This document shows positions 1 through 39,620 of a stretch of DNA of 39,620 nt, piece after piece. Both the position numbers and the translations under genes were made by a program. The DNA lies in the IMG/VR virus record IMGVR_UViG_3300045988_070014, positions 1 through 39,620 of that record, one strand, 5' to 3'. This DNA is from a virus. Each line of letters starts with the position of its first letter. The first letter of the stretch is position 1. A model generated the notes under the pieces. That model was given only the letters and a program-made list of their open reading frames with translations. It had not been told where the DNA came from and did not search any database.

Positions 1-119
1 AAAGTAGCATAAGAACTTGTTATTCTTCCAATAGAATCAGAAACATCTAATTGAAATAATGCGTAGCCCTCTTTATTGAAAGCACTATTTTTAAGTTTAA
101 CAGTAACTTCACCTTTTCT
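1..119. repeat. Exact overlap with 39502-39620 (circular closure or terminal redundancy of the assembly)
   Basis: The first 119 nt (aaagtagcataagaacttgt...caccttttct) are identical to the last 119 nt. Unit length is 39,501 bp. Confidence 0.97.
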
Positions 120-335
120 CGCATTAGTTGGAGTTATTTGGTTAGTTTGTTCTACTAAAGTCCCATCTATACGCCTTACATAAACCTTTATAGTCTGACC
201 GGATAGGTCTTTAGGTGTCTTATTTTCAGTTACAACTATATTTAATTCTACATTATCCTCTTGATTTATCCCCTCAACCGGTACTGGATTTCTTATCATA
301 GTATCAATAGTTAAAGGTATGTTTTTAAATGCCAT
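1..335 (-). CDS. N-terminal part of a 767-aa BppU-N / SGNH-esterase virion protein (continues at 39501 across the junction)
   Basis: ATG at 335 follows aaggaagtgaagaa. Translation is MAFKNIPLTIDTMIRNPVPVEGINQEDNVELNIVVTENKTPKDLSGQTIKVYV..., matching the BppU N-terminal Ig-like pattern. 335+1969 nt is in frame with 37533-39501. Confidence 0.85.
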   Translation of the reverse strand, partial: MAFKNIPLTIDTMIRNPVPVEGINQEDNVELNIVVTENKTPKDLSGQTIKVYVRRIDGTLVEQTNQITPTNARKGEVTVKLKNSAFNKEGYALFQLDVSDSIGRITSSYAT

Positions 336-358
336 TTCTTCACTTCCTTTCTATCTAA

Positions 359-367
359 ATTATATCA
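359..367 (-). promoter_or_regulatory. Extended -10 promoter (TGATATAAT) upstream of the BppU-N/SGNH gene
   Basis: The minus strand reads tatGATATAAT about 20 nt upstream of the RBS. No good -35 element. Confidence 0.4.
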
Positions 368-371
368 TATA

Positions 372-400
372 AAAGAAAAAGACGACAATATTTTGTCGCC
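372..400 (-). terminator. Rho-independent terminator after the capsid gene
   Basis: Minus strand GGCGACAA-AAUA-UUGUCGUC (8-bp stem) followed by UUUUUCUUUU. Confidence 0.75.
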
Positions 401-472
401 TATTCCGTGTCTTGCTTTGCCCTTCTAGTTCTTTTCTTCGGCTTTTCTTCACTCAAAGAAGCAAGGGCTAGG

Positions 473-1303
473 TTAGGGGTTTGTTTTTTTTAAACAAACT
501 AAAGCATCCGGGTAAATTACTTTACAACCAAAGACATTAAGTCCTTTGACTGCATCAGCAAATCTCTTTTCCATTCTGTAAGCTTCTGTTTGTACTATTT
601 GTTCAGCAAATGTACAAGCCATTTTAACTCCCGCTATAGCACCGTTACCATTAGTTAAAGAATCAATATTGTTAGATAGATATACATCCATTCCTAATAT
701 TTGACCAACTAATCCATTTTTAAGTATTCCTTCTGCCATAGCTCCGCCAGTAGCTACAAATCTATCTTCTTGTAATAATAAAGCGTGTGTTTCCGGTGAG
801 ATTATTAAAAATCTTCCTACTGTCGGAACGTTAGCTTTATCTAGTTTTAATTTAACCCCTACTAATTCTTTATAAATGTTTGTTGGGTCAAGGGTTGCTT
901 CTGGTACGATTTTATGTGTAGCATCTGTGTCTATAGCTTGTAATAAAACTTTTTCTGTTTCTTCCGCTAAAGCATATGCTGCTCTTTGCATCGCCGCGTC
1001 CATTAATGGAGTTCTAACCTGTGCTGCATCAACATCATCAATTTGAAAATTAAAATATTTTTGCTTATCTATAGTTAAAACTTTTTCAGTTGTTGATAAC
1101 TCTTGTGGGTCGTCTATATCTGTATTCTTAGTATAATCACTAACAGTTATAGCTCCTATTTGGTTAATCTTAACTGTATCTCCATATGCTTTTATTTCGC
1201 CCTCATAATCCCTATTTACTAAGTTAGCAACTACATGAGCTTTGTCTAAATGTGCTAACAATCTAGCACTCCATAACTTAGGTATAAAACTTGTTACTGC
1301 CAT
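473..1303 (-). CDS. Major capsid protein (HK97 fold; resembles the short P22-coat/gp5-like family of Firmicute phages)
   Basis: 276 aa. N-terminus MAVTSFIPKLWSARLL..LVNRDYEGEIKAYGDTVKIN is typical of this capsid family. It lies directly downstream of the scaffold gene. Confidence 0.85.
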   Translation of the reverse strand: MAVTSFIPKLWSARLLAHLDKAHVVANLVNRDYEGEIKAYGDTVKINQIGAITVSDYTKNTDIDDPQELSTTEKVLTIDKQKYFNFQIDDVDAAQVRTPLMDAAMQRAAYALAEETEKVLLQAIDTDATHKIVPEATLDPTNIYKELVGVKLKLDKANVPTVGRFLIISPETHALLLQEDRFVATGGAMAEGILKNGLVGQILGMDVYLSNNIDSLTNGNGAIAGVKMACTFAEQIVQTEAYRMEKRFADAVKGLNVFGCKVIYPDALVCLKKTNP

Positions 1304-1325
1304 CTACTTACCTTCTTTCTTTTAA

Positions 1326-1916
1326 TTATTTTTGTAAACTAGCGCTTATTGAATCCCAATTAGCGTTAATCTCTTCTGTAGTCATGTTATTTATTTGTTC
1401 CGTTGTAAAGTGTGTTTGTGCTTGTCTTGGTGGTTGTACTGAACCTAAACCACTAACACTCTCTTTCTTTATAAAATCAGAATAATTTTCCTTTAACGGA
1501 TTAACTATGTTATCCCAATCTTTTATAGTATTATTTTCAATTTCTAAAGTTTCTAAGTCTATTTCTTTAGTTAACAACTTTAGTATTTTTTCGTTGAATC
1601 CTTCTTTTTTTAGTTGTTCGGTTAATAAACCTCTCTTCTGTTCATTACTTTTTTCAACTTCTATGTTATTTTTATATATGTCAAATTCACTTTGTAAAGC
1701 TTCATATTTACTCTTATACTCGTCAGTATTTGAGTTCTCAATCTTAGCTTCTAAATCTGCAATAGTGTTATTAAGTTCATCTATAGCACCAACTTTCTTA
1801 TTGTACTGTTGCTTAGAAACGAACTCCTTAGGGATTTCTGCTTTTATAGTGTCTGCTATGGTGTCCACTAACTCACCTTCTAATCCACACCTTTTTAATA
1901 TTGCTTTTAAATCCAT
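1326..1916 (-). CDS. Scaffolding protein (phage GP20-like)
   Basis: 196 aa, helical and charged. The MDLKAILK..ELVDTIADTIKAEIPKEFVSKQQYNKK pattern and the position before the capsid gene support the call. Confidence 0.8.
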   Translation of the reverse strand: MDLKAILKRCGLEGELVDTIADTIKAEIPKEFVSKQQYNKKVGAIDELNNTIADLEAKIENSNTDEYKSKYEALQSEFDIYKNNIEVEKSNEQKRGLLTEQLKKEGFNEKILKLLTKEIDLETLEIENNTIKDWDNIVNPLKENYSDFIKKESVSGLGSVQPPRQAQTHFTTEQINNMTTEEINANWDSISASLQK

Positions 1917-1968
1917 TTATATTCCTCCTTTACGTTTTTATAGAGTTGTAAGCTCTTAGGATAATTTA

Positions 1969-1998
1969 ATTATATCAAATACGTTATGAATTTGTAAA
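1969..1998 (-). promoter_or_regulatory. Sigma-A type promoter for the scaffold/capsid operon
   Basis: Minus strand TTTACA-N18-TATAAT with an extended -10 (TGATATAAT), about 50 nt upstream of the scaffold ATG. Confidence 0.6.
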
Positions 1999-2004
1999 GT
2001 GCAT

Positions 2005-2031
2005 AAAAAAGACGTTCTTAATTAGAACGCC
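2005..2031 (-). terminator. Rho-independent terminator
   Basis: Minus strand CGUUCU-AAUUA-AGAACG stem-loop followed by UCUUUUUU. Confidence 0.65.
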
Positions 2032-2069
2032 ATTTTGCAAAACACTTTATCGTTTGGAGGTATTTTTGT
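2005..2069 (-). ncRNA. Candidate small RNA of about 65 nt (promoter-to-terminator unit)
   Basis: A perfect consensus promoter at 2076-2104 is followed within about 65 nt by the terminator. No ORF is present. The predicted RNA contains UACCUCCAAAC (anti-SD-like). Confidence 0.35.
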
Positions 2070-2075
2070 ACTTAT

Positions 2076-2104
2076 ATTATATCAAAAATAGGTTTGGTTG
2101 TCAA
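2076..2104 (-). promoter_or_regulatory. Consensus sigma-A promoter
   Basis: Minus strand TTGACA-N17-TATAAT with an extended -10 (ttTGATATAAT). Confidence 0.7.
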
Positions 2105-2164
2105 GAATTTTCGTGAGGAGGCAACCTCCTTCACTCTCCCTTTGTAACAAAATAAAAATCTAAG

Positions 2165-2530
2165 TTACTACATTTACTACAAAAACTACACTAATTTCTA
2201 TATAGCAAATATTTATAAAAAAATATATATATAATTTATTATTATAAATAAACTCTTGAAAATAAATGTAGTAAATGTAGTAAATATATATAAAGCTAGT
2301 GATACCAACGGTTTGAAGGGGTTACAAAAATGTAGTAAAAGTGTAGTAAAAAATGTAGTAACCATAAAAATGTAGTAAAGTAATTAATAATATATGAATG
2401 AGTTTTAACAGTTTATCGATAAGTTTTATCATTAAAAATGTAGTAAACTACAAAAATGTAACCGCAAAATGTAGTAAAAATGTAGTATTACTACATAAAA
2501 ATGTAGTAACTGAATCCGAAAATGTAGTAA
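2165..2530. repeat. Iteron array 1 (putative origin / initiator-binding array)
   Basis: 10 forward TGTAGTAA copies (mostly as AAAATGTAGTAA) and 3 inverted TTACTACA copies. An AT-rich tract (aaatatatatataatttattattataaataaa) lies between the inverted and direct sets. The array is immediately 3' of the VapE gene. Confidence 0.85.
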
Positions 2531-2536
2531 TTGAAA

Positions 2537-2564
2537 ATAAAAAAAAGACAGTAAAAATACTGCC
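2537..2564 (-). terminator. Rho-independent terminator after the VapE gene
   Basis: Minus strand GGCAGUA-UUUU-UACUGUC followed by UUUUUUUUAUUUU. Confidence 0.75.
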
Positions 2565-2569
2565 TTAGT

Positions 2570-3853
2570 TTATTCCCAGTAATCTCTTATAAATGGTATT
2601 TTGTAACCACGAATTGATTTACCATCAACTTTATATGGTTGGTTAGGTATTCCTCTCCTCATAAGCTCATTAGCAAGTGCTTTCTTTTCTTTTATATTAA
2701 GCTTTTCAGCTATTTCTGTAAGCTTGTACACTCTCAAGTCGTTACTTTCCCAGTCTACTTTATCATCTAATATGATTGATATATCTGTTTGAGCATTAAA
2801 TTGTCTATTAATTATTTTTTGTTTCGCTTCTTCCTCTTTGGTCAACCAATCGATACTATAATTAGTCAACCACATATCGTATACTGCGCCCCAAAACTCA
2901 AACATATTGAAATTGTCAAACTCTTCTATATTACAAGATTTAACAGGAATTACCCAAAACCTTCTTGAACCTGTTTCGTCTTTTAAGAAATCTTTTTTAT
3001 TAACATTAGCAATATAACTTGTTAGCCTTGGATATATTTCAGCGACACGACCAAACGGAACTCTATATTCATCAGTTGTATTAGTTAAAAACTGCTTAAT
3101 TTTACCTTGGTCAGCTTTTAAAGTTGTATCTAATTCTGCTAACTCAACAAGAATATATTTAGTATTTTGAATCACGCTATCAGTTTTATCAGGGTCTAAA
3201 GATACTCCATCTTTGAACAAGTCATTAAGCGGCATTAATTTACGTGCAAACGTTGATTTACGGCATCCCTGTTCCCCTTGAAGTGTTAATACTCCATTAG
3301 AACTATAACGGTTTTCTAGCTCATTGTGAGCCATTTTAACAACATTTAGAAGCCATTTATAAAACAAAGTGAAATAATACTCCGCATCTTCTAAAGCATC
3401 ATCTTGAAGCGTTAAACACTTTTCAAACACATCAAGCACTATATCGTGATTATTATTTCTATACTTCTTCAACATATCTACAAAGGGGTTTATTTCTTTT
3501 CTATTAGCTATATCAATTAAATATTCGTCGCATACCGCCCTATTAAGATTTAAACCTTCTTTCACTTGTAAATCATATACAAATGTCAGCATCTCACCTC
3601 TTTTTTTAAACTTTCTGCCTTCCATTTGTAAAGTTAATTCATGAGTTATCTTATTCATAACTGGATTTATTCCATAATGATTTAACAAATATTCTAAATT
3701 TGCCATTGTCTTTATTGGAACTGTTCCGCCATCTTTTAAATACTTAACCTCCGGAAATTGTATAAGAGAAACGTTGCTCTTTTTATTCTTAACATCATTA
3801 ATTGAAAAAACTTTTTTAGTGTTTTGCATTTTAATATCCTCCTTATTTACCAT
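2570..3853 (-). CDS. VapE / D5-like replicative helicase-initiator (virulence-associated protein E family)
   Basis: 427 aa. P-loop-like LTLQGEQGCRKSTFARKL and ...GSRRFWVIPV are typical of the VapE family. The more likely start is ATG at 3829 (MQNTKK) after aaggagg. Confidence 0.8.
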   Translation of the reverse strand: MVNKEDIKMQNTKKVFSINDVKNKKSNVSLIQFPEVKYLKDGGTVPIKTMANLEYLLNHYGINPVMNKITHELTLQMEGRKFKKRGEMLTFVYDLQVKEGLNLNRAVCDEYLIDIANRKEINPFVDMLKKYRNNNHDIVLDVFEKCLTLQDDALEDAEYYFTLFYKWLLNVVKMAHNELENRYSSNGVLTLQGEQGCRKSTFARKLMPLNDLFKDGVSLDPDKTDSVIQNTKYILVELAELDTTLKADQGKIKQFLTNTTDEYRVPFGRVAEIYPRLTSYIANVNKKDFLKDETGSRRFWVIPVKSCNIEEFDNFNMFEFWGAVYDMWLTNYSIDWLTKEEEAKQKIINRQFNAQTDISIILDDKVDWESNDLRVYKLTEIAEKLNIKEKKALANELMRRGIPNQPYKVDGKSIRGYKIPFIRDYWE

Positions 3854-3971
3854 TAACTATTTCCATTATAGCGATATGAATAGGTTTTTCACCTCTCCAA
3901 TTATCAAACGCTTTTTTCTCTTTTTCAGTAAGATAGAATTTAACTTGTTTACTTCTCTTACGATTTTTCAT
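3843..3971 (-). CDS. Small ribbon-helix-helix-like protein (42 aa)
   Basis: RBS gaggtg then ATG. Sequence is MKNRKRSKQVKFYLTEKEKKAFDNWRGEKPIHIAIMEIVNGK. The basic N-terminus plus KxVxFxLTxxE resembles an RHH beta-strand. It overlaps the VapE start. Confidence 0.5.
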   Translation of the reverse strand: MKNRKRSKQVKFYLTEKEKKAFDNWRGEKPIHIAIMEIVNGK

Positions 3972-3991
3972 ATTATCACCTCGCAAGACAA

Positions 3992-4020
3992 TAATAACAT
4001 AGTGGGTACACACTTGTAAA
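3992..4020 (-). promoter_or_regulatory. Possible promoter for the RHH/VapE unit (divergent from 4036-4064)
   Basis: Minus strand TTTACA-N17-TTATTA. Confidence 0.35.
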
Positions 4021-4035
4021 GTATTTTTTTATTTA

Positions 4036-4064
4036 TTGACAAAATAATTAAGTAAGTGTATAAT
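4036..4064 (+). promoter_or_regulatory. Conserved-family sigma-A promoter (the only plus-strand copy)
   Basis: TTGACAaaataattaagtaagtgTATAAT (N17), 32 nt upstream of the 4096 ATG. Confidence 0.7.
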
Positions 4065-4095
4065 TAACTTATAAATATTCTTAGGAGGTATTATT

Positions 4096-4374
4096 ATGAA
4101 AGATTATAATTTATATTTAAGTATGAAAGATATAGAAAGATATTCGGATATAGATGAATTTGTTTACAACGAATTGTCTACTGAAAAAACTATAAGGATA
4201 AATTCTATTGGTGATTGGGATGAAGGAGTTGTTTCTGTAAGAGTTGATATATTAGAATTAGAAGCTATCGAAGTTATTTCAAACGCTATAGATGACAATA
4301 TTTTAATAGGTTTCGATTACTTGGGCGGCATAGATACTATAAATTCATTAGGTTTATCAACTTGTTCAAGATAG
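4096..4374 (+). CDS. Hypothetical acidic protein (92 aa)
   Basis: Strong RBS (taggaggt) and its own promoter. The sequence is rich in D/E. Confidence 0.6.
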   Translation: MKDYNLYLSMKDIERYSDIDEFVYNELSTEKTIRINSIGDWDEGVVSVRVDILELEAIEVISNAIDDNILIGFDYLGGIDTINSLGLSTCSR

Positions 4375-4385
4375 GAGGTATTATC

Positions 4386-4598
4386 ATGGGTAGATTTATA
4401 TGTGAAGCTATTCCTTATAACGGATTTAAGGAGAGAATTAAAATATGTAAGGAACTACAAAGGAAAAGAATGAGATTCAGCATAGAAGGAAATATTATAT
4501 TTGTTTATTATAGGAGGGTTGACCTTCTCTTTTTTTTTATGCGATTAAAACAAAAAAAGAAGAGGATTAACCTCTTCGAACATCAAAGAAACTTATAG
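4386..4598 (+). CDS. Hypothetical basic protein (about 70 aa); coding status uncertain
   Basis: Strong RBS taggaggtattatcATG. However, a plus-strand terminator at 4512-4538 lies inside the ORF. Confidence 0.3.
   Translation: MGRFICEAIPYNGFKERIKICKELQRKRMRFSIEGNIIFVYYRRVDLLFFFMRLKQKKKRINLFEHQRNL
4512..4538 (+). terminator. Rho-independent terminator for the plus-strand unit
   Basis: AGGAGG-guuga-CCUUCU stem (one G-U pair) followed by CUUUUUUUUU. Confidence 0.6.
4550..4577 (-). terminator. Rho-independent terminator for the minus-strand small-gene unit
   Basis: Minus strand GAAGAGG-UUAAU-CCUCUUC followed by UUUUUUUG. It overlaps the stop of 4567-4749. Confidence 0.65.
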
Positions 4599-4749
4599 GA
4601 TATAAATTACTTTGATAGCTGTTTATTTCAGTTCCTAAGACACGACAAACATCTTCTGTTTCATAATGCACTAACCAATACTTCTTATCTTTTTCCAATA
4701 TTTTTCTATCAAACTCATCTATCAGGGTCACTTTGCTTCTAATCCACAT
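4567..4749 (-). CDS. Hypothetical protein (60 aa)
   Basis: The aggagg RBS overlaps the end of the upstream small ORF. Translationally coupled arrangement. Confidence 0.5.
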   Translation of the reverse strand: MWIRSKVTLIDEFDRKILEKDKKYWLVHYETEDVCRVLGTEINSYQSNLYPISFFDVRRG

Positions 4750-4758
4750 AAAAACCTC

Positions 4759-4896
4759 CTAAAATCCAAACCAATTAGGTAAATTATAAAACCAATCAGC
4801 TATAAAAGCACCTATAAACGCTATAGTAACAACTAATATTGGTGCTACAACTGTAAAAAACATATTTCTTAAAAACTTTCTATAATTCCATTTCAT
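4759..4896 (-). CDS. Small hydrophobic membrane peptide (45 aa)
   Basis: RBS ggaggt then ATG. Sequence is MKWNYRKFLRNMFFTVVAPILVVTIAFIGAFIADWFYNLPNWFGF, with a single TM helix. Not in the ORF track because it is under 60 aa. Confidence 0.5.
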   Translation of the reverse strand: MKWNYRKFLRNMFFTVVAPILVVTIAFIGAFIADWFYNLPNWFGF

Positions 4897-4928
4897 AATT
4901 AATACCTCCAAATATTTGCTATACCTAA

Positions 4929-4956
4929 ATTATAGCATACTTAATTATATTGTCAA
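4929..4956 (-). promoter_or_regulatory. Conserved-family sigma-A promoter
   Basis: Minus strand TTGACAatataattaagtatgcTATAAT. Confidence 0.7.
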
Positions 4957-4960
4957 CAAT

Positions 4961-4991
4961 AAAATAAAAAAAGAGAGGATTTTTTCCTCTC
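4961..4991 (-). terminator. Rho-independent terminator after the head-gene block
   Basis: Minus strand GAGAGGA-AAAAA-UCCUCUC followed by UUUUUUUAUUUU. Confidence 0.8.
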
Positions 4992-5067
4992 GTCTTAGGG
5001 GTGAGTATATTTTATCAAAGGAGAATTTCATGTCCAACTATATTATACTAAATAGCAATATAAATTG

Positions 5068-5421
5068 TCAACCTTTTAGAATCTGTTCAACTAACTTTTC
5101 GTAATCTTCTCTATAATCCATTATAGCAGGTTTAAGCGTTGGTCTTGCAGGTTGTCTACTCGTCCCATTTTCAAGAAAAATCGAATACGAAAGCGGTGAA
5201 CCTATCACTACTTTATTCTTATCTGCATACCATTGTGTACTGTTTCTAAACCTTCCAGTATCAACAACTTTTTTAGCAGTGATTATCTTTTGCCAAACCG
5301 AAACTATTTTCGTCCCTAAAGCTATAGCGATTTTATTCCCTCTATTCCCCATTTCTTGTTTAAATACGTTGGCGTTATTTTCAAAATTTATTTTCATTTC
5401 TTTTTCTTCCTTTCTTGCCAT
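5068..5421 (-). CDS. HK97 gp10-like tail/neck component
   Basis: The ..VDTGRFRNS..IGSPLSYSIFLENGTSRQPARP.. pattern is typical of the gp10 family. The likely start is 5397 (ATGA overlap with the upstream stop). Confidence 0.7.
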   Translation of the reverse strand: MARKEEKEMKINFENNANVFKQEMGNRGNKIAIALGTKIVSVWQKIITAKKVVDTGRFRNSTQWYADKNKVVIGSPLSYSIFLENGTSRQPARPTLKPAIMDYREDYEKLVEQILKG

Positions 5422-6293
5422 TCTTCAAAACTCATTTTTCTAAGTTTTTCATCAAGTTCTTTTTCTTTTTCTCCTTTTTCGAAACCTATAAATTCAGTAG
5501 TCATAGTACATCTACAACGGATTACTTCACTTGCTCCACCGTTTGGGTCGCCCGGGTACATTAAACCATTACTAAAAAGCTTATCCAAGTCAACTATCTC
5601 GCCGTTAACTCTCTGATGCGTTTCTCTCGTCCTCTTATCCATTGTAGCCAACCATGATTTTTGAATCTTTAATCCTTGTTTTTCTGCAAACTTATAACTA
5701 TCTAATCTACCTACATTTTCTATTCTAGTCGTTTCGGTTCTAGCAATTCTAAGAGAATCATTATAGTTCTTTTCAGTTATCTTTTTAATTCTTGAAGCTA
5801 TCTTTTGCATGCTTTCTCCCTGTAAAAGTCCACTAGCAAGCGCTTTCTTTAATTCCTTATACAAAGCAGTCTTATCTGTTAAATCATCAATAGCCATCAA
5901 AGTAAACGGGTTTATCTCTTCTTTTAATAACAACTTAATAGCGTTTCTATTATAAAGAGTATATCCTATATCTTTAGCAACTGCTTTTTCTACCTCATAA
6001 GCACCCCAGTTATAATTTAAAGAATAAATATCTATCATATCATCGTTCATGATATCCATAGCGACCTTATTGGCATTATTAACAACTAGTGACATTTCTC
6101 TTATAATGGCTTCTAAACGTTTTTTCTGTTGCAATTGATTATATATCTGTTGTGGTTCTTTAGTAGTGTCTATTCGGCTTATAAGGGTATTTAATTTACT
6201 TTTTAATCCCCTTAAAGCATCAGAATATAATTCCTCAATATTCTTTTCTAGCTTAGCAAGGATTTTATCAGTTTCTTTATGTGCTTTATCCAT
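5394..6293 (-). CDS. Minor head protein (Mu F / SPP1 gp7-like)
   Basis: 299 aa, directly after the portal gene. The ...RIARTETTRIENVG...SWLATMDKRTRETH...CRC pattern is typical of Phage_Mu_F. Confidence 0.8.
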   Translation of the reverse strand: MDKAHKETDKILAKLEKNIEELYSDALRGLKSKLNTLISRIDTTKEPQQIYNQLQQKKRLEAIIREMSLVVNNANKVAMDIMNDDMIDIYSLNYNWGAYEVEKAVAKDIGYTLYNRNAIKLLLKEEINPFTLMAIDDLTDKTALYKELKKALASGLLQGESMQKIASRIKKITEKNYNDSLRIARTETTRIENVGRLDSYKFAEKQGLKIQKSWLATMDKRTRETHQRVNGEIVDLDKLFSNGLMYPGDPNGGASEVIRCRCTMTTEFIGFEKGEKEKELDEKLRKMSFEEWQERKKKK

Positions 6294-6333
6294 AATATCA
6301 CCTCTCTTTAATTATACTAAAAAAGAGATAGCA

Positions 6334-7689
6334 TTACACTACCTCTTCTTTAGATTCTTCTAACTTGAATTTATCTGCAATTTCCTCATCTATTAGTTGC
6401 TTTTCTAGTTTAATGTCATCTATCATAGGATGACTTCTTAAAGCAGTATCTAAACTCATTATAGAAGCACTAACAGAATTAATTATATTATTAATTACTT
6501 CCGTTTCATCTACTAACCTATTTCTAACGAAATTAATAGAATATTTCTCATTAGGTTTCTTGATATATTCTAAGTACAACTGAATTATATTATCGCAAAA
6601 ATCTAAGCAACCAGTTTCAAATTCGTCGGTCTTTAAATCTAAGTCCATCATATTAGCTTTTATAGCAACGTTAGTTAAACTACCACCTGCTAATATAGAA
6701 GTATCAAGTCCCATGGCATCAGAATAAATAGATTTATTTAGCATATTTAAAATAGTTTCTCTAGCTTGATACGGGACTTCTATAGTATGAGGAGTTGCGT
6801 CACCATCTTCGTCAACGTTTATCATTTTATACTGCTTTAAATCACTTAAAAAATCTCCCGCTTCTCCATTATAGTTTTTTAAAGCCCAGTAAATATCTTC
6901 ATTATCTTCAAAGTTATTAGAAAAATCAGAATAAACGATATCGTATAAGTCGATTTTCTGTTTCAAAGCAAATGTAAATCTTGATGTTCTTATATCATTT
7001 GCATATAAAGGGAATATCGGAAGTCTACTAAACCCTTCTTGCCCTACTTCTCTCTCCTCTATAGCGTCTTTAACGGTCTTGATAATGTAATTCTTCTTAG
7101 ATTCTGTTATTTCTATCTTGTTCTTATCACACTTATACTCTGTCTTTCCATCTTCTTCATACAGTTCTATCCACATAGGTTTATCTGTATCTATTTGCCA
7201 AAACCTTATCCCTGCTCTAACTTGACCAGTTCTTTCATCTTCTAGCGGTATAAATTCAGTTCCTCTCCATATATCAATATCAAATTGTCCTTTAGAGTTA
7301 ATAAAACAATAGCCCCAACCCACACCGTCAACAAGCGCAGCAGTTCCGCATCTTTTAAGTTTAATATCGAATTTCTTCCCTAAACCTTCTTTGACTTTTT
7401 CCTCTGTCATAAGCCCGTTTGCTAATAGATAACTAACTTCTTGCTTAATTATCTTAGGAAATAGCGTATTAGCGATTTTATTATTAGCCTTAAACTTATC
7501 TACTACTTGTCTCCCTAAACTATCATAAAGCCATTTAAGACGGTTTTTAATCTTTGTGTTCTCTTCTCTATAATATGCTTGTGCTTCTATAGCATTATTA
7601 TATTTACTCGTTCCTTTAAATTCCTGTATAGCTTGGAGGATAAAAGAAGCTTTATCCCCACTAGCTTGAAAGTCTTGGAATGTTTTCAT
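6334..7689 (-). CDS. Portal protein (SPP1 gp6-like)
   Basis: 451 aa, between terL and the MuF-like gene. Acidic C-terminus. Confidence 0.85.
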   Translation of the reverse strand: MKTFQDFQASGDKASFILQAIQEFKGTSKYNNAIEAQAYYREENTKIKNRLKWLYDSLGRQVVDKFKANNKIANTLFPKIIKQEVSYLLANGLMTEEKVKEGLGKKFDIKLKRCGTAALVDGVGWGYCFINSKGQFDIDIWRGTEFIPLEDERTGQVRAGIRFWQIDTDKPMWIELYEEDGKTEYKCDKNKIEITESKKNYIIKTVKDAIEEREVGQEGFSRLPIFPLYANDIRTSRFTFALKQKIDLYDIVYSDFSNNFEDNEDIYWALKNYNGEAGDFLSDLKQYKMINVDEDGDATPHTIEVPYQARETILNMLNKSIYSDAMGLDTSILAGGSLTNVAIKANMMDLDLKTDEFETGCLDFCDNIIQLYLEYIKKPNEKYSINFVRNRLVDETEVINNIINSVSASIMSLDTALRSHPMIDDIKLEKQLIDEEIADKFKLEESKEEVV

Positions 7690-7690
7690 T

Positions 7691-7837
7691 TTATTCCTCC
7701 TTATTTAAAGTATCATTTAATTTATCTACACTTTCTATAATTTTATCTAAATTATTAGTTTGATTATTTATAATATTTATAATATTTTTCAAACTTTCTT
7801 TTATTTCTTTTTGTGTTTCTTCTAAAGTTTTACTCAT
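7691..7837 (-). CDS. Small coiled-coil protein (48 aa)
   Basis: The ATG follows aaggagaattaaa. Sequence is MSKTLEETQKEIKESLKNIINIINNQTNNLDKIIESVDKLNDTLNKEE. It fills the terL-portal gap exactly. Confidence 0.45.
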   Translation of the reverse strand: MSKTLEETQKEIKESLKNIINIINNQTNNLDKIIESVDKLNDTLNKEE

Positions 7838-7838
7838 T

Positions 7839-8042
7839 TTAATTCTCCTTTTCTAGTTCTCTCTTTAAATAAAATATAGCCTTCTCTAAATCTTGCTTTT
7901 TATTCCCTTTATGTTCGCATCTAGCAATGTATTTTATAGCATTTCCTAAAGAAAAACCAAGCCCCCAGTCCTCTATAACATCTATAACCTCATATTTACC
8001 TTTATTATAATGACTTGGGTGGTTTACCATGTCTTTATTCAT
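7839..8042 (-). CDS. DUF3310-family protein
   Basis: The MVNHPSHYN..YEVIDVIE...GNAIKYIARCEHKG...DLEKAIFYL pattern is diagnostic of DUF3310. Confidence 0.8.
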   Translation of the reverse strand: MNKDMVNHPSHYNKGKYEVIDVIEDWGLGFSLGNAIKYIARCEHKGNKKQDLEKAIFYLKRELEKEN

Positions 8043-8053
8043 CTCAATACCTC

Positions 8054-9331
8054 CTAAAAAATTCTATTCGCACTAAAGCTACGTTTCTGTTTTCTTCTTG
8101 CTATATCCATTATAGCATACCTAACCGCGTCTATATAGTGGTCGTTTCCATCGGGATATTTACTTATAAACTGCCCATCTTTATTCATCTCATACTCATA
8201 CCCTATAAATTCCTTAGCGGCGTTTGGGGTTCTTTTCTTATCAATTACAATTTCATCTAACATCTGCAAAAATTTATAAGTGAAATCCCTACTATCAGGA
8301 CCTTTTTTAGCTTTTTGCATATTTAAGCCATACCCTCTCATTTCAGAGATAGATTTAGGGTCAGCACTATCTGCAACAATAGGTTTCTTATAGATATTTG
8401 GTTCTTTTTCCAGTATTTTATCAGTTAGCTTTTTATTGCTCAATCCCTGTTCGTATATTTCATCTATAATATAAAGCTTGTTGTTCTTATAATGGATTTT
8501 ACACCAAGTTGCAGGGTCTATACTAAATCCAAAGTCAACACCATACTCAAATTCCTCCATATTATTTATTTCCTCTTTTGTTATTTCTCTTATAATTACA
8601 TTATCAAATACATTTCCACCAGTTCCAGTTACTTCACCTAAATATTCATGCTTATACGCTTCTTCTTTTACGTTCTTTAGATGTTCAGCTTCTATTATGA
8701 ATTGTTGCCCTAACCAATCAGATGGAACAGTTAAATAGGTACTATGGTGGATAAACCTATCTTCTCTATCAATTAGTTGCTCTTCATTAACCCAGTTATT
8801 CTTAGATTTAGGAGGGTTAAAAGTATAAAACACCCAGTTATCACCATTCTTTCTTATAAAAGACTGTGTCATACTTCTTATCTCTTCCATGCCATTGAAC
8901 TGGTCTAACTCCTCATACCACACAATTCCTATTCTACCGAACGGAACGGTTATACCTTTAGCTTTCATAGGGTCGTCGCAACCTAAAAAGACAATTTCTT
9001 GATTAGTTGGAGTATAAACAATCTTCAAAGGAGATTTATAAACCTTAAAATAACCATTTAATCCTAAATCATTTATAGACCAAATCATCTGATTATAAAC
9101 AGAACCTTTTAATGTCTGCCCTACTTTTCTGACTATAACAGCGTGGCAATCACTATTAGCCATTATAAGAAGAGGAATAACCTTAGATACAAATGAACTT
9201 TTGGTACTTCCTCTCCCTCCTTTAAGCATATAATGGGTGTGATTATGCTCCATAACATCATAAAGTAAATCATCGAAGTTCGGTGCTATTTTCTCCAAAA
9301 AATTAATCTCTCTTGAATACAATGTTAACAC
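8054..9331 (-). CDS. terL: Terminase large subunit (PBSX-like family)
   Basis: 425 aa. Walker A-like KGGRGSTKS, then a C-terminal nuclease region ..DGNDHYIDAVRYA... The start is uncertain (GTG 9331 or TTG 9322). Confidence 0.9.
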   Translation of the reverse strand: MLTLYSREINFLEKIAPNFDDLLYDVMEHNHTHYMLKGGRGSTKSSFVSKVIPLLIMANSDCHAVIVRKVGQTLKGSVYNQMIWSINDLGLNGYFKVYKSPLKIVYTPTNQEIVFLGCDDPMKAKGITVPFGRIGIVWYEELDQFNGMEEIRSMTQSFIRKNGDNWVFYTFNPPKSKNNWVNEEQLIDREDRFIHHSTYLTVPSDWLGQQFIIEAEHLKNVKEEAYKHEYLGEVTGTGGNVFDNVIIREITKEEINNMEEFEYGVDFGFSIDPATWCKIHYKNNKLYIIDEIYEQGLSNKKLTDKILEKEPNIYKKPIVADSADPKSISEMRGYGLNMQKAKKGPDSRDFTYKFLQMLDEIVIDKKRTPNAAKEFIGYEYEMNKDGQFISKYPDGNDHYIDAVRYAIMDIARRKQKRSFSANRIF

Positions 9332-9650
9332 CCTCTACCTTTTGTTCTACTTCTTTTTTATCTGTCCAATCATAGTTATTTTTTAATGCAAATATAATAC
9401 CTGTTGTCGGTTGTCCTGAACTTTGTAATCTTTCTTCCGTATTCATTAGCACTCTTTCTTTAGCTCTTTTTACAGTGCCGAAATACGCTTCTTTTTTACC
9501 ATAGTTTATAAGGGTTTGTCTGTCTATTTCTAAGTAATACGCTAAACCGCTCATAGTCATAGGTTTTTCATTAATTTCACAATACTCAAAATACTCGTCT
9601 ATTCTTCTTTTTAACTCTTCTTCCGTTTTAAATAACAAAGGTCTTCCCAT
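9303..9650 (-). CDS. terS: Terminase small subunit
   Basis: 115 aa. MGRPLLFKTEEELKRRIDEYFEYCE..PMTMSGLAYYL.IDRQTL (HTH), immediately upstream of terL. Confidence 0.8.
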   Translation of the reverse strand: MGRPLLFKTEEELKRRIDEYFEYCEINEKPMTMSGLAYYLEIDRQTLINYGKKEAYFGTVKRAKERVLMNTEERLQSSGQPTTGIIFALKNNYDWTDKKEVEQKVEGVNIVFKRD

Positions 9651-9676
9651 ACCTCTACACCTCGCTTTCTATCTAT

Positions 9677-9685
9677 ATTATACCA
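9677..9685 (-). promoter_or_regulatory. Extended -10 promoter (TGGTATAAT) for the packaging/head operon
   Basis: The minus strand reads aaataTGGTATAATat between the terminator and terS. Confidence 0.4.
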
Positions 9686-9695
9686 TATTTACACA

Positions 9696-9721
9696 ATAAA
9701 AATACACCTCTTTCGAGGTGT
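9696..9721 (-). terminator. Rho-independent terminator ending the early region
   Basis: Minus strand ACACCUC-GAAA-GAGGUGU followed by AUUUUUAUU. Confidence 0.8.
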
Positions 9722-9727
9722 AAATTG

Positions 9728-10324
9728 TTAGTCGTTTATATACCATTTTCCTTGGATTTCATACCCATAAAATAATTTATATTCTACATCTTCTTCTGTT
9801 GTGTTATATATATCTCCACTCTCACAACTCTCTATTTCTTTCCCTTCCTCAAAAGCTTTAAACGCTTCTTGGAATGTGTATTGTGGTCTTTTAAGCTTAT
9901 AAAGAGTTTTATCAAAGATTACCCCCGCTTCTTTTAAAGTGAAATCCATTTTCCCGTTCCAAGAATTATATAGTTTAAGCTGACCGTTTTTTAATTCTAT
10001 CCTATTTGATATATATTCGTCATCTACTCTTTCCCAAACTTCTCCCTCTTTTATATTAGCGATTACTTCTCTAAAAGTTAATTCTTTCATATTAACACTC
10101 ACTTCTTTTTCGATTATTTCAAACATTTCTTCTGTCCACATCCAACCGTCTTCATCTATATCTATAACATAAGATAAACAATCATACACCTCTACAATTG
10201 TTGCTATCCTACCTTTAAGTGATTCCATATAGCCACCGCAAAACATTTCTCCTCCATAATTACTACCAACAATTAAATCTTCTCTAACTCTAACTTTATC
10301 TCCAACTTTTAACATTCTTACCAC
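9728..10324 (-). CDS. Hypothetical two-domain protein
   Basis: 198-aa ORF. The likely ATG is 10315 (MLKVGDK) after gaggtgg. Confidence 0.6.
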   Translation of the reverse strand: MVRMLKVGDKVRVREDLIVGSNYGGEMFCGGYMESLKGRIATIVEVYDCLSYVIDIDEDGWMWTEEMFEIIEKEVSVNMKELTFREVIANIKEGEVWERVDDEYISNRIELKNGQLKLYNSWNGKMDFTLKEAGVIFDKTLYKLKRPQYTFQEAFKAFEEGKEIESCESGDIYNTTEEDVEYKLFYGYEIQGKWYIND

Positions 10325-10437
10325 CTCTTAGTATCCTTCTCTTTCAACAATTCTTTCTTACCTTTTAACAAGGTTTCCTTATGTCCTTTTCTCTCATTTA
10401 TAGCATATTGTTGTTTTATAGCATTTGCTAAATCCAT
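10318..10437 (-). CDS. Small basic protein (39 aa), tentative
   Basis: TAATG coupling to the upstream ORF. Sequence is MDLANAIKQQYAINERKGHKETLLKGKKELLKEKDTKRW. Confidence 0.35.
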   Translation of the reverse strand: MDLANAIKQQYAINERKGHKETLLKGKKELLKEKDTKRW

Positions 10438-10652
10438 TACTTACCCTCCCATAACTTAATACTTTCGATTCTCTCTATAGGAACTACTATTTCCCCTTCT
10501 TCATCTTCCATCTTAATTCTATAATCGTGTATTTCTAGGATTCTCCCTTTTATCTCTGACATTCCAGTGTTCAAAATTACAAAATCACCATCTTGGAAAT
10601 AAAATCCGTTTTCTCCTACTAAATAATTGATGCTTACTTTTCTAATTGACAT
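10437..10652 (-). CDS. Hypothetical protein (71 aa)
   Basis: The ORF abuts the MazG-like stop. Beta-rich sequence. Confidence 0.55.
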   Translation of the reverse strand: MSIRKVSINYLVGENGFYFQDGDFVILNTGMSEIKGRILEIHDYRIKMEDEEGEIVVPIERIESIKLWEGK

Positions 10653-10988
10653 TTATTTCTCCTCCCAAAACTTTTCTATCTCATATTGATTTATTTTTCT
10701 CGCTTTTTCTCTCTCGATTCTTTCAAGCTGCCTTACTATCTTAGCTTCTTTTATAAACTCTAAATGATTTAATTCTGAATCTGTCATGAACAATTTTAAC
10801 TGCTCTAGCATAATTTCAACATCTGCAATCTCCTCAACGAAGTTCTCTTGAAAATGCAAGTCGTTTCTTACTGTCTTAGATATAGCGAGTATTAGCTCTG
10901 CTAACTCTTCTTGCGTTTGTCTTAATTGCGGTTCTTTGCCATAATAGTTGGCAATTTGAATTAATTTTGATTCTCTATTCATGTTCAA
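10653..10988 (-). CDS. MazG-like nucleotide pyrophosphohydrolase
   Basis: 111 aa. QLRQTQEELAELILAISK...EEIADVEIMLEQL matches the MazG EExxE/EExAD helices. Confidence 0.75.
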   Translation of the reverse strand: MNMNRESKLIQIANYYGKEPQLRQTQEELAELILAISKTVRNDLHFQENFVEEIADVEIMLEQLKLFMTDSELNHLEFIKEAKIVRQLERIEREKARKINQYEIEKFWEEK

Positions 10989-11013
10989 CCCCCCAAAACT
11001 TATTTATAATTCA

Positions 11014-11041
11014 ATTATAACATACTTAATTATATTGTCAA
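11014..11041 (-). promoter_or_regulatory. Conserved-family sigma-A promoter
   Basis: Minus strand TTGACAatataattaagtatgtTATAAT. Confidence 0.7.
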
Positions 11042-11048
11042 TAGTTAT

Positions 11049-11432
11049 TTATTCATCTTCTAAAATTATTTTTGCAACCTTATACCCTTGCCTGTTTTTA
11101 ACATCTTTATCAATTAAATTCTTTGTTGAGCTATCCCGACAACCTAAAAATGCTGATGTTTCTTTTATAGTATCAAACAGTTGTATAATAGGCTCACCCT
11201 CTACATTGCAATCATACACCGCATAACAAACTTTCCTTTGCATTCTAGGTCTTTTCTGTTTTCCCTCTTCAAATTCTATAAATTTCAAATTGCTTCTTTT
11301 GTTTCTTTTATTGCTCTTTATTTGTTTTGATATCATCTTATGATTTATATTCATTAATCTGCCTAAAGCTCGTTGAGAATCCGCTATCGCTATAGGTAAA
11401 CCAAACACATCTTTGTTAAACGCTAGTACCAT
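11049..11432 (-). CDS. DNA-binding protein with two NUMOD1-like modules (nuclease-less homing-endonuclease relative?)
   Basis: 127 aa. Two repeats of the F.S...A...LG.....I motif (FGLPIAIADSQRALGRLMNINHKMISKQI and QLFDTIKETSAFLGCRDSSTKNLIDK...GYKV). No catalytic motif. Confidence 0.4.
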   Translation of the reverse strand: MVLAFNKDVFGLPIAIADSQRALGRLMNINHKMISKQIKSNKRNKRSNLKFIEFEEGKQKRPRMQRKVCYAVYDCNVEGEPIIQLFDTIKETSAFLGCRDSSTKNLIDKDVKNRQGYKVAKIILEDE

Positions 11433-12400
11433 TATTTAATCCTCCTAATCCATTCTTCCGGAATACTTAAATTATATTCTTGCGCTAATATAAACGCCAA
11501 TTTAGAAAAATTAGTAATTCCATAGACTTTTTTAGCGACTGATATTAAATTACCAGTTCCGCAATGTGTAAAGCAAGTGTAAATACCTTTTTCATCATTT
11601 ATAACTAAAGCTCCTTTATTATCTCCACCATGCAAAACACATCTACCAATATAATTACCATTCATATACTTAAATTCCCCGCCTAGATGTTTTTGTATGA
11701 AGTCTTTTAAGCTTATAGATGATATTAGTCTATTTAAACACTCTTCTTTATATTGCGGCTTAATATAATCCTCACCGTCATATTGAGTATATCCTTTTTC
11801 AATAACTTTTTGCTTAGCTTTGTTATCCCTTTTTAGTTTAGATTGATAAGCATTTATAAGTTTTACAATTAATGTACAACTTATAGGAATATCATTCTCT
11901 CTGTAAGTTACTTCTTTATTTGTCCCAGCCCATATGCGATTCGCGTTACTTGTAGCTTGGTCTAAATATTTATTAAATTTCCATTGTAGAGCCTTATACA
12001 ACAACTTATAAGTTTCTACATCAATAGGACTTTCCAATCTATAAATCAATCTGAATTTAGTGTAATTAGTATCACTAAAAGTTGGGTATTCTATTACAGG
12101 GTAAACACCTAGTTTTTTATTTACTAATGCAACCATTTCAAATAATGTAATCTCATTTTCTTTGCTATCTACATCTAAAGCAATACACTCTAAACAATTA
12201 ATGCTGCTTTCAAATATATCTTTACTATCTTCTTGAAATTCTGCTAATAAAACAGAATGACCTCTTTTTAAATATTCTTTTATTTCTCTATAATCAACGT
12301 ATATACAAGGGTAATTTTTCATACCCATTGTAATATCTATCATATCAGTTGCGGTTGGTTTAACTTTATAACCTTTCTGACTTACTTTAATTTTAATCAT
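11432..12400 (-). CDS. DNA primase with a C-terminal CHC2 zinc finger
   Basis: 322 aa. CVLHGGDNKGALVINDEKGIYTCFTHCGTGN matches the DnaG-type CxxH..CFxxCG finger. The N-terminal domain has an acidic ALDVDSKE motif (primase-polymerase-like). Confidence 0.7.
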   Translation of the reverse strand: MIKIKVSQKGYKVKPTATDMIDITMGMKNYPCIYVDYREIKEYLKRGHSVLLAEFQEDSKDIFESSINCLECIALDVDSKENEITLFEMVALVNKKLGVYPVIEYPTFSDTNYTKFRLIYRLESPIDVETYKLLYKALQWKFNKYLDQATSNANRIWAGTNKEVTYRENDIPISCTLIVKLINAYQSKLKRDNKAKQKVIEKGYTQYDGEDYIKPQYKEECLNRLISSISLKDFIQKHLGGEFKYMNGNYIGRCVLHGGDNKGALVINDEKGIYTCFTHCGTGNLISVAKKVYGITNFSKLAFILAQEYNLSIPEEWIRRIK

Positions 12401-12401
12401 A

Positions 12402-12863
12402 TTATCTAACCTCCACTAACTCAAATCTATCTTTAAACTTGTTATATATCTCGTCCCACTCTTCTTGAGATATACCACCACAGATATACTTCTCTTCCAA
12501 GTTATAAAGGCATTGTCTTAGGTATATGTCATTGTGCCAAGCTTCAAAAATATTTTTATTGCAATTCCATTCTTCGAAAGGTTTGTCGCTCATAACATCA
12601 CAAAAGAAGTATAATTCATCCAATTTACTTATACTATACTTATAATTCCTTCTTTCAAATTCATCAAGTAATTCGATAGCAAAAAGATAAAACTCGCTAA
12701 AATCATAATCCATAACCTTATTAACTAAAACATGGTTTGGAGTTCCTTTCTTTTCTATCGCTCCCTTTATAGCCAATATTTCTCTCCACTGCGCCACCAG
12801 TTGTTGTTTAGGTAATACTTCGATTAATTCTTTGTGCCAAATTCTCATTTTATCAACCTCCAA
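12402..12863 (-). CDS. TIGR02328-like / T4 endonuclease V-like protein (tentative)
   Basis: MRIWHKELIEVLPKQQLVAQWREILAI resembles the MRLWH..LI..LP.QQLLGQHRE family. The likely start is 12848 after ggagg. Confidence 0.45.
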   Translation of the reverse strand: MEVDKMRIWHKELIEVLPKQQLVAQWREILAIKGAIEKKGTPNHVLVNKVMDYDFSEFYLFAIELLDEFERRNYKYSISKLDELYFFCDVMSDKPFEEWNCNKNIFEAWHNDIYLRQCLYNLEEKYICGGISQEEWDEIYNKFKDRFELVEVR

Positions 12864-12880
12864 AACGAATTTACAAGTTA

Positions 12881-12909
12881 ATTATATAATCACTTAATTA
12901 TCTTGTCAA
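12881..12909 (-). promoter_or_regulatory. Conserved-family sigma-A promoter
   Basis: Minus strand TTGACAagataattaagtgattaTATAAT. Confidence 0.7.
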
Positions 12910-12933
12910 CAATTTTATTAAAAAGACTAGATT

Positions 12934-13260
12934 TTACTCTAGTCTATAAACTTTATTTATTTTTTCCCAAGTATTTCTCCTAACTCTTTTATCTCTTATT
13001 TCTACACCTAAATAAGTGTGATATGGTATTCCTATAAGTTTAGAAGCTTCCTCAATAGTTAAACCCAACTCTTTGCGTTTAGCTTTTATCTTTTCTCTAT
13101 CTATAAAAACATCTTTCATAGTCTTTCTTGATTTTTCTCTAGCTTTTTCCTTTAAACATTCTTTACACATAGACCTATAACCATCTTTCCCTTGTGGGTG
13201 GTGATAGAAATTAGTTTCTATATCTTCGAATGTTCTGTTGCAATTAGTACAAGTTTTCAT
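12934..13260 (-). CDS. Zinc-ribbon plus HTH DNA-binding protein
   Basis: 108 aa. CxxC...CxxC at the N-terminus, and KELGLTIEEASKLIGIPYHTYLGVE (XRE-like HTH). Confidence 0.55.
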   Translation of the reverse strand: MKTCTNCNRTFEDIETNFYHHPQGKDGYRSMCKECLKEKAREKSRKTMKDVFIDREKIKAKRKELGLTIEEASKLIGIPYHTYLGVEIRDKRVRRNTWEKINKVYRLE

Positions 13261-13489
13261 TTTTAACCATTCCCATTCTCTCTAAACACTCAATAAATTT
13301 CATAGCATATTCATCAGCGGAAAGTTTATTTTTGAAATCTTCATTGAAAGTTATGCCATCTTTATCTATTCTTAGCAACCATTCTTCTTCTAAACAAAAA
13401 TTAAAACAATTAGGTTTAACTAAATTAGCATCTAATTGTCCTAATTTAAAACCACTTATAGGAATAATCACTTCTTTATCATTATACAT
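13244..13489 (-). CDS. Hypothetical protein (81 aa)
   Basis: ORF with RBS ggaggtg, packed between SSB and the HTH gene. Confidence 0.55.
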   Translation of the reverse strand: MYNDKEVIIPISGFKLGQLDANLVKPNCFNFCLEEEWLLRIDKDGITFNEDFKNKLSADEYAMKFIECLERMGMVKNENLY

Positions 13490-13500
13490 CTAAACACCTC

Positions 13501-13872
13501 CTAAAATGGAACATATCCATCTTCAACCCTATTCATTTCTTCTTCAAACTCATTTGCTTTATTCTCTTGTTTATTGTTGTTGCTTATAAAATCAAAACTT
13601 TCAACAACTACGTCAGTAGTATATCTTTTAGTCCCGTCTTGAGCTTCATAACTTCCAGTTCTTATATTTCCGCTTATAGCAATTTGAGAACCTTTAGAGA
13701 AATATTGATTTATTATATCAGCAGTTTTACCAAATGCTATACAATTTATAAAATCAACTTCATCTCTTTTGAATTTTCTATTTACTGCTAACGTAAATCT
13801 AGCAATATTAGTATTACCTGTTCTATAATCTACATCTTTGCTTAAACGTCCTAATAAGTTAACTTGATTCAT
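13501..13872 (-). CDS. ssb: Single-stranded DNA-binding protein
   Basis: 123 aa. OB-fold pattern MNQVNLLGRLSKDVDYR...RFTLAVNR...DFINCIAFGKTA with an acidic tail ending DGYVPF. Confidence 0.9.
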   Translation of the reverse strand: MNQVNLLGRLSKDVDYRTGNTNIARFTLAVNRKFKRDEVDFINCIAFGKTADIINQYFSKGSQIAISGNIRTGSYEAQDGTKRYTTDVVVESFDFISNNNKQENKANEFEEEMNRVEDGYVPF

Positions 13873-14021
13873 TATTCTTCCCCTCTTTCTATCGCTATTC
13901 CGTAATCTATATAATCGTAATCCGCATCAAAATCAACACTCAAATATCTCATCGGGTTTTCTAATAAATCCTCTTCCCCTCCAATTATATCAACTTTCAA
14001 ATATATAGTTTTCTTTTCCAT
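13872..14021 (-). CDS. Small acidic protein (49 aa)
   Basis: RBS aaggaggt then ATG. Sequence is MEKKTIYLKVDIIGGEEDLLENPMRYLSVDFDADYDYIDYGIAIERGEE. Its TAA overlaps the ssb ATG. Confidence 0.5.
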   Translation of the reverse strand: MEKKTIYLKVDIIGGEEDLLENPMRYLSVDFDADYDYIDYGIAIERGEE

Positions 14022-14127
14022 TCTATTACCTCCTTAGTTGGAAAAGTGAGGCGTACAAGATATAGGCGAAATTTTAATTTATAACACCATAAACTCACTC
14101 AACCAACTTAAATTTATTTACAATTTA

Positions 14128-14156
14128 ATTATATACTTATTTAATTGTTTTGTCAA
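14128..14156 (-). promoter_or_regulatory. Conserved-family sigma-A promoter
   Basis: Minus strand TTGACAaaacaattaaataagtaTATAAT, abutting the upstream stop codon. Confidence 0.65.
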
Positions 14157-14786
14157 CTATTTCAAACACAATTCTTTAAAATAAGGTAAAGTTTCAATCC
14201 ATTCACAGAACTCTCTCCACTCTGGCAATCTATGATTCTTTCTTTGTGAATAGACTGTTTTTAATGCTCTGTAATTAGTTGTAAGCCTAGCAGTTAATTG
14301 AAAACCAGAAGGGTTGCTATATAAAAGTTTTAAATAATCCTCTTTATCTCCGGTTTTGTTATATCTATCTTTCAATTCTTCCATTATATCAATTATTCTT
14401 TCGTCTACATACTCGTTAAATTGTTGCTTTAAATCAAATTTGCTTATTCTGTGCATAGTAGATTGAGAACTAACAAAATCTATAAATCTATATCTTTCTA
14501 ATTCAACCCACGCTTTATTGGTAAAAGTTAAATCGAACGCAACTCTTATACCTGTTAAGAATTGGTCGTGTCCTTCTCCTTTTTCTGTTGTTCCTAGTTT
14601 TTTCGCTACATCAAAACGTTTATTAGCATTGATAATATCTTCCTCAACTTCCCATGGTGCGTGATTTAAACAATCCATAAAATAACAAGCTTCCATTCTC
14701 ATATCTTCAATATTTATTCTCATAGGATAACCACTTGCTATTATACTTTCCTCTAAATCATAAACTTTTATATTGTCTACTTTCAT
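14157..14786 (-). CDS. ThyX-like (flavin-dependent thymidylate synthase fold) protein, divergent
   Basis: 209 aa. GEGHDQFLTGIRVAFDL, ELERYRFIDFVSSQS (RHR replaced by RYR) and TTNYRALKTVYSQR..HRLPEWREF are colinear with ThyX motifs. Confidence 0.6.
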   Translation of the reverse strand: MKVDNIKVYDLEESIIASGYPMRINIEDMRMEACYFMDCLNHAPWEVEEDIINANKRFDVAKKLGTTEKGEGHDQFLTGIRVAFDLTFTNKAWVELERYRFIDFVSSQSTMHRISKFDLKQQFNEYVDERIIDIMEELKDRYNKTGDKEDYLKLLYSNPSGFQLTARLTTNYRALKTVYSQRKNHRLPEWREFCEWIETLPYFKELCLK

Positions 14787-15019
14787 TATTTATTATCTCC
14801 TTTATACTCTAAATATTTTTCAACTATATTAATATCTACAGATATACTATTTTGTTCTAATATTTCTCTAAGTAATTTGATCTCTAATAAATATCGAGTT
14901 TGTTTTTCTTTTTTTATCTCCAATTGTTTTTTTAAAAAAACAACCCTTTCTTTCAATTCTTTGCATTGTCCTTTATAAAAGGCAACGCTCATTTTTAAAG
15001 CATTGATTTCATTCATCAT
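14786..15019 (-). CDS. Hypothetical coiled-coil protein (77 aa)
   Basis: The ORF is translationally coupled on both sides. Confidence 0.55.
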   Translation of the reverse strand: MMNEINALKMSVAFYKGQCKELKERVVFLKKQLEIKKEKQTRYLLEIKLLREILEQNSISVDINIVEKYLEYKGDNK

Positions 15020-15183
15020 TTTCTTTCCCCTTTCAATTCCTTAATTATAATTGCAGTAGCAATCCCTCCAACTGTAACACCTATTAAAATAGGTTTTGCT
15101 AAGATGCTACTATTTGGATAAGCTATCAATCCCATTAAAGCTATCCCCATACTTGTTATTAAGCACGCTTTACTATCACTCAT
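15016..15183 (-). CDS. Small membrane protein (55 aa)
   Basis: MSDSKACLITSMGIALMGLIAYPNSSILAKPILIGVTVGGIATAIIIKELKGERK has two TM segments. ATGA/ATG overlaps with both neighbours. Confidence 0.5.
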   Translation of the reverse strand: MSDSKACLITSMGIALMGLIAYPNSSILAKPILIGVTVGGIATAIIIKELKGERK

Positions 15184-15841
15184 TCAATTCAACCTCCATA
15201 AACTTATTAATATCCTTTATTTCAAAATGTTCTCTTAAACAAGTTCTCACATCATTTCTTAAAATAGCGTAAATCCTTTTAGCCATATACTCTTTAGGTA
15301 CTGGAATTAATTCAGTCCCCCATTCTGAAAGACTTCTATCTATAGCACCTAATAGACTTATACTACTTTTCCATCCGTGTTTATGGTCGCCTGTACCTTC
15401 ATACATATGTTTGAAATATAAAGCATCTTCTATAAGTATTCTGTGTTTAGTCCCATTTGCTTTAAGCCTTGCGAACTCGTTATCTAAACGTTTCTTTTCT
15501 CCATTTGTAACCTTGATATTGCCCGCTAACTCGTTAATACTACCTTTCTTTTCTACAATAGTATATTTATCAAACCATAACGCCCTATCAATTCCCTCTA
15601 GCGTTCCTTTAGGTATCATAGCCGAGTAATCCCCTGCTGGTAAATTAGCTTCAAACAAGTCTTTTTTAGGAATTTTACACTCTTTATTATACTTTTTATA
15701 TTCCTCTGTAGAATAATATCTAACTTGACTCCTATCCCATTCAGATTTATAAGAGGAAGCTTTTTGCTCCCTCGAATCTATTATAATAATCATTTTATTT
15801 AATGCATTTTCTATTTCTCTTTCAGTAAATCTATATCTCAT
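15176..15841 (-). CDS. ERCC4-type (XPF/Mus81-like) nuclease
   Basis: 221 aa with IIIDSREQ, LPAGDY and IVEKKGSINELAGNI, which correspond to the ERCC4 D..RE / GDY / ERKxxxDL motifs. Confidence 0.7.
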   Translation of the reverse strand: MRYRFTEREIENALNKMIIIIDSREQKASSYKSEWDRSQVRYYSTEEYKKYNKECKIPKKDLFEANLPAGDYSAMIPKGTLEGIDRALWFDKYTIVEKKGSINELAGNIKVTNGEKKRLDNEFARLKANGTKHRILIEDALYFKHMYEGTGDHKHGWKSSISLLGAIDRSLSEWGTELIPVPKEYMAKRIYAILRNDVRTCLREHFEIKDINKFMEVELNE

Positions 15842-16431
15842 TATTTTTGAACTTTCTCCAATCTACTACAAATATTATCGTACTGTTCTTTAGTCATTTG
15901 ACTTATATCAGATACTCCAAATTCTTTTACGCATTGAGCAGTTATAGTTGCTTGGTTTATTCCTTTAGATTTTCCTATAGCAAACAATCTGCTTAATTGC
16001 TTATCTGATAGACCTTCCTTTGGCTTAGAACTTCCGTGAGTAGTTAAATTTGCATCATCGTCTTCGCCTGTATTAAGATTTAAAATAGCTTGATATGAAT
16101 ATCTTCTAAGATAAGTTATTAAACTACCCGCTTGTTGTGGGTCGTTTTTAACTGGTTTCATGAACAAAGGTTCACTCTCTATATATTCTCCGCTCTCATG
16201 TAGTAAAATAGTCTGTATTCCTATTTCTCCAGTTTCTTTGCTCAACGGCATTTGTAAGACTGACAAACCGTTTTTCTGTAATATATCTCTAGTCGCTAAT
16301 ATAAGCTTATCAAGTGTTACATAATCGCTCTTAAAAAATGGATTTTTAGCATCTTTTGATATACTTGTTACTTCGGCATTGAACTTCGCTAAAGCAACTG
16401 CTAATTTAACTATTGTTTCACTTCTATTCAT
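15841..16431 (-). CDS. ERF-family single-strand annealing protein
   Basis: 196 aa. ...KFNAEVTSISKDAKNPFFKSDYVTLDKL...GSLITYLRRYSYQAILNL is the typical ERF core. Confidence 0.85.
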   Translation of the reverse strand: MNRSETIVKLAVALAKFNAEVTSISKDAKNPFFKSDYVTLDKLILATRDILQKNGLSVLQMPLSKETGEIGIQTILLHESGEYIESEPLFMKPVKNDPQQAGSLITYLRRYSYQAILNLNTGEDDDANLTTHGSSKPKEGLSDKQLSRLFAIGKSKGINQATITAQCVKEFGVSDISQMTKEQYDNICSRLEKVQK

Positions 16432-16460
16432 AAAAATACCTCCTTTTAACTGACAATTTA

Positions 16461-16489
16461 ATTATACACTAACTTAACTACCTTGTCAA
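16461..16489 (-). promoter_or_regulatory. Conserved-family sigma-A promoter
   Basis: Minus strand TTGACAaggtagttaagttagtgTATAAT. Confidence 0.65.
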
Positions 16490-16981
16490 TTATCTTATTT
16501 TTAAACTTTCCTCTTGTACTAATTTAGCTCCTTCTATAATTTCGCCATTCTTTAAAGCTTCTTTAAGCATTTTCTTATCTATACTAGGAGTATTCACAAT
16601 AAATTGCTTTGGTATGGCATTTAAATCCTCCACAACCGTCTTAGGAGGGTTTTTCTTTATACTTACAGTAAATATTCCTCCTTTGACTTCTCTCTTCTCT
16701 AATCCGTTTATAGTGTCAAATAGATAGCCTTGTAAGTTTTCAATCTTATTCTCTCTTATCTTTCTTTCTTTTGCTAATCTTTTCTCTTCTGCTTTTAATG
16801 CTTCTGCTTCTGCTTGTAGGTTCTTGATTAATCTCACGATATTTTCTACCTTTGTAGATAAATCGCACTCTAATCCTTTCATGGAGTTTATAACTAACTC
16901 TTTTAAATTTTCATCTTCTCCCGCATTTTCTAAAACTTGTTGTAAGTTTCTAAAGTTTTGTGATAATTCATATAGTTTCAT
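16490..16981 (-). CDS. Siphovirus Gp157-like protein
   Basis: 163 aa. MKLYELSQNFRNLQQVLE... with a central coiled coil and ...FTVSIKKNPP.. at the C-terminus. It precedes the annealase, as in Sak/ERF modules. Confidence 0.7.
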   Translation of the reverse strand: MKLYELSQNFRNLQQVLENAGEDENLKELVINSMKGLECDLSTKVENIVRLIKNLQAEAEALKAEEKRLAKERKIRENKIENLQGYLFDTINGLEKREVKGGIFTVSIKKNPPKTVVEDLNAIPKQFIVNTPSIDKKMLKEALKNGEIIEGAKLVQEESLKIR

Positions 16982-16992
16982 TTTTTACCACC

Positions 16993-17208
16993 TCAATCTC
17001 TTATTATTTCAAATATTTTTTTCTCTTCATCATATTCTATCAAGACGTAATCTACAATTGTTTCATCATGTTCTAAATCACCATAACTAAAAAATTCCTC
17101 ACACTCGATACAAATATAGCCATCTTCTATATAAAAATCAATCATTTCTTCACATCCACAATTTGGACACACAAGTTTATTTTCTTTTAACGCATATTGT
17201 TTCAACAT
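16993..17208 (-). CDS. Zinc-ribbon protein (71 aa)
   Basis: CPNCGC...CIEC motif. Confidence 0.55.
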   Translation of the reverse strand: MLKQYALKENKLVCPNCGCEEMIDFYIEDGYICIECEEFFSYGDLEHDETIVDYVLIEYDEEKKIFEIIRD

Positions 17209-17429
17209 TAAATAACTCCCTCCTCTTTAAACTGTTTTATATAAGGTCTTAAAACTTTAACCGTTTCCGGTCCTTTAGGGCAACCTATCATAAAAGCGAT
17301 TCTTTTAATAAATCTAGTTGTTAACTCCGGACTTTTGTAAACTGCCATGTTGGTTTTGCAAGTCCTTTCTTCCATTCTTCTCCAATCTTGAAGTGCTTTT
17401 CTAATTTCACTTTTCTTAATAACCATCAT
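17208..17429 (-). CDS. Hypothetical protein (73 aa), first gene of the early operon
   Basis: RBS aaggaggt. About 30 nt downstream of the promoter at 17460-17487. Confidence 0.55.
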   Translation of the reverse strand: MMVIKKSEIRKALQDWRRMEERTCKTNMAVYKSPELTTRFIKRIAFMIGCPKGPETVKVLRPYIKQFKEEGVI

Positions 17430-17459
17430 AATACCTCCTTGATGTTCTCTACAAGTATA

Positions 17460-17487
17460 ATTATAGCATACTTAATTATCTTGTCAA
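17460..17487 (-). promoter_or_regulatory. Conserved-family sigma-A promoter (early operon)
   Basis: Minus strand TTGACAagataattaagtatgcTATAAT. Confidence 0.7.
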
Positions 17488-17594
17488 CACTTTTATTAAA
17501 AAAAATAATTATGGGGTGATAATGTGAAAATATTTTATTTCGTTATTCGTCTTGAAACATCTTTGAACCATTATAAGAAATAGAAATTAATCAC

Positions 17595-17917
17595 TTACTA
17601 CACTTACTACAAAAACTACATCATTTTCTATATAGCACATTTTTATATAAAATATATATATTATTTTATTACTTATAATAAAGTCTTATAATTTAATGTA
17701 GTAAATGTAGTAAATATATATAAAGCATTGGTATCACTAGCTTACAAAGGGTTTTAAAAATGTAGTAATTATGTAGTAAAAAATGTAGTAAGCTTAAAAA
17801 TGTAGTAAATATTTTAATTAATCATGAATTGATTGGTAACATTTTGTTTATAATTAAGTGTAGTAAATGTAGTAAAACTACAAAAATGTAACTTAAAAAT
17901 GTAGTAAATGTAGTAAT
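17595..17917. repeat. Iteron array 2 (homologous copy of array 1)
   Basis: 10 forward TGTAGTAA and 2 inverted TTACTACA copies, with the same order of sub-blocks and the same AT-rich core as 2165-2530. Confidence 0.85.
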
Positions 17918-17943
17918 AAAAAAAGACACTCTTTCGAGCGTCT
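17917..17943 (-). terminator. Rho-independent terminator
   Basis: Minus strand AGACGCUC-GAAA-GAGUGUCU (8 bp) followed by UUUUUUUAUU. Confidence 0.85.
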
Positions 17944-18194
17944 ATAATGTAAGCACCTCAATTATTTATAGTCCTTGCAAGGATTGGACAGGCACTCTTG
18001 TTTTAATGTGCAGAGTTGCACTCACCTAGCTTACTTTTTGTTCTTTCGGTGTTAAAGGACTTATTTTCTTATAGAAAGCCTTTGTATCTACTGATACTAT
18101 ATAATAGTTTTTATTGCTTAACGGACAACGCCATCACTACAAAGGCATGAATCCTAGAATGGATACCGAGAAGCTCGTAATTAGAAACGCTTCT
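17917..18194 (-). ncRNA. Structured non-coding RNA of about 275 nt (or long structured 3' UTR), class unknown
   Basis: No ORF, and visibly higher GC than the flanks. Long-range helices are GCCUUUGUA/UACAAAGGC and GUAAGC/GCUUAC; hairpins include GUGCA-acuc-UGCAC, GAAGC..GCUUC and ACUAU-uau-AUAGU. It has its own promoter-like element and a strong terminator. Confidence 0.6.
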
Positions 18195-18200
18195 ATGATA

Positions 18201-18230
18201 ATTATAACACTTACTTACTTCGTTTGTAAA
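18201..18230 (-). promoter_or_regulatory. Promoter-like element upstream of the structured RNA
   Basis: Minus strand TTTACAaacgaagtaagtaagtgtTATAAT (N18). The spacer resembles the promoter family. Confidence 0.45.
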
Positions 18231-18339
18231 GCATCATAGTATAATTCTTTAAATACCTAGCATACTCATAAGCTTCCTTTGTGGTCTTGCAAGTCTTTGT
18301 TTGTAATAATTCGTTAGCGATTTTATCAACATTCTTCAT
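18211..18339 (-). CDS. Small protein (42 aa)
   Basis: RBS aggaggt then ATG. Sequence is MKNVDKIANELLQTKTCKTTKEAYEYARYLKNYTMMLYKRSK. Confidence 0.45.
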   Translation of the reverse strand: MKNVDKIANELLQTKTCKTTKEAYEYARYLKNYTMMLYKRSK

Positions 18340-18396
18340 AAAAAAATACCTCCTAAAGCTTTATATTTTATATATATGCTCTAAGAGGTAAAAAGA

Positions 18397-18924
18397 TTAC
18401 TCTTTTTCTTCAATTTCTTTAACTTTATCATGAAGCATTTTATCAACTAACTTGATATAACTTGCATCATATCCAGTAAACTCAAAGTCTTGTAACCATC
18501 TGCGTATCTTTTCTATTTCTTTAGAAACTCCGCAAAGGGGTTTTAAGACTTTTTCGCTTTCTTTAGGGAATTTAGCGACTAATCTATTAGATATAGAGGC
18601 TATAGTGGTATAAACTTCGATTTCCCAATCTAAATACAATTCTAAATGTTCCTTTATAGATAAAGGTTCTTTAACTCCTTCTAATTCCTCCCAAGACGGT
18701 TCAAGGTTTTCGCTGAACATATCAATTACATAGTGTTGTAAATCCACCCTATGACATCTATCCTCTTTAGATTGAACTTTATGCCATCTTTTAAACCCTT
18801 GTAATCCTTTCATGTGTGCTGACCTGCTAAGGGTATCGTGAATCATTTCACCTCTAGCACTTAAATTTATAGCTTCTTTTAATAGTTTTATAGCTTCATT
18901 GTTGAAATCATAACTTTTAATCAT
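18397..18924 (-). CDS. Four-helix-bundle, ferritin-like protein (tentative)
   Basis: 175 aa. ..AHMKGLQGFKRWHKVQSKEDRCHRVDLQHYV.. resembles ferritin helices A/B (G..GFa.W...Qa.EE..H). Confidence 0.35.
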   Translation of the reverse strand: MIKSYDFNNEAIKLLKEAINLSARGEMIHDTLSRSAHMKGLQGFKRWHKVQSKEDRCHRVDLQHYVIDMFSENLEPSWEELEGVKEPLSIKEHLELYLDWEIEVYTTIASISNRLVAKFPKESEKVLKPLCGVSKEIEKIRRWLQDFEFTGYDASYIKLVDKMLHDKVKEIEEKE

Positions 18925-19312
18925 GTTTTATATCCCTCAATTTCATCATAGTGTTGTTATACATTTTTGAGTGAAGTATTTTCATATCTTCCATTAATTC
19001 ATTTATAACAATCATTATAGCCTTTGTACCAGCTTCTAAGCCATGTTTATTTATTATCTTAGAAACACATTCCATAAACTCTGTATCCTCTCCGAGTGGC
19101 TCGTAAACCATTTTAGCTGATGAATATTCCATGGTTTTATCTTTTTCTAACATAGATTCTATTTTTAAAGCATCTTTTATATTATCAAGTGCCATGGTCA
19201 TAGCTTCAACACATTCACAATCCCATTTATCGGTTACCATAGCTTTCTCTATTTTAGGCAAAGCTTTATCAATTATCTTTCCATTAACTTCTATTATTTT
19301 ATTGTAATCCAT
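18917..19312 (-). CDS. Hypothetical protein (131 aa)
   Basis: The ORF is translationally coupled on both sides. Confidence 0.55.
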   Translation of the reverse strand: MDYNKIIEVNGKIIDKALPKIEKAMVTDKWDCECVEAMTMALDNIKDALKIESMLEKDKTMEYSSAKMVYEPLGEDTEFMECVSKIINKHGLEAGTKAIMIVINELMEDMKILHSKMYNNTMMKLRDIKHD

Positions 19313-19512
19313 TATTTACCCTCCTTTAATAATTTGATTATTTCATTATTTTGCTTTATTATAGTTTCTAAAAATAGAACATTTTGTTTTTTTAATTCTT
19401 CCAATAATTCATCATTAGAAGTTTGTTTTATATTTTCCATATAGTTTAAAACTCCTAAAAATGTTCCAAATAAAGCTAGATAATCTATATCGTTATTAAA
19501 ATTATTATTCAT
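19312..19512 (-). CDS. Hypothetical protein (66 aa)
   Basis: Coupled ORF (ATGAATAA overlap). Confidence 0.5.
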   Translation of the reverse strand: MNNNFNNDIDYLALFGTFLGVLNYMENIKQTSNDELLEELKKQNVLFLETIIKQNNEIIKLLKEGK

Positions 19513-19882
19513 TTTCTTTTAGTAATGCAGGTGCTGTAGAGAAACAAGTATAAGGCACTCCACATTCTAACGAGAAATGAATAGGGTCATCACCATATAT
19601 TATTTGATATCTTCTTCTACTTCTTATTTGGTCTGCTCTTAAATTATTACCTGTTCTTACTCTAACTGGTATAACATCTGTTCCATTTTCAATTACAACT
19701 GGTAAATTGCTAGCCCCTGCCGGAATTGATTGTGCTATTATTAAACATCTTCTTTCTAAATTAGTAAAAGTCTGTGTTGGCACTGTTATTGTTAAAACTT
19801 GGTTTGGTGCTGTTCCTGTTACAGCAATACTTGTTGACATTAATCTTCTGTTGCAACAATTACATATTTTATTACATGTCAT
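19505..19882 (-). CDS. Cysteine-rich hypothetical protein (125 aa)
   Basis: MTCNKICNCCNRR... at the N-terminus and ..ECGVPYTCF.. at the C-terminus, with a beta-rich core. Confidence 0.55.
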   Translation of the reverse strand: MTCNKICNCCNRRLMSTSIAVTGTAPNQVLTITVPTQTFTNLERRCLIIAQSIPAGASNLPVVIENGTDVIPVRVRTGNNLRADQIRSRRRYQIIYGDDPIHFSLECGVPYTCFSTAPALLKENE

Positions 19883-19916
19883 TAAAAATTCACTCCTTGT
19901 ATTGTAATATTCTTAA

Positions 19917-19944
19917 AAGAAAAAAGAGAGGATTTCTCCCCTCT
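19917..19944 (-). terminator. Rho-independent terminator inside the cargo cluster
   Basis: Minus strand AGAGGGGA-GAAA-UCCUCUCU followed by UUUUUUCUUUU. Confidence 0.75.
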
Positions 19945-19967
19945 TAAATCACCTCTTTTGAGGGAAA

Positions 19968-20585
19968 TTAAACTAATCCACAACCGTAACCATTAAATGC
20001 ACTTGTATATGGTGAACAAGTTATATAAGATGGTGTAGGAAAAGGTCTTAATGTAGAAATTAAGTGAGCATTTTGTGCTTGTTGGCTCAATTGTAAGTTA
20101 GCAGTATTTAAGCTATCTCTTAATGATTGAATTTCTGATTGAGTTAAATAATTGATTATTCTATCGGCATTTTTCTCGCTAGCTTGAATTATTGCGCAAG
20201 TATTTTGTGCGTTCTCATATCTAACCGCATCTATATTTCTATTAGTTTCGCAGCAGTTATTAGATAATTGAGCCTGTAAATCTTTAAAGTTACTTAAATT
20301 TTCATAACCTAAACTACATAATCCTTGTTGTAAAGAATTAGCTGTAAATGTATTTTGGTCTTGTATTCTTCCTAATTGATTAGAAAGATTTGAGTACATA
20401 AAGTCGTTGTTTATTTGACCAACTGTACCATTTGCACCTCCAAATCCTCCGAAACCATTTCCTCCCCATGCTAGCAAAAAGAAAAGGAAGAAAATCCATG
20501 CTCCGCCATTGCCGAACATTCCCTCATCATTTCTGTTATCTAGATTATATACTGGCGTAACGCCTAACCCTTCTGTCATAGCCAT
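19968..20585 (-). CDS. Membrane-anchored Q/N/S-rich protein with conserved cysteines (205 aa)
   Basis: The TM/Gly-Phe segment is GGAWIFFLFFLLAWGGNGFGGFGGANG. A long polar helical region follows, with CC..C, ending ..GYGCGLV. Confidence 0.55.
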   Translation of the reverse strand: MAMTEGLGVTPVYNLDNRNDEGMFGNGGAWIFFLFFLLAWGGNGFGGFGGANGTVGQINNDFMYSNLSNQLGRIQDQNTFTANSLQQGLCSLGYENLSNFKDLQAQLSNNCCETNRNIDAVRYENAQNTCAIIQASEKNADRIINYLTQSEIQSLRDSLNTANLQLSQQAQNAHLISTLRPFPTPSYITCSPYTSAFNGYGCGLV

Positions 20586-20627
20586 GTTTGACTACCTCCT
20601 TAAATATATATATTTATATTAAAGTTC

Positions 20628-20861
20628 TTAGAACTTAATACCAAATTGTTGAGCCATCTGTCTGACTTGCTCTTCATTCATTCCTTTTTGTTTAGCAATA
20701 TTCATAATAGTTTCTTGAATTTGTTGAGGGTTTTTGCCTTCTAACATTTTCTTTGCTTGTCCCATCATAGGATTATTACCAAACATATTCATTAGCTGCA
20801 TAGGATTTATATTTCCCCCTTGCATCATTTGCATTAATTGCATCGGATTAAAATTATTCAT
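20628..20861 (-). CDS. M/Q/N/P-rich low-complexity protein (77 aa)
   Basis: NPMQLMQMMQGGNINPMQLMNMFGNNPMMGQ repeats followed by a helical C-terminus. Confidence 0.5.
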   Translation of the reverse strand: MNNFNPMQLMQMMQGGNINPMQLMNMFGNNPMMGQAKKMLEGKNPQQIQETIMNIAKQKGMNEEQVRQMAQQFGIKF

Positions 20862-21288
20862 TTTTATTACCTCCTAATTGGTTTAATAAACTATCTAATA
20901 CATTCTTATAATTGTCTAAATCGCTTTTTAAGGCGTTATATTCTTCTTTAGTGCAATAACCTTCGGTTTGTTTTTCTTCCTCTATAGAAAGCGTATAAGT
21001 ATCTATATGTGGCAAACCGTTCATATCTATATATTTAGTGTATAATTTCTTGTTTGTTGTATCTTCAAACCACAATTTACTACCGTCAAAATTCGGAGTT
21101 ATTCCTCTAACTTCTTCTATAGATGTAACTGGTCTTATAGAAGGGAATTGAGGTTGTTGAACTTGTTGTATTGGTTGTTGTTGCTGATTAAATTGTTGTT
21201 CTAAAGCACTTAATCTATTATTCGCAAAGTTAGGATTAAAATTAGGATTCATTCCATAATTCCCATATCCACCATAATAAGGATTCAT
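20854..21288 (-). CDS. Protein with an N/Q/Y/G-rich N-terminus and a globular C-terminus (144 aa)
   Basis: MNPYYGGYGNYGMNPNFNPNFANN...QQQQPIQQVQQPQF followed by IRPVTSIEEVRGITPNFDGSKLWFEDTTNKKLYTK. RBS aggaggt. Confidence 0.6.
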   Translation of the reverse strand: MNPYYGGYGNYGMNPNFNPNFANNRLSALEQQFNQQQQPIQQVQQPQFPSIRPVTSIEEVRGITPNFDGSKLWFEDTTNKKLYTKYIDMNGLPHIDTYTLSIEEEKQTEGYCTKEEYNALKSDLDNYKNVLDSLLNQLGGNKNE

Positions 21289-21382
21289 ATTATTACCTCC
21301 TGTTCTTTATACTTTAATTTTACATTAGGTTATAACGGTTCTTAAATAGAAATAAACGGTAAGTTTTAGGTAAATTAAACGT

Positions 21383-21405
21383 AAAAAAAGCACCCTTTCG
21401 GATGC
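21383..21405 (-). terminator. Rho-independent terminator after the Bro-N gene
   Basis: Minus strand GCAUCC-GAAA-GGGUGC followed by UUUUUUUAC. Confidence 0.75.
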
Positions 21406-21412
21406 TTCAATA

Positions 21413-22105
21413 TTATTCTTGCATATTCCTTATATTAAAATTGCTATAACTATTTAAAATTGATTTTATACACATCATAGATAATTGTAAGTTGTAATTT
21501 ATAAATCTTACTCTTTGTATGCTTTCTCTATCCGTCTTAGGTTGACCATGTTTATTTAGATATTTACTTATAAACGCTTTTACAAAATCCATAGGGACAT
21601 CTATAGCACCTATTTTTAGACTATCTAAATCCCAGTTAACTTTTACCCAAGCACCGGTTATCTGTCTATCAAAGAATCTTAAAGCTTGATTTTCTTGAGA
21701 TAATAATTGATTTCTTTCTTTGATTATCTGTAATTCTTTTTCTAACTTTTCTATATCTGCATTTTTAGTTAGATAATAACCATCTTTTCTTATCTGTTTA
21801 AGTATTTTTTTAACTTCTTTCTTAAACTGTTTTGCAATCGGTTTTCTACTTTGCATTAATACTTCGTACAATCCATCTTCTGTTAAGAAATAAACTCTTG
21901 TTTTGTAATTACCACTCGTACTAATTGTACGAACGGTTTTTTCTTCTTCATCAACCTTTTTTAACATTTTAGAAACATTACTTTCTGAATAATCAATCCA
22001 TTCCGCTACATCTTTAGCTAAAAATAATGGGTTTTCTATATCTCCATAAATTTTAAATTCCTTTGATAATACCTCTTGTTGTTTAAAAACTTTTAATTCT
22101 TTCAT
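21413..22105 (-). CDS. Bro-N domain protein (antirepressor-like)
   Basis: 230 aa. KVFKQQEV..FKIYGDIENPLFLAKDVAEWIDYS...FLTEDGLYEVLMQSRKPIAKQFKKEV is the Bro-N signature. Confidence 0.8.
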   Translation of the reverse strand: MKELKVFKQQEVLSKEFKIYGDIENPLFLAKDVAEWIDYSESNVSKMLKKVDEEEKTVRTISTSGNYKTRVYFLTEDGLYEVLMQSRKPIAKQFKKEVKKILKQIRKDGYYLTKNADIEKLEKELQIIKERNQLLSQENQALRFFDRQITGAWVKVNWDLDSLKIGAIDVPMDFVKAFISKYLNKHGQPKTDRESIQRVRFINYNLQLSMMCIKSILNSYSNFNIRNMQE

Positions 22106-22106
22106 T

Positions 22107-22235
22107 TTATTTCTCTCCTTCTTTTTTATTATTCTCTCTTAATTCATATAACCCCTCTAGTATATCTAAAGGTGTTAATATATCATGATTAACTTCTATA
22201 TAAGAAATTATCATATCTAGTTGTTCATCTGTCAT
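22107..22235 (-). CDS. Small acidic protein (42 aa)
   Basis: RBS aggaggtg then ATG. Sequence is MTDEQLDMIISYIEVNHDILTPLDILEGLYELRENNKKEGEK. Confidence 0.45.
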   Translation of the reverse strand: MTDEQLDMIISYIEVNHDILTPLDILEGLYELRENNKKEGEK

Positions 22236-22313
22236 TTGTCTCACCTCCTGTAATTATAATAACATCTATAAAGGTTATAAAAATGACAAAAATATTACAA
22301 TTTGTAATTTGAA

Positions 22314-22341
22314 TAAAAAAAAGAGTAGATTTCTCTACTCT
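22314..22341 (-). terminator. Rho-independent terminator
   Basis: Minus strand AGAGUAG-agaaau-CUACUCU followed by UUUUUUUUAUUC. Confidence 0.75.
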
Positions 22342-22688
22342 TAATTGTTTAATATTTCTCTTTTTAATTTATTTAATTTCACCCCATAATAACTTACAAT
22401 GGGTATATTTACAATTCCTATTATAATAGCAAACGGGAAAAATAAGGTTAAAAATAAACTTAATATAATAATTAAAGCTGATATAGAAAAGCGATTACCT
22501 ATCCTTTTGTACTTAACCTCTAAATCATTATCCCCTTTTATTCTTTCCTCTATAACTCCAAGCTCTGCAACTCTTTGTTGTGCTTTATTTTGCTTTAATA
22601 TTTTTTCTTGTTGTTTTCTTTTCTTTCTATTTCTTCTAAAATCATTTATTTCACCAGCTACCCAAATTTTGGTTATGAACTCTAACAT
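22341..22688 (-). CDS. Membrane protein (115 aa)
   Basis: Basic N-terminus and two C-terminal TM segments (FSISALIIILSLFLTLFFPFAIIIGIVNIPIV). Confidence 0.55.
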   Translation of the reverse strand: MLEFITKIWVAGEINDFRRNRKKRKQQEKILKQNKAQQRVAELGVIEERIKGDNDLEVKYKRIGNRFSISALIIILSLFLTLFFPFAIIIGIVNIPIVSYYGVKLNKLKREILNN

Positions 22689-22949
22689 TTAAAACACCTT
22701 CCCAAACCCTAAAAATTTCATTTCTCTTTCAACTTCTTCTTTAGTTCCTTCAAATGTAACCTCTTTAATATCATTATTCCAAATATAATATAAAAGATTT
22801 TCACTTGCTATCTTTAACGCTTGTAATGGTTGTTCTCCCTCTTCAACTAAATCATGATACAATTCAAAATCAGCTTGATTATTTCGGTTGAGAGTGTAAG
22901 AAACACCCTCACATTCATATAAAGCGCCAACTTCAAAATAATTATTCAT
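22689..22949 (-). CDS. Hypothetical protein (86 aa)
   Basis: The ORF is tightly packed with its neighbours. Confidence 0.55.
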   Translation of the reverse strand: MNNYFEVGALYECEGVSYTLNRNNQADFELYHDLVEEGEQPLQALKIASENLLYYIWNNDIKEVTFEGTKEEVEREMKFLGFGKVF

Positions 22950-23088
22950 ACTCTTTATCCTCCTTAATTATACAGTCTATACAAAGCCAATACCCTAAGA
23001 ATTTACTTTTATACAATTCTCCAACATTCTTTTTACAGCAATCGCACTTTTTGTTGCTGCTATTTTGCTTTTTAAGATTAACTTTCAT
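22942..23088 (-). CDS. Small zinc-ribbon protein (48 aa)
   Basis: MKVNLKKQNSSNKKCDCCKKNVGELYKSKFLGYWLCIDCIIKEDKEYE has a CxCC...CxxC pattern and overlaps both neighbours. Confidence 0.4.
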   Translation of the reverse strand: MKVNLKKQNSSNKKCDCCKKNVGELYKSKFLGYWLCIDCIIKEDKEYE

Positions 23089-23269
23089 AATATCCCTCCA
23101 AATCAAATTCAACTTGATAATCTCTTTCTGTTATTTTTTTATCTTTAAGATTTTCATAATCTTTTCTAGTTCCTTTTACAAATGAAAAGGCGGTATGTGC
23201 ATCTATATCATATATTATTGCTAAAAGTAAAGCATAATAACCGTCATTCATATTTAATCCTCCAACCAA
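23078..23269 (-). CDS. Hypothetical protein (63 aa)
   Basis: Coupled ORF. Confidence 0.45.
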   Translation of the reverse strand: MVGGLNMNDGYYALLLAIIYDIDAHTAFSFVKGTRKDYENLKDKKITERDYQVEFDLEGYYES

Positions 23270-23529
23270 CTATTAAAAGTACCACAATAGTTATCTTCGT
23301 ACATTCTTAAATCATCTTCAAGTTCTTCAATTCTTTCTATAGCCGAATCTGCCATAATTTCAAATTCATCTCTTTCTGTCATAAGTTGAGTTATAACATA
23401 TAAAGCTTTTTCTTTATCAGCTAAATCTGATATTTTGCAAATGTTTTCTCCTGTAACTTCGTTATAAATAATATCATCTTCTAAAGCAATTCTAATTGAT
23501 TCCATCTTCTTCAATCTCCTCATTCTCAA
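23254..23529 (-). CDS. Hypothetical acidic coiled-coil protein
   Basis: The likely start is 23505 (MESIRIALED). Confidence 0.5.
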   Translation of the reverse strand: MRMRRLKKMESIRIALEDDIIYNEVTGENICKISDLADKEKALYVITQLMTERDEFEIMADSAIERIEELEDDLRMYEDNYCGTFNSWLED

Positions 23530-23662
23530 TTAATACCATTATAGCTTTACTAATTCCTTCACTTATACCAACATTAAAGAAACCTTCGTAAGTATTGCAA
23601 TTGGATTTTTCATTATATTTCTTACTAATTTCTTTTAACTTTTCCAAAGTGCTTCTTTTCAT
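23492..23662 (-). CDS. Small protein (56 aa)
   Basis: RBS ggaggt then ATG. Sequence begins MKRSTLEKLKEISKKYNEKSNCNTYEGFFNVGISEGISKAIMVLIENEE... It is the first gene after the promoter at 23693-23720. Confidence 0.5.
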   Translation of the reverse strand: MKRSTLEKLKEISKKYNEKSNCNTYEGFFNVGISEGISKAIMVLIENEEIEEDGIN

Positions 23663-23692
23663 CTTAATACCTCCTAAACATCTTATGATTTA

Positions 23693-23720
23693 ATTATAAC
23701 ATAGTTAATTATCTTGTCAA
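23693..23720 (-). promoter_or_regulatory. Conserved-family sigma-A promoter
   Basis: Minus strand TTGACAagataattaactatgtTATAAT. Confidence 0.7.
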
Positions 23721-23749
23721 TAGTTTTATATAAAAAAAGAGAGATATCT

Positions 23750-24010
23750 CTATCCCTCCAAAATCTTCTTAATCAATTCTTGATTTTCCCAAGCTTTTCC
23801 TAACTTCTTATAAGCTTTATTTCTATAATTGGTAATACTTTTAATACTACAATCTATTTTTATAGATGCTTTTTCTTGTGTCATACCCCTTATATCAACT
23901 AATTCAATCGCTAAACGTTCTTTATCTTTAAGGTTAACCAATTCTAAGGCTAACATTAGAAGAGGTTTAGAAGGGCAATTAAGCACCTTCTTTATATCTT
24001 CTCTATTCAT
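23750..24010 (-). CDS. Sigma-70 region-4-like transcription regulator
   Basis: 86 aa. LKDKERLAIELVDIRGMTQEKASIKIDCSIKSITNYRNKAYKKL is the region-4 HTH pattern of ECF/phage sigma-like factors. Confidence 0.65.
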   Translation of the reverse strand: MNREDIKKVLNCPSKPLLMLALELVNLKDKERLAIELVDIRGMTQEKASIKIDCSIKSITNYRNKAYKKLGKAWENQELIKKILEG

Positions 24011-24079
24011 AAGATTACCTCTTTTTCTTAAATCTTACTTTTCTTTTTACTGTCTTTTTCTGTTTAACTCCCATTTAAC

Positions 24080-24370
24080 CTACTCCTTTATTTTATCGTT
24101 ATGGATTGAATTATCATTATAAGAATTACCATTTATTATCTGACTTTCACCATCAGAACTCTGTTCATAAGTAGTTTCCTCTACCAATTCAGCTTCATAA
24201 TTAGCAAAGAAATAAATAGTACTACCACACATTATTGTTATACTTAAAACCACTGTAGCTAAACAAGCTAAACAAATCTTTTTATAACCTTCTAACGTTT
24301 GTCTTTGGTGTTTCATTATTTCCATAAAGGTTTCATTTGATAATAATTGAATTTCCTTGTCTTTATCCAT
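24080..24370 (-). CDS. Membrane protein (96 aa)
   Basis: One central TM segment (ICLACLATVVLSITIMCGSTIYFF). Confidence 0.5.
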   Translation of the reverse strand: MDKDKEIQLLSNETFMEIMKHQRQTLEGYKKICLACLATVVLSITIMCGSTIYFFANYEAELVEETTYEQSSDGESQIINGNSYNDNSIHNDKIKE

Positions 24371-24379
24371 AAATACCTC

Positions 24380-24640
24380 CTATTTTTTAAGTGTTACACT
24401 TGCTATAAATGCAATTATAGAACTTATTATACCAGCAACTATTAAATCCCAACGTTTGCTAGGTGTTGATTTCAAATCGATTATATCTCTTTTCATTTCC
24501 GTTAAAGTTTCCATTATAGTTTTATATTGATATTCTTGAACGGAGTGATTCTTTTCCATCTCTGCAATTCTTTTTTCGTGTTCCCTAACTTCTTTTCTTA
24601 ATTGCATAAGTTCACTATATTGGTTATCTTTACATTCCAT
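24380..24640 (-). CDS. XhlA-like lysis-associated membrane protein
   Basis: 86 aa with an N-terminal coiled coil plus a C-terminal TM segment (WDLIVAGIISSIIAFIASV), adjacent to the holin as in PBSX. Confidence 0.65.
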   Translation of the reverse strand: MECKDNQYSELMQLRKEVREHEKRIAEMEKNHSVQEYQYKTIMETLTEMKRDIIDLKSTPSKRWDLIVAGIISSIIAFIASVTLKK

Positions 24641-24868
24641 TTATTTTCCACCTTTCGGCAAGTCGATTCCTCCAGTTTCGGGATTATTCATTAATCCAAG
24701 TAGCACTGCTATGCCGCAAACTAATTTAATCGTTGTATCTGCCCATTCTGCATCTATTATATACCCAAATTGATTTAATAAAAGAACGATTAAACCTACA
24801 AGAGAAATCCAAAGGGCAGGGTTTTTAAACCTAGCCCAATATTCTTTATTTTTTATACCATTAAACAT
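24641..24868 (-). CDS. Holin (phi LC3-like family)
   Basis: 75 aa. RFKNPALWISLVGLIVLLLNQFG...LVCGIAVLLGLMNNPETGGIDLP matches the phiLC3 holin pattern. Confidence 0.8.
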   Translation of the reverse strand: MFNGIKNKEYWARFKNPALWISLVGLIVLLLNQFGYIIDAEWADTTIKLVCGIAVLLGLMNNPETGGIDLPKGGK

Positions 24869-24879
24869 TTAAATCACCT

Positions 24880-25530
24880 CTATATCTTTTCAGTAAAACA
24901 ATAATAACCTAACTCATTGCTTATTCTTTGTTGTGCTTTTTCAGCATCTTCTTTATTTGTGAACCTTTGTACACAAACTCTATAATAGTCTTGTTCTTTT
25001 TCTAGTGATATATTGGGGTCAATAGCATTTGCTATATATCTAGCCAGCTTTTCGTACGGAGTTGGCGACCATACTTCATTTATATCATGAGCGTTATCAC
25101 AAAATAGTGTTTCAAAGATAATGTTAGGTGCGTTAACGTTACGCATTTCATAGAGATTTGCAGTTTTAACACCTCTATTGGTTAACCCTAAACTAGCATA
25201 GTTATTGCATAATCTTTGTGCTATATCTCTTATACTTTTTCTAGCACCTTCTGCAACCAATGCTTCTGTACCATGTGCTTGACCATTAAATGAGTTCATG
25301 TGTAAAGATATAAATATATCTACATTTGCATTATTAGCCTTTCTAGCACCTTCTTGCAACTCTGAATTGGCACTACTAGCGTTTGAATTACAATCTACAA
25401 CAATATGCCCATATTTTTCTAAAATATCTTTAGTAACTTTATATAATTGTTGCATCATATCGTATTCATCTCTTAATCCGACCGCACCACGACAATTAGG
25501 TGAGTGTCCACCTCTTAAACCTATTTTCAT
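24880..25530 (-). CDS. N-acetylmuramoyl-L-alanine amidase endolysin (Amidase_3) with a short SPOR-like C-terminus
   Basis: 216 aa. MKIGLRGGHS..., DIFISLHMNS..GTE. The C-terminus YYRVCVQRFTNKEDAEKAQQRISNELGYY resembles one SPOR half-repeat (CwlC-like). Confidence 0.85.
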   Translation of the reverse strand: MKIGLRGGHSPNCRGAVGLRDEYDMMQQLYKVTKDILEKYGHIVVDCNSNASSANSELQEGARKANNANVDIFISLHMNSFNGQAHGTEALVAEGARKSIRDIAQRLCNNYASLGLTNRGVKTANLYEMRNVNAPNIIFETLFCDNAHDINEVWSPTPYEKLARYIANAIDPNISLEKEQDYYRVCVQRFTNKEDAEKAQQRISNELGYYCFTEKI

Positions 25531-25564
25531 ATTACCACCTTCCTTTTATCTATATTTTACCACT

Positions 25565-27439
25565 TTAGTTACAATTATTGCAACGATATAACTCCCAAAA
25601 TTCATTAATCGGCTTTTTATGGATAATTTCTTTCTCTCTTTTTTGTATCGATGGTGTTTCAGTTTCTTGAGAAGGTTTTTGGACTGTAGCTTTTTGCATA
25701 AAATTATTTTCTTTATTTTCATGCTCAAACCCTTTTCTTTTCCCTTCTAATTTATATTTAAATTTCATTTCTCTATCAGATTCAACTATAAAATAATCTT
25801 TCTCTCTAATTTCAATTTTATAATCTCCCCAACTTAATTTATCTATATAAATGTTATAAGGTAACGTTGTGTTGATACATTCTTGAATTATTTCATCTAT
25901 TTCAATCCTGCAAATATATTTATCTTCAACTAACTCTGTTGTATAAATATTATCTGTGTCTGTTTCAGTTAATAAAGAGTTTATATCCTCATTTGCATAG
26001 AATGGAATATCTCCGAATTTAGTATGTTGAATACAGTTTTTGTTGCCACTTACATTTAAATCACCGTTTATAGTGACATTTCTTTTAAATAAAACCGAAT
26101 TTGCTCCAAAATAAGCATCGTCAGGGTCTATTGTAAACAAAGAACCGCTACCCCCTGAATCCATCAAATAAAAACTTCTAGTGTACCATGCTGACGAACC
26201 TCTTCCTTTCCCATCTTTCCAACCAAAAAAATAACTACCATTACCCGCTTTTTTTCCTAAATACATTGTAGTTCCATTCATATCTTGATTTTCATAATAT
26301 GTTATTGGTATCGGATTAAGAAGTCCAAATTTATCTAAAACCATATAAGAGTTGTAACTTGAAGCGTCTTTGCTATAACTTATAGTTAGATAAGAGTTGT
26401 TTTCATTTACAAAACCAATTACATCATCGCCCGTCGCAGTAGACCTTAACGCGGTGACAGAACCGTTTATTTTGCTTTCGTTTAAAAATGAATATACGTG
26501 CACGCCATTATTATTTAATCTTACAGATAATTTTCCATTATTTAATTGAGAAAATCCGTTTTCATCTAAAATCGTACTCGCAACACTTATAGCTCCACCC
26601 TCTGTAAGACCTTTGTTTACACTATTTATAATTGAATCAGGTGTTAATTGTTGAAAAACTTTCGAATATGAAGCGGTTTTACTTACATAACTAGAAGGTT
26701 GTTTGCCTTTGGTCAACATTATTTCAGTCCAACCACAATAATTTGTAGCTTCATAGTAATAAAATTCTAAAAATGCACTTTTAGCATTAGCGGGCGTAAT
26801 AAATGTAAAATGTTTAGGTATAAATGAATCATTTTCTGAAATCCAATTTCCTAAGTTTATTTCTTCATCAAATTTCCCTTCTTTTTCGAAGTCATTACCT
26901 TCTTTTATAGAGTTAGAGAATTTAACTTTTATTCCTAATCTTGTAGATGTTCCTGTAAAAAATAATCCTGATAAAGTATACTCGGTTGATGGTAAAATAG
27001 AGAATCTATTACTCCAACTAGAATTACCATTAATTGATGTTGGTGTAACATTTATATAATTTATATTTCTTTTACCTAAATAAGTATAATTAGTTGTTAT
27101 TGATATATTTGTCCCTCCGACATTCCACCCAAACGTGTTTTCACTTTCAAAAGCGCCGTTTACTATTGGATTCCCTTCCACTTTTCTTTCCGATTCCAAA
27201 GTTATTTTATCATTTAATATTTCTATTTTTGAAATCGTATTTTCCTCTACATTGTTAACACCTTGCCACAGTTTAGAAACTTCTAAGCCGATTTTGTCGT
27301 TTTGAAGATTGAATTTAGAATTCAATTCTTCATAGACAACCAAATCTTTATTATTAGTTATAACCGCAATCGCGTTTTGTTTTTCTTTTTGTAGCTTGGT
27401 TAGTTTTTGCTTGTAATTATCAAATAAACTTGTCGCCAT
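25565..27439 (-). CDS. Receptor-binding / tail fibre protein with a carbohydrate-binding-like domain
   Basis: 624 aa, following Tal. N-terminal coiled coil, then NPIVNGAFESENTFGWNVGG (CBM-like jelly roll). Confidence 0.65.
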   Translation of the reverse strand: MATSLFDNYKQKLTKLQKEKQNAIAVITNNKDLVVYEELNSKFNLQNDKIGLEVSKLWQGVNNVEENTISKIEILNDKITLESERKVEGNPIVNGAFESENTFGWNVGGTNISITTNYTYLGKRNINYINVTPTSINGNSSWSNRFSILPSTEYTLSGLFFTGTSTRLGIKVKFSNSIKEGNDFEKEGKFDEEINLGNWISENDSFIPKHFTFITPANAKSAFLEFYYYEATNYCGWTEIMLTKGKQPSSYVSKTASYSKVFQQLTPDSIINSVNKGLTEGGAISVASTILDENGFSQLNNGKLSVRLNNNGVHVYSFLNESKINGSVTALRSTATGDDVIGFVNENNSYLTISYSKDASSYNSYMVLDKFGLLNPIPITYYENQDMNGTTMYLGKKAGNGSYFFGWKDGKGRGSSAWYTRSFYLMDSGGSGSLFTIDPDDAYFGANSVLFKRNVTINGDLNVSGNKNCIQHTKFGDIPFYANEDINSLLTETDTDNIYTTELVEDKYICRIEIDEIIQECINTTLPYNIYIDKLSWGDYKIEIREKDYFIVESDREMKFKYKLEGKRKGFEHENKENNFMQKATVQKPSQETETPSIQKREKEIIHKKPINEFWELYRCNNCN

Positions 27440-30262
27440 TTAAATTTCCTCCCCTTCCGGATTTGTACACAATCCATCACTATTGAAATTATATCTTCTA
27501 TTGTTTATTATTAATTTTTCATTTAAAGCGAACTCGCCATTGTATTTAAAATAATACCAATCCCCATTATCTCTTTGATACCACTCGTTTATAAATTTAT
27601 GCGCTATACCACTTGTTGATATATTCCCGTTATTTTTGTCAATTTCAAAACTTATAAAATTTGGATTATCATTAGGTAAATAAACTTTTGAACCAACGAA
27701 CATACAACGCATTGTATTGAGTTTCACTTGATTTCCTGATGGATATCCTATTGTCGCTACCGAGATGTTAGGTCTTAAACGTCCTAACCAAGCTTCTCCA
27801 TTACTCGAAGTGTTCCCGTGATGCCCCATTTTTAAAATATCTATTTTCCCAACATTTTGACCACCGACAAATTCCTCTGAAACATAAGACATATCACCTT
27901 GTATAAAATATCTTATCGCATTATCAGGATTATAATAATATCTAAACATAAAACCAAGCGAGATATTATTATAATTAGTATAATTTGTGTTTCGGCTATT
28001 ATAAACTAAAATATCACTTTTGTTAGTTAATTGAATCTTTCTATCTGAATCTAATTCGATTATTTCTGCCCCTATATCTCTAGCGGTTTGCAACATTAAT
28101 TCGTGCAACTCTTTAGTTTTCCATTGCTTTATTTCTATAGTAGGCATTAAACTCCAATTTGGAGTTTTGCAGTATAATTGTTTACAACCGAATTTCTCAA
28201 TCAAATATGGTATTCCTTCAATGTGGTCACTGTGAGAATGAGTTATAAAAACCTTGTCAATTTTATTTATATTGTTTCTTATTAAATAATCCTCAACAAG
28301 TTTTGCACTCTTTTTTTCGCCTCCATCTATGAGATAAATCTCTCCATTGTGATTTTGTATAAGAGATAAATCCGGATAAGCCGGCGCAACTTTAGGTTGA
28401 AAGTGTGGAAAATGTATTCTTATATTTTTATCTAAAGTTACATCAGGAATCGTTGGTTTTTCTAAAGGTTCTAACCCTATTAATTGCCTTATACTGTTTA
28501 TCAAATCATAAAACGCATTTACATACTCTTTTTTAGCATTGTTTAAATTTACTTTTTCGATAGTATCATTTAAATTTTCAGAATTTAAAATCTTATCTAT
28601 TTCACCTAAAACACTTTCTTTTTCTTTTTCTAAATCTTTTAATTGCTCCTCAAGTATTTTCTTTTCAGTTTCGTCTATAATACCGTCTTTGTAAGCCCCT
28701 TCTAAGTATTCTTTTAATTTGTCTATTTCAGAGGTTAATGAATCGCTTGTTGTTATATCTTTAGAATTAATTTTTAATTCTTTAACATTTAAATAAACAT
28801 CACCGCCACCAGTAACTCGCATTGTAATTTCACCTTTTTCATTTGTTACAGTTAGGTTTTTAGCATCTATATATTGCCCTGCTAATAGTCCTGTTGTTAT
28901 TAATGAAGCGTTTATTTTTCCATCTATAGTAAAACCATATTCATATTTTCCATAATAGCCAGTTGTAGAAAAACCTAAGCCATTTTTATTATAACGGGTA
29001 ACGTTAACCGCTTTATTAATATCTTTATTATCCATTATAAGTAATTCATTAGGCTTTAAAACCACATAAGAATCCTTTAATCCTGCATTAATCATACTAT
29101 TTATATAGTCGCTTAAATTTGCATTAGGCTTAGTTTGTAATTCCTTTTCTAATTCTGCGATTATATCATTAACTGAAATAGGTCTACTTTCTTTTTTAAC
29201 GTTGGATAGTTCTGTACTTAATCTCTTTTTCATAGTTACAGAATAAACTCTTTTAATACATCTAGCTTTTATTTTAGTCCCGTAAGTATCCTCTATAACT
29301 TCTACTGTATCACCTATCTCAACTGTTTCGGTTTGACTATAATCTTTATATTGTTCCGTTTTAGACAATTCTATAAAGTTTATATTATAAGTTGCTTGTA
29401 GTTTGTCTATATTAAATAAAGTAAATTGAGTTCTAGCTCTTTCTTGTAAAGCTTGTTGAGCTTGCGCTAAAGTGTCAAAACCTTCGTCAGGATTATTTTC
29501 ATTTTTAACCTTTATATCTGAAAATTCCATAACTTTGGTGTAAACACTACTATAATTATTAATTAATTCACTTTCTACAATAGGAGCTTCTATGCCATCA
29601 AACCCACGCGGAACTATCCTAGTGCAAAGGTCATCAACATTCGATTTAATTTCAAACCCTGTTAAATTCTTTCTCGATTTGATTTGAACCCCTTTATCTT
29701 GTCCTACTCTAGTATTAATTTTACAGTTATATTGCCTTCTGTAGACTTCTCCGCCCCATCTGACTATAAAAGCATTATCAGCACCAAACAAAGCGTTATA
29801 AAGGCTCATGTTTTGATAATAAGCAGTATTAGTGTTAGATATATCAGAAACTAAGAAAAACTCCTTGTTACGCCCTGTAGCATCATTCAAAAGCTTACTT
29901 AAAGTTGCTTGACCATTCATATTTTCCGGTCTACAATCCTTTAAAAATAATGTTAACTGGTCAGCTATTGTAATCTGTCTTGCGAATATAGTAATGGTTC
30001 TTTTATCTTTCCTTATATTGCTTATTCTAAAGAACTCGTCCCCGTATTCATCTTCTAGTGTAATAATAGCTTCTTCTATTAAGTTGTCATAAATGTATTT
30101 TAAGCTTTCATCTTTTTTAACCGCTAAAACTATTTCAGCATAAAAGTCATCTTCTGTTTGTGTTATAGTCGCATTTATAAGAATTTCATCTAAAAAAGCA
30201 ATTCCGTTAGTAGAAATAACTTCTGACCTTGTTGCAGTTCTTGAATGTAATCTACTTCCCAT
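27440..30262 (-). CDS. Tail-tip protein Tal fused to a ComEC/Pce-like metallo-beta-lactamase domain and a cell-wall-binding repeat
   Basis: 940 aa after Dit, with a phage-minor-structural-protein N-terminus. C-terminal features are YLIDGG, ITHSHSDHIEG (HxHxDH), ILKMGHHGNTSS, then WYQRDNGDWYYFKYNGE..NFNSDG (CW_binding_1-like). Confidence 0.8.
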   Translation of the reverse strand: MGSRLHSRTATRSEVISTNGIAFLDEILINATITQTEDDFYAEIVLAVKKDESLKYIYDNLIEEAIITLEDEYGDEFFRISNIRKDKRTITIFARQITIADQLTLFLKDCRPENMNGQATLSKLLNDATGRNKEFFLVSDISNTNTAYYQNMSLYNALFGADNAFIVRWGGEVYRRQYNCKINTRVGQDKGVQIKSRKNLTGFEIKSNVDDLCTRIVPRGFDGIEAPIVESELINNYSSVYTKVMEFSDIKVKNENNPDEGFDTLAQAQQALQERARTQFTLFNIDKLQATYNINFIELSKTEQYKDYSQTETVEIGDTVEVIEDTYGTKIKARCIKRVYSVTMKKRLSTELSNVKKESRPISVNDIIAELEKELQTKPNANLSDYINSMINAGLKDSYVVLKPNELLIMDNKDINKAVNVTRYNKNGLGFSTTGYYGKYEYGFTIDGKINASLITTGLLAGQYIDAKNLTVTNEKGEITMRVTGGGDVYLNVKELKINSKDITTSDSLTSEIDKLKEYLEGAYKDGIIDETEKKILEEQLKDLEKEKESVLGEIDKILNSENLNDTIEKVNLNNAKKEYVNAFYDLINSIRQLIGLEPLEKPTIPDVTLDKNIRIHFPHFQPKVAPAYPDLSLIQNHNGEIYLIDGGEKKSAKLVEDYLIRNNINKIDKVFITHSHSDHIEGIPYLIEKFGCKQLYCKTPNWSLMPTIEIKQWKTKELHELMLQTARDIGAEIIELDSDRKIQLTNKSDILVYNSRNTNYTNYNNISLGFMFRYYYNPDNAIRYFIQGDMSYVSEEFVGGQNVGKIDILKMGHHGNTSSNGEAWLGRLRPNISVATIGYPSGNQVKLNTMRCMFVGSKVYLPNDNPNFISFEIDKNNGNISTSGIAHKFINEWYQRDNGDWYYFKYNGEFALNEKLIINNRRYNFNSDGLCTNPEGEEI

Positions 30263-30264
30263 AA

Positions 30265-30960
30265 TTACCCCCTATATCTATTTCTAGTATTTATTTTAAG
30301 AGTAGTAAAACCACTGCCACTAAGAGTGTTTTTACCTCTTTTTATAATAGGTAAATCCCCTGTACTCGTTATTACTTGCATATTTTCTTTATTAAAAATA
30401 TTTCTCATACTATCTATAATCACATCTCCAGTATGTGTAAAACTTAAAGTTTCATCATTTATAGTGATTTGTGTTGCACCGCGTGAGTTTAATTCTATAA
30501 TTGGCAAAGTATCAATATCAGAATCACACATTAAAGAAGTGTTAATGTTCCACTCTTGAATTATATCGTTTGTATCAAAATAGAACGGTTCGCATAGAAA
30601 AGTAATTTCAAACTCTATGGCAACATTCCCATTTCTACTATAATTGCCTATGCTTACCTTTTTAACTTTAGAGCAAATATTATCATTATCAGAAAGTATC
30701 AATCTATTATCTTCAATATTAGATAGCCAGTTTTCAATTAATCTTCTTTTAACCTCCCACCCTTCTCTCTTAACTCTAACTGGTATAGTGTGTTTTAAAT
30801 CTCTATAACTTTCAGTTTTAATTATAAGAGTTCCGAACGGATTTCCTTCAACTTCTTGTTCTTCTTCTATTTCTTCAACTCTTCCCATTTCTAAATTATT
30901 CATTGTTAAGAGTTCAAAATCATCATAACTTGCTTTATTATTAAAATAAAATTGTATCAT
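30265..30960 (-). CDS. Distal tail protein (Dit)
   Basis: 231 aa, positioned between the TMP (plus moron) and Tal. Beta-rich. Confidence 0.7.
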   Translation of the reverse strand: MIQFYFNNKASYDDFELLTMNNLEMGRVEEIEEEQEVEGNPFGTLIIKTESYRDLKHTIPVRVKREGWEVKRRLIENWLSNIEDNRLILSDNDNICSKVKKVSIGNYSRNGNVAIEFEITFLCEPFYFDTNDIIQEWNINTSLMCDSDIDTLPIIELNSRGATQITINDETLSFTHTGDVIIDSMRNIFNKENMQVITSTGDLPIIKRGKNTLSGSGFTTLKINTRNRYRG

Positions 30961-30977
30961 TTCATCACCTCTTTTAT

Positions 30978-30986
30978 ATTATAACA
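30978..30986 (-). promoter_or_regulatory. Extended -10 promoter (TGTTATAAT) restarting transcription before Dit
   Basis: The minus strand reads ctaTGTTATAATat, directly after the moron terminator. Confidence 0.4.
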
Positions 30987-30988
30987 TA

Positions 30989-31013
30989 GAAAAAAGCACC
31001 CTTTCGAGTGCTT
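30989..31013 (-). terminator. Rho-independent terminator of the moron
   Basis: Minus strand AGCACUC-GAAA-GGGUGCU followed by UUUUUUC. Confidence 0.8.
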
Positions 31014-31018
31014 AATCT

Positions 31019-31513
31019 TTATTTATACCATTCTTCTTTTATTTCTACAGACGGGTGGATTTTACAAATGTCGCAAACAAATTCATTTTGTTGTCTATGT
31101 TTCAAACCTGTAAATTCATCATCTTTCATATTAGTTAACAAGAAAGGAAAATCATTTTCCATACTATCAAACGCTAAAAAATAAGCATTTTTTAATTCTC
31201 CCTCAAAATAACCTCCAAGAACAGGCGTAAATTTAGGAACTTTATTCCAATCTATTTCTCTTTTTCTTTCCCAAACTAACTCTATACCCATTCCTTTTTC
31301 TAAAATCTTGTATAAACCAAACGCTGGGTTTTCTATTTCAAAAACCTTATTTATTGTAAACTCATCTTCTACTCTACCTACAAATTTTAATTCGCTGGTA
31401 TAATCTCTTAAATCCATCCAACCTTTGTTGTCAATAAGTTTACCATCGCATACTAAATATCTACTTTCTTTAGTTTCAACTATCATTCCATCTTTTAAAT
31501 CTGATTTTCTCAT
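31019..31513 (-). CDS. Moron-encoded hypothetical protein (164 aa)
   Basis: The ORF has its own family promoter and terminator and is inserted between the TMP and Dit genes. Confidence 0.65.
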   Translation of the reverse strand: MRKSDLKDGMIVETKESRYLVCDGKLIDNKGWMDLRDYTSELKFVGRVEDEFTINKVFEIENPAFGLYKILEKGMGIELVWERKREIDWNKVPKFTPVLGGYFEGELKNAYFLAFDSMENDFPFLLTNMKDDEFTGLKHRQQNEFVCDICKIHPSVEIKEEWYK

Positions 31514-31547
31514 AAAATCAACCCCCTAAATATGTTTTACAATTATT

Positions 31548-31575
31548 ATTATACATTATTTAACCATCTTGTCAA
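31548..31575 (-). promoter_or_regulatory. Conserved-family sigma-A promoter (moron)
   Basis: Minus strand TTGACAagatggttaaataatgTATAAT. Confidence 0.65.
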
Positions 31576-31585
31576 TAGCTTTTTA

Positions 31586-31613
31586 TAAAAAAAAGAGAGG
31601 AATTTCCCTCTCT
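31586..31613 (-). terminator. Rho-independent terminator after the tape measure gene
   Basis: Minus strand AGAGAGG-gaaauu-CCUCUCU followed by UUUUUUUUAU. It overlaps the TMP stop. Confidence 0.8.
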
Positions 31614-33295
31614 TATCTAAACGCCAAAGAAGTCATACGAGAATATTCATCAAATTCACTCTGATGCGGTGCTAAGGTTCTCATCATTTCCTTGCCATCA
31701 ATATAAAATTCTACTGGTCTGTTTGCTAAGCTTTTAATCCAATTTTCTAATTTATCTAACGGTATAACCGCTTCCGCTTGGTTTCCTCTGCCTTTGTAAC
31801 TATCTCCAGCAACATATCCGCCCATAAACGTCGGTTGTGTTACTATACCACCATTGTATAAGTATGGTACTTTAGGAAGATTTACCCCGAAGTGTTTACC
31901 TCCAACCATAGGAATCCAATCAGGAATAGTTACACTTATGCTATTTAGTCCACTTATAGCACTATTAACAAGCCCTATAACTCCATTAAGAGGTGCTTTT
32001 ATAACAGACACTAAACCACTCATTATATTGCCAAATATATCTTTGACCCCTTGCCATGCTCTACTCCAATTTCCCGTAAAAGTTCCAGCAACAAAATCAA
32101 TTATTCCGTTAAATATTCCTTTAATATCTGTCCAAATATTAGAAACATTTCTGAAGAAAGAGTTCATTATATCTCCAAAACCTCCAAAACTTTCTGACCA
32201 ATCTATAGTAAATATACCTTGCAACCAGTCGTCAAATCCTTTGAATGCATCTTTTATATTTTGCCACTTACCATCAACAAATTGTCCAAATCCTATAAAC
32301 GTATTTTTTAAGGAATCAAAAGCTAACTGCCAATCTCCAGTAAATAAACCTTTAAAGAAGTTTAAAAAGTTTATAAATGTATTCTTAGCAAATTCCCAAC
32401 CTAATCTAATATCTTCTAAGAAAAAGTCTAATATACTTCCTAAGAATCCAAATCTTTCTGACCAATCTGTAGCAAAAACATTAGTAATCCATTCTAAGAA
32501 CGAAGAAGCTATTTCTTTCACATTATCCCATAGGTTTATCCAAAAGTTTCTAAATCCTTCCGAAGTATTCCACAGGTATATAAACGCACCCGCTAAAGCA
32601 CCTACAAGCCCTATGACTATCCCTATTGGATTTGCCATAAAAACCGCATTTAATATTGCCATAGCACCACTAAAACTCTTTACCATAGTTAAAGCAGTAA
32701 ATAAAGGTTTTACAAATGCAATTATACCGCTTACAATAGCATAGCCCTTTATAGCCCCTAAATAACCTACTATAACACTTAACGCTAATCCTATCTTCTC
32801 TATAGTACCGTCTAATTTACCCTCCTGTAAAGCCTTAACTAATTTACTTATATTATCAGTAACCCATTTTATAACTTCTTTAAATATAGGGAAAACCTTC
32901 TCCGACATTTCAACCCCCAAACCTTCTAAAGCTGAACCCAACTCTGTCAAACGCCCTTTTAAGTTATCATTCATAGTTTTAGCCATCTCTTCTGCCGCAC
33001 CTTGAGAATTGGCAATTTTATCACTTAACTCGTCAAACCTCTCCCCACTATTAGCAAGTAAAGCGTTAGCACTCTTTAAGTCAACTTTGTTAAATAATTC
33101 GCTTAGAACTTTAGTTCTTTCTTGTTCTGTCATAGTCCCAAGTATTTTATTTAAATCTTTAAATATTTCATTTGTACCCCTCATATTACCGCTTGCGTCA
33201 TAAACTTCTAAACCTAATTTTTTCATAAGTTTAGCCGCTTTATCAGTCGGAGAACCTAAAGAAAGTATAATATTTCTTAATGCAGTTCCACCTTC
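31613..33295 (-). CDS. Tape measure protein, exon 2 (560 aa)
   Basis: Begins EGGTALRNIILSLGSPTDKA, then TM helices and W/F-periodic repeats typical of TMPs. In frame with exon 1 after the intron is removed. Confidence 0.85.
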   Translation of the reverse strand, partial: EGGTALRNIILSLGSPTDKAAKLMKKLGLEVYDASGNMRGTNEIFKDLNKILGTMTEQERTKVLSELFNKVDLKSANALLANSGERFDELSDKIANSQGAAEEMAKTMNDNLKGRLTELGSALEGLGVEMSEKVFPIFKEVIKWVTDNISKLVKALQEGKLDGTIEKIGLALSVIVGYLGAIKGYAIVSGIIAFVKPLFTALTMVKSFSGAMAILNAVFMANPIGIVIGLVGALAGAFIYLWNTSEGFRNFWINLWDNVKEIASSFLEWITNVFATDWSERFGFLGSILDFFLEDIRLGWEFAKNTFINFLNFFKGLFTGDWQLAFDSLKNTFIGFGQFVDGKWQNIKDAFKGFDDWLQGIFTIDWSESFGGFGDIMNSFFRNVSNIWTDIKGIFNGIIDFVAGTFTGNWSRAWQGVKDIFGNIMSGLVSVIKAPLNGVIGLVNSAISGLNSISVTIPDWIPMVGGKHFGVNLPKVPYLYNGGIVTQPTFMGGYVAGDSYKGRGNQAEAVIPLDKLENWIKSLANRPVEFYIDGKEMMRTLAPHQSEFDEYSRMTSLAFR

Positions 33296-34383
33296 CATTT
33301 TGTTATCGTAAAGGCTCTTTATCCTCTACTTCTATATGTTTCCATATAGTTCAGACTATATCTTCACCCTTAACTTAATATTAGGGTGTTCGGCACTCGT
33401 GTTCGTATTATTGTTTGTCATAACTCAACGATTAGTCGTTACACCTTCTATTTACTTTTATTGACTTTCAATAGCTTGGCTCGGTATTGCCATATTATAC
33501 TCTTCAAATTTTTCTTTAACCTTATCTATTATTTTATTTTTATAATCCTTTATATCTGTTCTTACAAATTTAATTCTTATTAAAGGTATATTATTTCTTT
33601 TACAAAATTCATTTTTTATTTTATCATTAGTTTTAGTTTTTTTGAAATTTTCTTCATCATCATTAAAAGCGAATTTATTACTAAAATGTTGCGAGCCATC
33701 ATACTCCATTAAACATACCAAATCTTTTTCTTCATTAAATATAGCGAAATCAAACGGTAAAGATCTTTTATTTCTGCATTCTTTTATTCTATATTGTTCT
33801 TCAAAAACAAATTTAGAAAGTGTTAAAAATTCCCTTATAACTTCTTCTCCTTTTGACCTATAACAATGAGGACATCTTGTGCCTTTTATAAAATCGTAAG
33901 GAGTTGGATAAAATTCTTTACCACATTTAAGATGTTTAATAACTATAGGCTTCTTACTTCTACTATAATTACTTAAACAAAGGTAACCTTCTTTTTCACA
34001 AATTTCTTCTATTATTTTCTTTTTTTCTTCGGATTTCCCTTGTTTTTTTGAATTACTTTCTGCACTTCTCAAATATCTTTCATTCGGACATCTTTGTCCA
34101 TTTAAAAACGCTTTCCTTGACATTTTAAATATATTTCCACAAATATTGTGTTTCAACAACATAGGTGTTGAATTGTTTTTATATGTCATTTCCAAAACTT
34201 CGTATTCATCACCTACAACATTTTTCACTTCTTGCTTGAAAATTTCAATTGTTATTTTCATAATATCACCTCTTGATGATATTATACCGCTCTTTATTCC
34301 GTTTTGTAAAGTATAACTTAGGTTTTTACCGAATTCACCGAATTTTTATTCATAGATATTACTATCTAAGCGACCAAAAGTTT
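33296..34383 (-). mobile_element. Group I intron (IA-like) with an internal homing-endonuclease ORF
   Basis: U precedes the 5' splice site and G ends the intron. R-like GUAACGACUAAUCG (33429-33442) and S-like AAGAUAUAGUCU (33353-33364) form P7. P8 is 33365-33388; GNRA-capped hairpins lie at 34353-34368 and 33332-33349. Confidence 0.85.
33458..34261 (-). CDS. Intron-encoded homing endonuclease (Vsr/PD-(D/E)xK-like nuclease plus two zinc-ribbon modules)
   Basis: 267 aa. Duplicated KH.(I/K)CG..F....F..G.RCP modules. C-terminal SLPFDFAIF...LMEYDGSQHF...NDKIKNEFC...IPLIRI is colinear with the Vsr-type PD..(F/I)(V/E)(Y)DG..H core. Confidence 0.7.
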   Translation of the reverse strand: MKITIEIFKQEVKNVVGDEYEVLEMTYKNNSTPMLLKHNICGNIFKMSRKAFLNGQRCPNERYLRSAESNSKKQGKSEEKKKIIEEICEKEGYLCLSNYSRSKKPIVIKHLKCGKEFYPTPYDFIKGTRCPHCYRSKGEEVIREFLTLSKFVFEEQYRIKECRNKRSLPFDFAIFNEEKDLVCLMEYDGSQHFSNKFAFNDDEENFKKTKTNDKIKNEFCKRNNIPLIRIKFVRTDIKDYKNKIIDKVKEKFEEYNMAIPSQAIESQ

Positions 34384-35043
34384 AGCCCCTTTTATACCTG
34401 CATCCGCCAAAATTCCAAGTTGTGTATTTAATTCTACTGTTCCACCTTTAAGAGATTTCGCAGTTCCTCCAACCGTTAGGATAGCTTCCCCTAATTGTGC
34501 TACATTTGTATTTGCTTTCTGTGAAGTTTTAGCCATTTGGTCGGTGAATCCTTCAAGTTGGTCTGTTTCTATTCCTAAAGCCGACATAGAATCCGTAACT
34601 AAGTCAGAAGCATAGGCAAGGTCAATTCCTCCCGCCGCTGCCAAGTTAAGAACTTTAGGTAATGCACTTATAGCTTTATCTGTATCATATCCTGCAAGTG
34701 CCAAGTAGTTCAACGCTTCAGCTGATTGTGAAGCACTATACTTAGTTGTAGCTCCCATTTGTTTGGCTGCATCCGAAAGTTTTTTAAAGTTAGAATCAGA
34801 AGCATCCCCAACTATACCCATTGTTGCGGCTACTTGATCCATACTTGCTTCAAAATCCATACCAACTTTCGTTGCTGCACCCGCTGCAACTCCTAGACCT
34901 CCAGCTATAACTGCACCAGCAACTTTAGTAGCTTTTCCCATTCTACTCGCAACACTTTCAGTTTTCTTTCCACTTTCATCTATTTTACTATTATAGTTCT
35001 TATTGTCAATGCTTATTTCAGCCATTAAAGTGAATAAATTCAT
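34384..35043 (-). CDS. Tape measure protein, exon 1 (220 aa)
   Basis: Ends ...NVAQLGEAILTVGG...QLGILADAGIKGA, the TP901-1-type TMP core. The unspliced frame runs 5 more codons to a stop at 34366. Confidence 0.85.
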
Positions 35044-35358
35044 CTATTCACCTCCTTTGAATTTGTTATAAATTTCTGTGCAAATTTCTTCAACACTCTT
35101 CTCTTCTTCTTTTACATTTTGATTTTTCATATTTTCGTATAATTCCTCAAAACTCCTAAACTTTTTATCTCTATTTAAAGATTGAGAACATATCCAAAGC
35201 GATTGGGCTATATGCCTTTTATGTGTCCACTCTAGGTTGTACTCATTCTCTTTTTCTGTTAAAACTACGTTTATAGCCTTAAAAGAAAGGGAGTGGAAGT
35301 TACTCAAATAAATAATAACTTTGCCACTCCCTAAAGTTTTGAGGATTGCTAAAAATTT
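35044..35358 (-). CDS. Tail assembly chaperone T segment (expressed as a G-T fusion by -1 frameshift)
   Basis: The -1 frame is open from the slippery site to 35044 (..KFLAILKTLGSGKVIIYLSNFHSLSF...). There is no convincing independent start or RBS. Confidence 0.7.
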   Translation of the reverse strand, partial: KFLAILKTLGSGKVIIYLSNFHSLSFKAINVVLTEKENEYNLEWTHKRHIAQSLWICSQSLNRDKKFRSFEELYENMKNQNVKEEEKSVEEICTEIYNKFKGGE

Positions 35359-35696
35359 AGAAGTTCTTTATCACTCCATAACTCTTTTAATTGTTTGATT
35401 GTTTGTACTGGATTTTGCTTTCTAATCTCTTCGACCGTCTTATCATTTACAATTGCTAATACATTATAAATGTTTTCTTTATGCTTTTTAAGAAGGATAG
35501 GAATTAATTTAGTGAAATTACTCACACCTTTAGCCAATCCTTTGATTTTTCCTTCTTTCTCGTCCATATCAGTTATATCTAATCTATCATAGAATATAGA
35601 GATTAACTCTTCATCTTGCATAATTTCTCCAAGATACGGAGTTATTTCAATTACTTTCTCAATACAAACTTCGTTAGTCATTTCACTTAATCTCAT
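35349..35696 (-). CDS. Tail assembly chaperone G
   Basis: 115 aa, between the major tail and TMP genes. Ends at the slippery site. Confidence 0.75.
   Translation of the reverse strand: MRLSEMTNEVCIEKVIEITPYLGEIMQDEELISIFYDRLDITDMDEKEGKIKGLAKGVSNFTKLIPILLKKHKENIYNVLAIVNDKTVEEIRKQNPVQTIKQLKELWSDKELLNF
35352..35358 (-). promoter_or_regulatory. -1 programmed ribosomal frameshift slippery heptamer A_AAU_UUU
   Basis: The minus strand reads cuA AAU UUU UAG. The X_XXY_YYZ motif sits on the last two codons of the G gene. Confidence 0.7.
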
Positions 35697-35709
35697 TCCT
35701 GTTTCTCCT

Positions 35710-36309
35710 TTATACTAAATAAATTTCTATTGGCAATTCATTAGGTTTTGCTAAATCGTTACAAGGTGTTATCTCTAAATCAAACTTACCTTTTCCCTTA
35801 TCTTCTATTTCATAGTTTAAACCACCAGTTGAAATAGCATTTCTAAGCCTTACAACTAGATAGCTTTCACTTTTATTCATAGAAGCAACCCATGTAATCT
35901 CTTTGAAATCTTCACTCTTATAATAGTTTCTAAGAGATATTTTTTTGCCTGAACCAAACGCAGCAGAATCAGCACAACCTAAAGCTAATAATAAAGCGCC
36001 TTCTTTCACTTCTGTTATTTTGGTAGTCGCCTTGCATTCTATTTTATTGATTGCTAAACAATCCTTATACATTCCTATAGCTCCGTCTACATCTTCCATT
36101 AAATCTCTAACCTCTGGAACTATTGAAATATTTCCCCCTCCACTTGTAGCACCTATTATATTTGAAGGTGTTTCCATAGCTGTGGTTACGGCACTTTTAA
36201 GAGTTTCATCGTTTGAAACCCCACTCCACTCAACACCAGTCAACCACACTCCTGCATCTAATTGAAAGTTCTGAGGTGTAGTTTGTGTCAATCCGTTTAA
36301 TAATTTCAT
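35710..36309 (-). CDS. Major tail protein
   Basis: 199 aa, beta-rich. Canonical position upstream of the G/GT chaperones. Confidence 0.75.
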   Translation of the reverse strand: MKLLNGLTQTTPQNFQLDAGVWLTGVEWSGVSNDETLKSAVTTAMETPSNIIGATSGGGNISIVPEVRDLMEDVDGAIGMYKDCLAINKIECKATTKITEVKEGALLLALGCADSAAFGSGKKISLRNYYKSEDFKEITWVASMNKSESYLVVRLRNAISTGGLNYEIEDKGKGKFDLEITPCNDLAKPNELPIEIYLV

Positions 36310-36320
36310 TTTATCCCTCC

Positions 36321-36686
36321 TTATAGGTATATTCTTGCTTGTATAACGCCATATAAACGCTTTATATTGTCTTCTTCATCTTGTAGCACTTCTCCGAACG
36401 GAGAGCCTTTATACAACTGTATAGAGCCATTAGAAGTAAATACTACTTTTCCATTTCCTATATCCTCGCCTAGTTCGTCTAATTTACTCCCTACAGTTTT
36501 GAATGAAGTCGATTTATCCCATATAGAGAACTGAATTAAAGTGTCGTCATAGTTTGGCGTATAACTTAAATTGTAAGTTAAGTAAGGGAATTGCGTACCT
36601 TGTGGAACGTTTCCCTCTAAAAATGAAGGCATGATGCTATTGAAATAACTATACAACGCCTTTGAATACTCTGTAAATTTTTCCAT
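36321..36686 (-). CDS. Tail terminator / tail completion protein (position-based)
   Basis: 121 aa, immediately upstream of the major tail gene. Confidence 0.5.
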   Translation of the reverse strand: MEKFTEYSKALYSYFNSIMPSFLEGNVPQGTQFPYLTYNLSYTPNYDDTLIQFSIWDKSTSFKTVGSKLDELGEDIGNGKVVFTSNGSIQLYKGSPFGEVLQDEEDNIKRLYGVIQARIYL

Positions 36687-36722
36687 GTCGCAACTCCTTT
36701 CCTTATTCTAATTCTATCATAT

Positions 36723-37058
36723 TTATGCTAAAACATACAACTCTGCACTAAGTTGCTTATTTTGAACTCTAGCTCGTTTAGGTGTAATCATATCTTCCGG
36801 TCTACTTGTAACTCTTAAATAATCATCTCCCCTTTTAACAACATCATTAAAAGTTAAAGGTACATTTATATCAACTGTTATAGTGTATAGTGATGTAACT
36901 CCTTGTTGTTCCGCTAACTTTGCTTGAGTAGAGTTATCTAAACTTATAGCACCCTTAAAAGTTGCTCCCTCTATCCATGAAGTTTCATATCCACCCATTC
37001 CGTCAGATACTGTTCTTTTCTCCATTATAATAAGATTTTCTTTGTAATCATCTAGCAT
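36723..37058 (-). CDS. Head-tail adaptor / head closure protein
   Basis: 111 aa. ..DGMGGYETSWIEGATFKGAI....YTITVD...DYLRVTS resembles the Phage_H_T_join family. Confidence 0.6.
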   Translation of the reverse strand: MLDDYKENLIIMEKRTVSDGMGGYETSWIEGATFKGAISLDNSTQAKLAEQQGVTSLYTITVDINVPLTFNDVVKRGDDYLRVTSRPEDMITPKRARVQNKQLSAELYVLA

Positions 37059-37564
37059 ATTTCTTTCACCCCCCTCTTATCCCATACAGTTTTAATTTTT
37101 CTATATGGTTTTAATTCATTTGAAAACACTTCTTGCCATGTTAAAGCTTGACCTTTTGCATTAGTTGCCAAACTATAAGAATAATTACCAAAACTTTCAC
37201 TTACAATAGCACTCGGTTTATTTTCACTCTCATAAGTTTCTATTTTAGCTTTAAGGCTTATTAAATCGCTTGGAATAGCAAGAGAGGATATTATCCCCTC
37301 AAACTCTTCATCTTGCATCGTAAGGCTTTCTAGTGTTATATTTTGACCATCTACAAAAGCGACCTTATATACCCCATCATTTAGTGTACTGCCTTCTATT
37401 CTTACATATTGACCTATTATATATTTACCTTTTACCGTTATAGTGTTAGTGTTTATTGAATAGCTTCCACTTTCGTAAAATTTGTAAAAGTAATTATTTA
37501 TAAATTTTAAAATTTTTTGCATTTCCTCCTCCTTACCAAGTTGCTCCATCCCTCTTAATCGCAA
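37052..37564 (-). CDS. Head-tail connector protein (gp6-like, position-based)
   Basis: The likely start is 37522 (MQKILKF) after aaggaggagg. Confidence 0.5.
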   Translation of the reverse strand: MRLRGMEQLGKEEEMQKILKFINNYFYKFYESGSYSINTNTITVKGKYIIGQYVRIEGSTLNDGVYKVAFVDGQNITLESLTMQDEEFEGIISSLAIPSDLISLKAKIETYESENKPSAIVSESFGNYSYSLATNAKGQALTWQEVFSNELKPYRKIKTVWDKRGVKEIC

Positions 37565-39620
37565 TACCTAACTCACCACATACTATATCAAATATAACGT
37601 CATATCCAGTATCATTAGGATGCAATCCATCTGCTAATAAATTATCAATAGGTGTTTTGGTAAATCTACAATATTCCAAAAATCTTTGATATACATTAAC
37701 ATACTCAATGTCGTTTTTATAGCACACTTTAGCTATAGAGTGATTAACATCTTCCATATGAAAATTAGTTTCTGTTTTATTTTCTTCTTGAGCTACACTG
37801 GTTGGTATACTAGCCATTAGTATTAAGTCAATATCTTTAGCTTTGCATTTATCAATTATTGTTTGTAAATTAGGTTCAAAGCTAGATTTACCGTAATTAT
37901 TAATTCTATTATTTGTACCGTACATGCAGATAACAATGTCATCTGAATCTGATATTAAAGTATCGAAATTGTTAACTAATTCAACTGTAGAAGTTCCCAT
38001 GACAGCGTTATTTGTTACAGTGCAATTAAACTTTTCTTGCAAATAATCTCTAAAGCTATTTGCCCAACAATGTCCATTAGGATTTCTTCTATATTCATCA
38101 TTAAAGAATGTTCCTATTACTTCACCATCTTGTTTAAATCCAGTTCCACCTTGTCCATGTGTTATACTATCTCCAACCAATTTTATATTTGTATGTTTAG
38201 ATTTATCAAAAATCCTTGCTATAGTTTCTTTTGGTGTCTTATTCCTTTCAGGTACTATAGGCAATTTTATTACAGGTAATAAATCCTCCCTAATTTTATA
38301 ACCATGCTCCACAAATCCAGTAAACGCATCACCTTTTTCTAACTGGTCTGTATCCAACTGTGTGTTATGTCCACAAAAACGCACAAATTTTGTATTTTTT
38401 TTTGTAATAAATGTTGAAGATTCAGCGTTTATATCATCACTATATCCACCTCCTCCATTATAACCAACACCATTTTTATTTTCAAACTCCGAAAATTGAT
38501 TTTTATATCTAATTGTGTATTGAGTATTAGGAGATACTTCTATATAATCACTTACCCAAAATGATTCATTTTCGATTAACCTTCCTGTACCCGGATCTAT
38601 ATAATAACCTTTAGTAACTTTACTTTTATCAAATAAATTTTTGCTTTTAAGAATAAAACTACAAGAATTTTCATCAACAATATCTGTATTAAAATTTTCT
38701 TTTTTTAACGATTTTTCTCGTAGTTCATATGAGAGTTTAGCAAAATCAGCTTCGAAAAATGTCTTGAATTCTTCGTAAGAAAGTTGGTTTGTTCCCTCAT
38801 ATATCATTGTTTCCGAAAGCTTTTCTATCGCTCCGCATCCTAATATATATTTTATATTTTCATCATCAATAATAAAACCGCCCGAACCTACAATTAATTG
38901 TTTAATATACTCTTTTCTACTGTTTAAAGCAATTATTTTATCACACCAATTATTCCTATATTTTTCTTCATTTTCAACTTTAATATAATTAGTCAAAAAT
39001 CCCAATTTATTAGTAGTTATTTCACCATTTACCCCTATATATTTACCCTTTATAGCTAATCTTTTATCAAATAAATTAGTACCTTTTTTTAATCTATTCG
39101 AAGATATTACCCCAATTTGATAATTTAAAGAATCGGAAGCTGTCTCAAACTCTTCACCTTCTATCCCTATTTTTAACTCTTTAATTTCATTTCCATTAAC
39201 AAGAGCTTTCTCAGAAACTTCATTTATTGCACCAACTATTTTTTTATTTTCAGTTTGCAATTCTTCATCATTTTTAGGTTGATACTCTTTCAAAGCTAAT
39301 TTTCTTTGTTCTTCATTTTCTATTCTAACCCTTTCGTTTTCTTGTCTAATCGCTTCATCTTTTTTTATTGTAATAACCGTTTGGTCGAAAGTTTCTAGTT
39401 CTTGATTAGCCTTTTTAACATATTCCTCAATCTGTTTTAAAGCATTAACCTCATTTGTATTAGCGATAGCTTCACCACTAACCAAACCTTTCCCTATCTT
39501 AAAAGTAGCATAAGAACTTGTTATTCTTCCAATAGAATCAGAAACATCTAATTGAAATAATGCGTAGCCCTCTTTATTGAAAGCACTATTTTTAAGTTTA
39601 ACAGTAACTTCACCTTTTCT
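37533..39620 (-). CDS. BppU-N / coiled-coil / duplicated beta-domain / SGNH-esterase protein (the ORF is open to the window edge; the true start is at 335 via the circular junction)
   Basis: SGNH blocks are IKLVGDSITHGQGG (GDS), CMYGTNN and DGLHPND (DxxH). Two NLFDK...GYYI...YI.V repeats are present. The frame is open through 39620. Confidence 0.85.
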   Translation of the reverse strand, partial: RKGEVTVKLKNSAFNKEGYALFQLDVSDSIGRITSSYATFKIGKGLVSGEAIANTNEVNALKQIEEYVKKANQELETFDQTVITIKKDEAIRQENERVRIENEEQRKLALKEYQPKNDEELQTENKKIVGAINEVSEKALVNGNEIKELKIGIEGEEFETASDSLNYQIGVISSNRLKKGTNLFDKRLAIKGKYIGVNGEITTNKLGFLTNYIKVENEEKYRNNWCDKIIALNSRKEYIKQLIVGSGGFIIDDENIKYILGCGAIEKLSETMIYEGTNQLSYEEFKTFFEADFAKLSYELREKSLKKENFNTDIVDENSCSFILKSKNLFDKSKVTKGYYIDPGTGRLIENESFWVSDYIEVSPNTQYTIRYKNQFSEFENKNGVGYNGGGGYSDDINAESSTFITKKNTKFVRFCGHNTQLDTDQLEKGDAFTGFVEHGYKIREDLLPVIKLPIVPERNKTPKETIARIFDKSKHTNIKLVGDSITHGQGGTGFKQDGEVIGTFFNDEYRRNPNGHCWANSFRDYLQEKFNCTVTNNAVMGTSTVELVNNFDTLISDSDDIVICMYGTNNRINNYGKSSFEPNLQTIIDKCKAKDIDLILMASIPTSVAQEENKTETNFHMEDVNHSIAKVCYKNDIEYVNVYQRFLEYCRFTKTPIDNLLADGLHPNDTGYDVIFDIVCGELGIAIKRDGATW
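39502..39620. repeat. Exact copy of 1-119
   Basis: See the 1-119 feature. Confidence 0.97.

Follow-up and report, generated by a model that had tools for sequence, protein, structure and literature searches.

The DNA analyzed here, referred to as the window, is a stretch of 39,620 nucleotides (positions 1 to 39,620 of IMG/VR virus record IMGVR_UViG_3300045988_070014) from a lytic Clostridium perfringens siphophage of the phiCP39-O/phiCP26F group, with 95-98% identity to group members. Almost all genes of the window lie on the minus strand and together they encode the protein set of a complete phage, with TerS (the small terminase subunit; 9303-9650), TerL, an SPP1-type portal, MuF-like, scaffold, capsid, tail and lysis proteins and early genes. 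The head-morphogenesis cluster also houses the gene of a VapE-type SF3 helicase (427 aa; 2570-3853, minus strand; PF05272, E 2e-40) and, 40 bp beyond its stop codon, a repeat array (array 1; 2165-2530). Since VapE sits within this cluster, array 1 falls between the MuF-like gene (5394-6293) and the scaffold gene (1326-1916), which is the slot of oriR in Bacillus phage SPP1. The segment surrounding VapE and array 1 carries cargo that varies among relatives. A 42-aa ORF (3843-3971, minus strand), found only in phages with the layout of the window, overlaps the start of VapE and may encode a ribbon-helix-helix (RHH) protein. The DnaG-like primase gene with its CHC2 zinc ribbon (11432-12400, minus strand) is directly upstream of VapE in relatives; in the window the two are 7.6 kb apart, which differs from both SaPIs and relatives. 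No tRNAs were found in the window, and Rfam returned zero families at gathering score across its length, the only match within the array being meaningless (E 8.8).

The iteron TGTAGTAA occurs as 26 exact copies on the two strands of the window, 25 of them inside two arrays and a single one elsewhere, against an expectation of 2.57 ± 1.40 copies from dinucleotide-preserving shuffles (26 was reached in 0 of 100). Array 1 contains 13 exact copies. It opens with an inverted pair on the minus strand (TTACTACA; starts 2165 and 2174, 9-bp spacing; 2165-2181), after which comes a degenerate third iteron, aaactaca (2183-2190). The AT tract that follows the pair (2182-2266, 5-10% G+C) is a candidate DNA-unwinding element, and across it the inverted pair is opposed by a direct pair on the plus strand (starts 2267 and 2276; 2267-2283). 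A plus-strand quartet comes next (starts 2331, 2342, 2354 and 2371, spaced by 11, 12 and 17 bp; 2331-2378), and the distal part (2439-2530) holds iterons starting at 2439, 2470, 2502 and 2523 on the plus strand and at 2488 on the minus strand. Together with the direct pair and the quartet, the four distal plus-strand copies make ten forward iterons (2267, 2276, 2331, 2342, 2354, 2371, 2439, 2470, 2502 and 2523). The head-to-head tgtagtattactaca is made up of a one-mismatch copy, TGTAGTAT (2481), and the minus-strand copy at 2488.

By nearest-neighbour duplex energy, the AT tract of array 1 ranks as the least stable segment of the whole 39.6-kb window at scales of 60 and 100 bp and as the second least stable at 80 bp (z ~4.1-4.2), and its subsegment 2192-2252 (5% G+C) has a z of 4.1. 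A preliminary description of this locus had located the inverted pair, the A/T tract, the ten forward copies and the head-to-head pair within 2165-2530, directly 3' of the helicase gene, and had suggested the tract as an unwinding element. The coordinates were confirmed, with 26 copies present for 2.6 expected; the VapE assignment and the 40-bp distance agree with the proposed adjacency, and the tract does rank in the top two of the window for duplex instability.

Paralogous arrays 1 and 2

The preliminary description omitted a second copy of the whole module. This paralogous copy (array 2; 17595-17916, plus strand) lies 15 kb from array 1 and contains 12 exact iterons arranged as an inverted pair (17595-17611), an AT tract between the end of that pair at 17611 and the start of a direct pair at 17697 (17697-17713), a quartet (17761-17808) and two further pairs within 17859-17916. 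Paralogy extends over ~320 bp with a mean column identity of 81% in the alignment. Ten iterons are in register between the arrays, the quartet among them, and the spacing of the first eight is identical (9, 93, 9, 55, 11, 12 and 17), while the distal iterons of array 1 have diverged from array 2. Identity reaches 94% in iteron columns versus 75% in spacer columns (Fisher p 5e-5), showing the iterons to be constrained. At scales of 60, 80 and 100 bp, no duplex segment of the 39.6-kb window is less stable than the two AT tracts (z 4.0-4.3), and both arrays are present in 11 of the 11 sequenced phages of the phiCP39-O group. In phiCP9O, array 1 is tandemly duplicated. Array 2 was also considered as the ancestral post-VapE origin, but nothing spoke for this: no VapE pseudogene lies upstream of it, and the small ORF downstream of array 2 has no clear homology to the ORFs that come after relatives' arrays.

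Two copies in direct orientation, the tandem duplication in phiCP9O and the occurrence of an 18-bp box of the arrays (described below) outside origins, beside other genes, are what would be expected if the arrays were a dispersed repeat with no role in replication, such as a mobile miniature element, a partition or packaging site or a recombination hotspot. Such a reading is very improbable, given that iterons and their spacing have been kept while spacers drift and that no terminal inverted repeats or target duplications were found around the module. The TerS gene, the usual neighbourhood of a pac site, is located elsewhere (9303-9650), and there is no partition ATPase among the scanned proteins.

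Both arrays are flanked by a terminator-like hairpin and a promoter-like site that matches the consensus at 12 of 12 positions. At array 1, a hairpin on the minus strand (2545-2566) ends the VapE transcript and separates the array from VapE, and the promoter-like site (TTGACA-17-TATAAT; 2076-2104, minus strand) is found 60 bp past the array and points toward the scaffold gene. The corresponding elements of array 2 are a hairpin just upstream in the sense direction (17924-17943, minus strand) and a promoter-like site after the array (TTGACA-16-TATAAT; 17460-17487, minus strand), behind which lie a 73-aa ORF, a 71-aa ORF and the genes of Gp157, ERF and an ERCC4-type nuclease, with SSB further downstream.

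A candidate initiator related to SaPI Rep1

When a profile of VapE homologues was run against the PDB with hmmsearch, a single solved structure was matched (7pds, E 6e-24), which is the complex of SaPI1 Rep1 with DNA (PMC9371898). An AlphaFold2 model of VapE built with 64 homologues (mean pLDDT 87) ends in a strand, two helices and a two-strand wing, a predicted winged helix spanning residues 373-420 (nt 2594-2737). Foldseek searches with this model again placed 7pds at the top over the full length (TM 0.65-0.68, E 2e-16), followed by NrS-1 and the poxvirus D5/E5 helicases. Sequence identity between VapE and Rep1 is only ~15%. Pfam and PHROG scans of ~50 ORFs of the window detected no second initiator-type family, no helicase loader and no DnaB-type helicase family.

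The Rep proteins of SaPIs are self-loading SF3 helicases that double as initiators, and they recognize penta- or hexanucleotide iterons through a winged helix at the C-terminus (PMC9371898). A SaPI ori consists of 6-12 such iterons immediately 3' of rep around an AT-rich centre, with at least two iterons per side in opposite directions, and a primase gene lies upstream of rep (PMC9371898). At the level of sequence, array 1 follows each of these rules except that of primase adjacency. The likeness to the pri-rep-ori systems of SaPI1 Rep1 and SaPIbov1 comprises a homologous self-loading SF3 helicase with a C-terminal winged helix (predicted here), an array directly 3' of its gene with opposed iterons on either side of an AT-rich centre, and short iterons (5-8 bp) in about a dozen repeats; a DnaG-like primase gene directly upstream of rep is shared by the relatives only. 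Differences are that the element is a complete lytic phage and not a helper-dependent island, that its primase is unlinked from VapE, that the module is found twice per genome, and that the iterons are 8-mers accompanied by an extra conserved 18-bp box in each array. The comparison with SaPI, PICI and plasmid origins made in the preliminary description therefore holds for the layout and not for the element: a PICI, satellite or plasmid context is ruled out by the terminase, portal, capsid, tail and lysis genes, which are all present.

A relative with the same iteron, L020, was informative about the pairing of VapE and array. Compared with the window, its DNA identity is 56-79% over the body of VapE and 88-89% over the last 150 nt, which encode the winged helix, then mostly 87-91% across the array (69% at the distal iterons), while the 42-aa ORF and the scaffold gene are 97-98% and 95-97% identical. 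Protein identity is 93% for the last 56 residues of VapE and 58-64% for the remainder. The winged-helix end and the array have thus been inherited together as a block, next to a motor domain that has diverged or been swapped. Over the whole set of lineages, winged-helix similarity sorts poorly by iteron type, so a recognition code cannot be claimed. For instance, L021 and L022 have GGTAAC iterons in common and C-terminal domains that are only ~52-55% identical, no nearer to one another than to that of L023. An R/K residue of the wing was tried as a predictor of iteron class and dropped, as four further lineages did not fit.

This poor sorting is also what would be seen if the arrays were origins with a different phage protein as iteron reader (for example the 42-aa RHH-like ORF, an XRE/HTH protein or an early protein that is unannotated) and VapE as just the recruited helicase. 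In addition, SaPI1 Rep1 discriminated origins poorly in vitro, and the authors of that study considered that a specificity factor yet to be identified might be involved (PMC9371898). The overlap of the 42-aa ORF with the start of VapE points the same way. That ORF is nonetheless absent from L021-L024 and L027-L030, which retain arrays, and since relatives keep their arrays without it, it is not the conserved binder. The preliminary description had named the product of 3843-3971 as an RHH protein and a further candidate for binding the array; a faint RHH-type match was recovered (NikA-like, E 0.0096, below the cut-off), and its distribution among array-bearing relatives does not fit the second part. 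Set against a reader other than VapE are also the conservation of the winged-helix end with the array as a block next to a diverged helicase body and the full-length fold match to Rep1, and we regard such a reader as improbable. Recognition by VapE itself is the reading followed below.

Relatives with other iterons and a shared box

A scan of viral contigs by VapE alone yielded near-identical phages only, and distant loci were reached through the contigs of protein homologues. The resulting comparison set consists of contigs encoding VapE proteins 43-66% identical to that of the window; wider sampling via the scaffold protein gave only seven loci, one new informative lineage among them. L020, whose VapE is 66% identical, has the layout of the window (42-aa ORF, VapE, array, scaffold) and its iteron TGTAGTAA, on a 7.6-kb contig in which a second array is not visible. 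Eight lineages with VapE proteins 43-50% identical (L021-L024 and L027-L030) have the order primase, VapE, array. Among these, the iterons are GGTAAC in L021, GGTAACC in L022, TGTAGCA in L024 and AGTAACT in L029, each with a second array before the scaffold gene, and TGTAACC in L030, where the second array is located between lysis and early genes. The contigs end in L023 (TGTACCC) and in L027 and L028 (both TGTAAC-type). L154 has VapE followed by an array of GGTAACC and a second array before the scaffold gene. A second array with matching iterons is thereby present in six metagenomic lineages (L021, L022, L024, L029, L154 and L030). The iteron sequence varies by lineage, and the arrays of one genome always change together.

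In all ten lineages described here the array comes directly after the VapE stop codon. The post-VapE arrays measure 270-400 bp and are built alike, from an iteron cluster and an iteron pair, then an AT tract with an opposed pair beyond it. In the lineage of the window, VapE has separated from the primase and now abuts the array before the scaffold gene. L025 is a prophage whose head module differs, and it has just a few opposed repeats around an AT core. The plasmid pTM2 carries VapE and iterons as well, with 1.3 kb between them, and is a weakly supporting case.

Relatives' arrays, like those of the window, lie at operon boundaries. Such positions, the placement of each array between a terminator-like hairpin and a full-consensus promoter-like site, and the several small HTH-type proteins encoded by the phage would all suit operator or enhancer arrays, through which a lineage-specific regulator times the promoters just downstream, those of the scaffold/capsid operon at array 1 and of the recombination/replication operon at array 2, rather than initiation sites. 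We nevertheless consider a purely regulatory function rather unlikely: an 85-bp tract of 5-10% G+C between opposed iterons is the anatomy of an origin and not of an operator, and 10 of 10 lineages have an array behind the stop codon of a Rep1 homologue, even where VapE has changed module, while no regulator gene has a constant place with respect to the arrays. Moreover, one role does not exclude the other. The Rep proteins of iteron plasmids also autoregulate.

Within the origin layout favoured here, each array contains one copy of an 18-bp box, CTAGTGATACCAAYGGTT (also written CTAGTRATACCAAYGGTT). In array 1 it reads GCTAGTGATACCAACGGTT (2295-2313, plus strand), and array 2 carries it at the corresponding place in inverted orientation (17726-17741, minus strand); the box (16-19 bp) is absent elsewhere in the window. 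It is kept in relatives with different iterons, where the AT tract often has a copy on either side. Scanning the viral contig collection for the exact pattern gave 51 stretches versus 6 for the reversed pattern (8.5-fold), while contigs of bacterial genomes gave 67 matches versus an estimated ~69 expected; as the bacterial count is at chance level, the box is a viral feature. Iteron-dense DNA surrounds 16 of 53 viral instances; for random windows drawn from these loci the share is 3.8%, and among the controls it is 0 of 6. The iteron-embedded boxes are accompanied by at least 10 different, unrelated iterons in AT-rich as well as GC-rich contigs, and three of them come after 830-aa primase-VapE genes. 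Nine instances of the box are situated within 50 bp of the 3' end of YonO-like RNA polymerase genes (PF05183), three with an HU-like gene nearby. The flanks often form a co-varying stem, with at least 6 of 8 pairs in 27 of 62 unique instances (0-9 in slid registers). TTTCTATA, considered as a second conserved motif of the AT tract, was discarded, being near 15% of boxes and 11% of background windows and hence not enriched.

Literature searches with the box as a string returned nothing relevant. It is possible, though we put this forward tentatively, that the box is an undescribed and widely shared origin component that is read by something besides the iteron-specific initiator. Possible partners are an architectural protein of the HU/IHF kind or, alternatively, a role of the box as a single-strand hairpin signal for priming or nicking. 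The core fits the IHF consensus WATCAANNNNTTR, which serves as a lead only; clostridia have HU and are not known to have IHF. The origin model is incomplete in so far as the conserved box is not accounted for.

A proposed two-origin layout and its parallels

Overall, sequence comparison and structure prediction suggest that arrays 1 and 2 are probably two copies of a SaPI-type replication origin module served by VapE. The homology to Rep1, the predicted winged helix, the agreement with the SaPI ori rules and the gene order of relatives all favour the SaPI-like layout with VapE as likely binder that the preliminary description had put forward. In the proposed mechanism, the C-terminal winged helix of VapE, a self-loading SF3 helicase and initiator, would read the TGTAGTAA iterons that flank the ~85-bp AT tract. 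Bound VapE complexes would melt the tract and the helicase would be loaded there, whereupon the DnaG-like primase of the phage (11432-12400) would prime synthesis by the host replisome. Searchable papers on phages of the phiCP39-O group mention neither an origin nor these repeats, and no binding, marker-frequency or plasmid-replication data for these phages turned up in the literature searched.

The module has been duplicated: one copy stands behind VapE, where the MuF and scaffold genes meet, and the second precedes the recombination genes. A close precedent is Bacillus phage SPP1, whose two origins are named oriL and oriR (PMC6316719, PMC3485210). The latter is in a segment with moron genes 8-10 that breaks the virion-assembly genes, between gene 7 (MuF-like) and the scaffold gene 11 (PMC6316719, PMC3485210), and in the SPP1 record a repeat- and AT-rich intergenic region (presumed oriR) comes after gene 7, followed by genes 8-10 and gene 11. 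Binding of gp38 at oriR has been proposed to stall the fork and bring about a recombination-dependent switch to concatemer synthesis (PMC3485210, PMC6316719). SPP1 and the window both have two dispersed repeat- and AT-rich modules 13-15 kb apart, SPP1-type portal, MuF and scaffold genes, one late-region copy between the MuF-like and scaffold genes alongside moron genes, and a recombination module of SSAP, nuclease and SSB. They differ in that SPP1 employs a gp38 initiator, a gp39 loader and a gp40 DnaB-type helicase, families of which were unseen here by the Pfam/PHROG family scans of ~50 ORFs. Furthermore, oriL is within gene 38 whereas the array here is intergenic, and the repeat sequences are unrelated.

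By analogy, and more speculatively, the second copy would most likely act as proposed for SPP1 oriR, either as a second firing site or as an initiator-bound fork block, and a block of this kind might hand replication to the ERF, nuclease and SSB genes and lead to concatemer synthesis. It may equally handcuff the first copy or also regulate the adjacent promoter. Another two-site arrangement is the ori and crr of P4, where a primase-helicase belonging broadly to the same superfamily, with a C-terminal origin-binding domain, acts on octamer iterons at two cooperating loci; crr is an auxiliary site and not a complete copy of the origin, and P4 alpha has its own primase domain. Both copies in the window differ from crr in retaining an AT tract and opposed iteron pairs. 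Because this anatomy, including the box, is complete in both, two origin modules are the preferred reading, ahead of a single origin accompanied by an auxiliary iteron site like crr. In the Streptococcus thermophilus phages Sfi21 and 7201, a non-coding repeat region after the VapE-family gene is the origin and is known in a single copy.

These arrays provide the first origin candidates for the phiCP39-O group, which has been studied as a source of therapeutics against C. perfringens, and clostridial phages appear to use the pri-rep-ori replicon of SaPIs as an ordinary replication module. Cloning an origin array might confer phage resistance through titration of the initiator, and a clostridial vector might be built on the array together with VapE. 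The conserved box constitutes a separate lead toward a possibly general origin component; it and the conserved position of the second origin are most worth following up. With two origin copies, one of them in the late-gene slot of SPP1 oriR, the design would be convergent despite an initiator of another kind than gp38, and the role proposed for oriR in the concatemer switch can be examined in another system of independent make. Placing a duplicate origin at the MuF/scaffold junction may be a design common to SPP1-like phages in general, irrespective of their initiator.

A second array and a shared conserved box

A paralogous copy of the entire iteron module, comprising both iterons and AT tract, was found at 17595-17916 (array 2), 15.4 kb from the candidate origin adjoining the VapE gene (array 1, 2165-2530). 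Array 2 is placed ahead of the genes for Gp157, ERF and a nuclease and contains 12 exact TGTAGTAA iterons; the spacing of its first eight iterons matches that in array 1. Both arrays also hold an 18-bp conserved box, CTAGTRATACCAAYGGTT, located at 2295-2313 on the plus strand in array 1 and at 17726-17741 on the minus strand in array 2. This box is common to phage iteron arrays whose iterons are unrelated (viral loci L031-L081), with the box pattern returning 51 viral matches versus 6 for the reversed control, and it was found directly 3' of YonO-like RNA polymerase genes as well. The sequences flanking the box often form a stem, and the sequence of its core resembles an IHF site.

One of the matched viral contigs (L033) starts with an Illumina adapter fused straight to phage DNA (positions 1-67), and a box copy follows 13 nt beyond the junction. 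Either a physical DNA end close to the box or an error of assembly may account for this junction.

Surroundings of array 1

On the minus strand after array 1, the segment 2104-2003 includes a promoter-like site matching the consensus at 12/12 positions and, no more than ~65 nt further on, a terminator-like hairpin (2031-2011, minus strand); the segment looks like a short RNA or a leader with ACCTCC. A second promoter-like site (1998-1969, minus strand) lies after the hairpin and ahead of the scaffold gene. At the counterpart of this hairpin in L020, a locus with a 66% identical VapE, the sequence is changed and the T-run is retained. Separately, in phiCP9O (L012, JF767210) array 1 appears as two tandem copies at ~250-1020 with a period of ~406 bp; the origin may truly be duplicated there, or the repeat may be an artefact of assembly.

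The segment on the other side of VapE, reaching it from the MuF/gp10-like genes (3854-5067), varies in content among close relatives (L001, L005, L007). Here phiCP39-O and phiCP26F have an HNH endonuclease, phiCP13O and XP41-N3 have a PAPS reductase, and the window has two small plus-strand ORFs (4096-4374 and 4362-4598), opposite in strand to nearly all other genes.

Primase and interrupted genes

The DnaG-like primase (11432-12400, minus strand) has its CHC2 zinc ribbon at the C-terminus (residues 218-315); the zinc ribbon of canonical DnaG is N-terminal. The tape-measure gene is split in the window (31613-35043, minus strand), with PhageMin_Tail domain positions 1-133 encoded by ORF 34366-35043 and positions 133-200 by ORF 31613-33298, both on the minus strand, and a DUF2726 ORF (33458-34261, 267 aa) separating the two parts. 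The phiCP39-O tape-measure gene is single and unbroken, and the split looks like an intron or homing-endonuclease-type insertion. In the related phage CPQ4 (L006), a homing endonuclease gene separates two annotated pieces of the large terminase gene (30444-32520).

A VapE-encoding plasmid

Also observed was pTM2 (NZ_CP101639), a circular Terrisporobacter mayombei plasmid of 8.2 kb whose gene content includes VapE and a phage major capsid gene. Its iterons are GTGGGACAGTA, with some copies opposed, and pTM2 has the appearance of a satellite or mini-phage replicon.

Follow-up and report, generated by a model that had tools for sequence, protein, structure and literature searches.

Paired iteron arrays as probable replication origins of a Rep-like SF3 helicase in a complete clostridial phage genome

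Introduction

Why would a tailed phage carry the same long array of short repeats at two places in its genome? The question is raised by virus record IMGVR_UViG_3300045988_070014, whose 39,620 nucleotides, analysed as a single window, amount to the entire 39.6-kb genome of a tailed Clostridium perfringens phage, with genes for terminase, portal, capsid, tail and lysis. An initial reading of the letters, here called the sequence-only reading, described two homologous arrays of an 8-nt iteron, TGTAGTAA, and offered three explanations for them: two origins, one origin with a copy-control array of the P1 oriR/incA type, or a set of sites for a regulator that coordinates early and late transcription. 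We have followed up these proposals using the anatomy of the arrays, the genes that surround them, and the corresponding loci of related phages. Literature searches on these arrays, or on VapE together with iterons in phages, returned nothing relevant, and a four-phage comparative-genomics paper mentions neither the repeats nor an origin nor the helicase.

Results

Exact matches to TGTAGTAA number 26 in the window, compared to an expectation of 2.57 +/- 1.40, and none of 100 shuffles reaches this value. Thirteen of these lie in array A and 12 in array B, with one stray copy elsewhere (Table 1), and the two arrays are separated by 15.4 kb, or by 24.2 kb the other way round the circle. The exact iterons of array A comprise two on the minus strand at its left end, ten on the plus strand and one internal minus-strand copy; those of array B comprise two minus-strand and ten plus-strand copies. 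The inverted triplet of array A is oriented opposite to the iterons across the AT-rich core, and at least two opposed iterons flank each side of the core in both arrays, the first forward sites being at 2267 and 17697. In addition, an A-tract (AAAAATGTAGTAA) precedes most of the forward iterons in array A. The cores themselves are roughly 75 bp in length and 93-95% AT. When the stability of 60-bp duplexes is computed across the window (mean dG -71.1, sd 4.3), the least stable is found at 2192-2251 in the array A core (dG -53.5, 95% AT) and the second least stable at 17640-17699 in the array B core (dG -54.1, 93% AT), both about 4 sd from the mean. Array A separates the helicase gene, whose 3' side it directly adjoins, from the scaffold/coat operon. 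It begins 40 nt past the helicase stop codon (2570-2572), its nearest iteron ending at 2530, and a terminator is all that intervenes. Cumulative GC skew falls steadily across the window and cannot locate origins here because all of the genes are on one strand. Neither Rfam, at gathering thresholds, nor a tRNA scan gave a match anywhere in the window.

Table 1. Arrays, motifs, transcription signals and replication genes, with positions in the 39,620-nt window
Feature	Position	Strand	Remarks
Second promoter	1998-1969	minus	follows terminator 2031-2011
Terminator	2031-2011	minus	downstream of promoter 2104-2076
Perfect consensus promoter	2076-2104	minus	TTGACA-17-TATAAT with TG, 12/12; fires away from array A toward scaffold/coat genes
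Array A	2165-2530		13 exact TGTAGTAA plus degenerate copies; origin-like
Inverted iteron triplet, A	2165-2190	minus	two exact, one degenerate; 9-nt period (2165/2174/2183)
Degenerate iterons TGTAGTTT, A	2183-2190, 2445-2452	minus (both)	
AT-rich core, A	2191-2266		putative DNA-unwinding element
Shared block, A	2265-2296		32 nt
Forward iterons, A	2267-2530	plus	doublet 2267/2276; quadruplet 2331/2342/2354/2371; distal 2439, 2470, 2502, 2523
TTGGTATCACTAG, A	2296-2308	minus	13 nt
Degenerate iteron TGTAGTAT, A	2481-2488		
Internal inverted iteron, A	2488-2495	minus	within forward-iteron segment
Intrinsic terminator	2545-2566	minus	between helicase stop codon and array A
VapE-like SF3 helicase gene	2570-3853	minus	427 aa; proposed Rep-like initiator
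CHC2 zinc-ribbon primase-like gene	11432-12400	minus	PF01807, 3e-7
Stray TGTAGTAA	16199		outside both arrays
Perfect consensus promoter	17460-17487	minus	TTGACA-16-TATAAT with TG, 12/12; fires away from array B into early operon
Array B	17595-17916		12 exact TGTAGTAA; colinear paralogue of array A; ahead of early/recombination-replication operon
Inverted iteron triplet, B	17595-17620	minus	17595/17604 exact; degenerate TGTAGTTT at 17613-17620
AT-rich core, B	17621-17696		
Shared block, B	17695-17726		32 nt
Forward iterons, B	17697-17916	plus	17697, 17706, 17761, 17772, 17784, 17801, 17859, 17868, 17900, 17909
TTGGTATCACTAG, B	17728-17740	plus	13 nt
Intrinsic terminator	17924-17943	minus	directly upstream of array B in transcription direction

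Array B had been described in the sequence-only reading as a second whole array, colinear with the first, with spacers that match by eye at about four fifths of positions, and the likeness had been attributed to genuine duplication, with both copies in direct orientation, and not to convergent clusters of sites. Alignment bears this out. MAFFT places the two arrays in colinear register with 80-81% identity, and an optimal global alignment matches 277 of 316 aligned positions. The two minus-strand and ten plus-strand sites of array B agree with the sequence-only reading. With the 8-mers set aside, identity is 76% (168 of 222 aligned positions). Moreover, shuffling the spacers of array B while holding its iterons fixed reduces the alignment score from 159 to 76.9 +/- 6.8 (maximum 103), so that the homology extends well beyond the 8-mers. 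Array A differs in having about 44 additional nucleotides, with three more sites, at its helicase-proximal end. Each array also contains a single copy of a second motif, TTGGTATCACTAG, the orientation of which is inverted between A and B. All of the related lineages examined have the conserved form of this motif, TTGRTATNACTAG, in their arrays irrespective of which iteron they use, and its retention in every array implies that another factor is involved besides the iteron binder.

Comparison with close relatives shows that arrays A and B are separate orthologous sets, each 97-100% identical in nine genomes while A and B are about 20% apart, which rules out recent gene conversion between them in the Clostridium perfringens group. 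Across eight relatives, array A is 97.3-99.5% identical, exceeding its neighbouring coding genes, and array B is 98.8-99.1% identical, making it the most conserved segment measured; none of the columns within its iterons varies in the nine genomes. The corresponding values are 97.9-98.7% for the helicase gene, 92-97% for the Gam-like gene, 93-96% for the primase gene, 94-96% for the portal gene, and 91-97% for adjacent coding genes. By these measures, the A/B duplication is evidently old and under selection, and the arrays themselves are evidently under purifying selection.

The protein encoded by the gene that precedes array A begins with an N-terminal domain, has its ATPase in residues 135-353 and carries a winged helix at its C-terminus (approximately residues 372-420). 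It matches Pfam PF05272 (2e-40) and phrog_1313 (8e-101). Its sole match by sequence in the PDB is SaPI Rep (7pds, 7e-11), and the same structure is the best fold match to an AF2 model (pLDDT 86) over the full length of the protein (approximately 457 columns, TM 0.65-0.70, E 2e-15). Residues 373-420 adopt a beta-helix-helix-wing fold in the model. The sequence match to 7pds and the modelled fold identify the helicase, on our assessment, as a SaPI-Rep homologue. It shares no more than about 15-18% of its residues with SaPI Rep. Several GenBank records name this protein "integrase" or "P-loop ATPase", and two of the records are circular; the "integrase" label is rejected here, the protein being a VapE helicase (PF05272). 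Its presumed partner is the CHC2 primase-like protein, encoded about 7.6 kb away in the window phage. Relatives have the primase gene directly upstream of the helicase gene (L009, L011, L013-L016) or fused to it, and fused homologues of 700 aa combine PF01807 and PF05272 in one protein.

On the coding strand, the genes are ordered portal (6334-7689), Mu-F (5394-6293), a variable region (3853-5068), helicase, array A and scaffold (1326-1916). A Gam-like Gp157 protein, an Erf annealing protein, an ERCC4 nuclease and an SSB are encoded next to array B. Pfam and PHROG searches of about 30 genes for alternative origin-binding proteins recovered only these four functions together with an HTH/zinc-ribbon protein, a Bro-N antirepressor and a pyrimidine-dimer glycosylase. 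The early genes scanned yielded no second candidate for the initiator and no gp38-, gp39- or gp40-type domains, the sole helicase being the SF3 VapE-like protein; the scanned genes likewise include no Rep_3/RepA-type initiator, ParA/ParB, integrase or repressor module.

Six lineages with helicases 45-50% identical to that of the window phage (L009, L011, L013, L014, L015 and L016) have similarly built arrays that adjoin the 3' end of the helicase ORF, each with a different iteron (TGTTCCC/TGTTACC, GTTACCTA, TTGTACC, GGTAACC, AAGTTAC and TGTAGCA). Iterons directly downstream of the helicase ORF are seen throughout L009-L016 and also in L028, L030 and L031, and at much more distant VapE-helicase loci lineage-specific iterons in both orientations come right after the ORF in about 20 of 34 cases. 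Two arrays are present in every C. perfringens phage genome examined, with three in phiCP9O and CB452P1. A further homologous array, built from the genome's own iteron, is inserted between the genes for the Mu-F-like head protein and the scaffold in L009, which has three arrays, and in L011, L014 and L015, which have two each. The arrays within one genome are mutually best matches in the window phage and in three of these four lineages, L015 being a weak exception. L030 and L031, which are among the close relatives, have one array only in the sequence available. The early-region gap of L016 (2837-3389) contains no second array; this gap is a promoter-to-terminator stretch in which no gene is called. 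The 30-nt block shared by the arrays was located in 7 stretches of 4 viral contigs, two of which are metagenome contigs of about 40 kb, and had no match in a bacterial collection that holds one genome per species and so provides a weak test.

The helicase of P0002 is 52% identical to that of the window phage in the N-terminal domain, 64% in the ATPase and 92% in the winged helix, and the P0002 array uses TGTAGTAA. For P0003, the ATPase is 74% and the winged helix 65% identical, and TGTAGTAA is absent from the 180-nt downstream flank to which that comparison is confined. Overall, winged-helix identity is 92% with the same iteron versus 39-65% with a different iteron, and on these comparisons winged helix and iteron are evidently inherited together. 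The P0002 pattern could reflect a simple recombination block that took in the array and the 3' end of the gene, with no co-evolution.

Transcription signals adjoin both arrays in the window phage. The claim that a strong terminator lies before each array and a strong promoter after it is correct, both promoters matching the consensus perfectly, and the first gene of the early operon starts at 17429. A position at operon boundaries, which had also been put forward, holds for the window phage and fails as an intrinsic property of the arrays: the helicase-proximal arrays of L011, L013, L014 and L015 are located within an operon, with the next gene 23-45 nt on, and are followed by a promoter with 7-8 of 12 matches or by none. 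Perfect consensus promoters number ten on the minus strand of the window, and an array accompanies two of them. Adjacency to a promoter was consequently dropped as a defining property of the arrays after the scan of relatives' arrays and all window promoters.

Discussion

It is quite likely, judging from this combination of features, that both arrays are Rep-binding origin elements. We further consider that arrays A and B probably constitute two paralogous iteron-type origins of the SaPI kind that are recognised by the phage's own Rep-like helicase, a link between helicase and iteron that we infer from position, fold and co-inheritance. Weighing against it are the single origin of SaPIs, the second motif kept in every array, the lone array of L030 and L031 in the available sequence, and the possible recombination block in P0002. 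If both are indeed Rep-binding origin elements, the case for both being able to fire is evenly balanced, and that one of them acts mainly as a high-affinity Rep site deserves serious consideration. The C-terminal winged helix of the helicase would bind the TGTAGTAA iterons and, by analogy with SaPI Rep, two hexamers would assemble on either side of the core and melt it, loading themselves with no need for a separate loader. The CHC2 primase-like protein would then provide primers, and the host polymerase would perform elongation.

Among the explanations originally offered, two origins or one origin plus an auxiliary array are favoured, and a regulator array is disfavoured. The strongest competitor to two paralogous origins is an arrangement in which only one array (most likely A, next to rep) is a true origin and the other is an auxiliary high-affinity Rep-binding site. 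Such a site might work in the way proposed for SPP1 oriR, blocking the first theta fork and so starting recombination-dependent concatemer synthesis; alternatively, it might stimulate the origin from a distance by looping, like P4 crr. The idea is explicit in the SPP1 model, as set out in PMC3485210 and PMC6316719; a matching recombination toolkit adjoins array B; the late-region copy stands in the Mu-F/scaffold slot of SPP1 oriR in at least five lineages; and A and B differ by the 44-nt block with its three sites. Both arrays, however, possess full origin anatomy, their cores being the two least stable duplexes in the window, and a pure roadblock or looping site needs no unwinding element, yet the core is kept in both copies here and in all three copies of CB452P1. 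Moreover, the sequence gives no sign of which copy is active. On balance, we regard an auxiliary role for one array as possible and rather less than probable.

A more speculative extension, which we rate as doubtful, is that the late-region copy between the Mu-F and scaffold genes is not chiefly a start site and acts instead as a programmed initiator-binding checkpoint that has been kept in SPP1-like phages through a swap of initiator family (gp38 system versus SF3 Rep). Under this proposal, the loaded initiator would stall the first theta fork and so lead to concatemer synthesis, replication onset might be coupled to expression of the scaffold/capsid operon directly downstream, and TTGRTATNACTAG, a motif indifferent to orientation, would recruit a second conserved factor.

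Could the arrays instead be binding sites for a transcription regulator, perhaps the XRE-type HTH protein (12934-13260) or the Bro-N protein, that coordinates the two perfect promoters and has no part in replication? Both arrays are 60-110 nt upstream of these promoters and directly after terminators, and promoter-like sites follow all three CB452P1 arrays as well as the scaffold-proximal arrays of L011, L014 and L015. Nevertheless, a pure regulator array is improbable because an array is found at just two of the ten perfect minus-strand promoters, and because the helicase-proximal arrays of four relatives have no decent promoter downstream. In addition, both promoters are full consensus, so that an activator is unneeded, and 12-13 irregularly spaced sites in two orientations around a 75-bp AT core fit an origin better than an operator, as does the invariable place of an array right after the Rep-like helicase ORF. 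The arrays may have an added transcriptional role, both being upstream of perfect promoters in the window phage.

Maintenance of a plasmid prophage, with one array serving as origin and the other as an incA-like copy-control, handcuffing or centromere element as in P1 or N15, is highly improbable. Two dispersed iteron arrays do resemble P1 oriR/incA formally, and the "integrase" labels and circular GenBank records might be cited in its favour. Against this are the lack of Rep_3/RepA, ParA/ParB, integrase or repressor genes among those scanned, the absence of the 30-nt block from the bacterial collection (a weak test, as stated above), and the free variation of array number from two to three in viable phages. 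Finally, it is scarcely credible that array B is a neutral leftover of duplication, or that the arrays are selfish repeats with function in array A only, for while the tandem copy of array A in phiCP9O (406-nt x 2.0, 99% identity) shows that spontaneous duplication is possible, array B is the most conserved segment with invariant iteron columns, all iterons are intact despite 20% divergence between the two arrays, and extra copies are also kept in four other lineages with other iterons.

Two paralogous origins, if correct, would supply a replication model for C. perfringens phages of the phiCP39-O/phiCP26F group, which have been considered as candidates for biocontrol, and would replace the recurrent "integrase" or "P-loop ATPase" label with that of a Rep-like initiator helicase. 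The SaPI-type self-loading Rep/ori module would extend to full-sized clostridial phages, in two or three dispersed copies. Cloned arrays would be expected to behave as origin-titrating elements of the phage-resistance type and, when combined with the helicase and primase genes, as minimal replicons. A two-origin layout with one copy just before the scaffold gene would also recur with unrelated initiators, in SPP1 and in these phages, and the long-unsettled role of SPP1 oriR could therefore be tested in a second, independent system.

Comparison with known systems

Origins of the Staphylococcus aureus pathogenicity islands (SaPIs) have 6-12 iterons immediately downstream of the rep ORF and an AT-rich centre with at least two iterons per side in opposite orientation, and each island has one origin (PMC9371898). 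Their initiators, for which Rep1 and PriRep5 structures exist (PDB 7pds), are self-loading helicases. The window phage is similar in that a VapE-type SF3 helicase, which bears a winged helix at its C-terminus and matches 7pds over its full length, is the putative initiator, iterons come immediately 3' of the rep-like ORF, both arrays have an AT-rich centre with at least two opposed iterons per side, and a primase partner is available, either as a separate protein (window phage) or fused (homologues). It differs in that the element is carried by a complete tailed phage rather than a satellite island, the iterons are 8-mers in 12-13 copies, and every phage array has the additional TTGRTATNACTAG motif. 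Above all, there are two dispersed copies here (three in phiCP9O and CB452P1), and nothing in the SaPI family explains the second copy because SaPIs have a single origin.

Satellite phage P4 offers a partial parallel. Its alpha protein is reportedly an SF3 helicase with a C-terminal winged-helix domain that has iterons at two loci, and the window phage similarly combines an SF3 helicase bearing a winged helix with short iterons at two separate loci. In P4, ori and crr are 4.5 kb apart and crr is needed in cis, whereas 15 kb separates the loci here. Primase, helicase and DNA-binding domains are present in one chain in alpha; the primase-like protein of the window phage is separate, its gene being 7.6 kb away, with fused forms among the homologues. 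Moreover, crr consists of two direct repeats and does not reproduce the whole origin with an AT-rich core of its own.

P1 oriR/incA is alike in that a single replicon bears its iteron in two clusters. P1 employs a RepA-type initiator, and handcuffing controls plasmid copy number; neither such an initiator nor a plasmid or prophage lifestyle is evident here from the genes scanned and the array-block search. The closest precedent for the pair is SPP1 oriL/oriR and not P1, which the sequence-only reading had cited for one of its three explanations.

Bacillus phage SPP1 has two origins about 13 kb apart on its circular map, similarly organised as repeats plus an AT-rich unwinding element and both bound by gp38, one of which is in the late region among morons and is bracketed by transcription signals (PMC6316719). 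Fork stalling at oriR has been proposed to trigger recombination-dependent concatemer synthesis, and initiation employs gp38, the loader gp39 and the DnaB-type helicase gp40 (PMC6316719, PMC3485210). The window phage likewise has two similarly organised regions, 15.4 kb apart, and one protein for both (gp38 in SPP1, by our reading the helicase here). Its late-region copy, also flanked by transcription signals and morons, interrupts the head-morphogenesis gene order; its genome has an SPP1-type portal and a Mu-F-like head protein; and for recombination-dependent replication it has genes for an SSB, a nuclease and an annealing protein. The two phages have unrelated iterons and unrelated initiators, an SF3 Rep-like helicase taking the place of gp38/gp39/gp40, and oriL lies within the initiator gene in SPP1 whereas array A is 3' of the helicase gene. 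Array A, which adjoins the rep-like gene on its 3' side and stands in the Mu-F/scaffold slot of SPP1 oriR, would be the cognate origin, and array B, ahead of the early operon, would duplicate it in full; the arrangement would thus be an SPP1-like two-origin layout operated by another initiator family.

Two homologous iteron arrays

The iteron TGTAGTAA occurs 26 times in the window, compared to an expectation of 2.57 +/- 1.40 from dinucleotide-preserving shuffles of the 39,620-nt window, and every copy lies in array A or array B (table) except for a stray one within the Erf gene. Each array begins at its left end with two exact minus-strand iterons and a degenerate third, TGTAGTTT, at a 9-nt period; an AT-rich core of approximately 75 nt follows and, beyond it, plus-strand iterons are grouped as a doublet, then a quadruplet, then a distal set. 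The cores hold the two least stable 60-bp duplexes of the whole window (mean dG -71.1, sd 4.3).

The sequence-only reading took the second array to be a colinear, homologous copy produced by duplication in direct orientation rather than a convergent cluster of sites, and alignment bears this out. The arrays are colinear with 80-81% identity (MAFFT), an optimal global alignment matches 277/316 positions, and similarity extends past the 8-mers (168/222, or 76%, outside them). Moreover, the alignment scores 159, but only 76.9 +/- 6.8 once the spacers of B are shuffled with the iterons fixed. Together, these alignment results indicate a true duplication in direct orientation. Array A alone has an extra 44-nt block with three additional sites at its helicase-proximal end, and differs from B in an internal inverted iteron.

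A second motif of 13 nt, TTGGTATCACTAG (consensus TTGRTATNACTAG), is found once per array, flipped in orientation between A and B, with no further exact copy in the window. It also occurs in the arrays of related loci L009, L011, L013 (two copies), L014, L015 and L016, and its conservation across lineages with differing iterons suggests that another conserved factor, of host or phage origin, binds there. In addition, the shared block AACTACAAAAATGTAAC contains one conserved TGTAAC(C/T) site in each array; the site resembles iterons of other lineages (GGTAACC, TGTTACC) and may be a remnant of the ancestral specificity or a link to it.

Table. Coordinates of arrays and associated features in the window and in related loci; helicase percentages give identity to the window protein
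Genome	Feature	Position	Strand	Particulars
Window	Array A	2165-2530		13 exact iterons
Window	Array B	17595-17916		12 exact iterons
Window	AT core, A	2192-2251		least stable 60-bp duplex, dG -53.5
Window	AT core, B	17640-17699		second least stable, dG -54.1
Window	Inverted iteron, A	2488-2495
Window	Stray iteron	16199
Window	13-nt motif, A	2296-2308	minus
Window	13-nt motif, B	17728-17740	plus
Window	TGTAAC(C/T) sites	2457-2463; 17887-17893	plus
Window	Perfect promoter starts	31575, 23720, 17487, 16489, 14156, 12909, 11041, 5071, 4956, 2104	minus
Window	Perfect promoter start	4036	plus
Window	Hairpin	2112-2133		GTGAGGAGG-CAA-CCTCCTTCAC
Window	Promoter after array A	2104-2076	minus
Window	Terminator after that promoter	2031-2011
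Window	Promoter-like site	1998-1969	minus
Window	Helicase gene	2570-3853	minus
Window	Hypervariable region	3853-5068
Window	Plus-strand module	promoter 4036-4064; ORFs 4096-4374, 4362-4598; terminator 4512-4528	plus
Window	Mu-F-like gene	5394-6293
Window	CHC2 primase-like gene	11432-12400	minus
Window	Stretch before array B	17944-18396	minus	ORF 18211-18339; promoter-like site 18230-18201; terminator 17943-17924
phiCP9O (L003)	Tandem array A	8506-9321		406 nt x 2.0, 99% identity
L009 (C. butyricum phage CB452P1)	Three arrays	4437-4690; 24990-25250 (directly 3' of helicase); 34400-34745 (upstream of scaffold/capsid genes)		helicase 47%; TGTTCCC/TGTTACC
L011 (P0028)	Two arrays	11264-11535 (after helicase); 20386-20793 (before scaffold gene)		helicase 50%; GTTACCTA
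L014 (P0008)	Two arrays	11272-11561; 18726-19013 (before scaffold gene)		helicase 50%; GGTAACC
L015 (P0038)	Two arrays	11256-11500; 20101-20352 (before scaffold gene)		helicase 47%; AAGTTAC
L013, L016, L030, L031 (partial genomes)	One array	just after helicase		helicase 45-51%; lineage-specific iteron
L016	Promoter-to-terminator stretch in early-region gap	2900-3180

The helicase as putative initiator

The gene beside array A encodes a 427-aa helicase with a VapE-like domain (PF05272, 2e-40; phrog_1313, 8e-101), and the sole match in a PDB sequence search is 7pds, the structure of SaPI1 Rep from a staphylococcal pathogenicity island (SaPI). An AlphaFold2 model (53 homologues, pLDDT 86.3) superposes on 7pds along the entire chain (TM 0.65-0.70, E 2e-15), far better than poxvirus D5/E5 or NrS-1 helicase, and residues 373-420 are modelled as strand, helix, helix and two-stranded wing, a winged helix. 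The protein is predicted to be an initiator of the SaPI-Rep type. Some homologues are fusions with a CHC2 primase domain, and in several GenBank records the helicase is labelled an "integrase".

SaPI Reps belong to the self-loading helicases and read iterons through a C-terminal winged helix, and their origins have 6-12 iterons directly 3' of the rep ORF, with at least two oppositely pointing iterons on each side of an AT-rich centre (PMC9371898). Array A, which begins 40 nt past the helicase stop codon, fits each anatomical point, and array B has the same anatomy. We consider it probable that A and B are two paralogous Rep-binding origin elements. The retention of a full unwinding element in both makes us lean towards both being competent to fire, though one of them may instead be an auxiliary site or barrier.

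The homologue P0002 (locus L010) is 52% identical to the window helicase in the N-terminal region, 64% in the ATPase and 92% in the winged-helix region, and the array downstream of its gene, a clear orthologue of array A, has the iteron TGTAGTAA. P0003 is closer than P0002 to the window helicase in the ATPase (74%) but only 65% identical in the winged helix, and TGTAGTAA was not found in the short flank (180 nt) 3' of the gene. Such a pattern would be expected of a specificity domain paired with its own origin, although in P0002 a simple block of recombination could equally have produced it.

Conservation and distribution of the arrays

Both arrays are present in 11/11 distinct GenBank relatives. 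Nucleotide identity between the window and eight relatives is 97.3-99.5% for array A, 98.8-99.1% for array B and 97.9-98.7% for the helicase gene; the values are 94.0-96.2% for the portal gene, 92.9-96.1% for the primase-like gene, 91.7-96.7% for the Gam-like gene and 84.8-97.0% for the promoter region below array B. No iteron column of array B varies among the nine genomes, and the A copies and the B copies fall into two distinct sets of orthologues, so the duplication predates the C. perfringens phage group, with both copies retained. Array copy number can nevertheless change: phiCP9O is approximately phiCP26F plus a tandem duplication of array A, which brings the locus to 25 iterons and the genome to three arrays.

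Metagenomic phage contigs often encode homologues of the helicase, at 42-66% identity. In L009, each of the three arrays has inverted iterons flanking a conserved AT core; L028 appears to be the same as L014. In about 20/34 far more distant VapE-helicase loci in IMG/VR, 4-12 copies of a lineage-specific 7-mer, in both orientations, lie within approximately 300 nt of the ORF end as a single-copy array. This survey shows an iteron array 3' of the helicase to be general in the family and extra copies to be a feature of the clostridial subgroup, where one copy occupies the slot between the Mu-F-like and scaffold genes. The iteron is always common to all arrays of a genome, and same-genome arrays are mutual best matches in the window, L009 and L014, nearly so in L011 and weakly in L015. 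As a result, a single lineage-specific protein would have to recognise all arrays of one genome.

Genome context and transcription signals

The window belongs to a siphophage of Clostridium perfringens, a member of the phiCP39-O / phiCP26F / CPQ4 group, and has nearly all its genes on the minus strand. In coding-strand order, array B is followed by a promoter, small ORFs, genes for Gam-like Gp157, Erf and ERCC4 nuclease, a gene called thymidylate synthase in relatives (no Pfam match was found for the window copy), and genes for SSB, an HTH protein and the primase-like protein. Downstream lie terminase, SPP1-type portal and Mu-F-like head protein genes, the hypervariable region, the helicase gene with its terminator, array A, a promoter, scaffold, coat, tail and lysis genes, and many small genes leading back to array B. 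The hypervariable region holds the only plus-strand module, whose ORFs have no family matches; relatives have an HNH endonuclease or PAPS reductase at this position. The helicase gene is apart from the primase-like gene, within the head-morphogenesis module, in the C. perfringens group and L010; it immediately follows the primase gene in L009, L011 and L013-L016.

The terminators and promoters described in the sequence-only reading as flanking both arrays are confirmed. Perfect 12/12 TTGACA-N16-18-TATAAT promoters number 11 (10 on the minus strand), far above the apparent need of a phage with temporal control, and only two come after an array. In L011, L013, L014 and L015 the next gene lies 23-45 nt past the helicase-proximal array, and a decent promoter was not found between them. 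The terminator-array-promoter layout is real, yet it is not the defining property of the element. The terminator might shield the origin against read-through, and a strong promoter directed away from the array might aid the origin through the negative supercoiling left behind.

The promoter after array A is followed approximately 40 nt on by an intrinsic terminator and then, ahead of the scaffold gene, by a second promoter-like site, an arrangement also found in L010 and recalling lambda pR'-tR'. It would imply a short transcript of approximately 60 nt or an antitermination-type leader of the late operon. A GC-rich hairpin separating array A from the -35 hexamer of this promoter is kept in L010. 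The stretch of approximately 450 nt that separates a 175-aa gene from array B, variable in length among relatives and ending in a terminator, contains a promoter-like site and a sole ORF of 42 aa matching in position a small CDS annotated in relatives; a 276-nt stretch here has no Rfam match, and its folding only slightly exceeds that of shuffled sequence (z = -2.05). Within the L016 early-region gap, a perfect promoter, approximately 230 nt without a called gene and a terminator follow one another and could represent a non-coding RNA; L016 also has a Thy1 (ThyX) gene with an intein domain (PF14890).

Comparison with known replicons

Our literature search found no paper describing these arrays. 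The P1 oriR/incA comparison drawn in the sequence-only reading is unsupported; P4 ori/crr is a further functional analogue. Initiator and origin anatomy are alike in SaPIs and the window phage, but where a SaPI is an island with one origin, here a full phage has two or three copies.

In layout, the two arrays resemble SPP1, in which oriL and oriR, approximately 13 kb apart, share the same organisation of repeats and unwinding element and are both bound by gp38, oriR lying in a late-region segment with morons bracketed by transcription signals (PMC6316719). In the proposed model, forks stalling at gp38-oriR cause theta replication to give way to concatemer synthesis, and a resolvase, exonuclease, annealing protein and SSB assist the change (PMC6316719; PMC3485210). 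The clostridial phages share with SPP1 the portal type, Mu-F-like protein and scaffold position, as well as a recombination gene set (Erf / ERCC4 / SSB / Gam-like). Their initiator family, however, is unrelated, placing the window phage outside the SPP1 replicon family. Most intriguing is that a late-region origin copy before the scaffold gene recurs in phages with unrelated initiators.

What the first reader, a model, noticed from the sequence alone, without database searches (positions are those of the whole stretch)
17917..18230. GC-enriched structured non-coding RNA of about 275 nt, class unknown, next to iteron array 2
No ORF longer than a few codons exists on either strand between the last small ORF (stop at 18211) and the 8-bp GAAA-loop terminator at 17917-17943. 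The segment is visibly richer in G/C than the genome.

Read on the minus strand it supports nested long-range helices: GCCUUUGUA...UACAAAGGC (9 bp enclosing about 50 nt), GUAAGC...GCUUAC and GUCCUU...AAGGAC. Local hairpins include GAAGC...GCUUC, GUGCA-acuc-UGCAC and ACUAU-uau-AUAGU. A promoter-like TTTACA-N18-TATAAT (18201-18230) with a family-like spacer lies just upstream.

I cannot match it to a riboswitch, tRNA, tmRNA, 6S or T-box pattern. It could act in replication control (priming or antisense at the adjacent array), or be a regulatory or anti-defence RNA.
Basis: partly seen in the sequence, partly recalled or inferred. Interest (0 to 1): 0.65.

Follow-up and report, generated by a model that had tools for sequence, protein, structure and literature searches.

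The report
Optional non-coding RNA cassette in phage
A roughly 280-base stretch with its own promoter, no gene and a terminator is an optional add-on carried by about four in ten relatives of this Clostridium perfringens phage; it probably makes a small RNA of unknown job, but nothing shows that the RNA has a conserved fold.

Summary
The window is a phiCP39-O-like Clostridium perfringens siphophage. The sequence features are real: an 11/12 sigma-A promoter with extended -10 (18230..18201), about 277 nt with no sense-strand ORF, and an intrinsic terminator (17943..17918).

The segment is an indel cassette. It is absent from 12 of 14 distinct sequenced relatives and present in about 44% of metagenomic contigs of the family. 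It comes in short, medium (this window) and long forms that share a middle module. All 65 copies keep both promoter hexamers and the TG. The core varies about as little as codon positions 1+2 of neighbouring genes.

"Structured" is not supported:
- Whole-element folding z is -1.46.
- A 9-bp stem arises in 20% of shuffles.
- Two of the "nested" helices cross each other.
- The 9-bp helix is broken without compensation in 7 of 18 variants.
- No compensatory pair exists, although the alignment is 98% identical and has little power.

There is no Rfam family, tRNA or tmRNA, no homologue outside this phage group, and no co-inherited gene.

Best reading: a stand-alone, moron-type phage small RNA gene of unknown target. 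A role in replication is unlikely, because phages without it have the same iteron array. Interest is modest.

The parts
18225..18230 (-). -35 hexamer TTTACA. It lies inside the last codons of the 42-aa ORF.
   Evidence: It is invariant in all 65 element-bearing loci, whereas element-free relatives have TCTACA.
18201..18209 (-). Extended -10, TGTTATAAT. This is the left edge of the inserted cassette.
   Evidence: It is present only where the element is present, and it is invariant while the 17-18 nt spacer has six sequence variants.
18169..18200 (-). 5' module of the medium (window) form. The inferred transcription start is at about 18194/18193. A 6-bp 5'-terminal hairpin pairs AGAAGC (18194..18189) with GCUUCU (18174..18169).
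   Evidence: Read from the sequence. In the long form it is replaced by an unrelated module of about 103 nt. The start site is inferred from the spacing to the -10, not measured.
18078..18168 (-). Middle module (CGGUAUCC...GAUACAAAGGC), the only part shared by the short, medium and long forms.
   Evidence: pi is 0.023. The helix is broken in 7 of 18 variants (L002, L020, L026, L064, L066, L068, L069) with no compensating change.
17944..18077 (-). 3' module, absent from the short form. It is the most conserved part.
   Evidence: pi is 0.007, with 5 of 156 sites segregating. This compares with 0.048-0.066 at third codon positions of flanking genes.
17918..17943 (-). Intrinsic terminator: AGACGCUC-GAAA-GAGUGUCU plus a U-run. 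It abuts the first iteron.
   Evidence: The 5'-arm variants AGACGCUC (56 loci), AGACACUC (3), AGGCACUC (3) and the element-free AAAGGCAC all pair with the invariant 3' arm. Element-free phages also have a terminator here, and array 1 has a paralogous one.
18211..18339 (-). Upstream 42-aa ORF (context). Its C-terminus differs according to whether the element is present.
   Evidence...KQQYK marks element-free phages. ...K(R/Q)(S/N)K, KQNKKML and KQISKCYN mark element-bearing ones.
17595..17917 (.). Iteron array 2 (context). It is a paralogue of array 1 at 2165-2550, which lies next to a VapE-like helicase gene.
   Evidence: It is near-identical in phages with and without the element.

Best explanation
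This is a stand-alone accessory ("moron"-type) small-RNA gene of phiCP39-O-like Clostridium perfringens phages.

Shown:
- A cassette was inserted between the stop codon of a 42-aa ORF and the terminator that precedes iteron array 2.
- The cassette brings its own extended -10 box, which completes a host sigma-A promoter.
- It contains no conserved ORF on either strand.
- It ends at the pre-existing intrinsic terminator.
- It exists as three modular forms that have been exchanged among otherwise different phage backgrounds.
- It varies less than synonymous-type sites nearby.

Inferred:
- Host RNA polymerase makes a discrete RNA of about 277 nt here (about 350 nt in the long form, about 210 nt in the short form).
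- This RNA acts in trans, by base pairing or by binding a protein, on a host or phage target.
- The variable 5' module and the hypervariable patch (18129-18146) are the likeliest specificity determinants. The conserved 3' part with the terminator would serve as the stable body.
- The target and the phenotype are unknown.
For: - The element is present or absent among phages that are 95-99% identical.
- All 65 retrieved element-bearing loci keep TTTACA-N17/18-TGTTATAAT although the spacer varies. The 6 element-free loci lack the -10.
- The phage otherwise uses consensus sigma-A promoters: 11 perfect 12/12 sites, 10 of them on the coding strand.
- Terminator pairing is kept through one-sided G-U/A-U changes in four arm variants.
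- Sense frames are closed, and the antisense ORFs lack a Shine-Dalgarno sequence. Their changes are mostly non-synonymous, and the ORF is frame-broken in L017/L014.
- Core pi is 0.013 and 3'-module pi is 0.007. Codon position 3 of neighbouring genes gives 0.048-0.066 and positions 1+2 give 0.011.
- About 115 of 264 family contigs carry an element-type ORF end.
- Only the element's own tiles co-segregate with it among 2 positive and 4 negative genomes, so it does not need a co-inherited protein.
- Relatives carry Sequestin and Tad2-like anti-defence genes immediately upstream of the 42-aa ORF, so this is a cargo hot spot.
Against: - There is no transcript evidence.
- Folding is not significantly better than shuffles, either whole (z -1.46) or in 120-nt windows (z -0.8 to -2.6). 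Non-element neighbours reach z -4 to -6 in the same scan.
- Low diversity could reflect recent acquisition and spread by recombination through the very conserved flanks rather than selection.
- No homologue exists outside this phage group, so nothing independent supports function.
- The best predicted pairing with phage translation-initiation regions is only marginal: -35.1 kcal/mol against a null of -31.2 +/- 2.1, reached by 3% of shuffles.
Confidence: 0.45

Rival explanations
1. It is neutral or decaying inserted DNA. A piece of foreign or rearranged sequence landed in the 3' untranslated stretch before the terminator. It is carried along and shuffled by recombination between the highly conserved flanks, and the promoter match is fortuitous or irrelevant.
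For: - Three size forms and an empty form look like indel turnover.
- Folding is not significant and there is no covariation.
- Helices are broken by single changes.
- The whole block from the 42-aa ORF to the early promoter is unusually invariant (pi 0-0.03), so low diversity is not specific to the element.
- No source sequence or homologue was found anywhere.
Against: - The promoter hexamers and TG are invariant in 65 of 65 copies while the spacer between them varies.
- The 3' module has 5 of 156 segregating sites and almost no indels in an AT-rich genome. This is as constrained as codon positions 1+2.
- The element is retained in about 44% of contigs from many unrelated samples.
Confidence: 0.27
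2. It acts in cis on the neighbouring origin-like iteron array 2. Transcription from the element's promoter towards the array, by read-through or by local supercoiling, or the RNA itself as primer or antisense, would tune replication initiation.
For: - The terminator abuts the first iteron.
- Array 1, a paralogue, lies directly after a VapE-like helicase gene. The arrays have direct repeats, an AT-rich core and inverted repeats, as replication origins do.
Against: - Most relatives lack the element but keep the same array, terminator and early promoter.
- A terminator separates the RNA from the array in every form.
- All genes and the RNA are on one strand. No convincing opposite-strand promoter faces the element, so there is nothing for it to be antisense to.
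Confidence: 0.1
3. It encodes a small protein on the + strand: the 41-44 aa ORFs here, or the 63-66 aa ORF in the long form. It could also be a type I toxin-antitoxin pair.
For: - + strand ORFs exist at 18016..18150 and 18114..18239.
- A 66-aa antisense ORF is present in XP41-N3.
- The 44-aa ORF is moderately hydrophobic.
Against: - The starts are TTG with no Shine-Dalgarno sequence, and no + strand promoter lies in 17900-18250.
- Changes between variants are mostly non-synonymous. A 1-nt loop indel breaks the long ORF in L017/L014. The 44-aa ORF is cut to 34 aa in XP41-N3 and is absent from the short form.
Confidence: 0.03

Closest known systems
Phage morons and prophage-encoded trans-acting small RNAs (own knowledge: for example DicF and IpeX of E. 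coli prophages, and Spr RNAs carried on S. aureus phages and islands)
   Same: It is an autonomous unit with a promoter and a terminator, inserted between conserved genes. It is present in some close relatives and absent from others. It has no ORF, and host sigma-A-type signals drive it.
   Different: It shares no sequence or Rfam family with any of them. At about 277 nt it is longer than most base-pairing small RNAs. No target or chaperone site has been identified, and transcription has not been shown.
RNA anti-CRISPRs (Racrs; PMC10651486, abstract seen)
   Same: A phage-encoded non-coding RNA with a counter-defence role would fit the location. Relatives carry Tad2-like and Sequestin genes one gene upstream.
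   Different: Racrs are solitary mimics of CRISPR repeats. No repeat-like unit is evident here. Similarity to C. perfringens CRISPR repeats could not be tested with these tools.
Origin-associated or antisense replication-control RNAs (own knowledge: ColE1 RNA I/RNA II; transcriptional activation of lambda ori)
   Same: It lies directly beside an iteron plus AT-rich array that resembles a replication origin.
   Different: It does not overlap or oppose any other transcript. A terminator separates it from the array. It is dispensable in most relatives.
Non-autonomous insertion elements (MITE or IS200/IS605-type PATE; own knowledge)
   Same: There is a discrete indel with an empty site in relatives. 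The pentamer TTATA occurs at both junctions and once at the empty site (read).
   Different: It has no terminal inverted repeats beyond TATAAT-N-TAA. There is a single copy per genome, no other copies in the window and no match in phage, plasmid, genome or metagenome collections.

Membership tests
Any Rfam 15 family (riboswitches, T-box, 6S, ribozymes, known sRNAs) | Covariance-model score at or above the family's gathering threshold | tested here: not met
   There were 0 hits in the whole window at gathering thresholds. With permissive E<=10 scans of 17600-18500 and of the long form in L002, only chance hits appeared (STnc370 E 3.9, snoR64a E 3.1, mir-3479 E 7.5). None is on the element's sense strand with a meaningful score.
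tRNA / tmRNA | Cloverleaf or tmRNA architecture recognised by ARAGORN | tested here: not met
   There were 0 genes in the window.
Evolutionarily conserved structured ncRNA | Base pairs supported by compensatory changes, and folding energy beyond shuffled controls | tested here: inconclusive
   None of the 39 reader-proposed pairs and none of the 62 RNAalifold pairs has a two-sided change. The observed measures equal the shuffled ones. Folding z is -1.46. The alignment is 98% identical, so absence of covariation is uninformative. The 9-bp helix, however, is actively broken in 7 of 18 variants.
Sigma-A (sigma-70 type) promoter | -35 and -10 hexamers at 16-18 nt spacing, with an optional TG extension | tested here: met
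   TTTACA-18-TATAAT with TG scores 11/12. The hexamers and TG are invariant in 65 of 65 copies. This is a consensus match only; activity was not measured.
Intrinsic (Rho-independent) terminator | G+C-rich hairpin followed by a U-run, with pairing maintained in relatives | tested here: met
   It has an 8-bp stem, a GAAA loop and a run of six T after the stem. Four 5'-arm variants all pair with the same 3' arm.
Phage moron | A self-contained transcription unit present or absent between conserved genes of close relatives | tested here: met
   It is the only window segment that co-segregates with itself among six complete genomes.
Type I toxin-antitoxin | A small hydrophobic toxin ORF with a ribosome-binding site, plus an overlapping antisense RNA | tested here: not met
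   The + strand ORFs lack a Shine-Dalgarno sequence and a promoter, and they are not conserved.
Type III toxin-antitoxin antitoxin RNA (ToxI-like) / CRISPR mini-array | Tandem direct repeats of about 30-45 nt | tested here: not met
   The only direct repeat is a 10-nt pair, 66 nt apart.
RNA anti-CRISPR (Racr) | Sequence and structure mimic of the host's CRISPR repeat | not testable with these tools
   No C. perfringens CRISPR repeat set was available, so this was not compared.
MITE / IS-derived element | Terminal inverted repeats or subterminal hairpins, a target-site duplication and multiple copies | tested here: inconclusive
   TTATA occurs at both junctions. There are no convincing terminal inverted repeats, one copy per genome and no copies elsewhere.

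The most novel reading that the evidence does not exclude
The cassette encodes a modular counter-defence or host-takeover RNA specific to this phage group. A conserved 3' body would carry exchangeable 5' specificity modules: two unrelated 5' modules plus a hypervariable 18-nt patch. Phages would swap these by recombination in an anti-defence cargo hot spot, next to Tad2-like and Sequestin genes in relatives. This would be an RNA counterpart of protein anti-defence cargo, with no known family.
Probability: 0.1. Interest if true: 0.7.

Novelty: new member of a known kind. Interest (0 to 1): 0.3.

Why it matters
If transcribed and functional, this would be the first non-coding RNA gene described for the phiCP39-O group of C. 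perfringens phages, which are studied as therapeutic and biocontrol agents. Natural element-free, short, medium and long variants in near-isogenic backgrounds already exist as isolates (vB_CpeS-17DYC and XP41-N3 against phiCP39-O, phiCP26F and CPD1). That makes a host-range or defence-evasion test straightforward. As it stands, it is an unverified candidate small RNA without a supported structure or target. This is a common kind of finding in phage genomes.

Tried and rejected
- **Known RNA family.** Rfam at gathering and permissive thresholds, on the window and on the long form, gave nothing. ARAGORN gave nothing.
- **Homologues elsewhere.**
  - blastn against 50,697 phage records found only two records of the same family.
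  - The plasmid search returned only short AT-rich matches.
  - Exact 21-22-mers from four parts of the element were scanned in viral contigs (0 hits).
  - They were also scanned in GTDB genomes and JGI metagenomes.
  - The two hits, L013 and L076, are chance matches inside high-GC coding genes.
- **Pseudogene or small protein.** Six-frame translations, comparison of antisense ORFs across forms and a Shine-Dalgarno check all led to rejection.
- **Internal paralogue in the phage.** blastn-short against the window found none.
- **Partner gene.** A tile presence/absence comparison over six genomes found none.
- **Target prediction.** Pairing against 64 phage translation-initiation regions gave a best duplex reached by 3% of shuffles, which is not convincing.
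- **Transposon-like insertion.** The TTATA duplication was noted but no terminal inverted repeats were found.
- **Literature.** The comparative-genomics paper on these phages (PMC3118219) does not mention intergenic RNAs, repeats or origins.

Full report
**What the window is**

The 39.6-kb window is a complete or near-complete genome of a Clostridium perfringens siphophage of the phiCP39-O / phiCP26F group. It is 95-99% identical to 15 GenBank records, which represent 12 distinct phages. All long ORFs lie on the - strand, so the finding is read on that strand.

Upstream of the finding lie small accessory genes of unknown function and a BRO-N antirepressor. Next comes a 42-aa ORF (18339..18211), followed by the finding and then iteron array 2 (about 17917-17595). 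A perfect sigma-A promoter (17487..17460) then drives the early recombination and replication genes Gp157 and ERF.

**Checking the observation**

The promoter-like site (TTTACA-N18-TATAAT preceded by TG, 18230..18201, 11/12) and the terminator (AGACGCTC-GAAA-GAGTGTCT plus a T-run, 17943..17918) are both there. No - strand ORF of 20 aa or more lies between them, and every sense frame is full of stops.

Several statements need correcting:
- The + strand does carry TTG-start ORFs of 44, 41 and 26 aa.
- GC is 0.354 against a genome mean of 0.304. That is only about 1.4 sd and is typical of coding DNA; it stands out only against the 0.19-GC iteron region.
- The 9-bp helix exists, but a perfect stem of that length arises in 20.5% of dinucleotide shuffles. 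The number of stems of 6 bp or more (17 against 11.4 +/- 3.4) is borderline.
- The whole-element MFE gives z -1.46. 120-nt windows give z -0.8 to -2.6, while nearby non-element windows reach -4 to -6.
- The two 6-bp "nested" helices in fact cross each other.

**The key comparative result: an optional cassette**

Alignment with relatives shows that phiCP39-O, phiCP26F and the IMG/VR relatives have only about 16 unrelated bases plus a terminator in place of the element. Only vB_CpeS-17DYC (98.5% identical) and XP41-N3 carry it among the 14 distinct sequenced phages in the INPHARED phage collection.

The C-terminus of the 42-aa ORF reports the state. It ends ...KQQYK when the site is empty and takes other endings when the element is present. 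Looking up those protein variants gave 71 family loci in total:
- 6 empty;
- 3 short (about 215 nt after the -10);
- about 34 medium, which is the window's form (283 nt);
- 26 long (about 354 nt).

By contig counts, about 115 of 264 family contigs (44%) carry an element-type ORF end.

**Modular anatomy**

The forms are built from modules:
- The two 5' modules are unrelated: 32 nt in the medium form and about 103 nt in the long form.
- The middle module (window 18168..18078) is common to all forms.
- The 3' module (18077..17944) is missing from the short form.
- The terminator comes last.

The terminator itself is older than the element. Element-free phages have it, and the paralogous array 1 has a similar one after the VapE-like helicase gene.

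**Is it functional?**

Evidence for function:
- The extended -10 arrives with the cassette. It is invariant, together with the -35, in 65 of 65 copies, although the spacer has six sequence variants. Empty sites have TCTACA and no -10.
- The phage clearly relies on host sigma-A, with 11 perfect 12/12 promoters.
- Four variants of the terminator's 5' arm all pair with the same 3' arm through G-U/A-U switches.
- Among 21 loci with homologous flanks, nucleotide diversity is 0.013 in the core and 0.007 in the 3' module (5 of 156 sites segregating). This compares with 0.048-0.066 at third codon positions and 0.011 at positions 1+2 of the neighbouring genes.

Evidence against function, or neutral:
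- The whole block from the 42-aa ORF to the early promoter is unusually invariant.
- A recently acquired cassette spreading by recombination through those flanks would also look conserved.

**Is it a structured RNA?**

There is no positive evidence. On 18 distinct core sequences (98% mean identity), none of the 39 reader-proposed pairs and none of the 62 RNAalifold pairs shows a two-sided change. Every measure equals its shuffled control.

The 9-bp helix is broken without compensation in 7 of 18 variants: L002, L020, L026, L064, L066, L068 and L069 (G-C to A-C, C-G to A-G or C-A, U-A to G-A).

**Is it coding, or something known?**

- The antisense ORFs lack a Shine-Dalgarno sequence and a promoter. 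They change non-synonymously, and a 1-nt indel breaks the long one in part of the long forms.
- There is no Rfam family at any threshold and no tRNA or tmRNA.
- There are no tandem repeats and no paralogue in the phage.
- blastn of phage and plasmid collections found no homologue. Exact-word scans of viral, genome and metagenome collections gave two hits, both chance matches in high-GC genes.
- Tiling the window against two element-positive and four element-negative complete genomes shows that only the element's own tiles (17851-18300) co-segregate with it. It therefore has no co-inherited protein partner.

**Most likely mechanism**

I rate a stand-alone, moron-type small RNA gene as most likely (0.45). 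It would be transcribed by host RNA polymerase from its own promoter, stopped at the resident terminator, and act in trans. The variable 5' module and the hypervariable patch 18129-18146 are candidate specificity regions. These steps are inferred, not shown.

In relatives, Sequestin (PF21825) and Tad2-like (PF11195) genes sit immediately upstream of the 42-aa ORF. This marks the neighbourhood as an anti-defence cargo site and makes a counter-defence RNA a reasonable but untested sub-hypothesis.

Rivals:
- Neutral inserted DNA (0.27).
- A cis effect on the origin-like array 2 (0.10). This is weakened because most relatives lack the element yet keep the same array, and because a terminator always intervenes.
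- A small + strand protein (0.03).

**Novelty and interest**

It is an unclassified candidate RNA of a familiar kind (phage accessory ncRNA) with no demonstrated structure, transcript or target. The useful new facts are its optional, modular nature, its strong sequence conservation, and the availability of natural isolates with and without it for a direct test. Interest is 0.3.

Noticed in passing
window 2005-2104 (- strand): Just downstream of iteron array 1, a perfect 12/12 sigma-A promoter with TG (2104..2076) is followed about 45 nt later by an intrinsic terminator (2031..2011). This predicts an RNA of about 65 nt containing a CCUCC (anti-Shine-Dalgarno-like) motif. A second promoter, TTTACA-18-TG-TATAAT (1998..1969), then serves the scaffold gene.
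   Followed up: no
window 2165-2550 and 17595-17917: The two iteron arrays are paralogous blocks of about 400 bp. Each runs terminator, direct TTACTACAT repeats, a conserved GGTATCACTAGC/GTGATACCAA-type segment, an AT-rich core, inverted repeats and then a consensus promoter. Array 1 directly follows a VapE-like helicase gene (2570..3853; Pfam E 2e-40). That gene is annotated "integrase" in phiCP39-O and CPD1. The arrays look like replication origins.
   Followed up: partly
window 18340-18395 (- strand): A 13-bp hairpin (z -3.8) has a 3' arm that contains the Shine-Dalgarno sequence of the 42-aa ORF, and it is followed by U7 and then the ATG. It looks like a terminator that also sequesters the ribosome-binding site. 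This spacer has zero diversity among 21 loci.
   Followed up: partly
L037, L039, L041, L043 (locus positions about 697-1444): In some relatives, Sequestin (PF21825, 83 aa) and Tad2-like (PF11195, 159 aa) genes are inserted immediately upstream of the 42-aa ORF. This marks the region as an anti-defence cargo hot spot.
   Followed up: no
whole window, - strand: Ten perfect 12/12 TTGACA-N16-18-TATAAT promoters lie on the coding strand, at 17487, 16489, 14156, 12909, 11041, 5071, 4956, 2104, 31575 and 23720. One more lies on the + strand at 4036. Total promoter-like matches do not exceed shuffles, yet perfect ones are concentrated in the early region.
   Followed up: no
window 18440-18600 (- strand), inside the 175-aa gene: This region gave the strongest local folding signal of the scanned stretch (z -5.9 and -4.0 for 120-nt windows), and it lies within coding sequence.
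   Followed up: no
window 26700-28950 and 37500-39150: The tail-protein region 26700-28950 is present in all four element-negative isolates but diverged beyond blastn in the two element-positive ones. The region 37500-39150 (650-aa ORF) has no blastn match in any of the six compared genomes. Both are mosaic or variable tail and structural modules.
   Followed up: no

Follow-up and report, generated by a model that had tools for sequence, protein, structure and literature searches.

Why does the tape measure protein (TMP) of some Clostridium perfringens phages span two open reading frames? The question was asked of phiCP13O and phiCP34O, for which fission and fusion were both considered (Oakley et al., 2011; PMC3118219), and it returns in the window analyzed here, the entire 39,620-nt stretch of IMG/VR record IMGVR_UViG_3300045988_070014, which comes from a C. 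perfringens-type phage. The upstream TMP frame (ORF 34366..35043, minus strand, 225 aa) ends in GIKGAKLLVA and a stop, the downstream frame (ORF 31613..33298, minus strand) begins with MEGGTALRN, and the Pfam domain PhageMin_Tail is split between them at profile position 133, with positions 1-133 in the first piece and 133-200 in the second. The intervening segment, 33296-34383 on the minus strand, is very probably a mobile group I intron lying in the TP901-type core domain of the TMP gene, an identification that is supported by every test available.

An exact 1,088-nt insert in the TMP gene

Segment 33296-34383 is an exact 1,088-nt insert relative to phiCP26F, phiCP39-O, XP41-N3 and CPD1, all of which lack it and have a continuous TMP gene (780 aa in the three with full-length matches). 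Excision of 34383..33296 joins GCT^GAA (the caret marks the junction) and restores a TMP of 780 aa (220 + 560 codons), the length of the phiCP26F protein. The initial annotation had proposed precisely this interruption, junction and product, and every one of its coordinates was verified. From DNA comparison alone the boundary of the insert is ambiguous by 1 nt, and the choice made in that annotation is the sole one that gives an exon 1 ending in U and an intron ending in G; as it had claimed, both are present, and the U, in a U·G pair, and the terminal G33296 are constant in all eight aligned copies of the intron. The reading frames are resolved as follows.

34384..35043, minus strand: TMP exon 1, 220 codons ending in GGG GCU; PhageMin_Tail 1-133; collinear with phiCP26F TMP to its last base
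33296..34383, minus strand: predicted group I intron, 1,088 nt, starting AAACUUUUGGUC and ending AACAAAAUG; its terminal G is 33296
31613..33295, minus strand: TMP exon 2, 560 codons and a stop, starting GAA GGU GGA (EGGTALRN); PhageMin_Tail 133-200; collinear with phiCP26F

The intron-free site in phiCP26F and phiCP39-O reads GGTATAAAAGGYGCRGARGGAGGAAC, the ligated exon RNA is predicted to read GGGGCU^GAAGGUGG, and the spliced TMP would run across the junction as GIKGAEGGTALRN. The break had initially been placed exactly within the most conserved TMP motif; among five diverged intron-bearing TMPs the junction does fall in a best-conserved 15-aa window (14/15 residues identical), but that window is tied with one other.

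The two frames could instead reflect true gene fission, in which a dead intron or another insertion has left two cooperating TMP polypeptides (225 aa + 561 aa). GenBank has two CDSs in phiCP13O, phiCP34O, CPQ4 and vB_CpeS-17DYC (17DYC), an in-frame ATG (33296-33298) stands ahead of exon 2, and fission was left possible by Oakley et al. (2011), who termed the origin unknown. This apparent start codon, however, is formed by the last three intron nucleotides, and the sequence ahead of it (GAUAACAAAAUG) contains no Shine-Dalgarno motif. Three same-site copies of the intron lack the ATG: L008 has CCG in its place, and L011 and L098 have UAG. Moreover, the break interrupts a Pfam domain where its sequence is among the best conserved, and the compensatory changes described below keep the ribozyme helices, which outlast independent deletions of the ORF. 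Viable isolates also carry the intron in TMP, a gene expected to be necessary for tail assembly, and this is counted in favor of an intron. Fission is accordingly considered very unlikely.

Ribozyme architecture and covariation

The predicted intron contains all of the helices of the conserved group I core, P3-P4-P5-P6 and P7-P3'-P8-P7' with the P3/P7 pseudoknot, in the expected order and spacing. Its elements, all on the minus strand, are listed in the order of transcription.

34372..34387: P1 and guide; exon GGCU and intron AA pair with UUGGUC, the splice-site pair being U34384·G34375
34376-34380 with 33291-33295: P10, CUUUU with GAAGG of exon 2, as read from the sequence
34353..34368: P2 hairpin, UAGAUA-GUAA-UAUCUA; a G-C pair becomes A-U in L008
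34337..34342: P3 5' strand, UUCGGU; its partner GCCGAA (33389-33394) lies 943 nt downstream
34305..34332: P4 5' strand, UCGGU (34328-34332), J4/5, and P5/P5a 5' strand (34305-34322)
33443..33508: P5a'-P5'-J5/4-P4' (P4' at 33481-33485) and P6/P6a (33443-33480), from covariation, Rfam alignment and folding
33395..33439: P7 5' strand (A33439, bulged C33438, GACUA 33433-33437) and the putative P7.1/P7.2 extension (33395-33432)
33353..33394: P3' (33389-33394), P8 hairpin (33365-33388), J8/7 and P7', the high-confidence portion of the Rfam alignment
33296..33349: P9, CUAUAUG-GAAA-CAUAUAG (33332-33349), P9.1, GUAGAGG...CCUUUAC (33308-33329), and the 3' tail to G33296

All of the helices named in the initial annotation (P1 GGCU/GGUC, P2, P3, P7, P8 CACCCU/AGGGUG and P9) are present and fit the comparative model. 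Its R/S pairing through GACUA/UAGUC as P7 is likewise borne out, since this pairing is invariant and the extra P7 pair across the bulged nucleotide switches in a compensatory manner from A-U to G-C; P7' has the sequence GAAGAUAUAGUCU, with UAGUCU at 33353-33358, and GATATAGTC occurs only once in the whole window, at P7'. P10 adjoins P1 on one contiguous guide sequence, canonical like the splice-site nucleotides, and all six P1 pairs are kept in 8/8 aligned copies, although among most copies this invariance is partly by construction because the search pattern contained the P1 sequence. The exon-1-frame stop, UAG at 34366-34368, falls in the 5' strand of P2. The long-range helix P3 covaries in four versions (UUCGGU/GCCGAA, UUUGGU/GCCAAA, UUGGGU/GCCCAA and UUUAGU/GCUAAA), P4 with its partner ACCGA (33481-33485) is invariant among the same-site introns, and the CC/GG of P5 is replaced by UC/GA in L008. 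Compensatory changes are found at four pairs of P6 and P6a, two of P8, and seven of P9 and P9.1, where the P9.1 loop AUAAAGAG is conserved. The basal P7.1 pairing covaries between UCG/CGA and AUA/UAU, and the 38-nt stretch to which it belongs (33395-33432) appears in the Rfam alignment as an insertion between P7 and P3'. The ORF is bracketed by the P5a duplex, whose calculated stability is -13.0 kcal/mol (-5.7 +/- 2.1 in shuffles), and P5a-equivalent stems are built from different sequence in L008 and L011.

Covariation was assessed in an alignment (A2) of eight distinct same-site copies representing about four lineages, from which the insert in L5 was excised by hand. In this alignment 96.0% of cells are paired, compared with 34-39% in slid controls, which shift the 3' partners by 1-3 columns; on this percentage the model is favored over the controls because the structure was drawn from the same sequences. 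Double (compensatory) changes occur in 18 of the 59 pairs, against 1-5 in the slid controls and 6.4 +/- 1.8 in shuffles, none of 500 of which attained 18, and they are strong for P2, P3, P5, P6, P6a, P7, P7.1, P8, P9 and P9.1. RNAalifold independently predicts P1, P2, P3, P4, P5, P6, P6a, P7.1, P8, P9 and P9.1, with compensatory changes in 22 of 64 pairs, and agrees with the model on every non-pseudoknotted helix. When the ORF-less construct is folded as a single sequence, the minimum free energy structure contains only 32 of the model's 59 pairs (P1, P3, P8, P9 and P9.1) and lacks P2, P4-P6a and P7, with P2 and P4-P6 being A/U-rich; the comparative evidence was relied upon because this fold misses the P2 and P4-P6 helices.

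The Rfam scan suggested in the initial annotation gave a result of two parts. A targeted scan of 1.35 kb with RF00028 matched 33332-33576 (33.4 bits, E 2e-6), with P6-P7-P3'-P8-P7'-P9 well aligned, but this stays below the curated cut-off of 50 bits, and RF00028 found nothing over the whole window, either at the gathering threshold or in an E-value scan. The low score is attributed to the 804-nt ORF in the P5 loop, which splits the core. An ORF-less sibling at the identical TMP site, L098 (280 nt, 90% identical to the window intron over the first 70 nt), scores 78.8 bits with RF00028 (E 1.7e-20). The gathering-mode Rfam scan overlooked even this 78.8-bit copy, and it gave no RF00028 match to the 447-nt copy in CPQ4. 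Default Rfam scans are blind to introns with a core split by a large ORF. Together with the presence/absence comparison and the splice sites, the RF00028 match in the window, the L098 score and the covariation support the initial reading of the insert as a group I intron.

They also bear on the idea that the insert is a free-standing homing endonuclease gene, or some other mobile cassette without a ribozyme, whose group I resemblance is coincidental. Such nuclease genes are common in phages (the present family occurs in 466 phage records) and the Rfam score of the window is under the cut-off, yet the same site also holds copies of 274-345 nt that have no ORF, one of them with the 78.8 bits given above, the long-range P3 covaries in four versions, and proven introns have homologous 3' ends; we give this explanation almost no weight. 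The same is true of other kinds of intervening element: a group II intron, an intein, or one of the IStrons known in Clostridioides difficile, which combine a group I intron with an IS element. Although the host is clostridial, Rfam, Pfam and PHROG searches found no reverse transcriptase, transposase or group II RNA match, the nuclease ORF (PD-(D/E)XK) lies within L5 rather than an IS element 3' of the ribozyme, and the insert cannot be an intein because the exon frame reaches a stop after five codons.

The nuclease gene and the single-site intron family

The ORF within the predicted intron is a candidate homing endonuclease gene with expression signals of its own.

33458..34261, minus strand: putative homing endonuclease gene, 804 nt, 267 aa, with two zinc-ribbon repeats N-terminal to a Vsr-like PD-(D/E)XK domain (DUF2726)
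34261..34310, minus strand: candidate expression signals in L5; TTTACA-18-TATAAT (34310 to 34281), Shine-Dalgarno GAGGUG (34267-34272), ATG beginning at 34261

The promoter-like TTTACA-18-TATAAT is the best match in the region (11/12), such matches being frequent in AT-rich DNA, and TATAAT and GAGGTG are kept in L007, L008 and L011. The ORF had been described as looped out; it does lie in the P5/P5a loop, but its last 51 nt (33458-33508, the last 17 codons including the stop) double as ribozyme strands of P5a'-P5'-P4'-P6.

The nuclease matches Pfam DUF2726 (5e-9; 36.4 bits, cut-off 24.7) and PHROG 559, 9084 and 7140, and 312 homologues were found. Its conserved residues are E139, D171, E186, H192, D213 and K216, the first five of which are invariant. 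An AF2 model (pLDDT 86.5) gave Foldseek matches to BstEII (9.8e-4) and to Vsr 1cw0 (probability 0.94, TM 0.50). Sequence and profile searches against solved structures gave no significant match and did not find I-Bth0305I (3R3P), which was also absent from the top 50 Foldseek fold matches, and an NCBIfam search gave no match. Vsr, DUF559 and DUF2726 have been grouped with structures 1cw0 and 3r3p (Steczkiewicz et al., 2012; PMC3424549). Since 3R3P is not matched and the N-terminus consists of zinc-ribbon repeats, the sequence points to a Vsr-like relative of different architecture, which is not a demonstrated member of the EDxHD family. With two zinc-ribbon repeats, the window nuclease has fewer than the majority of its homologues (about 330 aa), and as one of the two has lost a cysteine, the enzyme may be weakened.

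The intron is shared by phiCP13O, phiCP34O, CPQ4 and 17DYC, all deposited as isolates with named C. perfringens hosts. Five phages bear it, the ORF being present in four and reduced to a remnant in CPQ4, and at least four collinear phages lack it. Because a BLAST search of the intron 5' half against phage genomes reached C. perfringens phages only, diverged copies were sought through nuclease homologues and junction patterns. Homologues 85%, 69% and 61% identical to the nuclease occupy the same TMP site in other phages, and junction-pattern scans gave about 25 further copies in viral, genome and metagenome contigs. Three of the six pattern matches in genome contigs and five of the 20 in metagenome contigs were in GC-rich genomes and were discarded as chance. 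The resulting single-site family, from C. perfringens phages and from contigs assigned to Clostridia/Firmicutes, many from human-gut samples, comprises copies without an ORF (274-345 nt), with a remnant (447 nt) and with the ORF (1,086-1,282 nt). The nuclease ORF has been deleted independently in several relatives, and the deletions in CPQ4, L132 and L140 spare every ribozyme helix. A convincing exon-like footprint of nuclease-gene invasion is seen at the ORF insertion point in L011 and L140 only, and not in the window. The intron-bearing alleles all read GGG GCU^GAA GGY at the junction, whereas four intron-free alleles have other synonymous codons at exactly the bases that pair with the guide.

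Proposed mechanism and comparison with known introns

From the sequence we infer splicing itself and the activity and target of the nuclease. The late transcript would fold into the P1-P9.1 ribozyme, a guanosine bound at P7 would attack after U34384, which is U·G-paired to the guide GGUC, GAAGG of exon 2 would dock on the neighboring guide CUUUU to form P10, and ligation of the exons would take place after the terminal G33296. The spliced mRNA would encode a single 780-aa TMP (GIKGA-EGGTALRN). On unspliced RNA, ribosomes would halt at the UAG at intron nt 16-18. The gene in the P5/P5a loop, with its own promoter-like and ribosome-binding sites, would give rise to a homing endonuclease that presumably cleaves near GGY GCR^GAR GGA in co-infecting phages whose TMP alleles lack the intron, and recombinational repair would copy the intron and flanking exon bases into the cut allele.

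Translation of the nuclease should unfold the ribozyme because 51 nt of the ORF also form the P5a'-P5'-P4'-P6 strands, and the unspliced frame encodes a 225-aa N-terminal TMP fragment ending in KLLVA. Splicing might then be a regulated step that yields two products from TMP, in proportions that depend on the competition of nuclease translation with splicing, and these proportions could influence tail assembly or timing, but this is an improbable elaboration of the intron reading.

For phiCP13O and phiCP34O the answer is that the TMP gene is interrupted by an intron and not split. The annotation of at least four GenBank phages (these two, CPQ4 and vB_CpeS-17DYC) is to be corrected to TMP as a joined CDS, and the records of phiCP13O and phiCP34O lack any annotation of the nuclease gene. 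The site-specific intron family, this answer and the corrected annotation are new, while general knowledge of phage introns is unchanged. With intact, remnant and absent nuclease genes side by side, the family is a natural data set for the gain-and-loss cycle of homing introns, and it also lends itself to work on Vsr-like nucleases with zinc-ribbon repeats, a widespread and uncharacterized type.

Group I introns in TMP genes were already known. The initial annotation was unsure of any precedent, and there are at least two, in JCL1032 (2004) and in Bacillus cereus-group prophages (2008). The TMP intron of the Lactobacillus delbrueckii phage JCL1032 is self-splicing (Riipinen and Alatossava, 2004, as cited in PMC6669764) and is listed as 'JCL1032 (TMP)' by Tourasse and Kolsto (2008; PMC2504315). 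It is 80% identical to the window intron over 101 nt (P8-P9-P9.1), scores 59.4 bits with RF00028, and its TMP CDS is annotated as joined. It differs in being about 322 nt with no ORF, in its host genus, in its P1 guide (GGGAU/GUCCC), and in an insertion site that, from splice-site reading, is about 10 nt upstream; BLAST detected no similarity to the window 5' half. The TMP introns reported from B. cereus-group prophages (TMP-IVS1, -IVS2 and -IVS3a/b; PMC2504315) resemble those described here as IA1/IA2 group I introns in TMP genes with one site common to several lineages, a P1 more conserved than the core when different introns share that site, and a structure retained through repeated losses of the nuclease gene. 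They differ in their hosts, in TMPs of >1,200 aa, and in nucleases that, if any, are GIY-YIG or H-N-H and not Vsr-like.

By sequence the window intron is probably of subgroup IA and Twort-like (IA2-like), the IA2 label coming from its similarity to introns of the Twort type. Its 3' end (P7'-P9-P9.1 and tail) is 85-89% identical to introns of Twort and of Staphylococcus, Listeria and Streptococcus phages; over the 3' 75-100 nt, identity to the introns of Twort orf142, Staphylococcus and Listeria and to the TMP intron of JCL1032 is 80-89%. Twort orf142 and the Twort-like Staphylococcus introns (IA2) share its core layout and the insertion between P7 and P3', but reside in other host genes, have unrelated P1-P5 sequences, and mostly lack an ORF or encode other nucleases. 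With I-Bth0305I and the EDxHD family (Taylor et al., 2011; PMC3239194) the window nuclease shares location in an intron, a C-terminal Vsr-like PD-(D/E)XK domain and the conserved E...D...H...D set, and it differs from I-Bth0305I in an N-terminus of DUF4379/DUF723 zinc-ribbon repeats in place of NUMOD/HTH.

A divided tape measure gene and its insert

Every gene in the region of the tail tape measure protein (TMP) is carried on the minus strand, where the TMP frame is interrupted and a further ORF lies between its two parts:

35043 to the stop codon at 34366-34368, minus strand: first piece of the TMP frame, ending ...QLGILADAGIKGAKLLVA
34261-33458, minus strand: 267-aa ORF between the two TMP frames
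33298 to 31613, minus strand: 561-aa frame, beginning MEGGTALRN

The Pfam profile PhageMin_Tail (PF10145) is shared out over the first piece (profile positions 1-133, E 3e-28) and the third (133-200, E 2e-16), indicating one domain cut in two, and the PHROG tape-measure families agree with Pfam on these pieces. The TMP region is 94% identical to that of Clostridium perfringens siphophages, among which phiCP26F, phiCP9O, phiCP39-O and XP41-N3 align 69% of a 3,501-nt query within 2,413 bases of their own and lack exactly 1,088 nt (in the BLAST alignment with phiCP26F, the gap falls between query positions 716 and 1805). Removing window positions 34383 to 33296 joins GCT to GAA and yields a 780-aa protein reading ...GIKGAEGGTALRN...; the phiCP26F TMP is also 780 aa and has the same junction. 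The split TMP and 1,088-nt insert described in the initial annotation are thereby confirmed. From DNA alone the insert boundary is ambiguous by one base, and the boundary originally proposed is the only choice in which U closes exon 1 and G closes the insert. The same insert is present in phiCP13O, phiCP34O and vB_CpeS-17DYC, and CPQ4 has a version shortened to 447 nt by a 641-nt deletion in the ORF region. The GenBank/RefSeq records of phiCP13O (L002:2336-3139) and phiCP34O leave the 267-aa ORF unannotated and start exon 2 at an internal ATG, 89 codons late, giving 473 aa and not the full exon.

A group I ribozyme at a conserved site

The insert is very probably a group I intron in the TMP gene. 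This reading, already put forward in the initial annotation, is supported by a partial match to the Rfam group I intron model RF00028, by the match of an ORF-less relative, by covariation and by the splice-site bases. The Rfam check came out only in part: at the gathering threshold, and in an E-value scan of the whole window, no match was reported, and a scan restricted to 33150-34500 gave 33.4 bits (E 2e-6) over 33332-33576, with P6, P7, P3', P8, J8/7-P7' and P9 aligned at high confidence and the 5' half of the model forced into the ORF. The score is low because the 0.8-kb ORF splits the core. A core motif search led to contig L098, which carries at the same TMP site a 280-nt intron without ORF, 90% identical to the window across the first 70 intron nucleotides. 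In a targeted scan it scores 78.8 bits (E 1.7e-20; cut-off 50); this match (L098:2339-2594) was missed by the gathering-mode scan of the 7-kb locus and surfaced only in a separate scan of 471 nt. This intron family will escape default pipelines.

Homologues of the ORF product that are 85%, 69% and 61% identical lie in contigs L007, L008 and L011, each located between the two PhageMin_Tail exons, at GGTATAAAAGGGGCT^...G^GAAGGNGGAAC (carets, splice sites). Further copies, sought with the junction pattern GGGGCTRAAYTTTTGGTCGC, were found in viral contigs, three genome assemblies (labelled Clostridia, Firmicutes and Clostridium) and 15 metagenome contigs. In all lineages the intron starts after U and its final base is G. 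P1 is formed by exon GGCU plus intron AA with UUGGUC, so that U34384 faces G34375, and CUUUU (34376-34380), directly 5' on the P1 guide strand, can form P10 with the first five exon-2 bases, GAAGG. Intron-free alleles of four C. perfringens phages read GGY GCR^GAR GGA and all intron-bearing alleles GGG GCU^GAA GGY; these synonymous differences coincide with the guide-pairing bases. P1 belonged to the search pattern behind most copies, and the intron-bearing form is also found in L008 and L011, two lineages reached through the protein and not the pattern.

The fold was assessed in an alignment of eight distinct "mini-introns", from which the variable P5-loop insert had been excised and in which 9 and 8 flanking exon bases were kept. 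The set amounts to about four lineages, and the structure was derived from those very sequences.

Pairing in the mini-intron alignment
Model P1-P9.1: 96.0% of cells paired; 18 of 59 pairs changed on both sides
3' partners slid by 1-3 columns: 34-39% of cells paired; 1-5 pairs changed on both sides
Shuffles: 87.6% of cells paired (mean); 6.4 +/- 1.8 pairs changed on both sides

None of 500 shuffles attained 18 two-sided changes. The long-range P3 occurs in four versions (UUCGGU/GCCGAA, UUUGGU/GCCAAA, UUGGGU/GCCCAA and UUUAGU/GCUAAA), P7 consists of an invariant GACUA/UAGUC plus one pair that changes from A-U to G-C across a bulged nucleotide, and compensatory changes are found in P5 (CC/GG to UC/GA), P6, P6a, P8, P9 and P9.1. 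RNAalifold, blind to the drawn model, predicted P1, P2, P3, P4, P5, P6, P6a, the base of P7.1, P8, P9 and P9.1, with 22 of 64 predicted pairs compensatory; the P7 pseudoknot is beyond what it can draw. Of the 59 model pairs, 32 are present in the minimum-energy fold of the window mini-intron by itself.

Across all lineages, the 5' 70 nt (P1-P5; window 34314-34383) share 86-90% identity. Two types of 3' half (33296-33508 in the window) exist, with only about 68% identity between them; the window and L008 have the same type (86.5%). The pattern reflects either adaptation of different cores to a single site or recombination between introns.

The intron-encoded nuclease and its loss

The ORF had been described as looped out of the ribozyme. 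It does lie in the P5/P5a loop, but its 3' end doubles as ribozyme strands. CCUAAGUUAUACUUUACAAA (34322-34305) pairs with UUUGAAGAGUAUAAUAUGG (33508-33490), so that P5 continues as a long P5a stem, which closes the ORF loop; the duplex has -13.0 kcal/mol, versus -5.7 +/- 2.1 in shuffles, and equivalent stems are formed from different sequence in L008 (-13.5 kcal/mol) and L011 (-18.1 kcal/mol). Positions 33458-33508 hold the last 17 ORF codons, including the stop, and also P5a', P5', J5/4, P4' and the 5' part of P6/P6a, so nuclease translation and intron folding should interfere mutually. Two signals precede the nuclease ATG:

34310 to 34281, minus strand: promoter-like site, TTTACA-18-TATAAT (11/12), the best in the region
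within 34261-34310, minus strand: GAGGUG ribosome-binding site, inside the intron

By itself the promoter match, in DNA so AT-rich, is weak evidence; TATAAT and GAGGUG are also found in the diverged copies L007, L008 and L011. The CPQ4 deletion begins directly after TTTACAAA, so that both the -10 box and the ORF's 5' part are missing.

The 267-aa protein matches Pfam DUF2726 (E 5e-9), weakly a treble-clef zinc finger, and PHROG families labelled homing, intron-encoded or HNH endonuclease. A search at E<=1e-5 gave 312 homologues, most of them about 330 aa long and combining DUF4379/DUF723 zinc-ribbon repeats with DUF2726, and in 26 sequences E139, D171, E186, H192, D213, K216 and the ribbon cysteines and histidines are invariant. 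Members of the family are found in 466 phage records, mostly under the label HNH endonuclease or hypothetical. In a fold search, the AlphaFold model of the window protein (pLDDT 86.5) was closest to BstEII, a restriction enzyme (E 9.8e-4), and to the Vsr endonuclease 1cw0 (probability 0.94; TM 0.50, normalised to target). Vsr, DUF559, DUF2726 and the I-Bth0305I structure 3r3p have been placed in one PD-(D/E)XK group (Steczkiewicz et al., 2012; PMC3424549). I-Bth0305I itself was matched by neither the sequence nor the profile search with the window nuclease and is absent from the top 50 fold matches; it has a NUMOD-type N-terminus, whereas that of the window nuclease consists of zinc-ribbon repeats. 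The protein is therefore a candidate Vsr-like homing endonuclease, predicted to have a different DNA-binding architecture from I-Bth0305I. The window copy is shorter than most homologues and has two zinc-ribbon repeats, the first without its last cysteine (RCPNE, not RCPxC), a loss that hints at early decay.

At least three independent losses of the nuclease gene have spared the ribozyme, leaving 447 nt in CPQ4, 345 nt in L132 (from a 1,162-nt type) and 342 nt in L140 (from a 1,282-nt type), a pattern expected of the gain-and-loss cycle of homing introns. At L011:2095-2120 and the same position in L140, a 25-nt near-copy (22/25) of the exon 1 end (GCAGATAATGGTATAAAAGG) lies in the P5 loop, just 5' of the promoter-like site. 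It may be a footprint of the nuclease gene entering the intron via a target-like site; no convincing near-copy was found in the window intron.

Proposed splicing and homing, and comparison with known introns

The fold and the intron family are demonstrated here, whereas splicing and nuclease activity are inferred. An indirect argument for splicing is that several phages deposited as isolates with named hosts carry the intron, and that tail assembly is expected to depend on the gene it interrupts. The late transcript would fold into the ribozyme, P7-bound guanosine would attack after U34384, exon 2 would be aligned by P10, and ligation after G33296 would give an mRNA for a single 780-aa TMP; on unspliced RNA, ribosomes would halt at the UAG of intron nt 16-18. 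The nuclease, expressed from within L5, would cut intron-free TMP alleles during mixed infections, and repair would copy in the intron with the flanking GGG GCU^GAA GGY bases needed by P1 and P10. True gene fission with two separate TMP products was left open by Oakley et al. (2011; PMC3118219), who described a TMP of two ORFs whose origin "remains unknown". Fission is improbable: what looks like the exon 2 start codon is made up of the last three intron bases, lacks a ribosome-binding site and is missing in other lineages, and the ribozyme is obviously under selection. A nuclease cassette without ribozyme is contradicted by ORF-less copies at the same site. An intein, group II intron or IStron was rejected, the exon frame stopping after five codons and reverse transcriptase, transposase and group II RNA match all being absent.

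The TMP intron corrects the TMP annotation and answers the question of Oakley et al. on these phages, for which our literature search found no paper naming the C. perfringens TMP case an intron. It also provides a well-sampled, site-specific intron family with an uncharacterised type of Vsr-like nuclease. The P7-P3' insertion and kinship with Twort-type introns suggest that the window intron belongs to subgroup IA, probably IA2. Its last 75-100 nt (P7'-P9-P9.1 plus tail) are 80-89% identical to known introns in Twort, in further Staphylococcus phages and in phages of Listeria and Streptococcus, and to the JCL1032 TMP intron (59 bits against RF00028). In Staphylococcus phage 110 (L003:2726-3342), a 'virion structural protein' CDS is separated from the next ORF by a tandem pair of group I introns (69 and 106 bits), each of which ends in the window intron's P9 sequence. 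The TMP gene of Arcanobacterium phage TPWB06 (L006:about 2815-3074) seems to hold another unannotated group I intron, below the Rfam gathering score, at a different site (...STIVNLG^...^NNMAAQEDE...) and with a nearly identical 3' end (GAAGTAGAGGATAAAAAGCCTTTACGATAACAAAATG).

Other virion-gene introns are known in Twort, the Tuc2009 capsid gene and Cluster J mycobacteriophage capsid and tail genes. The initial annotation left it undecided whether one in a TMP gene had been described; such introns are documented. Two self-splicing introns were reported in JCL1032 late genes (Riipinen and Alatossava, 2004, as cited in PMC6669764), one of which PMC2504315 lists in the TMP gene, and GenBank annotates that CDS as joined. 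Judged by our reading of its splice sites, the JCL1032 intron is inserted within the same motif (RG^MDGTRAGTGLRK) about 10 nt upstream of the window intron, and it has a different guide sequence and no ORF. Tourasse and Kolsto (2008; PMC2504315) describe TMP introns of the IA1/IA2 type at three sites in prophages of the B. cereus group. As in the window family, P1 is conserved there while the core has diverged, and the nuclease gene has been lost repeatedly; for TMP-IVS3a/b they report the same conserved 5' and diverged 3' pattern.
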